The notes beneath the pieces were generated by a model. That model was not told the DNA's origin. It did not search any database and was given only the letters and a program-made list of their open reading frames with translations. DNA of 64,000 nucleotides. It comes from the human T2T-CHM13v2.0 reference genome, Homo sapiens. The translations under genes were made by a program, and so were the position numbers. Shown in pieces: positions 1 to 64,000 of this stretch; within the stretch, counting starts at the first letter, position 1; each line of letters begins with the position of its first letter. The stretch is taken from NCBI RefSeq assembly GCF_009914755.1, contig NC_060938.1. One strand, given 5' to 3'.

Positions 1-98
1 AACCCTCTCCTGGCACCGCAGGCAAGCAAGAGAAAAGGCCGTGAGAGTCGGAAGGCGCGTCAGTAGTTTTCAGGTTTGCGAGCTCAACCACGAGACAG
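1..98 (-). other. CCDC88C: Start of the CCDC88C 3' UTR (continues beyond the window)
   Basis: Directly downstream of the TGA stop; no polyA signal within the window. Confidence 0.85.
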
Positions 99-1127
<1,029 letters not shown>

Positions 1128-2855
1128 CTACGGAGAAGAGAGTGAAGGTTGGAGGTGGGCATGAGGGTTGGGTGGGTCCTTGGAGCCGCCTCCTGCGCGG
1201 GACGCCCCCGAGCAGCCCACGTGGCTGGGACCGCAGTTCCTGCCTGCCTTCTCCGAGGCACATGTGCCGCCTCCACCACACACACCAGCCCTGGGCAGGA
1301 TGGTGAGGGTGGCTAAGGCAGCATGGGACCACCAGGAAAGAACCCCAGATTCCCCCCAGGCAACCCCCTAACTTTACAGATAAGGAAACAGACCCAGAGA
1401 GGGAAATGACTTCCTACAAAGTGAGTAAGTTTCCCAGAAACCTCGACTATAGCCGACTGCTTCGGTCTGTCTGGTTTCCACCAAGCACAGCAGGAACTAG
1501 AATGCTGGCGGATATGAGCAGGGCCTTCCTTCCCCGGTCACCCCGGGACATCATAAGGACTTCACCTTGCGCCACCGAGAGCAAGAGGAACAAGAGCAGC
1601 TCTTGAAACGCCGGAACCTTCACTGCCACTCAGACCTCTCTCTGGGCCCGAGAAAGAGAAGAGAGAGGCAGAATGGGGATGGGAGGGGGTGGGGGACAGA
1701 GAGGTACAAATGGGGTCCGCGAGGGTCCAGAAGGGGGAATGGTGGGGCTGCACAGGGAAATGAAGACACCAGGAAGGCCCAGCCGCCACACTGTCCCTGC
1801 TAAGCTGCCGCCCGGGCTGTGCTTCCCCTGCCCAGGGAGCAGGTGTCATTTGCCACCACCTTGGGAATAGGCAGAGCCACAGAGGCAAGGGTCTATGGCC
1901 CCACTCAGGAACTGCAGCCTTCTGCAAGCCTAGCTTCTCCTGAGGCTGACATGGATGAAGAGGAAGAGAAGTGAGTTCATGGGGGATGAGAGGCCGGCAG
2001 GTGTCAGCCTGAAGGCGGGTTGGTAGCTCAGGAGCCATCTGCACCTGCCAGCAACTCCTGTCCCACACAAACATCTGGACATGGTGCCACTGGACAGAGA
2101 TACATCTGCTGTTTTATGCTAGTTTGACGCTACACATCTTGGGTGGGCGTCCAGTAAGACCCGTGATATCACAGGTACCTTTCATCACCTGTGGGGCCAT
2201 GTGCTGTTCTGGGAACCACATGTATAATTGCAAAGAAACTCATTTAATTCTCAAAATGACCTCGCAAGGTTGTTGAAAGGCTGTATCAAGGTAAAGAAAC
2301 AGGTCACGGAGGTTTGGCAGGCCATGCGTCCAGAGAGGCAGACCCAGATGAAAGCCTATGGCTGCCTGACTCCAGAGCTGCTTTCCACTCCACCAGGCTC
2401 CTCCCTGCACACCTCAGAGCCTTTGATACCCACCCTTCCTGGCCACGCAGGGAGCCCCATCTTGTGACATGCCCTCCCTGCATCATCGACGCCCAGAGAG
2501 TGGGGGCGCGGTGGGCATACGGTTGTCATTTCCCTGGGATGGGAAGCCCCTGTGTACATTAGGGGCCTTGTGTGTCAGGGGTACCAGGAGGGAAGTCAGG
2601 TGTGTCAGGGGTAGGGGGTTAAATATACCAGGCAGACAGAGGGGGCTGGCTCGCTGCATGCCAGACATCAGCTTTCAACAGAAGCTGCTACAGCCAGACT
2701 GTTTTGGTCTCATTTAAGCTAAAAATGGAAAGGTAACAGTACAGGGCATAGGGAATGGGGACTGTGAAGACCAGTCTGAGCTGAGCAGGGAGGGGCCCCA
2801 CTCCTTGCTCAGGACCTGCCTGCCAGATCTCCAAAGGGAAAGGAAAGCATCATAA

Positions 2856-3595
<740 letters not shown>

Positions 3596-3599
3596 AGAC

Positions 3600-3779
3600 C
3601 AGTGGTTCTTAAACCATGGTGCCTACCCAGCCGCAAGACCATTATCTGGAATTTATAAAGATGCAAATTCTCAGCGAGCCCAACCTCAGACCCATTGATT
3701 CAGAAACTCAGGGGATGGGTTCTGTGGTCTGGCAAGGCCCCCAGACGATTCAAACGCACGCCTGAGTTTGAGAACCACA
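3600..3779. mobile_element. MER5A-like hAT-Charlie MITE
   Basis: Terminal inverted repeats cagtggttctt...gagaaccac and internal gatgcaaattctc/gattcagaaactc. Confidence 0.65.
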
Positions 3780-4374
3780 ACATTAGACCACTAACTTCTC
3801 GAGGGCAGGCCCTCCTTTGTTTTTCTCCAGCTTTGGCTTCTCCAGCTCCTTGCACAGAGTAAGTGCTTGGGAAAGAGAAATGTTTAAATGAAGGAAGGCC
3901 AGGGCCATGTTTTATATTTCTCTCGTGTCAACTGCAAGGCTGGGCACAGCACATGCAGGCAAAGAAAACCTGCTGATGAACTGGTTTGCTTTGCTTTCCA
4001 AGAGCAGGCACCATGCATACTGCTAAACATAAGACTGCAGGTGCTCAATAAATATTTACCAAACACACACTTTCTTTTCTGTGTCACTGTGCCCTAGTAA
4101 TGCAGGTCACAGGGTTTACCAGAGAGCCAGACAAAGTCCAAATGTGTTTCTTTAAGGGGAATGAGATGGAAAGACTGAAAAAGGCTGAAGTTTTAAGAAT
4201 CCTCAAAAGGGCTCAATTGCAGACAGTGAACTTCACTCACTCAGTAACCCAACAGCTCACGTGACAAAATTCAGAGCACTTTAAAGACGTATGTGCAGCT
4301 TCAAAAAAGCTAAACGAAGACCTACAGAGGTGGCAGGAGGTTGTCAACAGGCAGTGTTTAGGGTGAGGAGCTGC

Positions 4375-5056
<682 letters not shown>

Positions 5057-5271
5057 TGGAGAAAATGCAGGGTAAGCGGGTACTCAGAGCTCTGCCGTGA
5101 AACCCAGCGTGAGATCCTAGCCCTGTAAGTCAGGTGCTGGCCACGCACCCTTGGTGCGGGCCACAAGCTCTGCCAGCTCACTTCCCAGACCCAGGGGAGA
5201 GCAGCCTCCAGGGTTGGGGCTGGCGGCTGGCTTGCGGTGACTTGTCAGCTAGTGCTCTAGTCAGCCTCTCA

Positions 5272-5694
<423 letters not shown>

Positions 5695-6365
5695 TCAGGG
5701 CAGGAGACAGAGGACCCTCATCAGTCTTGGCAGCCCTCTGGTGGCTTCTAGAGGCTTCGTGCTGCCTTTGCCCACTTCAAACTATCAGAATAAAATCCCT
5801 TGCCCGAAAACCCAGGGCTTATTCCCACCAGGCTGAAAGTCTGGACTCCTTTTGAATTTCACTTTGGCTTTAAAAACAAAATACTTTGAGATAAAAGTGG
5901 AAAGCTTCTGCTGAAGTTTAAGTTATTACTGGCTGTAAGGCACTGCCCTTGTCAGCGCTCGCTCATGCACGTATTCAAAGCTTATTCAGCACCTGCTATG
6001 TGCTAGGGGCTAAATGTACAGGGAAGGTTCATGAAGAAAGACCACATTCTGTCCCTAACACAAACCATACATGTTCCGAGAATCAAAATCCTCCACATTT
6101 GTTCTGTGGCCACAGTAGAATGGAACTAGTGTTACTCTCCCCATTCTTCAGATGAAGTAAATGAGACTCGGGACCTGTGACATGCCTGCATTCTCAGTGC
6201 TGCTCGGGGGAGAAGGGAGCTGAACCCCAACCCATTCTAACTCCCAGCCTGTGCCTGAAACTGTACTGTGTGGCCTCTGAATGCGTCAGAATGCATTTGA
6301 AACCCCTAGTCATGTATTTTAAAAATTATAATAATATGACCCCAGAGCCAAACCACCAAATACAC

Positions 6366-6675
6366 TTTTTTTTTTTTTTTTTTTTTTTTTTTTCTGAGAT
6401 AGGGTCTCACTTCTGTTTTTCAGGCTGGAATGCAGTAGCATGATCACAGCCCACTATAGCCTTGACCTCCCAGGCTCGAGCGAGCCTCCCACCTCAGCCT
6501 CCTGAGTAGCTGGGACCACAGGCATGCGCCACCACGCCTAGCTAATTTTTTATTTTTTTAGAGATGGGGTTTCGCCATGTTTCCCAGGCTGGTTTCTAAC
6601 TCCTGGGCTCAAGCGATCCACCTGCTTGGCCCTCCCAAAGTGCTGATTATAGGCATGAGCCACTGTGCCTGGCCC
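6366..6675 (-). mobile_element. AluJ
   Basis: Diverged Alu dimer with polyT. Confidence 0.88.
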
Positions 6676-6714
6676 AAATCAATTTTTAAAAGTACACAGA
6701 AGCACAAGACTTAC

Positions 6715-6783
6715 CTTTTAGGTTAAGAGGTGAGCTGTTGCTGGATGTGTTTCTACTGCTCTCTAAGCTACTTGGCCGCGACA
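6715..6783 (-). CDS. CCDC88C: CCDC88C exon 28 ([23 protein letters not shown])
   Basis: ccatttcctttcag|TG ... AAAG|gtaagt; 69 nt, phase 1-1. Confidence 0.95.
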
Positions 6784-8928
6784 CTGAAAGGAAATGGCAG
6801 TGTTAAAATTAAAAAGCCAATGACCAGGTATATCCCAGATGAGCCATCTAAGAAAAACGATGCAGCAAAACAATCCCATGCCAAAGCTAAGCCCAACGCC
6901 CTCAGGAAGGAGGAGCTCTGGGACTCCCTCTGCGCTCCAGTGAGGAAGCCTCACTTCACCAACGGAGTGCTGGGCACAGCACAAGCAGCCATCAACAGAT
7001 GATACTCTGCTTATCTACATTTATGAGGCCTGGGGCTGCAGCTTCAAACAACTTCACAAAGGAAATCTCACACAGAACGCCAGTATAGAGGGCAGACAAA
7101 AAAAAGGCTGTGCTGGGTGAACCAGAGGTTGAGGTTGCGGGGGGCCCTCCTCTATTACTGCACAGAGCTTTCTGGAACACATGTGGACAGCCGAGGCCGA
7201 GGCCACGGGAAGAGAGATGAGGACCGTTCAGGGCCATGTGTGCGCACATGTAAGGGCACGCACCTGAAGGTGTCACGTCAGGGGACCCACAGGGAGCAGG
7301 TGCCAGGGGCCTGGGAAGGAAGGGGGCACTCCCTTCTCCTGGACATTTGCTATTCTTCAGCTTCTTTGTGTCATTTGCCTCAAATTTACATCTGCCCCAA
7401 AGGAAAAAAATCAAGGTTTATGGTGCTGAGGGCACCTGCCCACCTGGCCACAACAGGTGCTTGCCTGAGTGTGGCTCTGCCATGCCACCCCACTGCAGAC
7501 TTTCAGGAAGGCTGGCACCATTCCCTACAGAGGGCAGGCCATCCCTTCCAGGGCCTGCACACCTCTCCTGGGCCACTCCTCCAGCGGCCCTATCTCGAGA
7601 GCAAACATGTCTACGCTGCTGTGCTATGAACCCCCGTGGCAGGGATGGCATTTCAGTTGTCCCTGCCACCCCCAGCACCCAGCAGGTGCTGAGCTGAGCC
7701 ACCTCAGGAGCCTGCAGAAGAGACACCTGGGGTTCCTCTGCTCACTGTGCCACCAAGGCAAGTTCACTCAGGTTTCCTGGGTCCACAGGGCACCTGGTTC
7801 CAAGGGCTGAGGTGCTCTGCAAACAGCAGATGTCCAGAAAACACCTGCTAGCAAATATGTTTGAAACTGAGCCAAAAACATACTTGGTGATAGCGAATAG
7901 CCTAAAAACAGAATCGGTCCCCTCCCTGAGCAGTGAAAATGTGAAATAAACAAATGCACATCTCTCTTAAAAAAATAAGTAAATTTCAGTATAAGGAAAC
8001 CGTGATAGCGATCAACGGCCCAAAAGCACCATTGTTTATTCAAGTACTGCAATGCAAATCCTTTTCCCTTCTTTTTCCTAAGAGAAGCTAGAGGAAACAG
8101 AACATTTATGAAAAAAGTTCCTATGGTTAGCTGACTGATCGCAAATCTGGCTGCTCAGGGAGATGCACCCAGCACACGAGGCAGATTTCTTCTGTTGGAT
8201 TAGCCTCCACTCAGTGTAAAGATGTAAGACTCCCATTCATTCAATTGTTTCATTACAGTTCTTTACTCAAGTAGAAGACTGTAAGAATGTCATCAAGCTT
8301 TTTAGACCGTGGATAGGGGTAGGAGGTGATGCCAGCTCCTACACTTACCGAGCCTTTCACAAGTAAACTGAAATCGATGTAAACTTCAAGGGGTCTTTTT
8401 AGGATTATTTTCTCACCCTTGTAGGGTTGCTTTTCAAAAATTAAACCAAAGCAGCTTTTGATTTTTGAGAAGGCAGGTACTGTTTACTGTCTCCCTTCTG
8501 CAGAAATTTATAACATGCTCGAATCCAATGACAAGTGCTTCTAACAATTTCCAAGACTAAATACGCCTCAGAGCTACTATGGGCAACTGCAGCCAAGTGA
8601 GGACAGCAAGGGACCTTCTTGAAATGAACGCTCCCCACCTGGGCCACCGGAACTTCCTGGCCAGCCTGGAAGGGTGCTTGAAGGCATGAAGAGGAGAGGT
8701 CGGTGCTTCCAGAACTGTGATGCTTGGGAGGTAGCGAATTCCCCACCACTGGAGGTATGTAAGTAGAAGCTACACGCTCAGCCCCCTGGGGAGGGGAAGG
8801 AAGAATGGGTCCCCCATTTCCACCTTCATTTGGTGTTGGACTCCCGTACAGGACTCAGCTTAAAGGAAAGGTACCGTGGATAAAAACCAGTCTGGAAACC
8901 CAGGCTGGAGGACACAGCACCCTCCCTA

Positions 8929-9027
<99 letters not shown>

Positions 9028-10255
9028 TCATGGTTACGGAACATGCCTCATCCACAGGGAACCCCGCCACCTCGCCTGGCACCCGGATCCCAGTAGCTCC
9101 AGCTCTTGGGGATGAGGGAATGGCATGCAGATGCTGCCTTTGGGACCTGCCTCTCCTACCCCTCCACCGTTTCTCCTGCTGGGACAACCCTGACACTCCC
9201 GATTCCCATCCCCTTTAAATCACACTTCCACCTCTGCTGTGGCTGGAACGTGTGGACCAAAGGCGTGTTCTGGCCTAAGGATAATATAAAAAGAGCTGAA
9301 TATTGAGTATCCTGGGGAGTCCTTTCCAGTCTCAGAGGCCAGCCCTGAGAGCAATTCGCTTTCAGCAGTCAAGCTGTCTTCAGGTGGTAGGAGGAAGAAG
9401 GAAGAAAAAGAGGCAAAATCAGAATCTACTCCTTGAGGGGAGAGGCTGAATTCCTGGGGAATAACCCTTGCACTAACAGCTCCTGACCAGAAACAGACCT
9501 GGAATCCATTGGCCATCAAGCATTTGGCCTTTCCCTGAGGACTGGAAAATGCCCCACGCCTCAAAATCCTGCTAGTTTCTACCTGAGAGCAGACCCTGGG
9601 TCCCCTCCAAAATGACAACAGGGTCTCCATTTTGGAGATGGTGACATGCCCACCTGCAACAGATATCTGGAGTGGGAGGGTCCCTTGAGGTCAGGACCCT
9701 ATCTCTGTTGCTCTGTTGTTCAGACTCAAGGTTCTACATGCCCATGGCTTCAAGAGTCAGGTGAGTGGGTTTATTTATGCAAATTAACCCCTTCTTGCTC
9801 TCTCAGACTTCCAACACCCCAAAGGCAATCACTTTCAACTCCTTCAGCTGTTTCTTTGGATATTTTCCTATCTCTTAAATTATAAGGGGAATGCCCTTTT
9901 CCGTTTTAAGCATTATCTCTTCCTTTCTCTTTGCATATTTTAAATTTCCAAATGCTTCTCCCTTCCCTGTTGCTTTTTTATAGCATCCTGTTCTTGTTTC
10001 TTGGGTGCAATCATTTCTCTTGTCTCTGATTTGAGTGTCACCCGGCAAGATCTGACTGAGCCATTCTGCTGGGACTCTCTCAGGCTAATGAGATTACTCA
10101 AAGAATATTTTAATCTCATGCCTAAAGATGTGAACTCCTGGCACCCTGGAGACAGGGAGTTCCTAAATCCTTCACTGAACCCATTTGTTTTCAATACAGG
10201 ACACCTGCCTCAACTGTGTCAGTGAACTTCCAGTTCAGAGACGCTATCCTTTCTT

Positions 10256-10385
10256 GGCCAGGTGTAGTGGCTCAACACCTGTAATTCCAGCACTTTAGGG
10301 GGCCAAGGCAAGAGCATTGCTTGAGGCCAGGAGGTTGAGACCAGCCTGGGCAACATGATGAGACCACATATCTACAAAAACTTTA
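10256..10385 (+). mobile_element. FLAM / Alu left monomer
   Basis: ggccaggtgtagtggctc...tctacaaaaa, single arm. Confidence 0.8.
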
Positions 10386-10779
10386 AAATACACATACACA
10401 CACTAATTTAAAATATATAATTTATCTTCTCTCGAGAAAAAAACCCCAAACTTTTACCAAGGTAGGGCAATGGCAGTTGCCTGGTTTTAGCCCAAACTCT
10501 GGTTCTCAGCCCACCTTCACCTCCCTTCTGGAGCTATTTGGTGCCTTCATTTCCTGAATGCCGGTGGTGGCAGTGGGTTCTGAGGCCCCATTGCAGTTGG
10601 GCCTCTGAAGGGCTTCCTGCCCAAAGTCCTTGGCTGGTAAGCACAGCTGCATCTGTGCCACCAAAGCCTGTCAGCAGCCTCACCCCTCTACTCACCACCT
10701 CTCAGACTGAGAGGGAGAGCAACCTCTATGATTTCCGAGAGCCTGGGGTCTTCAGGAAGGACACTAGGCCCGACGCTCA

Positions 10780-11193
<414 letters not shown>

Positions 11194-12871
11194 TCAGAGG
11201 CCCCATGAGGATGGCTCTGGCTTTAATGCTGGGGTCATACTGCCAGCCCTGAGAGGCTGGGAGGAGACAAAGGGAGCCCCTGAGGGGATAAACTGTTGGT
11301 AAAAGTCACACATATTCACTCTAGGACACATCTCCTGTGTAACACTGTCCGGAACTCCAATCCCTGACTTCCAAGGATCCAAGCCTGTAGCTGAGGATCC
11401 GAAGGTCCTGCTAACCTGACTCACTAAGGACTTCAAATAGAAGTTTATTGCTAACCTCACAATATTCTGTTTTTTCAAAAAGGGAAGCCTTAATCTCTGC
11501 ATGGTGAGACGAACTGCAAGAAAATTTTTACCTTGTGTCTTGTGCTTTTCTGAAATCTCTAACTTTTCTACCATGAACATAAACTCTGGTCAAAATTAAA
11601 TAAAAACATATAAAATCATAAAAGAAAAACAGCCCATAAAACCAACTACCCCACAGGAAAGAGGACAGGCTCTCCCAACACAAGATAAAAATGAACATGG
11701 CTGGCATTCCTAAGAGCTGACAAAGCACTTTGCAGAGCGTCCCACTCCGTGTGCAGAGCCAGGACTCACTGTTGCAGTTCGGCTTCTCCACCCATCAAGC
11801 CGTCTGCCCTCCCAGCCACTCAAAGTCTGGGCTCACTGTGCAGTTTTAAGTGCCCAGAGCTGATGATTTGAAATCAAGGGGAAATTTGGATTTTGAAAGA
11901 TAACCTTGATGAGAAGCAAGATTCAAGTCTGCCTGAATCGGGACAGGTGGAATGAATCGGGACAGGTCATCCTACAGGTGAAGCTAAAATGAGGATCCAC
12001 AGGGGAGGCAGAGATGAGTGAACAGTTAGCATGAGCAGCGAACAGAGAAAGCACAATTCCAACAGCATGCGCGGAAGGCAGGTCTGGAGGACCCGGCACC
12101 ACGGCAGCCCAGGGTTCCCAGAGCGAGGCTCATGAGATGAAGTCAGTGGCACATTAACCGACTCTCATATTTTAGTAATTATGTGTTTATTCTTATGATT
12201 ACCTTGTTTTTATGATGATATGTGTGTTTTCCACTTACAGGACTGATACTAATCTTTCCTTTTAATACATTTAACTACAAACTGTGAATCAATGTAAGGG
12301 AAAACATGCAGGTAATCATATTTTTGTAGGTAATCATAGACGGTATCAGGATATGACAAAAATAACGGAGGTGGTACAGGGATGGCTAGAGACAGGAAAT
12401 GCTCCACAGGTAATGGCCTAGCTGGCCGGCTGGCATTTTCCCTTGCTCGAGGCATGATTTGTGTGCTGATGTTCTTTCTGTCTCCTGCTGTTTTAACTTC
12501 AGCATCCAAGATGTCATAAAACCACAGCACAGTCATAAAACTTCACTCTGGGCTGAACTCTGTCTGGGCAAAATCAATCCAATTAGTCAAAATGCCTGAA
12601 TGGAGCAATCAATCCTTCAAAACAGAACACATTTTATAAGGGCCTTACCGGAAAAGGCCCACAACTCAGTGCTCTGACAAAGGAAGAGGAGAAAAGGGCA
12701 GCAGTTTTAAATTTAGCTGCTTAAAAATAAGTCTTAAAAAAAACCCTCACTTGACAGAGGCTGTACATTTTAGGAAGTGCAGCAACCACCCGCCAGTGCT
12801 GCTTGACACACGGGCAAAACATAAGCTCGCAGGTGCAAGAGACGGGAGGGGGGCACGGCCACTCGACTTAC

Positions 12872-12884
12872 TTAGTACGGACAT
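12872..12884 (-). CDS. CCDC88C: Coding part of the alternative exon of the short Daple-V2 isoform (MSVLS, then exon 26; 552 aa)
   Basis: gccagg-ATG TCC GTA CTA A|gtaagt (A at -3; consensus intronic donor). Splicing to exon 26 gives AGC, so MSVLS-PGDLK, and 5+547 = 552 aa. This matches the recalled isoform 2 / Daple-V2 N-terminus. Confidence 0.85.
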
Positions 12885-13145
12885 CCTGGCCCAAGGACAT
12901 GTGCACGTATATCCTGAGGCTCCCCTAAAACTGTGTTGTGCTGAAGAAATGGTCCAGGGAGTGTGACAACTCATCTTCTATTTTGAAATCAGAATCCACG
13001 CTGGCTACTTTAAGCTTGAAATTGGGGGCAGGAGGAGGGGTCCGCTATCGGCCATCTGGCCTTTTAGACGCTGGCTTTTTTTGTTTGTTTGAATTTCGGA
13101 AATGAAGGAGGGTACACAATACAGACACATGATAAAGGAAAGGGA

Positions 13146-13312
13146 TTAGAAATCTCCAATGTCGGAGAAAGAGAGAGGCTCGTTAGGAGAGGATGGGATG
13201 TCGGAGGAAGACCAGAACCGCAGGCGTTTAGAGAGAGCTGGGTGGGTCGTTGGAGACTTGTCTTTGTCCTTGTTTTTGCTTTTCAAAAAGGGACTCTTTT
13301 TGCGCGGAGGTG
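13146..13312 (-). CDS. CCDC88C: Candidate alternative exon: 55-aa Girdin-like C-terminus APPRKKSPFLKSKNKDKDKSPTTHPALSKRLRFWSSSDIPSSPNEPLSFSDIGDF*
   Basis: Branch-like gctaat, about 90 nt AG-free pyrimidine-rich zone, then tttag|CA at 13313/13312. Phase 1 matches the exon 25 donor. Peptide resembles Girdin KRLPFLRNRPKDKDK at the equivalent position. Confidence 0.65.
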
Positions 13313-14098
13313 CTAAATTGTTATCAATCGGATAACCCAAAGGAGGAAGGAAAAAGAAAACACAAATAAATGAAATGAACAATAATGACAAATGAATCGA
13401 AATTAGCTAAATGTACTTAAGAAATCAGAATCCCGTCTTGCCCAGGAAAGATGAAAACAGTACACAGTACTCAAGAACAGAATCAGGGCTCAGTAATCAT
13501 CTGTGCTCTGACTCAATTAATTTAAAGGCACCTGAACGCCAACAATTTATTTCCTCAGCGTGTGAGGAGAATTACATACTGCCCAAGGAGCCAATGGTCT
13601 GGATGATTTTTCGGTTTCAGTGTGCCAAATTATTAAACACGAATGCTTATTAATTTAGGGCCCAACTTCTCTTACTCATCCATTTTAATGATGGGGTCCC
13701 TAACAGCTCAGCTCACACAATCCTCCCGTTCCCACTCAAAGACCTTGGGAACATTCAATGATCCGTTTCAGGGCGCTGTAATCAAATACTCTACCTGAAG
13801 TATTCACTAATGATTCTGTATCTCTAAAATAATCTTTCGGCAGGATGAGTTTTAAAATAATTTAAATACCTCCTTTGCATACTAAAAAAAACCCTTCAAC
13901 ACCAAGAATCATGATTTCCTTTTAGATCTTCTATATACATCCTCCACTCCAATCCTCCACTCCTTAGCCTCTAGTGTCTTAACAAAGCAGACAATTGGGC
14001 TAACTTCCTAAACTGTCTTATAGTAACATTAATCGACCTAACCAATTTCTGATGTAGGATTAAAGTTGATACCAGGATTTCCATTATTTCTTCCTCCA

Positions 14099-14117
14099 CA
14101 GCACCACCTGGTGGCCA
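14099..14117 (-). promoter_or_regulatory. Candidate CTCF site TGGCCACCAGGTGGTGCTG
   Basis: Near-consensus CTCF core on the minus strand; motif evidence only. Confidence 0.55.
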
Positions 14118-14259
14118 CAGTGGCTCACACCACAGCATAAGGGACCAACTTATTCAAGGCTGGTGTCCTTGTGGCCAGTTCAGGGCTAGGCTCTTGTTCG
14201 GCATCTTCAGGGACCCAGAGAGCTTTAACTGGAGGCAGTCCATGCAGTTAAGTGCATGC

Positions 14260-14485
14260 AGTTAAGAGCTCAGGCTCCGGAGTGCGGCCGACCTGCATTT
14301 GGGTCCCACTTACCCAAAGCAAATGTTTTACACTGCTGAGCCTCACTTTCTCACCTCTACACAGGGGAGGCCACGTCCACCTGCCTTGATAGGGTCGTTA
14401 GGATTCAATGAGATGCATAAAGCACATAAAGTAGTTAGAGGGTGCTGGGCCCAGAGGGAGCACCCAAGACATGGTGGCTGCTAGT
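14260..14485 (+). mobile_element. MIR SINE fragment
   Basis: gttaagagctcaggctc...ctgagcctcactttctcacct...aggattcaatgagat...cataaagcac. Confidence 0.6.
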
Positions 14486-14829
14486 GAACATGATCATGGT
14501 TTACAGACCTGCTTGCTCACGGATCACTTTGGACCAGTCAAGCATTTTTTTCTCTGAAAGTTTTCCTAACTCAGACTGATTATAGTTAATTAATTCCACT
14601 TAAAGAGTAATACAAGTTGAGATGACAAATGTCCAAAAATTAAACAGGAGCCAATATAAAAACCTGAGGCAACAGAACCCCTCTAGCTTAAAAAAAGTTA
14701 AGCTTCTCATTTACTTGCATGTGAGGCCTCTAATTTTTTTCCTTCTCACCCTGTCTTACGGTGCTGACTCTATCTAATCTTATCCCCATAAAGAATGACA
14801 GTGTGTTAGTCCCTGAACAATGTGCGTGA

Positions 14830-15110
<281 letters not shown>

Positions 15111-16099
15111 TCTTTTTTTTTTTTTTTTTTTTTTTTTGCATCTGAAGGGGACACAACAGGTACTTGTGAATGTGCCCCCTGAAAGGCTTGTGCACACACC
15201 ACACTCAGAGGGTAGCCTGTCGCTGGTCTTCAGTGTTATATCCTCCGCCTCCAAGACCCCATGGGTCTCAGGCATAGGCTGGGTCTTCAGAAAGTCCTAG
15301 TGTCCTTTGTAAAAATTTAAATGACTTGGGATGCAGGCCTGGGATAAATAATCTCCCCAAAATGATATTTAAAGGTAAAGCTGAAAATTTAACAATGTGT
15401 AAGGTAAATGCTGTGTCTAATCGATTCTAAGACACCTTTAACGTCTTGGAAATTAGGAGGCAATTTCAGTGATGTCTCAGTCACCACTGGCCAGGTGGCC
15501 ACGGTGACAAAACTGACATGGTCATAACCAACTCATCTTGGTCCTATTTTCCTTTTACGTGTGTGTACAAAAATCGAATTCTTATTTAGAAAAGCTCTTT
15601 CAACAAGAGCGTAAGAAAAATTCGAAGTGGTGGCCCTGTACCGTTTGATTGCCTCGTGGTATATAAAGTAACTGTGCAGCTTTCATGGCTCCTGAGAGTT
15701 GATGAAATACAGCATACATGATGAGAAATCCTGTTCTTGTTTCAGAACCTCTGGCAAACTCCAAAGGACAGCCCTTAGGGAAAAGGCACAGTGTGTCCTG
15801 TGGCTGGTGGGACACAAGGCCAGATCAGGCTGAAGAAGTCCTAACCCACCTTTCAAAGTGGTAACAGATAAACCACCCAAGGCTTTCGGGAGGTCTTATA
15901 TACATGGAGAACGTGTTGAGTGCACCTGGGATCTCCCTGCACAAAGCAGCTTTCTACAAATCTGGCACATACGAGGCAGCCCAAAATAAGCTATGTCGCT
16001 TGTCTCTATGGTACCTGCACGAATGTCAGCTTTGGATATTGAGATATCTGCCCGGCTACATGATGAATGATACCTTTTGTTCTAAAACAACAAAAGTGG

Positions 16100-16390
16100 T
16101 TGGGCGTGGCAGCTCACGCCTGTAATCCAACAGTTTGGGAGGCTGAGGCGGGTGGATCACTTGACGTTAGGAGTTCGAGACCAGCCTGGCCAACATGGTG
16201 AAACCCCGTCTCTACTAAAAATACAAAAAATTAGCCAGGCGTGGTGGTGGGCGCCTATAATCCCAGCTACGTAGGAGGCTGAGGCAGGAGAATCACTTGA
16301 ACCTGGGAGGCAGCCAGGCTGCACTCTAGCCTGGGCAACAAGAGTGAAACTCCATCTCAAAAAAATTAAAATAAAATATAAAATAAAGTA
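16100..16390 (+). mobile_element. AluS with an internal right-arm deletion
   Basis: Alu dimer lacking part of the gaggttgcagtgagccgagatc segment. Confidence 0.88.
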
Positions 16391-16533
16391 ACAAAAGCAT
16401 TATGGGACAAAACGGTCGCCACGCTGAATTTCTACTTGGCTCGTAACACATCTAAGCGAAGGCGCACATGCAGTCACCCACCCCTGGCACGTTCCTGCAC
16501 ACGTGTGCACAGCCACCGGTGCGGGACCCTTCA

Positions 16534-16944
<411 letters not shown>

Positions 16945-17464
16945 TCAGGACAATGACGCTCATGACCATGGTAATCATATTTGGGGCTCAGGAGCTAGAA
17001 CTTAATTCTCAGTTTGGCACAGGGCTGGGGATGGTAGAGCCATGTGCATTGTGACAGAAATCCACTCTAGTCTCCCAGGATGAAGGAAGTGATGCCGTGC
17101 TTAATTTAGTTGGCAATTTTTCTGTCAAAAAGCCATTTCCATGAATCTCATTTTCTGCTAAAGTTAATAATCAGTGAAATAAGCTGGCATTCCCTTGACT
17201 CCTCCCTGGCACTGAGTAATCTGGGTGAGGTGGAGAGGGCAGAGGAGAGCAGGCTGTTTGATTAAAAATCAGTGCATTTAAAGAGTAAGCAATAACATCA
17301 CAGCGAGCTGGACACCGAGGGCATCCTGGTGTGACATGAAGAGAACCCTGCCTGTGCTCTCACCCCGTCTCTGAAACGAAACAGCATCTATTTATATTAT
17401 CACTCCAGTTTCTCATCTTGGCTTCAATTTCTGTGTCAAACAGAAGATTCAGACTGAGGTTCTG

Positions 17465-17799
<335 letters not shown>

Positions 17800-18469
17800 C
17801 AGACTGAGGTTCGGAAATTCTGTGGTTCTGGATTCCCAGAGAGACCTCAAGGGATTTGCAGTGATTTTGACTTCAAGGCTGGGCCAGGACAATCCGAAGG
17901 GACAATTCCTGGGGCTCAGGCCGTGGACAAGGGGCAGCACTGCTAGGGTGGGCCAGCCCCACTTGGGGAGAGCTGCTGCTCTCTGGGGAAGAGACATGTC
18001 CATGAAGCCACCCTGAGGTTCTGTGAATCCAGAAAAATCTGCATAAGGTCAAAAGGTTCCCACATTTGAAGACCATGGGGGCTGGGCCAAGTGTGCTGCC
18101 CAGGCATCCTCTCCAAAATAGGAACATGGGTGTCCAGGTCATGTTTAATCCTGAGACGAAAACCTGACAAGGCAGCCCCGCCATCCTGCTTGAGTGACTC
18201 CAGGACCACGGATGCTCTGCCCCCTTAAAAAAGGCTCATAGCTAAATGAAGCCTGTGTCTCATTGGGGTCACCAGACATTGGCCACCCCTCACAGGACAA
18301 GCTAGAGTACAGAGGCAGGCTGGAAGGATTCTGAACTCTCTCTGATGTGGGAGGCATCTGTGCACAGGTGGATGGTGCGGGGCCTGCCCTAGATGGCTGC
18401 TTTCACCCTGTGCACAGAAAAGGAAGCTTTTAAGTTCTGTCTTTATGCCACTACACTTAAATCAACTCA

Positions 18470-18598
<129 letters not shown>

Positions 18599-20482
18599 TT
18601 AAATCAAACAAGTGAATTTACTCATCGGCCCAGCCTGGAACCTGGTGTACCCGGGGCTGGTATTTTTCCAGGATTGAGATGAGGGTGCTCACCACCGTCA
18701 TGGTCACTGAGTTTGGAATACGGGAATGGTGGCATGCGCCGTGGGTTCAGGGAGCTCTATGACCCTGAGATTTACTGAAGCCCCTGGGACCCAGCTGTGA
18801 GCGAGCTCAAGGCAGCAAACTTCTAACAATCTGAAAACTCACGCTCGGAAGACCCAAGGATTCTCCTTCCAGGTTGTTCAAGACGTGAGATGCTCCTGGG
18901 GTCAGGCAGAACCTACCCCGCAGTGGTGACGGGGCGGGGTTCAGGGGGTACATATTAACAACACCTGGGCAGTGAGGTTGAAAAAGTCAGCTCAGCAAAG
19001 TCAGATGCATGACTCAGGCCCATTCCCACTCAGAAGCAAACTGAGAAGCTTTCAGGGGCCAGAAAGAGAAGTTAATGAGCACAGCAGGGCTGGAGAAACC
19101 AGGGGCGCTAGTGGGGACTGCAGTGAGCCCCTGTGCTGCCATCTCCGGCAGACCCTGCTGCCACAGGGGAATGAACCAGGGCACAGTGGGGCGGACTTCC
19201 CGAGATACCAGATGCCCAGATGATGAAGCCAAATCTCCCGATTCCTAAATATTGGAAATTGAGCCACTTTTCAAAAACTCTGCCAGGGACCAAAGAGATA
19301 TCTCTTGAATCTTGGGCGGGCTCAGGCACCTCTGCTTACCGGGGAGACCTTGGCCTTCCTCATACAAACAGAAAGCTTCTGTTTGCACTTAGGGAGTCAC
19401 GGGGCTGCGCCCACAGTGCATTCGGAGCCGCGCTGCCCATGGTACTGAGGACTGCTGCCCACTCATGCCTCAGCGCTGGGTGGTCTTGAGAGCCCAGACC
19501 CTTGGTTTCCTCGTCTGAAAACGAGGCCTTACATGAGAGGTAACAGCTCATTCTCGAAGCTGCCAAGGTCCTGCCCCAACTGAGGGCTTTCCCAAGAGCT
19601 CACGGTGAGGTGAGCCCCTGTAACAAGTGACCCCAGCCACGCTCCGCTCCCAGTCCCTTGACTCGACATCCGTGTGCTGGTGTTCTGTGCTCACGGCCGT
19701 GCTGCTGAGCCTTAAGCCTTGAGTGCTTCATGGCTGGGGTTGGCCCCACAGACTCACACGAACTCCAGGGCCCGGAGCAGGCCCCAGGAAGCCTGCCAAC
19801 CCACTGGCCTGGAGTAGACACTGTCTAATGCAAAAACGTCATCAAATAATCCCCCTGAGTGCTCCTATACTTCTTCCAGTTAGCACCTGCCCAACCTCTG
19901 CTGGCGATATTTTATCACCGGGATTATAGAGGGCCAACTTCAGGGTCATTTCCACCCCACAATTACAGTGTGCTTTTACATACAAACCATCCTCCCGAAG
20001 GTGGCACGCCAGCCCTAGACACGTAGGTGAAGCCGACAGAATAACAAAGGAGCATCGTTACATCAGAGAGTTGGGATAGCACACCAGTGTTCACTGTGAC
20101 CACAGTGACCACGTCCCACCACAAGCACGTCCCTTCTTGCCTTCCCCACACTGATGCCAGCACACCAATGCCTGCCCGGACGCCAATACCAGCCATTCCC
20201 GATCACGTGGAAGGACAGCCCAACCACCATGGCTAGGATCCAGAAACCACTCTAGATTCTCGATTCCTCGACTTCTGAACCACGAGATTCCTGGCACCAG
20301 GGTTCGTCCCCTTGCCTTCTATTTCTGGAAGCTTCCCTGGCCCTGCCAGAGTAGTATCCCTTCCAAAACAACTCCAGGAATCCAACATCTTTAGCTGGAC
20401 ATGGAAGCTACCACAGCTGAGCGCCCACCTCCTTTTCCAGCCTTCTCTCTGGGTGCCTCCTGCACATTCCCCGCACTTAGAC

Positions 20483-20852
20483 CACCTGCCACAGCTCACC
20501 TTCCCGTCCTCACCTGCCACGGCTGACCTTCCTGTCCCCTCACCTGCCACAGCCCACCTTCCTGTCCTCACCTGCCACGGCCCACCTTCCCGTCCTCACT
20601 TGCCACAGCCCACCTTCCCATCCTCACCTGCCATAGCCCACCTTCCCATCCTCACCTGCCACAGCTCACCTTCCTGTCCCCTCACCTGCCACGGCCCACC
20701 TTCCTGCCCCCTCACCTGCCATGGCCCACCTTCCCATCCTCACCTGCCACGGCCGACCTTCCTGTCCCCTCACCTGCCACGGCTCACCTTCCCATCCTCA
20801 CCTGCCACAGCCCACCTTCCTGTCCCCTCGCCTGCCATGGCCCACCTCCTGT
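20483..20852. repeat. Minisatellite, about 13 copies of a 28/30-bp unit cacctgccacggcccaccttcc(c/t)(g/a)tc(cc)ct
   Basis: Units counted directly; accounts for ORF 20312..21100. Confidence 0.95.
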
Positions 20853-21413
20853 GGGCCTCCCCCAGACCCCCTGGGGTAGCTGTGGACTTCAACTCCCCCT
20901 GTTTTTTTTCCATGCTTCATGTAACCCTTCACATCTGGCTGGTAATGGATGAAGCTCTGTTCACATTTTACCTCCCCCTACTGGTTCCTGGCTACCAGGG
21001 AACTGGTTCTGTGCACCTCACAGGGCCCAACAAGCCCACTTCCCTCCATCCAGGGGGACACAGGCAGGTGTACAGCACTCATTCCCAGCCTTCAGTTTGA
21101 ATTCTCCCCCTTGAGATACTTCAGTGTTCTCATGATTTTTTCAAGTGAATTTAATTCTAGAAGCAGAGAAAAGAAGTTTCTGGTGGTGGAAAGCGCCTCT
21201 GAAAGAGCAAACAAAAGCCAACTGAGAACTCTAGAAACTGAGAACATTCCAGGAAACTAAGGGCAGTCCGTGCTGGTGATCGGTCTGTGCCCTGCCCTCA
21301 GGATCCCAACGGGCCCAGGGGCTCCTCTCTGCATGGGAAGCCAGGACCTCCAGAGACTGAGGATGTGCAGCTGTGGTGAGGGTGCGGAGAGGGGTTCAGG
21401 GACTCCCTGCTTA

Positions 21414-21560
<147 letters not shown>

Positions 21561-21893
21561 CTAGAACACAGACCAACAGCGTCTCAGACACCATGTGACC
21601 CGGTGTTCCCACTGCTGGGAACCTAGCTCCCAAAGGAAGAAGGCCACTGCACAAAGATGTTCAACGCAGCATAATCTACGCCAGTGGAAACTTGGAAAGG
21701 GCCAAACGGCCAATAACGTGGGAATGGCTGAGTTCCCTCTGCAGCTGCATTGTTTAATCCAGATGTCCCTGGCAACATGGCTACTGAGCAGTAAAATGCA
21801 GCTAGTCTGAATCATGATGCACAAGTGCAAAATACGCAGCAGATTTTGAAGGCTTAGTACAAATAAAAAGAATACGAAAAATCTCATCAATAA

Positions 21894-22199
<306 letters not shown>

Positions 22200-22992
22200 T
22201 GAAGTCTGCCAACTTCTGTTCTAGAGTATGATTGGGGTGCAATGGGAAAATCACAGGCTTTGGATTCCAATGCGCGACTATGAGAAAGGAGGATGGGCTC
22301 ATGGGGCCACCGTAAGGACTGAGTAACATAGAGGAGAACACAGCAAAATGCCTGGTACACCGGAGGTGGGAAACATAGGCTGTCCCCTCCTCTTCACCCC
22401 ATAAGCAATTCTAACTTTAACTTCACCATTAAAAGAAAAACCAAAATTCTACCTGTTTTTAATATAATTATACATAATTTATGCATACAGTGAGAAGAAC
22501 TGGAAGGAAAAAGGAGGTGAAGCTATGGCATTTTTTCACTAAAAATACTTCTGTGATTGCCACTGCTATATTGCTTGGGCAAGAATTAAAACAAATACCA
22601 TAATAAAGCATTAGTCTCCCCAGTGTAGAGAACTGCACGAGGCTTGGGAGTCAGGCACGTCACAAACGTGGCAAGTCAGCGGTCTGCAGGGTGAAAGGCC
22701 GTCCCTGGAAACTCAGCTTTGGCCCAACAGAAAGACCCTGTGTGGCCGGGGGGGCCCCAGGGAACCAAGCCGGCTGGGCCCCACCCTTCAGCCCAAGTCC
22801 ATGATCCTGAGGGCCAGTGCATCCCAGTAACGATGGGGGAGCTGCTCTTCCACCTCATTAGATGCCGGGCAACAAACCAACCCAATGTAAGGCATATGGG
22901 CTCCTGGAGAGAGGCGGGTTAGGAGGAGCGGCGAGCACGGCTCCGAGCACAGCCACGCCCTCATCACTTCGCTTATGCTGCTTCGCTTCTGC

Positions 22993-23365
22993 CACAGGGT
23001 GAACCATGTCCCCAGAATTCATACAGTGAAGCCCTAAGCCCCAGTCCCTAGCATGGGACTGCATTTGGAGACAGGGTCCATAAAGAGGCCATTAAGTTAA
23101 AATGAGGCTGCCATGAGGGTGGGCTCTGATCCAATCTGACTGATGTCCTTTCAAGAAAAGGAAATCTCGACACGTAGATACTGGGAATGAGCCCGCACAG
23201 AGAAAAAGAGCACTGCCTGCAAGCCAGGGAGAGGCCTTGGGAGAAACCAGCTCAGCCCTGCCGGTTCACGGATCATGGACGTCCAGCCTCCCAACCGGAA
23301 GAAACCCACCTCTGCGGCTTAAGCCACCCGGCTTGAGGTCTTTTGCTCCTCCAGCCCAGGGAGAC
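22993..23365 (+). mobile_element. MLT1 (ERVL-MaLR) solo LTR
   Basis: catttggagacaggg...ttaagttaaaatgagg...gggtgggctctgatccaatctgactgatgtcctt...ttaagccacccgg. Confidence 0.75.
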
Positions 23366-24264
23366 GAACATGGTTTCCATGTGTGGCCTGTTTGGGGGGA
23401 CTGGTTTGTGCTGGACCTGGAGTTCTGCTGAACCCCTCCCCAAAAGCCACCATCCTGGCCACAGCCCTTCCCTTGTCCCCTCTCGTGACCTGTGTTCCAC
23501 CCTGAGTGAATCATCAGCATCTTCCAAAAAGTACCCCTGTCCATTTCTGTGCAAATCAGTCCTTCCCATGCAAAGCCTACCACACATGTCCAGCTCTTGC
23601 CAGTCCTTCACTTCATCAGCGTGACCTTTTCCACGGGGCCTGCGCTGCAGCCCCTGAACTGAAACCTCCTGGAAGATCCTGACGCACCTGCCTGTGACAG
23701 CACAGCCCCTGGGGGCGAGGATTCCACAGGCAGTGCCGTGGCCTTTGCCTCCATCCCGCCTCCACCCCCGTGGGGCCCTCAGGGTCCCAGGGTCTCTCAT
23801 TCTCAGGGGGCAGCACAAGATCTGGGTGGGTGGCTGTGACAAGGCATCTTGGCACCCTGCGCCTCGGTTTCCTCATTTGTGATGTCTCACAGGGCTACTG
23901 AGGGATCTGGGCAAAAGGCGTCTGAGACTGTTTCTCAAAGAGCAAACCTTGTCCTGAGGTGCCAGCTGTCCCTGGGGCTGTCTAGGAGGTGGGGTGAGAC
24001 CTACGTGCTCCTCCCTGCCAGACCTGCCTCACCAGCCTTCCATGTGCTGAGGTCTGTTAAGATCTCATCTGGAGAGGGTCTTGCTGCGTGAGGCCATTTC
24101 CAACCTTGTGTACTAGAAGGGACGGCTCTGGAAGCCAGGGACTCCCGAGTGAGCTCCGTCCCAGAGGCAGCCACACCCCAAAATGGAGCAAATTCACACC
24201 ACTTCTCTAGGACAGTGTGACTACTGAACTGAAGAGATGTAGGAAGACAGTATAGACACAGCTA

Positions 24265-24852
<588 letters not shown>

Positions 24853-25396
24853 TCACAACCTCTCTGGGCTTTTTTTTTTTTCCATGCATAAAATAAGGAG
24901 CTTGGACAAAACTGTCCATCAGCAAACTGTGTTCTTTGGGGATGCATGAGGGTACCCCTGATGCCACTACACTGAGCCTCCAGGGAGACTGAGCAGGCAA
25001 GCTCAGACACCTGTTTCAACACAGCATCACTGCTACCATCACTTCCATGCTACAGCTTTGGTATCTGTGTACACTTGAAAAACAAGATTCTGCTGTTTAA
25101 AAAAATGTTTAAACCACTAAACTAGACCATTTTTGCTCTAAAATTCTGTCTCTGCCCAGCTCTTCTTCCCAATTCCAAGCCCCTTTCTAATTTCAGCTCC
25201 TGAGATAAAGTGTGAGATGGTGTGTATTATGTAAATCTACTAAAATTGCTATCATCAAAACAACTATTATCCAACTGGGAGTTCTCTGGAGATTTATATC
25301 AGAAAGCTCATTACCAGGGTCTTGTGGACTTGATTTGGACATAGACGTGTCTTATTTGGCCTGTACAATTTTACTTTTTAAAAACAAATTAGTTGA

Positions 25397-25787
<391 letters not shown>

Positions 25788-26235
25788 TTAGTGGCCAGCA
25801 TTAAAAAATTTGAAGTTTACATCAATACCCAAACATTCAGGTTCTCTTAAAATATAAAAAACAAAAGGCTGCCCAGGCAGTCCCGGGCCCGCCTCCAGCT
25901 GGCGGCCTTTGCTGGAGCCGATTCTCTGCTGCCCTTTTAGACGATGTGCATTCTCCGTTCAACAGTCTGTGGTCTATGTCTGGTACTGTTTCACCCATGT
26001 GCTTTATTTGCCTGGGGAGCCAAGGTAACTGAGTTTCTAACCCCCCGTATACACGAACTCGAGTATGTGGGAGGAGGAAGAATTTCGTATGGTCAAGCCT
26101 TTGCAATGAGACAGGACCTGGATTCCATCCTGACTCTGCTATTCACTAGAAACACTGACTCGGAACAAGTTATTTAATCTCTCCCAACCTGTTTCCTCAT
26201 CTGTTAAAAAGAAAGCCAAAAAGATAACAATAGTA

Positions 26236-26848
26236 TAGTCGATTCTCATTATGTGTGGTAGTCACATTCTATAAAGTTGCTGTAAACACTGAATTAGTGA
26301 ACAGCGAAGCATCCAGCCTAGGGAAAAAATATAGAATTAGGTTCCCGGGAGCCTCTGGCCACATTTTTGTTACTGATCAATACATAACCTTGTTTTATGT
26401 GGGTTTCTGTTTGAAGATACCTTATGCAGCAATTCACAGCCAACAGCACTATAACTCATGCCTGAACAAAGCTTATCTAAGACTTTTTCTCTGTAAGGCA
26501 CATCACAGCCACCTTCTGCTTAGGGACATGAAACAGCACTTCAGTACTACAATTGTGGGTCATTTTAAACAGCAAAGTCACTTCCCGAAAGCACAAAATA
26601 TGAAAACCGTGGCATTGAAGAGATTCTGAAAGGGACATTTGTTTGCAGTAGGAGCTGAAACAAGAAGGCAGCGTGTTGTCGTGTGTGCCCTCAGCTGGGA
26701 AGGTGCGCATCCAGTGACTCCCGCATTTCACCACTCTGTGCGTGTCCACGAAAGCCCCACGGAGACTGGTCTTGGGGCGGCAAATAAAACTTTAGCAAGT
26801 AGGTGGATTCACAAATAGGGGTTCTGTGAATCATGAGCAATCTGCAGT
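26236..26848. mobile_element. MER82-like TcMar-Tigger DNA transposon
   Basis: tagtcgattctcattat...cactgaattagtgaa...gagcctctggccacattttt...gattcacaaata...gaatcatgagcaatctg. Confidence 0.7.
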
Positions 26849-27167
26849 TTCTCCTTCATGAGCAAGAGGCAGGCTTATGCCAGATGATGAATTCACCTGT
26901 GCCTGATGCAATCCTCACCACAAGGGTGGGAGGGGAGAACCACTTAACTCAGACGACGCGCCATCCCCAGGTGTCACCTGAGTGCTCTCATGCCAGCAAC
27001 CAGCTAGAGTTGCCCTTTAGCTTATTTTACCCACCCAGCTGTTCACACAGCAAGGGATAAAAATCCACGATCGCCAGGGGACTTGAACTTCTCAGTGGTT
27101 GCTATGCAAGGAGAGTCTGAACAGAATCTGGGGTGCTGCTATGTGCAGGGCCGGGCGCCGGCGCTCA

Positions 27168-27371
<204 letters not shown>

Positions 27372-28676
27372 TCACATCCCAGAGGATCTGCGTGCCTCCC
27401 GTGAGAAAATGGGATTCCTCTGGAGAGTCTCTCTGCAGAAGTGAGGGGCATGGGGCAGGGAACAGGCGGGGAGCGCAGCCACTGGGAGCCATGTCAAGGC
27501 CAGCGCCAAGCCCTGGAGCCCAGAATCCTCTTCCTCCAGCCCGTTCTGTCTCCATAGTCCCTCCATGCCCTGATAAAGCAGTCGCTCTTCCTTTAGCCAC
27601 CTGACAATGCGATGACTACATTTTCTGAGCTCCATGCCCTTCTCTTTTAGGGAATTATAAATACGCTACTAGGTAGTTCACTAAGCACAAATAAATCTAA
27701 GAGAAACCACAAAACAAACAGTGGAATTCCGCTGCACATCACAGCTAATCTCACCCTCCAAGGGCTGGAGAAGCCTCTCCCTCTCCCCTTAGGAGCCTGC
27801 ATCCACTTGTTCTTAGTCTGGCCTTCCCCAGGGGACAGAGGCTCACCCAGGAGCTGCCAGGGACTAGTTGTCACATACACACAGCAGCTCTCCTCAGGCG
27901 CCTTAGCCACAGCCCTCACCGTCCCCACAACTTTCTCCTTACCCTCAAGGCTCTAATCTTCTCCAGGCTCTAATCTATCTTTGTCGGCTGCACTGGCCAT
28001 CTCTTGGGGGGCAGAGTACAATGATGTAGCCCCATAGGTCCCGGCCCCTCCCCTTCCCAGCCTGTTTCAACCTCGTGTGTTCACGGGTGACCCAGGATCT
28101 CCTAGCAGACTGGAAGTGTTGAGAAGTCTGAGGCACAGTCTCCTGATCTTTCCCATTCAGGCAAATTCTTCTCTACAGACCCCTTCCTGAGTGTCTCACA
28201 CCCAAAGACAATCTGACAGAGGCTAGCCAGTGTCCCTGGGGTTTCTGGCCTTTCTCTTCAGGACTCCACTGCACCTTGTTGGAAAAGCACATTAATCAAG
28301 CATGTCTCTAACCATTAGCAATGACCCAACTGTAGGGCAGAAACTTTATAACTCTTACTCACCACTGAATCCCCGTGTGAGGAATGACACGTAGTGAATG
28401 CTTGTTAGAGCAATGAGTGGGTGAGCGTCTCCGATTTTAGTGTCAAATGAGAAGAAGAGAAAACCATCATCCTTGTGTGCCATGTACCTACACTCCTAAA
28501 CCTGTAGCCCTGCTGCAGACACAGCAAGGGAGCCTCCAGTCATCTGTCCAACCAGCAAAAAGCACTGAGTAACTACCACATGCTGTACTGAGCAAGGACC
28601 TGCAGGGAAAACAACAGTCCAGACTCCACCTGCCAAAACCTTTGCTCTCTGAATGCACATTAAGAATACAATAAGG

Positions 28677-28997
<321 letters not shown>

Positions 28998-30399
28998 TTA
29001 ATACGACATAACATAACACTAAGAATAAGGCACGCAAGTGCCTGGTGAGTGCTGGGCATCATGCTAGTATCAGACTTACACGAATGCTTCATTAGTTTGT
29101 CAGCTGGGTGCAACTCCTACCATGTCTAGACACAGCACCACGTACACAATAAATGTCACACAAATAACAAGATGGGTGGGGGAAGACGAGGGAGAGATCA
29201 AAGTGAAAAGAGGCAGAAGATGCTACTTTAGGCCGGAAGGAGTAGTCTTATAGTTTCAGATGCCTCAACAGCCCCTGAAGGATGGAGATCTGGATGGATA
29301 AAAGGGGTGAAGAACTCCAGATAGAGACAAAAAGGAAGCACTTGGCAAGTGAATAAATGAATGTCATCACCACCCATGAACCCACAAGCATCATCAGCGC
29401 CCGCACAAGGCTTTTGTGATTCAATGACATTTGTGGCTCCTGACCGTGGAGATGTCCTCCCCACTCCCACCTTGAAGAACCAACGATCACTTAGCCATGT
29501 TGTTGAGGCGGCTCCAAAGGATATACCATCAGCAGGGCCATTTCCCAGGCAAAGGAAGTAGATCTTGCTCCCTCTGTTGTACTCCAAGTACCTGAGAGCC
29601 TCTCTTTAGCCATGTCTCTCTCATGCATCAGATTCAGGTGCACATCACACCTGCCCCTCAGACTCTGGAGAGCAGCATCCTACCTCTCCTAGCCCTCCCT
29701 GGATCCTGCCATGCCCTGCGCAGGTGCCTGGTACCATCACTGATCAGCAGGAGACAGAATCCCAGCCCAGATTGGCTGACTTAATGAATACAAAACCCAA
29801 GACCATGAACTGTCAAGAGTGCAAAGTTAAGATGTGTGCATTTCAATGTAAGTTTTACCTGTAAAAAATGGGGTGAGGGTGTGGAGAGTGGGAGGTGCAC
29901 ATGAAATGAGAACAGCAGGACATAAATGACTGTCGAGAGTGCATGATGCATACACAAGAGTTTCACTATATGATTCTGCTTCCTTTCTATATGTTCGGAA
30001 GTTTCCATAATTAAAGGTTAAAAATGAAAAAAAGCAAGCGAGACCTTGATATGAAAGAGAAGAGCTGGGAGGCCAGAGAAGGCATACCCCTACAAACGGA
30101 GCCGTGGAGAATTCCCTCCTTATTTCTGTTTTGGGGAGAAAAGAGACAGAAGAGAACCCTTAGGGATCAGGGCCCCAAAGGCCCACTGGAAATAGTAGAG
30201 GCATCCCCTTCTCCACACAGGAGCCCCTCTTACTACTGTCTTCAGTTGCACAAATTCCAAATTGCTAAAGGTAACGTTTATTTCCTTCCTTTTGGGAAAG
30301 CTCAGGTGCCCCAACAATGGGAAGCAGCTGGCCAAGAGATTTCCTGCAGGGGAGGTCCAGGGAAGTCCCAGTCCTCCGCGCAGCCTGACAGACTCCCCA

Positions 30400-30940
30400 G
30401 GCCTGGCCTCAGGCCCCGCTGCAGGCCTACCCAGGGGCCCCACCTCCACCCTCCTTCACCTCCCCTCCCCACACACCCTGCCTCTCCCCCGGGCCCTGCC
30501 CACTTCCCCAAAGCCCTGCCTCTCCTGAGACCCTCTCCTGAGACCCCACCTCTGCTCCAGGCTCCACCTCTCCTCCAGGCTCCACCCTTCTCACGAGGCC
30601 CCCGCCTCTCGTCCAGGCTCCACCCATCTCCCCCAGTCCCTGCCTTTCCCACAGGTCCTACCCACCTCCCCCAGACCCCGCCTCTCTCCAGGCTCCACCT
30701 CTCTCCCCAGGCTCTGCCTCTCCTCCAGGCTCCACCCCTCTCCCCAGGCCCCACCCCTCCTCCAGGCTCTATCACTCTCCCCCAGGTCCCACCCATCTCC
30801 TCCAGGCTCCACCCATCTTCCCCAGGCCCTGCCTCTCCCCTAGGTCCCACCCATCTACCCCAGGCCCCACCTTTCCCCCTGGGCCCAGCCTCTCCTCTGG
30901 ACTCTACCCCTCCCCAGATCCCCTTCCTTCCCCAGGCCCT
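30400..30940. repeat. Degenerate C-rich minisatellite (about 18-19-bp unit ccaggctccacctctct[c]) abutting the exon 20 donor
   Basis: Repeated ccaggc(t/c)ccacc/ctgcc units; accounts for Pro-rich ORF 30024..30995. Confidence 0.9.
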
Positions 30941-30941
30941 A

Positions 30942-31286
<345 letters not shown>

Positions 31287-31544
31287 TCAAGTGCTCGAGC
31301 AGACACGAAAATAGCCGGGACCCTCAGGGCAGAAGACCCAGAGGGTACCCAGGATGGCTGTTCCAGAACTTAAGCAACTGCTGTGGGAAGGGGACTAAAC
31401 CGCATAGACGGGCACTCAGAGGGTACTTCAGTCCTGAGCCACTCGCCACAAATGTGAGCTGCTGGGGCAGATGATGTCCTTTCCCTGGATAACTCCCTTG
31501 TGTGCTGTGCCCTCTCTGACTATTTTTTAAAAACCTCTTTTCAG

Positions 31545-31835
31545 CTGACTGTGGTGGCTCAGGCTTGTAATCCCAGGACTTCAGGAAGCAGAAGCAGGAG
31601 GGTCACTTGAACCAAAGAATTCAAGACCAGCCTGAGCAACATAGTGAGACCCCATCTCTACAAAAAAAAAGTATTTTTAACTTAGCTGGGCATGGTGTTG
31701 TATGCCTATAGTCCCAGCTACTTGGGAGGCTGAGGCAGGAGGACTGCTTGAGCCCAGGAGTTGGAGGTTATAGTGAGCTATGATTGCAGCACTGCACTCC
31801 AGCCTGGGCGACAGAGTGAAACCCTGTCTCTTACA
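31545..31835 (+). mobile_element. AluJ
   Basis: Diverged Alu dimer. Confidence 0.87.
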
Positions 31836-31869
31836 ATGAAAACAGAACCTATTTTCTAGAACAAGTATA

Positions 31870-32070
31870 CAGAATATCTGTAAATAAGGATATAGAATAC
31901 CTGAACAATACTATCAACCTACTTAACATAATTGATATTTGTATACCTCTCCATCCAACAACATCCAAAATCATCAGAAAACTGAAGAGGAGGGAATACT
32001 TCCCAAATCATTTTATGAAGCCAGAATTACCCTGATATTAAAACCAGATTAAGACTGTAAGAAAAATTCA
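31870..32070 (+). mobile_element. Old L1 ORF2 fragments
   Basis: gaagaggagggaatacttcccaaatcattttatgaagccagaattaccctgata is typical L1 ORF2 sequence. Confidence 0.7.
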
Positions 32071-32202
32071 AAATAGTAAGTCAATATACTATTTTCTTGT
32101 TACCAGAACAAATTCCGATTTCTTTGCCAAACAGTTTCCTGTTGATTGTCCTTGCCCCATAAGATACATATTTTCAAACTTTTCTCAGAAATTGCAATAA
32201 AA

Positions 32203-32471
<269 letters not shown>

Positions 32472-32874
32472 TTATTTCCCCACAGTCTATAGGCGATAAA
32501 TGAAAACAAGCATCTGAAGTGGCACACAACCTAGTTCTGCTTGATGCTCTCAACAGTCTGGGAGCCACTTAATATCCTACACTTCCCTCTTAGAGATTAA
32601 AAATTCACATTAGCTTAAAAAGAAAGAGTTCTGCCAGGTTCTACAGTAAAGAAACCTGGTTAACTTTGTTAAACCAAGCTTAATCCTGAAACCTCTTTTC
32701 CAAGTCAGTCCTAGTAACACTTCAAGGAAAAGACTGGAAAACATGGACAAGAATGCAAGTAAAAGGAGAGAAATGAAATGAAAATGGCCCATGCAGCCAT
32801 TTTCTCAATCACTGAAAATGGCTTAAAAACTATCACCCCCTTCACTGATCACTGTTTACAGCGGGTCTCTATTA

Positions 32875-33168
<294 letters not shown>

Positions 33169-33821
33169 CTAGAAGATCGGGAGGCATGAGCGAATCAAAC
33201 TCCAACTGGGTAAATGCTAACTGGCCACAGGTACTTGGGTTGTAACGAACCCTCAAAAGTTGATGTTTTGGGGGCCAAATCGAGGGTCCGCTGGATGAGG
33301 TCAGTATATTTTCTCTCTTTGAAAAAGATAATCAGCAGGATTTTTTTTAAAGGCTACACATCATGGGGACACTGCCTGACACCTGCATATGTGAGTGGGA
33401 GGTGAATGCATGCTGGAGTTAAAGCTGCTTCCTTTGTCTCTTTAATGCTTTCCTTTGTTTTCTGTTGAACACCCTAAGAGTGCATTTCTGTGAGCTGGTT
33501 CCATCTCCCATTGACTCCAACCCTGAGTATCTCACAGGACAGGGAGTCAAAGCCTTAGGCTACAGCCTTACTCAGAGGTGACAGCAAGTAGAATAAGGCA
33601 CTTCACATTATGTGAGACTAATAAAGACCATGTTAAAGTTTGCCACCAACTGGGCTAAGGGCCAGGACCTGTAGTCTTTTACTATCCCTTATTAGCATGG
33701 GGCTTTGGGTCAAGTCTCTGAAATTCTGTTTGAGCTTTATCATCGATCAAATAATGAAAATCACCACTCTGAACTTCATAAAGTCATTGTTGAGAATCAA
33801 AGTCAGAGGCACGGACATGCA

Positions 33822-34020
33822 TTAGCAGACTTTTTCTAGAAAGGGCCAGATAGGAAATACTTTTGGGTTTGCCAGCCATGGGGTTTCCATCTCAACCTAA
33901 AGAATCATTGTCACTGTAGGGGAAGCAGCCCCAGACAACCTCTAAACAATGGGCATGACTGTCTGCTAATAAAACTTTATTTACAAAAGCAGGTGGGGGC
34001 TGGAGTTTCCCAATCCCTGG
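33822..34020. mobile_element. MER58A-like MITE
   Basis: aaagggccagatagg...aataaaactttatttacaaaagcagg...ccaatccctg. Confidence 0.7.
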
Positions 34021-34162
34021 TACTGGGCACTGAAAGACACAACACTACAGGAAGAGGCTGAATTGCCATGAAGGCTGTGTGTGCCCCTGATGTGAGAATC
34101 ACGGAAGGGACCTCAAATGAAGAGGGGCCCACAGGACCTGCAACTCAAGACGTGTCCAACTA

Positions 34163-34468
<306 letters not shown>

Positions 34469-34884
34469 CTACAGGTGTGACAATAAGCAAGGAGGCTTTA
34501 GGCGGAAGCAGCCTGGCCTGGAGCCCCGAGTGAGTGGCTGAGGGCAACCTGCACCACACCCTCCACACTCCCCATACTCGCCCGCCCTGGTCTGTGTAAG
34601 CCAGACGCGCTCCTTTTCTTTTGAGGGGAAGGCACCAACCCTCTGCCCTACATTTTCCCTTCCCTTCCAGAGAGGACAGGGAGGTGGGGGCCTGCAACCC
34701 GTTCCTGCCTCAGTCCCTGCTTTAGCCATGTGGCTTCCTGCTTTCCTGAGCCTCAGTTATCCACTCCCTCAAACAGAGGTGAGGCTGAGGATACAGGAGG
34801 TGAACAGGGATGAGGTCTCAAAGCCCCTGCTGGCACTGGAGCAGCTTTATCCAGATTCCTATTCAATCCTGCAGCCAAGAAGCA

Positions 34885-35245
34885 TGGCATGTGTTCAAAA
34901 CTGAGGCTGGAAGAGTGCGTGTGTGGAAGGGGGGAGTGTGCACACCTGATCACCTGTGAGAGTGTGCACATTGAGAGCACGTGTCGGGTGTGTACACCTG
35001 TGTGTGAGGAGCATGTGTTTGTGTGTGGAGTGTGCACACACGTGGTGGGCACATGTATAATACATGTGTGTAGAGAGCATGCATGTACATGTGTAAGGAG
35101 CATGTGCATATGTGGAGAGTGTGTATGTGTGGAGAACACACATCTATATGTGTATGGAAAGTGTGTTCACACATGTGGCAAATACGTGTGCATGCATGCA
35201 CCCAGAAGTAGACATGTGCATGTCCTCATGAGTCCCTGTGCACCC
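34885..35245. repeat. (TG/CA)-rich low-complexity tract
   Basis: Imperfect gtgtg/gcacat repeats; source of the His/Cys-rich spurious ORFs. Confidence 0.85.
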
Positions 35246-35457
35246 ATCTGTCTCATCAGAGGGCACCCGTGAGACTCTGCAGGCCGTTGCTCAGTGCCCA
35301 ACGTGCAGTTTCATGGAGGGCTCTCAGGGGTGTTCCCGTATCTTGCCTGGTGGACTTGGTGCTGCTCTAGGCCACTGCCCGCCTCCCCGCAGGCCTGTGG
35401 CTCTTATTCTGGTTCTGTTTGGCCCTAGTGCGTGTGATTCTGAGGGTGGCTCCCTCA

Positions 35458-35760
<303 letters not shown>

Positions 35761-36137
35761 TCACTTATCTACTTCCTCTCCGCAAGTTCCCAGTGTCCTC
35801 GCTGCCAACACATCACTCCTTCCATTAGGCTGGGTTACGGAGCTGCTGCAGCTTTTGGCCCAGAAGAACTCACGAGCCAAAACTCATCTTCCCAGAGCCC
35901 TTTGGGGGGTTCCCTGGGTAGAAACACCTGTGAAACCTTCAAAGGCGACACCACGGCTACAGTTTTACAGTCACTGTCTGAGGCAGGAATTATTATTGCC
36001 ATTTTACCGAAGGGGAAACTGAGTCTCAGAAAGGTTAAGCAATTTGCCCAAGGTCACAGTGCTAGGTTAAGTGGTAAGTCTAAGGCCTTTCCACCAGAGA
36101 GGACTCCTACTATAAGGCATGTGGATCTTCTCGGTTA

Positions 36138-36871
<734 letters not shown>

Positions 36872-37099
36872 TAAGAAGCTTTTTCATCAGACAAAATCTC
36901 CTTCCACACCTATCTGAGAACCTCAAGGAACAAGAGCTGGAACAGAAACGACCAAGGAACTTTGGGTTCAAGGAACCGCGTGAGGTCACAGCCCTCGGCA
37001 GTAGAGAGTTCATGGAGGTCTCAGGGGAGGGTGAGGAGCCTGCAGACTGAACAGTGGAGGAAGTGCTCCCACGATGGGGAGAGGGAGAAGAGGCCCTCA

Positions 37100-37453
<354 letters not shown>

Positions 37454-37664
37454 TCAGGATGGATCTAATATGCCACTTCTCTAAGTCATGTATTTGAAAT
37501 GCCACTTATGTTGACCTTTAAGTAGTATGTTTGATTTCTGATAATATGGCTGACTTTTCAACAAAGCAACAAGTAATTAAAGGCCCCTTGTAGACACTTT
37601 GAAACAGAAAATGTGTAAAGAGGGGAAATATTTTATTTTAAACCCTGGATCTGGTTTACTTTTC

Positions 37665-37951
37665 ATTTTTTAGAGACAGCGTCTTGCTTGGTTGCCTAGG
37701 CTGAAGTGCAGTGGTGTGATCACAGCTCACTGCAGCCTTGAACTCCTGGCTCAGGTGATCCTCCACCTCAGCCTCCTCAGTAGCTGGAATTACAGGTGTG
37801 CACCAGCACACCTGGCTAATTTTTAAATTTTTTGTAGAGATGGGGTCTTGCTATATTTCCAGGTTGGTCTTGAACTCCTGGCCTCAAGCAATCTTTCTAC
37901 CTTGGTCTTCCAAAGTGCTGGGATTACAGGCGCGAGCCACTGCACCCGGCC
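37665..37951 (-). mobile_element. AluJ
   Basis: Diverged Alu. Confidence 0.85.
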
Positions 37952-39332
37952 TTGGTCTACTTTTCAAAACATGGGTGTTGAATGCATGTCGGTGGTTCAC
38001 TTCCTCCACCCCAGTTTACGTCAGCACCTCTTTGTAGCTCTCTAGATAGTGACCGTTTTCTGCCTGGTGTCACAGTCATTCGCATGCACGCTTAACCCTC
38101 CTACCAAATCCTCAGACCTGAACGGCACTGTGACAGAGACAGTGATGCTCATTACCTGCTCCCCCAAATTTCCCAGCCACCCTATATCAGCTGAAGCCAG
38201 GTCACCAGCTCTGGCAAAGGGGATGAAGTGGGAGTGATGTGGGTGACTCCCTGACTGGAGCACAGAAGAGCCTATGTGTGACATTCAGCTGCCCTTTCAC
38301 CTGCCATGGCAACCGCCCAAGCCTGGTGTAGAGACCGTGGAGCCACGAGATCAAAACAGCCTGGACTGCTGGGTCAAGCAGAGGACAGACTCCCTGAAGG
38401 GTCCCCTGGACTCTGGTGAGCAAGAAGTAAGCCTTGGCTGTGATGAGCAGCAGAGATGCTGGGGTTGGCTATCGTAGCACAGCCTAACTAACCTACGCTA
38501 ACGAGCCGGGGCTCTGCCTGCATTCATATTTTGGATCTCTCCCCCACAGCACATGGAATTGCCTGCATGGATCGTCAGTCATCTCTTTCCAGTGTGGAGA
38601 CTGCTCAGTGTTCACCAAACCCATTTCCTTCTCTTGTGTGGCATGTGGCACCCTGTGGTTGGGTGTGGCTGTGCTGCTGAGCCCCACCCATGCAGCATGA
38701 TCTTCCTCACTCTCTCTCTTCCTCCTCTACCCACCACAGGCCGAGGAACCAGAAGAGGACTCCACTAGGGGTGCCCAAGCCTCAAGATGGCAGAAGCCAG
38801 GTGCCTGAACTGGGCCTTAAGTGCAGTGACTCCAGCGCCTGGCTTCTCCCATGTGGGCAGGGTCCCCACACTAGACCCTTCACGAGTGAGATAAACGGTG
38901 CTGGGCCACTCAGCTGCTGAAGCCATTTCCCAGAGCAGCCATCTACTCACCCCAGCATACTAAACAAATGCCCAGGTGGCCCACACAACACTTACCAGGG
39001 TAAGGACAACATGGAATTCTGGAGGATTTTATATCCCTCAAGAGACTAACACGTTCACACTCTTTGACCCTGTAATTCCATTTCTGAGAATATACCCTAA
39101 AAAATAGTTTGATTCATGAAGGTCTATGTATACAAGGATGTCTAGTATTATTTAAAATAGTGGAAAAGAGGATTCTAGGAAAAAAGGTAATAAAATTTTA
39201 AAAATAAATTTAAAAAAAACTTCAGGAAAGGATTCTAGGAAAAAAGTAATAAAATTTAAAAAATAATAAAAATAAAATAGTGGAAAACACTAAAACAATC
39301 TAAACATCTAAAAAATAATTACAGTAAACCTA

Positions 39333-39965
<633 letters not shown>

Positions 39966-40297
39966 TTACGGCCATTGGGAAATTGTGGCTTTGAAATCTA
40001 AAATAACAAAAACCACAACATAATTAATAAAAACCACAACAGCTCACCTGTGTGTAAGTATGACATCAAGCATGTGTCTGTACACACGAGGGAAAATGAT
40101 GAAACGAAACAACTCAAACTATGAGAAGCGTTATCTCTGGGTTGTAAGATTGTAATACGTGGTATTCACTGGGTTCTTAGACCTTTAGGTATTGCTGTTT
40201 AGAATTAGATAAAGCATTTAAGGAGGACACAGAGTCTTATTTCTCTCCTGAAACCATGCACCACAGAACCCACTACCACCATCTGCCAATCCCCTTA

Positions 40298-41392
<1,095 letters not shown>

Positions 41393-42086
41393 CTACGGGA
41401 AAACACAACAGGCACAACCCAGGCTGCTGCAGGAACCTATTTCAGTGACATGGGCTCACACTGGGGATGGGAGAGAGAAGGCCTTGAACGGCTGTCCTAC
41501 CTGTGCTCAGACACTGCCTGTGCGTTCCCCAGAGGCTTGACAGACACAGGTGAGTGGGCACAGACACCACCACTTAGATGGTTCAAGTCAGAATACACTC
41601 AGAGCAGCCAGGATGATTTTAAAATGTAAATACATCTCTCTCCCTCACTTAAGTTTCAGCGGTTTCTCTTGGTCTCTGGTAGCCGGGCCCTGCCCACCTC
41701 TGCAGCCTCTGCTTACACTACTCTCCACCTCCTGCTCACTGCTCCTAGCCCAGCTGACTGTGAACACTTTGCACATGCTGATCCCTCTGCCTGGAGTACT
41801 TTCCTCTGGCTATCAGCCTCACTGGCTCTTTCTTATACTTGGGGTCAGTTCCCCAAAACATCCTGGCATGATGATTCTAAGGTAGCCGTGTATCCCAGTA
41901 TTCTCTCCCTCAGCACCCTATTCTCTCAGTAGCACCCTCCTGAGATCATCTTGCCTGTCACCTGGAAGTGTGCCTTCCTGGCTGTGAGCAACATCTGGGC
42001 AGGGCCCTGTCCGTCTGTTTACCATGCACCATTCTAACCATCTTCTCTGGGCTTTTTATTCCTCTACTACAGATGCCAAAAAGCTA

Positions 42087-42248
<162 letters not shown>

Positions 42249-42523
42249 CTAAAATACTTGGTGCCCTGGCATTCTTTGCAGGCAGAGGTAGCCACACGTT
42301 AGTTCTGGCCAACGTGACGTCTACGGAGCATCCTTGGGAGGGTTTCCCTGTGATGCTAAGCCCTCCACCTTTCTCCTGCTTGTACCTTAGGGATGTGCAG
42401 CAGCCACTGCTAAGGCTGGCAGAGCTGTAGGCAAGAGGCCTGGTTCCTGATGGCATCCCTGAGCCACTACATCAGCCCTGGACTGCCCGCCGTGTGAGGC
42501 AAATAAAACCACACGGATTTGCC

Positions 42524-42755
42524 AGGGTTCTCAGCTGGGGCACTAAGAACATTTGCAGATGGAGTGTTCCTGACCTGCGCACTGCAGAATATGTAGCAGC
42601 ATCCTTGGCCTCCACCCACTCCATGCCAGGAGCACCACCCCCTCTCTTCCCCGGGGTCACGACAATCAAAAATGTCTTGAGACATTGCCAAATGTCCCTT
42701 GGGAGGCAAAATTCACCCCACCTTTTCCCACCGCCAGTTGGGAAATTGAGAATTG
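42524..42755. mobile_element. MER20 hAT-Charlie MITE
   Basis: gcagcatccttggcctccacccact...acaatcaaaaatgtcttgagacattgccaaatgtccc. Confidence 0.8.
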
Positions 42756-42774
42756 CTGATTTAAGCTGTGGCTA

Positions 42775-43191
<417 letters not shown>

Positions 43192-43668
43192 TCACTCTTA
43201 AGACAGAAAGTCACCAGGAAGCAAACCATCACCATCCCCCCAGCGTCCCTCTGCCCCATCCTTGCTGCCATGTGCTCCACCGCCTGAGGCCGCCACCGCT
43301 GGGTGCCCTCGGGGGTTTCACACGCACCCAGCTTCCTGTCCTCCTGGAGACTTCCTGCCTCAGTTGGTGATGTCACCTGGCTGCTCAAGTGGCCCTCTGT
43401 TATATCTCTTCCTCTTTCACCTCCATGGAAATGTGTCACCAAGCCCTGTCCTTCTTACCCCTTCCACACTTCCACCATCTCCCTCACAGGCCAGGCCACA
43501 TTTTGTCTGGCCTGGACAGCCACCCAGTGATCTCCTTGACATCAAGGTCTTATGCCAGAACCCACCTGTTCGCAGCCCTCCTAAACATGAACTACCTAAA
43601 CAGAGGTCCTTATGCTCCCCGTTGCACACGAGTGCCCGCCTTGCTGAAATGCAGATTCTGACTCAACC

Positions 43669-43953
43669 TTTTTTTTTTTTTGAGATGGAGTTTTGCTCTT
43701 GTCGCCCAGGATGGAGTACAATGGCATGATCTTGGCTCACTGCAACCTCCGCCTCCCAGATTCAAGCAATTTTCCTGCCTCAGCCTCCTGAGTAACTAGG
43801 ACTACAGAAGCCTGCCACCACGCCCATCTAATTTTTGTATTTTTAGTAGAGACGGGATTTCACTGTGTTGGCCAGGCTGGTCTCACAGGTGATCCGCCTG
43901 CCTCGGTCTCCCAAAGTGCTGGGGTTAACAGGCATGAGCCACTGTGCCCGGCC
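43669..43953 (-). mobile_element. AluS
   Basis: Alu dimer with polyT. Confidence 0.88.
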
Positions 43954-45379
43954 AACCCTTGCATTTCTGATTGCTGTTGCTTCTGGTCTAAAGGTGTGAT
44001 TTCCTGGGTCCTACCTACCCCTGATGGACCCCTCATCTTTCTCATTCTGTGGTTCTTTGTCCTATACTCCGGTCCATCCCCGAAGAAGACCTGTGCACCT
44101 GATGAACCTGCTGGGCTAAGGTATGGGATGGCTGCAGACTTTCTGGCCCCCAGAGGGTTTCCTGTCCTCCCTGCAGCCACTGGCATGGGCAACAGTCTCA
44201 TGTGGTGCAGCATTAGGTTTTCCTGGGAGTTGTGGGTGCCAGGACCCTGCCCCTCAGCCCCCAGGCTGCATGTCTTCACATGAGCTGCTCCTGCCTCTCA
44301 TGACAGGCCCCCAAAGGGCTGCCCCTCTTCCTCTAAAAATAAGGATTCTTTTTCCTTCCTGACTCAAAGAATGAACTCTTATGACTTCAATACAAAGCTA
44401 CAGACACAGAGGAGGGAGGGGGCTTCTCTAGGACCCATGGAGGTGCCTTGAGTTAGAGAGAAAGATGTTTTAACTTCAGGGAACTATGGTTTCCAGAGGT
44501 CCCAGACCAAAGCAAGCGTGCAGCCTGGGCTACATTCGGGGTGAGATGAAGAGCCAGGTTGGCACTAGGGGCCCCCTGTGGGACTCAGCAGGGCCAACGG
44601 GCTTGCTTACTGACTAGGAAATGCCAGCTGGATGGCTGAGGTTGGAGAGGGAAATTCAGGATGAGCTGAGCTGGCTGAGGGTTGCCAGGCCTGAAGCACA
44701 GCCTGCCTCCTGCTGGTGCTGAAGGGTTCACCTGTCAAATGCTGGCGAGCACCCTCTACGTGTCAGACTCTGGGCTGGGCACTGGGGCCAATAAAACAGT
44801 CAGTGAGACATGGACAGAGAGTGAAGGGAGAACCACCCTGCAGGGTCGGGCCAGATTCCAGCCAGGCTCAGGGCAGGCCAAGGACGAGAGGGAGGAGAGA
44901 GCTCCAGGCTTCAGACACAGGACAGCCCTGCCTGCAAACAGCGGCCCCTCCCTTCCGGCGCCCCCACGACCAGAGAGTGTGTGCCAAGACAGGGCCTCCC
45001 GAGGGCCACGGCAGGAGAGGCTGGCGTCGGGCCAGGGAGGAAGTGGGTAGGGCCTGAGAGATCAGCATAAGGAGTTGTGGTGGGTGGGCGACGCCCCCGC
45101 CAGGTCCTGTTTGTACAGAGGAGGGGCCACAGCAGACAGGACAGGGCAGAGAGATGCCTGGGCACCACCCTGGTGACCTGCCAGAAGGGGCCCCAAAATA
45201 TCACTAGGCCAGAGAGATAATACTGCAGGCTTTCTGGGGCAGCGTCGTGAGGACCTGCAGAGCTGGAGGTTCTCATCTTCCTAAAGGGCAATTATTTTTA
45301 TCATGGCCAAGGTTGGGCTGCCACTTATGAAGACATTTCCCGTGCTAGGCCCACATGAATCTAAGAAACCAAAACACTG

Positions 45380-46182
45380 AGTCAGCCACAGTGGCTCACA
45401 CCTGTGCTCCTAGCACTTTGGGAGGCTGAGACCGAAGGACTGCTTAAGCCCAGGGGTTTGAGACCAGCCTGGGCAACATAAAGAGACCCCAGTTCCAAAA
45501 AAAAAAAATTAGCTGGGCGTGGTGGTACGTGCCTGTGGTCCCAGCTATTCGGGAGGCTGATGTGGGAGGATTACTTGAGCTCTGGAGGTCAAATCTGCAG
45601 TGAGCCATGGTCACACTACCGCACTCCTGCCTGGATGACAGAGCAAGACCCTGTCTCAAAAAACCGAGTCACTTTCCCCATGCTGCCCTGCACCAGAAGA
45701 TGTGGCATGAGACGGGGGTGTCTTCTGTTGTCCTACAAAGAGAGGAAAAACCACCTGGCAGCTCAAACGCTGCAAGGCACACAAAGTTCAAAGGGACAAG
45801 AGTGAGGAGCCTCGTAGAAGTCCCATGAGGGAACTCAAGGGACCAGTTCCCAGGAGTGGGGGACCTGTTCCCAGCCTCAGAGATCATGAACCTGCAGAGT
45901 GGCTGGGTGCAGTGGCTCACATTGGGACGCTGAGGTGGGCAGATCACCTGAAGTCAGGAGACCAGCCTGGCCAACATGGCGAAACCTCATCTCCACTAAA
46001 AACACAAAAATTAGCTGGGCATGGTGGCACATGCCTGTAATCCCAGCTATTTGGGAGGCCGAGACAGGAGCATCGCTTGAACCCAGGAGATGGAGATAGC
46101 AAGGAAGCTGAGATTGCACCACTGCACTCCAGCCTGGACAACAGAGCGAGACTCCATCCAAAAAAAAAAAAAAAAAAAAAAA
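45380..46182 (+). mobile_element. Two Alus (about 45380-45665 AluJ; about 45901-46182 AluS with TSD gaacctgcagag)
   Basis: Alu dimers with polyA tails. Confidence 0.87.
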
Positions 46183-46969
46183 AGAACCTGCAGAGCCAAG
46201 GGACCCAGGTGTCCTGCCACAGTCATGCCTCAGTAAATGACACTGCCAGGACTCACAGCTGGATGGCTGAGGTTGGAGAGGGAAATTCAGGATGAGCTGA
46301 GCTGGCTGAGGGTTGCCCATCCTGCATGGCAGTCAGCCCGCAAGAACACTCTGGCCTCCTCCCTCGACTGGAATCTGACAGCTGGTGCATTCAGAGCCCA
46401 CAGTACACCAGTGCCTCCACAGTGTGAGGCAGGTGGATGAGAGGTCCTCTGACCTGGAATGAGCAAGACCTGTCGGCAATCCCTAGTCTCTCATTGGCCC
46501 CTTCCTGCACCTGAGAAGGAATCTGCCATGTGACAGGGATCCTCTTAACTGTAGAACAAGACTGGCTTGCAAACTCTCATCTGTTCACCCAGGTGTCTGG
46601 CTTCTACTCTGCTCCCAGGAAGACCTAACAGCTGTCATTAAAACAGAACACAGTTCAGCTATCTCTTCTTCCCCATCCCATAAACCCAGGGGAGGGAGAA
46701 AGCACTGACCTGCTTGTTTTACCACAGCAAGACCCTAAGGTGTTCCGTCAGTGGCCTCACACATACAGACCTAGGCTTTGCAGCCCCAAGGATGTTCATT
46801 ATCACTTTAGTCAACAACTCAACGTCTGGTATTCGGTACCTTACTGGTTCTTCTCCCTGGGTCCCTATTGCATGCTTTATAACAGTGCCCTGCTCTCTTT
46901 TTATTGAGTGCTTACTATGTGCCGAATCCGTCACACACACTACCACCTCTAATCCCCACAACAGCCAGC

Positions 46970-48060
46970 ATAAGAAATGTGTGTCTGGGGCCGGGCATGG
47001 TGGCTCATGCTGGTAATCCCAGCATTTTGGGAGGCCGAGGCGGGTGGGCCACCTGAGGTCGGGAGTTTGAGACCAGCCTGGCCAACATGGCAAAACCCCG
47101 TCTCTACTAAAAATACAAAACTAGCTGGGTGTGGTGGTGGGTGCCTGTAATCCCAGCTACTCGGGAGGCTGAGGCAGGAGAATCACTTGAACCTGGGAGG
47201 TGGAGTTGCAATGAGCTGAGATTGTGCCATTGCACTCCAGCCTGGGCAACAAGAACAAAACTCAGTCTCAAAAAAAAAAAAAAAAAAAAAAAAAAAAGAA
47301 ATGTGTGTTTGGTTGTTGCTAAATTTCCTGGCACAAGTTTCGAAAACCCTTGGAATCTCCAAAGGGATAGGTGTCTTTCTTGTATGCTAAGATGAATGAG
47401 GACTGGGGGCTCCTGGAGAGCCTCACGATGGGAGCTGGTTGCCAAGGGAACCAACCATGTTATTAGAGAGATGAAACTTTCAGGCCTCCCCTACCTCCAG
47501 GGAGGAGACAGGGCCTGGAGGTTGAGCTAATCAAATGGCAAATGATGTAATCAATCATGCCTATATAATGAAACCTCCATAAAAACCCAAAAGGACTTGG
47601 TCAAAAAGTGTCCAGGTTGGTGAACATGTGGAGGTGCTGGAGGGGCACCCGCAGAGGACAGGGTAGCGTGGCACCACTCCCCGCACCCACCGCCCTGTGC
47701 ATCTGTTCTGCCTGTGCGTTGTATACTTTGTAATAAACAAGGAATACTAAGCCATCTAGGCAATAGCGGAGCCCACGAAGGGGGTGGTGGGAACCTCTGA
47801 TCTGCAGCCAGCCGATCAGAAGCACAGGTGACAATCCGGACTTGGATTGGCACCTGAAGTGGGAGGCAGTCTGGTGGGACTGAGCCCTTAGGCTGCAGGG
47901 TCTGTAGTGTCAGAATTGAGTTAAATTGTAGGATACCCAGCTGGTGTCCCCCAAGAACTTGAGAACTGCTTGATATGGGGAAAACCCCACACCCCTGGTA
48001 TAAGCAGTGAGGTACTGGGAGCAGTGGCGTGGAAGAGAACGAGGGAGTTTTCTTTTTACA
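46970..48060 (+). mobile_element. MER21-family LTR with an AluS (about 46989-47297; TSD aagaaatgtgtgt) inserted near its start
   Basis: taatcaatcatgcctatataatgaaacctccataaaaaccc and gtcagaattgagttaaattgtaggatacccagctggtgtc are MER21 hallmarks as recalled. Confidence 0.75.
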
Positions 48061-48364
48061 GGCAGGCACCCCATCAACCCCATTTCACAAATGAAGACAA
48101 TGAGGCACAAGAAAGTCACATGTCCGGGTCATCCTCTAATGGCAGCGAAGCAGGGACAGGGCCACGCCTCCTCTGGCTCTCCCCAGTCCTCACTCCCATT
48201 CCTATTATAATCAGCGGTGACTGCGCCTGGATTCTGCCCACTGCCTGACACCTGCATGCTCTACCTGGCCCCCTCCTTGTCTGTGCTCCAGACAATCACT
48301 GGGGAGGATGGGAGGGTGCCCAAGGGTTCTGTGCTTCCCCGGTGGCCTAAGGAGGCCGAGGTAC

Positions 48365-48549
48365 CTTCTTGCTGAGCTGGTGGTTCTCCTTCTCCAGCTC
48401 CCCGCACTTGAGGCCGCTCTCCTCCAACACCAGGGACGCGTCCCGCAGCCCCTGGATGGTGCTCTGGAGGCTCTGATTCTCCTTCTCCAGCTTCAGGATG
48501 CGGCTGGACGCACATTCGTTCAGCTCAAACACAAACGACTTCCTGGAGG
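48365..48549 (-). CDS. CCDC88C: CCDC88C exon 13 ([25 protein letters not shown]...LSKK); R464 codon CGC at 48500-48502
   Basis: tttgtcttcag|CC ... AAG|gtacct; 185 nt, phase 1 to 0. R464 (recalled SCA40 R464H site) is the wild-type codon here. Confidence 0.96.
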
Positions 48550-50133
48550 CTGAAGACAAAGTCCAGTCAGAGCCCAGTGGTCTGTGGGCCTCCACTTCCA
48601 CTCTCTGCCCCAAGCTCCGAGATGGTCATCAGTCCCGGAGTCCAGGGTCTAAGGGGCTGGGGAGGAGCTCCCACAGGTCAGCTGGGGACCCTTCCTCCTG
48701 CCCCTCCACTCCCAGTGCCCGAGGGCTCCTCTGCAGGCTTTGCTGGGGTCTGTCAGGGCAGCAATCCAGGGCTCAAGAAGGCGGCAGGTTACAGTCCAGG
48801 AGCCAATGCAAGGGCTGTGTCACTTCTGGGAACCATCTGGCTATCAGGCTGCTATCCTAACTGTCCAATCAAGGATTTTAGAGGCTAACAGAGATGACAC
48901 ACAGGTGACATTTTCCATACCCCCCAGAGCATAATGGACATCTCGGCTGCTCAGCAGGCAGGGGCACGTAACTGACCACTCCCGTTGGCCATGGGTGGTA
49001 GAAAGCTACACTGGAACATGTGTCGGGCACTTGTCAGCCTGGATGAGATGCTATGCAGAGATTTCTTTCTGTGACTTCACAATTATGTTGAAGAAAACTG
49101 TGATAGTGTATGCAAATTACTTTTAAAATTCTAAATGAGATGAAAAATAAGCTAAAAATAGTAAAAGGCAGACTATCTACTCTGCTTTTAAACAGCTCAG
49201 GTGCAAATGGAGAAGGGAAGAGTCTTGAGTCAGGAATGGGAGTTCCTGGCCCCCTCCTGCCACAAGCAGGTGCATGATTTTAGGTAAGTCATGGGGTTGT
49301 TTTGGGGAGGGGAAAAAAAAAGGTATGCAAAAGCCCTCTTAAGAAAGGAGCCCGGTTCTTCCCCCCTTCATTTACCCAACCCAGTGCCACGTCCTCATCT
49401 CTTGGGGCCTTTCCACACTGTTGCTAATACAGCGATTCCTCCCCCTACCTCTTCACCCCAGGGGCTGTGGGTACAGGGGGGTGATGGCTTTCACAGCAAA
49501 CACATAAATCTGGAAATGTGTGTGGTTCAGATTCCCCGGGTGATCATAAAGACTGAACAGCATCTCGTTTCCCTCTGAGTCTTCATCCTCTACCAAGGAT
49601 AACGACATGGACCACCCAACAGGCCAGAACGCCCTAAAGACCCAAACCAACAGCAGGCGAGAAGTGGAGGGGATGGTGTGTACCTGGCCCCAGCCCAGCA
49701 CTGACACACACATAAACACACACACACTCCACATACAAGGACGCTTGGAGGGCTCCATCCCAAATAAGCTGTAAATGAAACTAACCTAACTTCAACACCA
49801 AGCCTCAAATAAGACTCCATTATTTCAAAACCTGTGGTCATCTGGACAGTGTCTCTGCAGAATTCATGGGGGTGAACCCATTTTTAAAATTACAGAAAAA
49901 TATATTTAAAAAGTACCATTTTAGCCATTTTAAAGTGTTTGGATCTGTGGCATTAGGTACAAGCACACTTTTCTGCAACCATCACCACCATCCCTTTTCA
50001 CCTTCCCAAACTGACCACAGAGATTAATTTTTAAGGTTCTGTGAGTTAAACAATGGAATCGATGTTTCATTTCCTCTTCCATTAAAGTCAGTGCCTTGAA
50101 GACTATTAAAACGACACAATGGTTTACTACTAA

Positions 50134-50452
<319 letters not shown>

Positions 50453-51004
50453 AGTGTTTCTTTACTAGTGCAAATCTCGTCAGCACCCCCCAGCAACCAG
50501 AGTAACTGGGTATGTCTTAGTAAGACAGACAAGAAGAGCTGCCCTCTACAGAACACACCAAGGGCCAGAGCCGGGGTTCCTGCTTCACTGTTTTCTCTCA
50601 CTCATCCTCACAGTCATCTTGTGAGGCAGGTTCATTACCCCTATTTTGCAGGTAAGGAAACTAAAGTTTTAAGAGGTTAAGTACTTGCCCTAGGTCACCC
50701 AGCTAACCAGCAGAGAAGCCAAGGCTTTATGCCAGGTCTTTCTGGCTCTCGAAGCCACTGCCCCATACACTCAGGCTTTGCTTGCACGATGCCATCATTC
50801 TAGCAAACACTAGAATGATGCCAGCTCCTAGCTAGGCACTAGGAGTTGACAACACTAAGAATAAATCACGGTATTAACTTTAAAGAGCTCACACATTATA
50901 GAAAATGGTCTAAATCGGTGAGGCCTTCTCACCAGCCACCATGGTCTCTAACAAATATTTAGTTGATGAGAGACCATCCTAGCTGCTTGTACCACCTCTC
51001 TGCT

Positions 51005-51018
51005 CCACCAGGGGGCGC
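51005..51018 (+). promoter_or_regulatory. CTCF core motif CCACCAGGGGGCGC
   Basis: Exact match to the canonical CTCF core; motif evidence only. Confidence 0.7.
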
Positions 51019-51309
51019 CCCCAACTTGGACTTCCAGAGGCAAGGGATTTGGGGGAACCCCCTTGTGCAGCCCTCAGGCCCCAGAACTACGCACAGATAT
51101 CAAAGCACAGACAGCTAACTTCTCACACAGATTCACAGTGAAACTGGTTTTAGGTTCGGAACTGATAGGAACCCCCAAATGCAAGAAATATTCACCTGTT
51201 TCCAATAACCTTTCCAGAATGCTTAGATGTCTATCAGAATTTTTTAAAGCCACCCACTAAACAAGCCAAAAGCCCCATCACACCCTGGAAAGTCTAAGTA
51301 ACTATGAAC

Positions 51310-51635
51310 TTGCACGATCACGTGCACGGGAACGGTGAGCGTGTGCTATTTTCAAACACAGGAACTGGCTCATTGTTTGCCGGGGCTGAGGCTTCCTGCG
51401 CAGGGGGCTGAGTGCGGCCCCGCCCACGCTTCCCATGACCGACACCTCCTCTCGGGGCGCGGGGCAGCGGGCAGCAGAGCAAGCCCAGGAGGGAAGAGGG
51501 AAAGGGAGAGGCCTGGCAGAGGCGCTAAGAACCTGGGTCTCCGGGGCAGCAGCCACTCAGCACCCTCCCCACCCAGGAGAGAGAAAACAGGCTGCCTCCA
51601 TCTTGCCCAATTATGCAAATGAATGGAGGAAATGA
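51310..51635. promoter_or_regulatory. Candidate intronic enhancer or alternative promoter
   Basis: Locally CpG-rich; E-box CACGTG at 51319, GC box GGCCCCGCCC at 51416, octamer ATGCAAAT at 51613, several GGAA cores. Confidence 0.45.
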
Positions 51636-52019
51636 CGCCCTGGGTACATTTATAGCAGGGATTCGTGGCCACTGGTGATGGCTCCTGCCATCCAGGGCTT
51701 TCAGCCATCCACAGATGGCCTCAGAGAGCCTCTGGGTGTCAGTGCACTATAATCTGGAAGCTCCCGGGAATGTCCATATGGGAATTCGGAAAACTGGCAA
51801 CACTTAATTTGTGTTTTGCGTCCTGACATCAAGGCTGCCAGACCCCTCGTGTCTTCCCTGGGGAGAACTGTAATGAAACAGTTCCAAGTGGAGCTTGAAG
51901 GAAATCATGTTTGCCTGGGATGAATGGATGGGCTAACATGGCAGATTCAGAGCCCAGGACTCAGCTCCCTGGAGGCAGCGGCGGCCACGGCCAGGCTGGC
52001 TCCCCGGCACCAGGCGCTA

Positions 52020-52232
<213 letters not shown>

Positions 52233-52814
52233 TCAGCCCCTGTATAGCTACCGTCATGTGCTGTGGATGAAGATGTACTGGCTCACTTCCAAATAAACAG
52301 AGCTGCACAGAAACATCCCAACACAGGGCCCTGCTATGAGAGGGAAAGCCACTCAAAGGTACCCTGACCTGGCTACCTAGGTTATGAAGACAGACCCGGC
52401 CGGGGTCCCTAACTGAATGCTGTCTGAACAAAGTGACATACTGCACAGGGCTTTAAAGCAAGTGTGCAGTGATGGGCAGCTCTGTGGCTCTAGCGAAGCC
52501 CTAACAGGCCTCTAAAGCTGTTAACAGGCTAACAAATCACAGCTCACCCCACACCATCAACACTGGCAAAGACCCTTCTTCCAAGACACACACACACACT
52601 CATTCCTACAGAAAAGCAATACAGAAGTCAAGTGCTCTGTTTGTGGGTGTTAAGTGGCACCCACTCAAGCCTGCTGATTTTAGCAAGCTACTCCCCGCAG
52701 TCAACAAGTCATTCGTGGTAGCAGTGGCAGCAGCAACGGCAGTAGCAGCAACAAACCCAGTAGCTAAACTATCAGAGAAGGGCACGCCATAAACCTGAAC
52801 CTGCCCCAATCGGT

Positions 52815-53115
52815 TTTCTTTTCTTTCTTTCTTTTTTTCTGAGACAAGGTCTTGCTCTATCACCCAGGCTGGAATGCAATGGTGTGATCACGGCTCACTG
52901 CAGCCTCAACCTCCCAGGCTCAAGCAACCCTCCTGCCTCAGTCTCTCCCAAGTAGATGGAACTACAGGCTCACACCACCATGCCCAATTATTTAGTTTTC
53001 GTAGAGATGGGGCCTCGCTAGGTTGCCAGGGTTAGAACTCCTGCGCTCAAGGGATCCTCCCACCTTAGCCTCCCAAAGTGCTGGGATTACAGGCATGAGC
53101 CACTGTGCCCGAGCC
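52815..53115 (-). mobile_element. AluJ, about 40 bp from the exon 11 donor
   Basis: Diverged Alu. Confidence 0.87.
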
Positions 53116-53128
53116 CAATCTGTTTTCA

Positions 53129-53350
<222 letters not shown>

Positions 53351-53469
53351 TCATTAGGATGGAATTCTAAAACCAAAACTCTTTCAGGCATCTGGACCCA
53401 AGCAAACAATCTAGAGGGAAGTCCGAGGCAGGAAGTTTTTCCTCTACTTTTTTTTTTATCATCTTCACC

Positions 53470-53758
53470 TTTTTTTTGAGACGGAATGTCACTCTGTCGC
53501 CCAGGCTGGGGTGCAGTGGCGCGATCTCAGCTCACTGCAACCTCCACCTCCTAGGTTCAGCAATTCTCCTGCCTTAGCCTCCCAAGTAGCTGCAATTACA
53601 GGCGCCTGCTATCGCGCCCGGCTAATTTTTGTATCTTTAGTAGAGACGAGGTTTCATCATGTTATCCAGGCTGGTCTCGAATTCCTGACCTCAGGTGATC
53701 CACCTGCCTCGGCCTCCTAAAGTTCTGGGATTACGGGCATGAGCCACTGTGCCCAGCC
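53470..53758 (-). mobile_element. AluS; TSD atcttcacc
   Basis: Full dimer. Confidence 0.9.
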
Positions 53759-56700
53759 CATCTTCACCCTTTTTAATCGGGCAAGGACAATGGACTTTCT
53801 CTGCTATAAGAAAAAAAAATCCATGAATCAAGATAGGCTGGGAATAGTGCCAAGGCTTTGACATGCCTAATCTCATCTGGACGGACAAGGGGACCCTGAG
53901 CCCATTTCCTTAACAAGGAAGGAGTGGGGTTGAGAGTCAATCCTGGGTTCCAGGTCTGAGTCTAGTAGACCTCTTAATTCAACATTCATTCTACAGATGT
54001 GGGGCCTGGAAAACAGCAGCTATTCAGATAAACTTTCATTCAATACACTGCTCCTATCTGAGTATCTTACAAACACTCTTAGATAACAAAAGTTCTTGGC
54101 AGTTTCCTGGAAATGGGGGTCTTTAAGACAGTTAAGTTTCAGCACAGCAAACCACACAAATGTGAGCTCCACAAATGTATACAGCTGAGGGGTGCGCTGG
54201 ATCTACTTTTGACACAGGCAGTGATGTGCACAAGGGAAGAAGTCAGTCCAGGGCGCACATCTCCACTGTTCCTTTGCTACGGGCTTTCTTGGCTTCTCTT
54301 CTCCTGGGCCCTTCCAAGCACCGCTCGGTATCTGGCGGGGAACTGAGCTTCCCCCAAATGCCTTCGCAGGTTACAAACAGCACACGCCAGGAACGTGTAC
54401 GCTTCTTTCGGTGGGCAGAGCTGTCTGAGGTTTGTCCCACTCACGAATCACACTGGGAACCAGGCTGGGAGTTTCTACTTATCCACCATGTGCTCATCTT
54501 CCTATGTGGGCCAGAATCCAAGACTCCTGGTGGAGGGGAAGCCACACACTTTCCGGCCAGCGGACACAGCTTTGATCAAAGCCTGGCAGGCGGTGAGGGG
54601 CTTGGCCATTAAGTCTCTGGATTCACCTGCGTGCCCTCCTCTCGCTGCCTGTGCCCAGCAGAGACCACATCTACTATGTGGCTGGCCCTGCCCCAGGCAA
54701 TCCATGTCCTGCCTTACAGTGGCCCTCAGAGGGAGGCAGGGACAGTCCCTTCCTGCAGATGAAAGACCAATTCAGAAAAAATAAGAAATGAGCTCAAAGC
54801 CACGAACCTAGTGAGGTACAAAGCTGGGGCCTGACAGGCCGCAGACCCGGTGCTCTCCTCACTGCCCTCGGCTCCCTGAAGCCCACCCTCGAGGGGCTTG
54901 TGTGGGTGAGAGGCCCCTGTTGTACTAATAACACAAGCCAGAGCACAATGACGGGCTTCAAAGCAGAAAGAAGGCCCAGCCTTTTCTCTCTGGCTACTGC
55001 CCCCACTCTTTTGACCAGCGTTCCAGCAGGGTCCACCGCCAGCACTCCCCAGCATCACTACCCTCAGGCCCTGAGCAACCACCGCACAGGCTGCCTGCTG
55101 CTTCACCCTCACAAGCAACTCCTATTCAGCCTTCAAGACCCAGCTGGAGTTGTCCCCTAGGAGAAGTGCTTGAGAATTCACTGTGTCCCACCCAAGTCAG
55201 GCTTCTGGGCTCCTAGTGTTCTGGGTCTGCTCTGAGGCCACAGCAGGCCGGCCTGTTCCTCCCCCAGACCAGGAACCTCAGGCAGGACTGTTGTGCTTTT
55301 GCTCTTGTGAGCCTCGCGTAAGTGTTCAATAACACTACTTGGCCAAATCATGCCACAAGGAGGGAGGAATCAAAGGCGGCATGTGAGGTGGACCTTAAAG
55401 AACTCAGAGACTTCCCGGAATGAATGGAGATGGCCAGGAGTGGGAGATGGCATGGAACAGAAGATTTCTAACTGCTACTCAAACATGCTGTGGTTTTCTG
55501 GCCATTTCAACCTCCACTATACATAAGGTAACAGAAACATCTCGAGTGCCCTGCACACTGCACCACCACCTCTGAAATGAGAAGCCAGATCCAGAAGCTG
55601 TGTCCAAGCTCCCGAAGCAAGCCCAGGGCTCCCCCGGGCACCTGGCGAGGAGGAGTGGGAAGCCGGATTCCACACCTCTGGGTAGCTGTCCAAGGCCAGA
55701 ACGCCCCACCGTGGCCCTGACCACAAGTGACCTAGGAGGCTATTTAAAGGCCCGACCCAGCCCAGCAAACAGCTGAGGGGACCACACTCATGAAGTCACA
55801 GCCCAGGACTGAGGGCTAGTTCAGGAGGCTCAAGAGCTCACTTCTAATCTGCCACTGCGACTTGGGGCAGTGATTAGGCACGGGAGCTAACGGGCCCCGA
55901 TTCCCAGGGCTGCTACATACACTCTCAACCCAGATTCCTCCTTTACACGATGGGCCTAAAGACAGGGTGACGCGGAGCTCGGATGATGCGTGTGAAATAC
56001 TCCATGCGCAGCGCCTGAGACCTACAAACTCGCCAGCCGCCATCACCACCAACTCACACCCACAGAGCACCCCCAGCACTCCCCACGGAGCACCTATCAT
56101 GTTAACAGAAAAAACTGGCTTCTAGGGTGCCTCCTGACCCCTGAGGAGCACACAGCACCAGAGGGGGTGCGGAATCAAACAAACAGGCAGTCTTCCGCCA
56201 GGGAGCTCTGTAGCAACCACGATGCCGTATGGTTCCCTAAGGGGGCCATAGCAGCAGGAGGCTGGCCCAGGGCATCCTCAGTGGGGAGGGTCTGGGTCAG
56301 CTGACTCAGGGCAGGCAGACATCCTACCCACCCAGGAAACATCACCCCCGCTCTGAACCCTACCTGCTCATCCAGCTTCATGGACATCCCTTGAACTTCA
56401 CCGAAGACCTGCCTGTTTTTAAACTTCACCCACTTTGAGAAGCATGGGGGACTTAAACCTTAAACCAAACGGCAGGTCTGTCCTATTCAACGTCTTAGTG
56501 TGCTGAACCTCATCACAACTCCTCAGCAGTTATTAAGGAACAAGGGAGACACAAAGTTCCAGGTGGGAACAGAAGACTTCCCTGTGTTCAGGGTGTCCTT
56601 AGTAAGTGCCCTGAATCTTGACATTCCCTGATTAAGTATGATGTGACATGTCAGCCCTAACGTGAGCTGCTGGAGGCTGGGGCCCTTCCTCAGGCCTCCA

Positions 56701-57139
56701 CGGCCTCTGAGACAGTGGCAGCCCCTCACCTCTCCTAGGAGTACCCCTCTTGCAGCACTTCCCACACCCCCTTTATTTCTTCCTTCCTGTGAAGGCTGAA
56801 GCTCACGTTCATTCACAGGCAAGCATCAAGTCATTCACAGGCAAGCATCAAGGTCTGGAGGCAGACAGTCATTCCCATCCCAGGTCCCCCTGCTTAGCAA
56901 CTGCCATGCTGGGCAAGTTATTAATTAATCAATTGTCAGTTTCCTCATCTGAAAAGAGGGGAGGAACTGCCAGTGGCTGCTAAACCTGCAGGGCCACCAT
57001 GAGGCTTCAGTGCATGGATGCAGTTAGGGCCTGACATCATTCCCAGCAGGTGGGGAAAGCTCCACAGATACACAAGGTCGTTACCACTCACTGAAAGACC
57101 CGACTGTGCACCTCATTTGGGCCAGACCCTGAGAATGTG

Positions 57140-57322
57140 AAGGCCCAGTCAGGCAATGTTTTCAGCTCTGCAGGTTTTAAGTCTCTGTCACAACTACTCA
57201 ACTCCACAGAGGGAGCACAAAAAGAGACAACAAATGGGTGTTAGCTGTGTTCCAACACAACTGTGTTCATAAAAACTCACAGGGGCCGGGTTTGCCCAGG
57301 GACTGCCATCTGCTGACCCCTG
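57140..57322. mobile_element. MER58A-like MITE
   Basis: gtctctgtcacaactactcaactc...gctgtgttccaa...ctgctgacccctg. Confidence 0.65.
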
Positions 57323-59091
57323 AGCCACAAGGTGCATGGGGCACAGAGGACCAGGGGTCAGTAAGGCACAGACCCTGTGTTCAAAGAGCTCCCACTCTGG
57401 TTGGGAAACAGACAGGAAAGTGCCACGTGATGAGCACTGCCTGCAGTCAGGAGGGGTTTCAAGGAAGCCTGGAGCAGGAGGCTGGGAGACGCAGCCCGCA
57501 CAGTTCAGCGCCCCACCCCTGACCTGGCCGCAGAGTCGGAAGAGAGAGTGGGGCTGGGCTGAGGAAGCACTTGTGCAAAAGCACCAGGAGTCCTGGGGGA
57601 GCTGAAGTGGGGAGTGGCAGACGAGGGTACGGTGTGGGTTTTACCCAGGAGCCATGGAGAGTGGCTGCAAAGGCCTCTGCAGCAGGACAGACAGAGGCAG
57701 ACTGGCCAGTCCAGACCATTAGGGAGGCACTCCGCAGGCAGACTCTGGAGTAACATGAGCGAGGATGCCAGTGAGGCTGAGCCACACTCTTCAACACCCG
57801 CCTCCGGACAAGGACATGCTGGGAGGTGAGAAACAGGCTTACAAACAGGAGGGGCACCTGGACCTGGGACGAGGGGATGGGGAGGAAGACAAAGAACCAA
57901 GGTGGCCCTGTGCTCTGGCTTGAGCACCCGAGTGGATGTGACTCCAGACCAGAGACAGGACAGGCAGGTGTGGAGGGAAAGACAATGACTCTGAACACAC
58001 TGGCCTTGAGATGTCTCTGGATGACCCGGGTACACTGAGGCCTGGAGCGCAAGACAGAGCCTCAGCCAAGGATTAAGATCTGGGACTCGAGGGTCTATGT
58101 GTGTGGGCTAAGGGAAGGCGGCAGGGCAGGTGAGCCATCCCTGGAGAAAGCCCAGAGGAGAAGCAGAGGGCAAGGGGTGAATGAGGGCCCTGATACTGAG
58201 GGGTGGGCCTGCGATGGGAGAGTGAGTCCAGGAGTGGGGAGAGTGGAAGCTCAGGGAGGAAGTGGTAGGAGGGGCTGGGGCTGAGGAGTGCTTGCCGGAT
58301 ATGTCCATGTCAGGAGCGCCCCTTTACTGGCAAGAGTGGCTTTGGTAAGTGGGGCGGGGGTGGGGGGAGCGGTGCAGGCACGGCAGGTGGCTCCAGACTG
58401 GGGGAAATGGGCCCACAGCTGACACTGCTTTCACACAGGTCTGCCTTTGAGCCCAGGGAGAGGCAGCTGGAGAGAATCGGAGGAAAGTGGAAAGGTCTGT
58501 TTTAAGTTAAAGATGGGAAAGCCTCAGGGGCCCTAAGACACTGGACTCAAATCAACAAACATGTCCCAAGCACCTTTTCCTCCTGAAGATGACTGAGACC
58601 TCTGAGAGCTGCAGGAGATGTTGCCTGGGGCCAGAGGAGGGTGGAGGAGGGCAGAGGAGCTGGGGCCCTGTCTCCAGGCCCCATGGGCAAGGCAGACCAG
58701 GCCACAGCAGAGCTCCTGCCCCACCCCGTTCCTGGTCACCATGGTGGGGTGGAGAGTGTGCATGTGCACACGTGTGTGTGCGCGTGCGAGAGAGAGGAGA
58801 AAGACAGACACACATTCTAAGAATGATCATTAGCCCAGTTCCTCACTGGCCGGTGCTGGCCAACAACCCTTTCTGTCCCTCTGGCTGACCCCTCACTGCA
58901 GAGATCTATTCCACGGTCCCCACCTCCTTGGGGCAGCTCCCTGTTGGGGAGGCTCCCCACGGACAGGTGCACCCCAGAATAAGCCCATTGCAAACATGCT
59001 CCTACATCACAGGATGCCAAGGTCTCAGACATGCCCGAGAGCACCCCCTGCTTTGACAGATGGGGACAAGACTTGCCCAACACCTGGCAAG

Positions 59092-59301
59092 CTGGGTATA
59101 GACTGTGCCCAGCTAGGTCTCTGCCCCTGGGTATACACTGTGCCCAGGTAGGTCTCTGCCTCTGGGTGTAGACTGTGCCCAGCTAGGTCTCTGCCCCTGG
59201 GTGTAGACTCTGCCCAGCTAGGTCTCTGCCCCTGGGTGCAGACTCTGCCCAGCTAGGTCTCTGCCCCTGAGTGCAGACTCTGCCCAGCTAGGTCTCTGCC
59301 C
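59092..59301. repeat. Minisatellite, 6 x 35 bp ctgggt(a/g)(t/c)agact(g/c)tgcccagctaggtctctgccc
   Basis: Units start at 59092, 59127, 59162, 59197, 59232 and 59267. Confidence 0.95.
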
Positions 59302-60329
59302 CTCGGGCTATTTGGGAGCCAGCGCTGCCTAGAGAGCCATAAATCACACAGGAGCAGAGAGAGGCCACATCCACTCCGCTCAGGATGCACACAGCATCTA
59401 TGCATCTGCCCTTTGCCTGCAGTAGAAACTTTCAGCCAATTTTAAAATACGGGGAAAGAGAACCTTCCAGTTCTCTGCCTTTGTCCTCCTCCCACACAGC
59501 CCTGAGGGCAACCCCCATGCCCTGGACAGCACTGAGCAGAACTACTGTTTACAAAGGGAAGTCAGGGACACCCCACGCCCGCCCGCATGCTTCCTCCTGG
59601 ACCGAGGGACACCTACTCTGCTACTCATTTTGTTTTTTCACCTCTTATGTAAGCTAGGCTAGGAGCAAAAATAGCTGCCAGACTTTTGAAAACAAACCAT
59701 GTACATTTGTGTTCCATGTTTTTGTAACCAAAATTAATCTGCCCTTGCCCTGAAGCCCGGGTCCTTTATCTTGTCCTCCCACATGGCAGGATGCGCTCTC
59801 CCTTCGGTGATGCACACCAATGTGCTTTACGGGTTAGACGGGGCAGCCTGTCTGGGCGGACCTGGCCACCAGTGTCTCCCACTGTACCTGCAAGTGCTGC
59901 ACCAATTCGAGCTGGCACGAATGCAATAACCTCTCTGCTCTCCTGCCCATCTCACCTAACAGCCCTGTCTCCAATCCCAAGGAGTCGAAAAACTCATGAT
60001 TCCTCCCCTTCCCTCCTCCCGAGACTGCAAGCCTTGTAACTGCAGAGCAAAGAGTGGTGTGATTACCAAGTGCCTTGTGTGTGCCAGGCTCTGTGTACAA
60101 GCAGTCAAGTAAGACAGTCCCACCTGCTGGGGCTCAAGGTCCACACAGAAAGCCTCTGGCCACACTCCACCCACAGACCGGCCCTTGGCTCTGCAAACCC
60201 TGCCTTTCCGGAGGGAATCCACGAGTGAAGAGCCTCGGGCGGGGGTCGGGGGTGCGGAAAGAAGCACTCTCTTCATCTGCAACCATATTCCTCCAGCTTG
60301 GGAGGAATCCAAGAAGTATAAAGAGAGAG

Positions 60330-60925
60330 ACACACGCAGATGTGTTCATATTTCCATTTGGATGACAGCCACTGACGTATGTGCATCTCTTTTGGCTGTA
60401 CTATAGGAATACATTAAGTAATTCAATGGAACCTTCTTGCTAATATTTTAATGGTATAGATCTGCTAATGAATTCTCTTCGAAACATATACTTACTGTAC
60501 CCTGTTGCTTTATGCCTTATTTTAAACCGAGCCTTAAGGGAATATAGTATTTTAACATTAACTCTGCCAACAACTTTATCTAGCAGCCTGTTACCATTTT
60601 CGTCGTCTGTGAAATTTATGTCCAAAGAAAGGCAGGATTACATTTTTTCCTAACAGATTGAGTTGGTGTAGTGTGTTCTTGGTTATCAAAATACTCATAC
60701 AGCTTTGGGATTTCGAATTGGTAAATATTCATGATGTGTGAAAAAGCATGACATATACTGCATGCTCTCAACCATGTAAAACGATGCTGTGTGCACACAC
60801 AGGACACGGAAGGACACGGCAAACTGTAAACTGCTTGCGATTCTGGAGGACTTTGTTCTTCGCTTGCCTTTTTCAGTTTCCTATAACGCACATATTAGTT
60901 TTTTAAAAGTAAAGGTTATTTTTTT
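60330..60925 (+). pseudogene. Probable processed-pseudogene 3' UTR fragment, parent not identified
   Basis: AT-rich, UTR-like island in a GC-rich intron, ending with a degenerate polyA signal (AGTAAA at about 60908). Confidence 0.4.
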
Positions 60926-60949
60926 AAGGGGGGCAAGATGGCCTGGGAG

Positions 60950-61090
60950 AGGGCCTGTAAAATGCAGATTTCTAGGGCCTGCCCTTACTCCCTAGGGTCT
61001 AGGGTGGGGCCCAGGAATCTGCATTTTAAACACAAACCCTCAGCTGATCCTGATATAGGTAGACACAGACCGCATCTTGAGAAACTGAGA
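60950..61090. mobile_element. MER5-like MITE
   Basis: aaaatgcagatttc...gggtggggcccaggaatctgcattttaa...ttgagaaactg. Confidence 0.7.
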
Positions 61091-61494
61091 AATGAAGGGC
61101 TGAGACTTATGAGAAGCTGCTTCACAGCTTTAAACTGATCAGTATTTTTAACTGTTTCACAATGGATGTGGTTGACCAGGTGTGCACTGAGGCAAAGTGC
61201 CTGTTTTCCCGCTGACCTTTTACTTGGAATACCTCTTCTAACACTAACATTTTATCGTAAAAAATATAAAATTTCCTGAAAGGTCGAAATAATTGTATCA
61301 CACACACCCATACACATACCACCTAGATGCTACAATGAGAATTTTTGCTGTATGTGCTTTATCACATATCCATCAATCTATCCATCTCTCTAACCACTTC
61401 ATTTTTATTTTCTGCATAAACATACCTCGTACTTGGGTCTTTTCTAATCTAAGGTTTTACCACCTGCGGGTCAACCTCAATTCACGGATGCATT

Positions 61495-61823
<329 letters not shown>

Positions 61824-64000
61824 TAATTGCATAGGAACTGTTCTTAAGGAATCTCAGGGCAAATTCCCTGGAAATATGCATCGCCACACCCTGAAAAACC
61901 TGGATTTTCATATAAACCTGGGCACACACTTATTTATTAAAAGCAAACACGGGCCCATCGAAGTCACCTGTGCATCAAGGTAACGCCGGGCCTTGACATG
62001 AAGCCCACTCAGCACTGGAGGGAGTGACTGGCCCAGGCATCTGCCACCGGGGGCAAGGGTTCACCTCAACCCCAGCAGGGCTCAGATGGTACCTGGCTCC
62101 CATCTCAAAGCAGCTCAGCTCCAGGCCTCTGAGCTGCATTCTAAGTTAAGTCCAACACACACCTGAGTGCTCAGGTGGGAGGCCCGCCCCAAGAGCCCTG
62201 TGCTCCCATACTCGGCTTCTGCAGGTATCTGAGAAGGTGGGGTCTCCAATGCAGCAGAGCAGCCACCAGCTCTGCAAATGCAGCACTGTCCAAAGCCAGC
62301 TCCAGATTCACTCAGCAAGCGTCTCTCCAACACCTCCCAGGGGCCAGAACTGCTCTACATGCTGAGAACATGCCCATGAAGACACAAACCAAACTCCTGG
62401 GCCAGGGTTCCTCATCCGGTGGGACTCAGGAAAGCAGTGGTAGAAAGCAGGGCTCGTGCATCAGGCAGACTTGGGGCCACGTAGCCTGAGTGCTTAAATG
62501 TTCTGAAACACCCCACGCCACCCGCCTCGTGAAAATGCTTGATGGGCACGATGCACGCTGCACACCTTCCATGGCTGGGCCCTGAGAGCCCCTCCAGCCT
62601 CACCTCTCACCGTCCACCCAGACACACCAGGACCTTGTGGCCCTGACCTCAGGTGTCTCTCCTGCACGCTGCTTTCTCGGGCTTCCAGGCCTTTGCTCCT
62701 GCCTCTGCCTGGCTCTCCCTGCTTGGTTAACTCCTAGCTATTTCAGGCCTCACTTTCAACAGCACCCCCACCCCCTGGCCCCAGCCATGTTTGGGTGAGG
62801 CGCCCTCCTCTGTGACCCCCAGCACAGCACTGATGGTGTTGCATCCTAACCATGTGCTGCCTGCCTGCTTCCCTCCCCAGAGGCTAAGCCCTGTGGGTCC
62901 AGCTGTCTCTTCCATGACTATATCCATGCTGCTCAATTAATGTCACCGCATGAAGAAGGCAAAGTCACTCACAATCGGAAAGGTTTCAAGTCTGGAAGAG
63001 GGACAAGGGAGGGAATCCCAAATTGTTCTAAGCATCCTATGAGGACTGAAGACGGTTTGCTAGGCTGTTGTAACTATTCCAATCTGAGAACAGGTGTCCT
63101 CCACCATTTATCTAATTCCTGACACTATGGGCATCCGAAGGGAGTACAGCTCACTCCTCTCAGCAGTGGCCTGGACTTAATCAACCATGCCCAATTCATC
63201 ACCTGCGTTGGCGGCTCAGTGTCTGCAAACCCACGTTTGTCTCACTACCTATCCCTGAGTAAATGTCTCATGCAGAGAGACACTATTTCTCTTTCTCTTG
63301 TGATTAATAAAGTGAATACGAAATCTAAGGCATTATAAATCTCATGGTAATTTTCCACTATGAAAGTCATTAATGTGAAAAATACTTGTCACTTCACAGA
63401 GGCATGACACTGGAGATGATGGAAACCTCTCTAAAACTCCAAGAACTCCCTGATGCAGAGGGCACAGCTTGTGTGTTTCTAGATCCTCTGCTCCTGGTGC
63501 AGCGCTCAGTTACCATGCAGGCGGGTGCTGGGCAGACGCGTCTATGTGACTGAGCGAGGATGCTCCCACAAGGTCAGGAACGAACACGGAGACGGGATCC
63601 CCAAACCCACCCTCCTCCACAAATCAGGGTGCAGGGTGAGATGTGGGAGTCACGTTCCATCCATGACCCCACTCTGGGGCTGCATGAGGTCCCCTATGTG
63701 CAGGAGGAGCTGCTGAGGTGGTTTGTGCATGACAGTCCCCAGCCCTCCCACCCGGGGCATTTCCAGTAAGCAATGCAGCCGTCAGAAGCTGCCCATGTTC
63801 TGGAACCCATCTGTGCCAGAGATTCGTGCCTCTCATAACCCAGAGAGCCAGTGGCCCATCTCCAGGACAAAGCTGAGAAACGGTCTACCCTCCCCACCCC
63901 TCGCCCAGGCATGGGCTGGCTTTGCACAGCCTTCAGGATGCTCCTCAGCAGGAGGTAAGGAGCCTTAGCATGCAAAGACACTCCCTGAGTGGGTCTGAGG

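What the first reader, a model, noticed from the sequence alone, without database searches (positions are those of the whole stretch)
12872..13410. A 441-nt 'splitter' exon that could end the DAPLE coiled-coil ORF and start Daple-V2 on the same block
Seen: on the gene strand, a branch-like gctaat (about 13402-13407) and a roughly 90-nt AG-free pyrimidine zone lead to tttag|CA at 13312. The frame matches the phase-1 donor of exon 25 and stays open for 55 aa to TAA at 13146. Further on, in the same frame, is ATG TCC GTA CTA A|gtaagt (12884-12872), which splices in frame to exon 26. Acceptor to donor is exactly 441 nt with three in-frame stops. Known (recalled): Daple-V2 is a 552-aa isoform starting MSVLS, usually viewed as having its own first exon. 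Inference: that 'first exon' may also be an internal cassette. Inclusion would give one mRNA with a 1535-aa product lacking the GBA and PDZ motifs, followed by the V2 ORF that has only those motifs. It would be either an NMD switch (stop about 275 nt upstream of the junction) or a bicistronic-like message that uncouples the scaffold from the G-protein/Dvl module.
Basis: partly seen in the sequence, partly recalled or inferred. Interest (0 to 1): 0.85.

Follow-up and report, generated by a model that had tools for sequence, protein, structure and literature searches.

The report
Known poison/first exon of CCDC88C
The 441-base block is a real exon of the Daple gene that public annotation and two papers already record as an internal, stop-carrying cassette as well as the start of the short Daple-V2 form, so the finding is correct but not new.

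Summary
These are the acceptor tttag|CA at 13312, a 92-nt AG-free zone, a 441-nt exon, 55 new codons to TAA 13148-13146, two more in-frame TAGs, and ATG 12884 with donor A|gtaagt. The products are 1535 aa and 552 aa, and the stop lies 274 nt before the junction.

The central inference is already public. RefSeq NR_189159.1 carries 12872-13312 as internal exon 26 of an otherwise full-length non-coding transcript. Park et al. 2019 reported TRA2-beta-dependent inclusion of "exon 26" that adds a premature stop, removes the last 493 aa (2028-493=1535) and may trigger NMD. Elorza et al. 2021 validated an orthologous skipped exon in mouse; their primers map to exons 25 and 26.

New here:
- The acceptor is the weakest in the window (1st percentile), while the donor is ordinary.
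- An in-frame ATG at 12974 gives a 582-aa ORF.
- The exon's 3' part is conserved in bat, marsupial and birds.
- Published V2 assays cannot separate V2 from cassette-containing full-length RNA.

The bicistronic reading is unsupported. Best reading: a hybrid first/internal exon that acts as a poison cassette when internal.

The parts
16581..16819 (-). Exon 25 of NM_001080414.4; its donor is phase 1 (the last base starts codon 1481).
   Evidence: The mouse forward primer of Elorza 2021 maps here at 16788-16808 with 1 mismatch.
13402..13407 (-). Branch-like gctaat, 90-95 nt upstream of the acceptor AG. Its use as a branch point is not shown.
13315..13406 (-). A 92-nt AG-free zone, 72% pyrimidine. 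The pyrimidine tract proper lies about 20-55 nt from the AG, and the last 25 nt are only 52% pyrimidine.
13313..13314 (-). Acceptor AG of the cassette. The -20..+3 PWM score is -2.83 bits, the 1st percentile of 302 chr14 MANE acceptors and the weakest of the 21 exons scored in the window.
   Evidence: The acceptor is used in NR_189159.1.
12872..13312 (-). The 441-nt hybrid exon. It is internal exon 26 of NR_189159.1 (a poison cassette) and supplies the 5' exon of Daple-V2. It is single-copy in the genome and not a masked repeat. Its CpG o/e is 0.64, against 0.36 for the rest of the intron.
13257..13282 (-). Purine-rich patch (73% A+G in the 30-nt bin starting at 13282) just inside the weak acceptor. 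It is a candidate exonic enhancer, by inference only.
13146..13148 (-). First in-frame stop, TAA. It ends a 1535-aa product and lies 274 nt upstream of the next exon junction.
13005..13007 (-). Second in-frame stop, TAG. It aligns with Gln in the Pipistrellus nathusii model P0004.
12978..12980 (-). Third in-frame stop, TAG. It aligns with Glu in P0004.
12972..12974 (-). In-frame ATG (context TAGAAG|ATG|A) with no stop before the V2 ATG. It opens a 582-aa ORF, 30 codons longer than V2.
12898..12900 (-). Out-of-frame ATG (C at -3) opening a 26-codon ORF. That ORF overlaps the V2 ATG and ends 52 nt into exon 26.
12882..12884 (-). The Daple-V2 ATG (context GCCAGG|ATG|T); MSVLS, 552 aa.
12866..12871 (-). 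Donor gtaagt after exon end ...CTAA. PWM score 7.17 bits, the 35th percentile of 296 donors. The same donor serves both V2 and NR_189159.1.
10806..10994 (-). Exon 26 of the main transcript, joined in frame by the cassette donor. It holds the reverse primers of the V2 assays, and the best match to the mouse reverse primer of Elorza 2021 (10886-10866, 4 of 21 mismatches).

Best explanation
Window 12872-13312 is a hybrid first/internal exon of CCDC88C.

Internal use: the exon is spliced between exons 25 and 26 through a very weak acceptor and acts as a poison cassette. The Daple frame runs 55 codons into it and stops at TAA 13148-13146, which is 274 nt before the next junction and has four further junctions downstream. 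By the 50-55-nt rule of nonsense-mediated decay (established knowledge), that mRNA is expected to be degraded. Inclusion therefore lowers full-length Daple output. Any RNA that escapes decay would encode a 1535-aa protein lacking the GBA Phe-1675 region and the C-terminal PDZ-binding end.

First-exon use: only the ordinary donor is used, and the 3' end of the exon supplies the start codon of the short C-terminal isoform Daple-V2.

Shown by annotation or papers: both uses exist, inclusion responds to TRA2-beta, and an orthologous event exists in mouse. Inferred: NMD sensitivity, low basal inclusion because of the weak acceptor, and the position of the V2 transcription start.
For: - RefSeq NR_189159.1 has the MANE exon chain plus 12872-13312 and no CDS. 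No RefSeq transcript starts at this exon.
- Frame, stops and distances were computed.
- Park et al. 2019 (bioRxiv 10.1101/634154, passages read) report that inclusion of CCDC88C exon 26 introduces a PTC, truncates the last 493 aa, and could lead to NMD. CCDC88C is among the sixteen TRA2-beta-regulated events they validated by RT-PCR, and the exon-26 event was also seen in TCGA tumours. 2028-493=1535 matches. The other cassette, 8639-8785, would stop near residue 1568.
- Elorza et al. 2021 (PMC8370404, passages and section 26) found an orthologous skipped exon in human and mouse, with RT-PCR in mouse. Their forward primer maps to exon 25 with 1 mismatch. Their reverse primer best matches exon 26 with 4 of 21 mismatches; the next-best site has 6.
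- Ear et al. 2019 (PMC6702192, sections 5-7 and 29) describe V2 with a unique 5' end from the intron between exons 25 and 26, starting MSVLS.
- Splice-site PWM: acceptor -2.83 bits (1st percentile of 302), donor 7.17 bits (35th percentile of 296).
- Conservation of the 3' part. Bat P0004 residues 3-45 match 13004-12873 in the same frame (E 3e-10, 57% identity). In shuffle tests, the observed score was reached by 0 of 5000 shuffles for zebra finch, 2 of 5000 for canary, 35 of 5000 for a marsupial and 53 of 5000 for tuatara.
- CpG o/e is 0.64 in the exon against 0.36 in the rest of the intron.
- Hybrid first-internal exons are a described, common class (abstracts of PMC8769537 and PMC11797052).
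Against: - I could see no reads, CAGE data or long reads, so inclusion level and the V2 start site are unknown here.
- That Park's 'exon 26' is this exon rests on arithmetic and exon count, not coordinates; their tables are supplementary and closed.
- The Elorza event is placed by primer positions, and its reverse primer matches human exon 26 only imperfectly.
- No source I read tested NMD.
- The motifs I recall for TRA2-beta (GAA/AGAA) are not enriched: there are 3 GAA, and 1885 of 2000 shuffles reach that count. No GCATG lies within 500 nt on either side.
- There is no TATA box, GC box or CpG island, and RefSeq lists no promoter or enhancer here.
- Four of the ten non-human N-termini tested were not significantly similar: manakin, fairywren, tortoise and cobra, and a fifth, sandgrouse, likewise.
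- No rodent protein appeared among the 29 hits or the 35 hits.
Confidence: 0.8

Rival explanations
1. The exon is only an internal poison cassette. 'Daple-V2' would then not be an independent transcript but an annotation derived from 5'-incomplete cDNAs of cassette-containing full-length RNA, with the first ATG in the fragment taken as the start.
For: - RefSeq has no transcript starting at this exon.
- Ear 2019 contains no occurrence of promoter, transcription start, RACE, CAGE, TSS or northern.
- All V2-specific primers lie at 12902-12970 and the probe spans the cassette/exon-26 junction, so the assays also detect NR_189159-type RNA.
- The V2 frame is open for 31 more codons upstream and contains an equally good ATG.
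- There is no TATA box, GC box or CpG island.
Against: - Short models starting in the homologous exon exist in many species, including NCBI models: manakin isoform X3, sandgrouse, and a marsupial partial. Some of these may be projections from the human annotation.
- Bands near 70 kDa are depleted by a 3'UTR shRNA.
- TCGA isoform estimates call V2 the most abundant form besides full length. That is hard to square with an NMD-prone RNA made through the weakest acceptor in the window.
Confidence: 0.12
2. The exon is essentially an alternative first exon. Its occasional use as an internal exon would be splicing noise without regulatory meaning.
For: The acceptor scores -2.83 bits, the 1st percentile and the weakest in the window. 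An open run of 55 codons is not unusual (5.8% of positions).
Against: - Inclusion changed by at least 10% PSI with TRA2-beta knock-down, changed in the opposite direction in TRA2-beta-high tumours, and CCDC88C is among the sixteen events validated by RT-PCR.
- An orthologous skipped-exon event in mouse is altered in a disease model.
- RefSeq curators kept it as a BestRefSeq transcript.
Confidence: 0.1
3. One reading: one cassette-containing mRNA yields both the 1535-aa scaffold and, by downstream initiation, the V2 protein.
For: The two ORFs are non-overlapping and share a frame on one annotated transcript.
Against: - From established knowledge (recalled), reinitiation in mammalian cells falls off steeply with upstream ORF length; here the upstream ORF is 1535 codons.
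- Between the stop and the MSVLS ATG lie ATGs at 13130 and 13055 (a 41-codon ORF) and the in-frame ATG at 12974. Any downstream initiation would favour a 582-aa product rather than the 552-aa one.
- No Rfam family, IRES families included, matches 12300-13900.
- The premature stop makes the RNA an NMD candidate.
Confidence: 0.03
4. The functional product of inclusion is a stable 1535-aa Daple with a dedicated 55-aa tail, that is, a scaffold uncoupled from G-protein and Dvl binding, rather than decay.
For: The frame stays open for 55 codons after the acceptor. The GBA Phe-1675 and the C-terminal end lie downstream, in exons 29-30.
Against: - The open frame begins 31 codons inside the intron, so it is not exon-bounded.
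- The tail has no Pfam match and no paralogous copy in the genome.
- None of the 39 related proteins held carries it; the best E-value was 0.068. Full-length-sized proteins could not be searched because of the length limits.
- The stop position predicts NMD.
Confidence: 0.05

Closest known systems
CCDC88C transcript variant NR_189159.1 (RefSeq), equivalent to 'exon 26 inclusion' of Park et al. 2019
   Same: The exon boundaries are identical (12872-13312) and it is internal between exons 25 and 26. The premature stop removes the last 493 aa, and NMD was suggested.
   Different: Nothing differs; this is the same object. Added here are the splice-site strengths, the upstream in-frame ATG, cross-species similarity of the 3' part, and the assay caveat.
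Daple-V2 (UniProt Q9P219-2, as named in Ear et al. 2019)
   Same: It uses the same donor and the same ATG at 12884, and gives MSVLS and 552 aa.
   Different: V2 is described as starting in this exon, but no start site is mapped in the paper. The genome offers a 582-aa ORF from ATG 12974 if the transcript starts further upstream.
Hybrid first-internal exons (Fiszbein et al. 2022; Mick et al. 2024)
   Same: One exon is used as a first exon in some transcripts and as an internal exon in others, within a long gene (abstracts).
   Different: The abstracts say most hybrid exons keep strong 3' splice sites, whereas this one has a very weak acceptor. That places it nearer the minority that resemble first exons. 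First-exon use is not verified here.
Poison cassette exons coupled to NMD (AS-NMD), as in SR-protein genes (recalled)
   Same: A regulated cassette introduces a premature stop far upstream of the last junction.
   Different: NMD is not tested. The cassette also carries the start codon of a downstream isoform. Conservation is shown only for its 3' part, through protein models.

Membership tests
AS-NMD poison cassette exon | An internal exon with both splice sites used in spliced transcripts. | tested here: met
   NR_189159.1 joins 16581->13312 and 12872->10994. RT-PCR is reported in papers. No reads were seen here.
AS-NMD poison cassette exon | Inclusion puts a premature stop in the main reading frame. 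| tested here: met
   TAA 13148-13146 follows 55 codons, and two further in-frame TAGs follow.
AS-NMD poison cassette exon | The stop lies more than 50-55 nt upstream of a downstream exon junction. | tested here: met
   It lies 274 nt before the cassette/exon-26 junction, with four more junctions downstream.
AS-NMD poison cassette exon | The inclusion isoform is stabilised when NMD is blocked. | not testable with these tools
   No expression data are available here. [quoted passage not shown]
Hybrid first-internal exon | The same exon is used as an internal exon. | tested here: met
Hybrid first-internal exon | Transcripts start in or at the exon (capped 5' ends). | not testable with these tools
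   The only source is the statement of Ear 2019, taken from Ensembl/UniProt. No TSS mapping is reported there, no RefSeq transcript starts here, and promoter motifs are weak.
Hybrid first-internal exon | Both uses share the same 5' splice site. | tested here: met
   The donor at 12872 serves NR_189159.1 and yields the MSVLS|PGDL junction of V2.
Bicistronic / reinitiation mRNA | Two separate ORFs on one mRNA. | tested here: met
   A 1535-codon ORF is followed by a 582- or 552-codon ORF on the NR_189159.1 exon chain.
Bicistronic / reinitiation mRNA | A feature that permits downstream initiation: a short upstream ORF, an AUG-free spacer, or a known IRES or reinitiation element. | tested here: not met
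   The upstream ORF is 1535 codons. The spacer holds ATGs at 13130, 13055 and 12974. There are no Rfam matches.
Bicistronic / reinitiation mRNA | The downstream ORF is translated from that same mRNA. | not testable with these tools
   This needs ribosome profiling or reporters.

The most novel reading that the evidence does not exclude
The exon is an old (amniote-wide) toggle in which internal inclusion (decay of full-length Daple RNA) and internal transcription initiation (V2) are coupled at one weak acceptor. Splicing factors such as TRA2-beta would then set the ratio of full-length Daple to V2. As a consequence, part of what clinical and TCGA studies have scored as 'V2 mRNA' would really be poison-exon-containing full-length RNA, and V2 protein may largely start at ATG 12974 (582 aa) rather than at MSVLS.
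Probability: 0.2. Interest if true: 0.5.

Novelty: already known. Interest (0 to 1): 0.2.

Why it matters
Daple's full-length and short forms are reported to behave differently in Wnt signalling and invasion, and 'V2' mRNA has been used as a prognostic read-out. The V2 assays target sequence and a junction that the annotated poison-exon transcript also contains. Those measurements therefore cannot say which RNA changed. The same exon is reported as mis-spliced in breast cancer cells and in Huntington's disease striatum. Junction-resolved or long-read counting would settle which use dominates. As biology, the exon is an ordinary example of two well-described kinds, poison cassette and hybrid exon, and it is already annotated.

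Tried and rejected
Searches and tests that gave nothing:
- Paralogous or repeated origin. The 54-aa tail and the 441-nt exon hit only themselves in the T2T genome; one E=0.4 hit on chromosome 11 was dismissed. No masked repeat overlaps the exon.
- Tail as a protein. There was no Pfam family for the tail or for the last 35 codons.
- Tail in related proteins. None of the 39 held Daple-related proteins carries the tail. The three Myotis models go from exon 25 directly to exon 26, and the Merops model skips to exon 27.
- Search with bat P0004 residues 1-46. It returned only itself (1 of 1 candidates).
- Length limits. Full-length-sized proteins (about 1500-2200 aa) could not be reached, so nothing can be said about tail-bearing or insertion-bearing long isoforms in other species.
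- RNA family scan of 12300-13900. No matches at E<=1.
- Structure hiding the acceptor. A 20-nt inverted repeat was found, but the fold z-score is -1.35 and 18 of 200 shuffles fold at least as well, so I rejected it as evidence.
- Splicing-factor motifs. TRA2-beta (GAA/AGAA) and RBFOX (GCATG) motifs, both recalled from memory, are not enriched or are absent.
- Promoter motifs. One CCAAT and one Inr-like match, with no TATA or GC box. I kept this only as a lead.
- ORFs on the plus strand. Only short ATG/GTG/TTG ORFs of 55-80 aa, nothing notable.

Literature:
- 'CCDC88C' with 'poison exon' returned 0 papers.
- 'CCDC88C' with 'exon 26' returned 2 papers, one of them relevant.
- 'CCDC88C' with 'alternative promoter' returned 6 listings, none opened for that point.
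- PMC10412668, PMC9499366 and PMC9649613 mention the gene for other reasons.

Supplements I could not see, which may bear on these claims: Park Table S5 (coordinates of the event), Elorza supplementary tables (VastDB event and direction of change), and Ear Supplementary Fig. 1A (transcript IDs and 5' ends).
Full report
OBSERVATION. I read the gene (minus) strand and recomputed every element.
- Exon 25 of NM_001080414.4 (16581-16819) ends after 4441 coding bases, so it is phase 1.
- The block 12872-13312 is 441 nt long.
- Its acceptor is tttag|CA. The nearest upstream AG is at 13408-13407, which leaves a 92-nt AG-free zone that is 72% pyrimidine. gctaat sits at 13407-13402.
- With the base carried over from exon 25, the frame stays open for 55 codons, to TAA 13148-13146.
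- TAG 13007-13005 and TAG 12980-12978 follow in the same frame.
- ATG 12884-12882 reads MSVL and then splices (A|gtaagt) in frame to exon 26.
- The products are 1535 aa and 552 aa, and the stop lies 274 nt before the junction.

As statistics they are modest. Open runs of at least 55 codons occur at 5.8% of 4914 positions in the rest of the intron. The frame here is open for 86 codons and begins 31 codons inside the intron, so it is not bounded by the exon.

WHAT IS ALREADY PUBLIC. The annotation file shows NR_189159.1, a BestRefSeq transcript without a CDS. Its exon chain is that of the main mRNA plus exactly 12872-13312 as its 26th exon. No RefSeq transcript starts at this exon. From memory, RefSeq gives NR_ status to such variants because the premature stop makes them NMD candidates; the file itself states no reason.

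Park et al. 2019 (bioRxiv 10.1101/634154; I read passages) studied splicing events that change on TRA2-beta knock-down in MDA-MB231 cells, and CCDC88C is among the sixteen they validated by RT-PCR. They list 'inclusion of CCDC88C exon 26' among the events that change in the opposite direction in TRA2-beta-high TCGA tumours, and state that it introduces a PTC, truncates the last 493 amino acids and could lead to NMD. 2028-493=1535 is the product I computed. The only other non-coding cassette in the window, 8639-8785, would stop near residue 1568. I therefore take their exon to be this one, although their coordinates are in closed supplements.

Elorza et al. 2021 (PMC8370404; passages and section 26) report an orthologous skipped-exon event in CCDC88C in human and mouse striatum, taken from VastDB and validated by RT-PCR in mouse. 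Their mouse forward primer matches human exon 25 at 16788-16808 with one mismatch. Their reverse primer has its best match in human exon 26 (10886-10866, 4 of 21 mismatches; the next-best site has 6). So the alternative exon lies between exons 25 and 26. The direction of change is only shown in a figure I cannot see.

Ear et al. 2019 (PMC6702192; sections 5, 6, 7 and 29 and passages) describe Daple-V2 (552 aa, MSVLS, UniProt Q9P219-2). They say its unique 5' end is transcribed from the intron between exons 25 and 26. The text has no occurrence of promoter, transcription start, RACE, CAGE, TSS, northern, cassette or nonsense.

ANATOMY ADDED HERE.
1. Splice sites. I built position matrices from 296 GT donors and 302 AG acceptors of MANE transcripts in twenty 10-kb stretches of chr14. 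The cassette acceptor (-20..+3) scores -2.83 bits. That is the 1st percentile and the lowest of the 21 exons scored in the window; the next lowest scores 2.66 bits. The cause is that purines interrupt the last 25 nt and the pyrimidine tract lies further upstream. The donor scores 7.17 bits (35th percentile). An exon with a usable donor and a poor acceptor fits one used mainly as a first exon and only conditionally as an internal one.
2. Start codons. All five ATGs of the exon were listed.
   - 13130 and 13055 are in frame and end at TAG 13007.
   - 12974 (TAGAAG|ATG|A) is in frame with no stop before the V2 ATG, which gives a 582-aa ORF.
   - 12900 is out of frame and opens a 26-codon ORF overlapping the V2 ATG.
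   - 12884 is the V2 start.
   A transcript that starts upstream of 12974 would be expected to give mainly the 582-aa product.
3. Origin. The exon is single-copy, has no paralogous copy and is not a masked repeat. Its CpG o/e is 0.64 against 0.36 for the rest of the intron, but it is not a CpG island (GC 48%).
4. Downstream motifs. The GBA Phe is residue 1675, in exon 29, and the protein ends in ...WYEYGCV. Both lie downstream of the cassette.

CONSERVATION. A search with the last-exon protein (342 aa) gave 29 hits among 1019 candidates, with 6981 candidates left out. I read 26 of the 29.
- Ten mammalian models begin with a few residues joined to the exon-26 equivalent: MSVLS in chimpanzee and gibbon, MLVLS in a lemur, MSVLR and MSVVS in bats, MSFSAPGPGDL in dog and tiger, and fragments in capuchin and lynx.
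- One of these is the 583-aa Pipistrellus nathusii model P0004. Its residues 3-45 match window 13004-12873 in the Daple frame (57% identity, E 3e-10 against a 6.2-kb target). It has Gln and Glu where human has the two TAGs.
- Sauropsid models carry their own N-terminal exon joined to the same junction.
- In shuffle tests against the last 35 human codons, the observed score was reached by 0 of 5000 shuffles for bat, 0 of 5000 for zebra finch, 2 of 5000 for canary, 35 of 5000 for the marsupial Dromiciops and 53 of 5000 for tuatara.
- Manakin, fairywren, tortoise, cobra and sandgrouse were not significant.
- No rodent model appeared.

The 3' part of the exon is therefore old. About the 5' part I can say nothing. 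None of the 39 proteins held carries the tail. A second search with P0004 (35 hits among 1502 candidates) reached only 1006 aa, and the four models that contain exon 25 lack the cassette. Some of these models may be projections of the human annotation, so they are weak evidence for independent transcription starts.

MECHANISM. Best reading (confidence 0.8): this is a hybrid first/internal exon. When internal, it is a poison cassette, because a stop 274 nt before a junction is expected to trigger NMD by the 50-55-nt rule (established knowledge). When it is the first exon, it supplies the V2 start. Hybrid first-internal exons are a described and common class (abstracts only: PMC8769537 and PMC11797052).
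- Shown by annotation or papers: both uses exist, inclusion responds to TRA2-beta, and there is a mouse orthologue.
- Inferred: NMD sensitivity, low basal inclusion, and the V2 start site.
- Against: motifs I recall for TRA2-beta (GAA/AGAA) are not enriched (3 GAA; 1885 of 2000 shuffles reach that count), and there is no GCATG within 500 nt. There is no TATA box or GC box, only one CCAAT (13025) and an Inr-like match (12966). RefSeq lists no regulatory element here.

RIVALS.
- Pure cassette, with V2 an artefact of 5'-incomplete cDNAs (0.12).
- First exon, with inclusion as noise (0.10).
- A stable 1535-aa product as the point of the event (0.05).
It fails on the 1535-codon upstream ORF, the intervening ATGs, the absence of any Rfam match and the predicted decay.

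PRACTICAL POINT. The forward primers of all three V2 assays in Ear 2019 map to 12902-12970, the reverse primers map to exon 26, and the TaqMan probe spans the cassette/exon-26 junction. These assays cannot distinguish V2 from NR_189159-type RNA. The same probably applies to TCGA isoform estimates that rely on an annotation in which only V2 carries this exon. I found no paper saying this in my searches: searches covered Creative Commons PMC and bioRxiv only.

VERDICT. Novelty: already known. Interest: 0.2.

Noticed in passing
window 8639-8785 (minus strand): This is a second exon of the same build. It is 147 nt (a multiple of 3) and internal in NR_189158.1 between exons 27 and 28. In the Daple frame it stops two codons after the junction codon (GG*), then carries an in-frame ATG 49 nt before its donor (MPSSTLPGWPGSSGGP|VSRPSS). 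By position and my length arithmetic, that ATG corresponds to the 478-aa 'V4' first exon of Ear 2019. Its acceptor is the strongest in the window (17.0 bits).
   Followed up: partly
window 12972-12974 (minus strand): An in-frame ATG lies 30 codons upstream of the V2 start, with A at -3 and no intervening stop. It gives a 582-aa ORF that the V2 literature I read does not mention.
   Followed up: yes
window 5398-5687 (exon 29) and Ear et al. 2019: By my count the GBA Phe is residue 1675 of the 2028-aa protein, which is residue 199 of the 552-aa V2. The paper names the V2 mutant F194A, a five-residue numbering difference.
   Followed up: no
window 13303-13322 and 13541-13560: A 20-nt inverted repeat (80% complementary, arms 218 nt apart) spans the cassette acceptor. 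Folding 13290-13575 gives z = -1.35, which is not significant.
   Followed up: yes
window 13305-13337 (minus strand): Translation across the acceptor reads GYPIDNNLAPP, which weakly resembles the start of exon 27 ([11 protein letters not shown]; E 0.8). I take this as chance.
   Followed up: no
window 53156-53302 (minus strand): The donor of this constitutive coding exon is TTG|gtactg. It scores -0.09 bits, below all 296 training donors.
   Followed up: no
proteins P0036, P0038, P0039 (Myotis daubentonii 'Daple-like'): These three NCBI models are only about 59% identical to human exon 25, and each has a different short C-terminal ending after the exon-26 or exon-27 equivalents. They may come from a diverged copy or may be mis-assembled models.
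   Followed up: no
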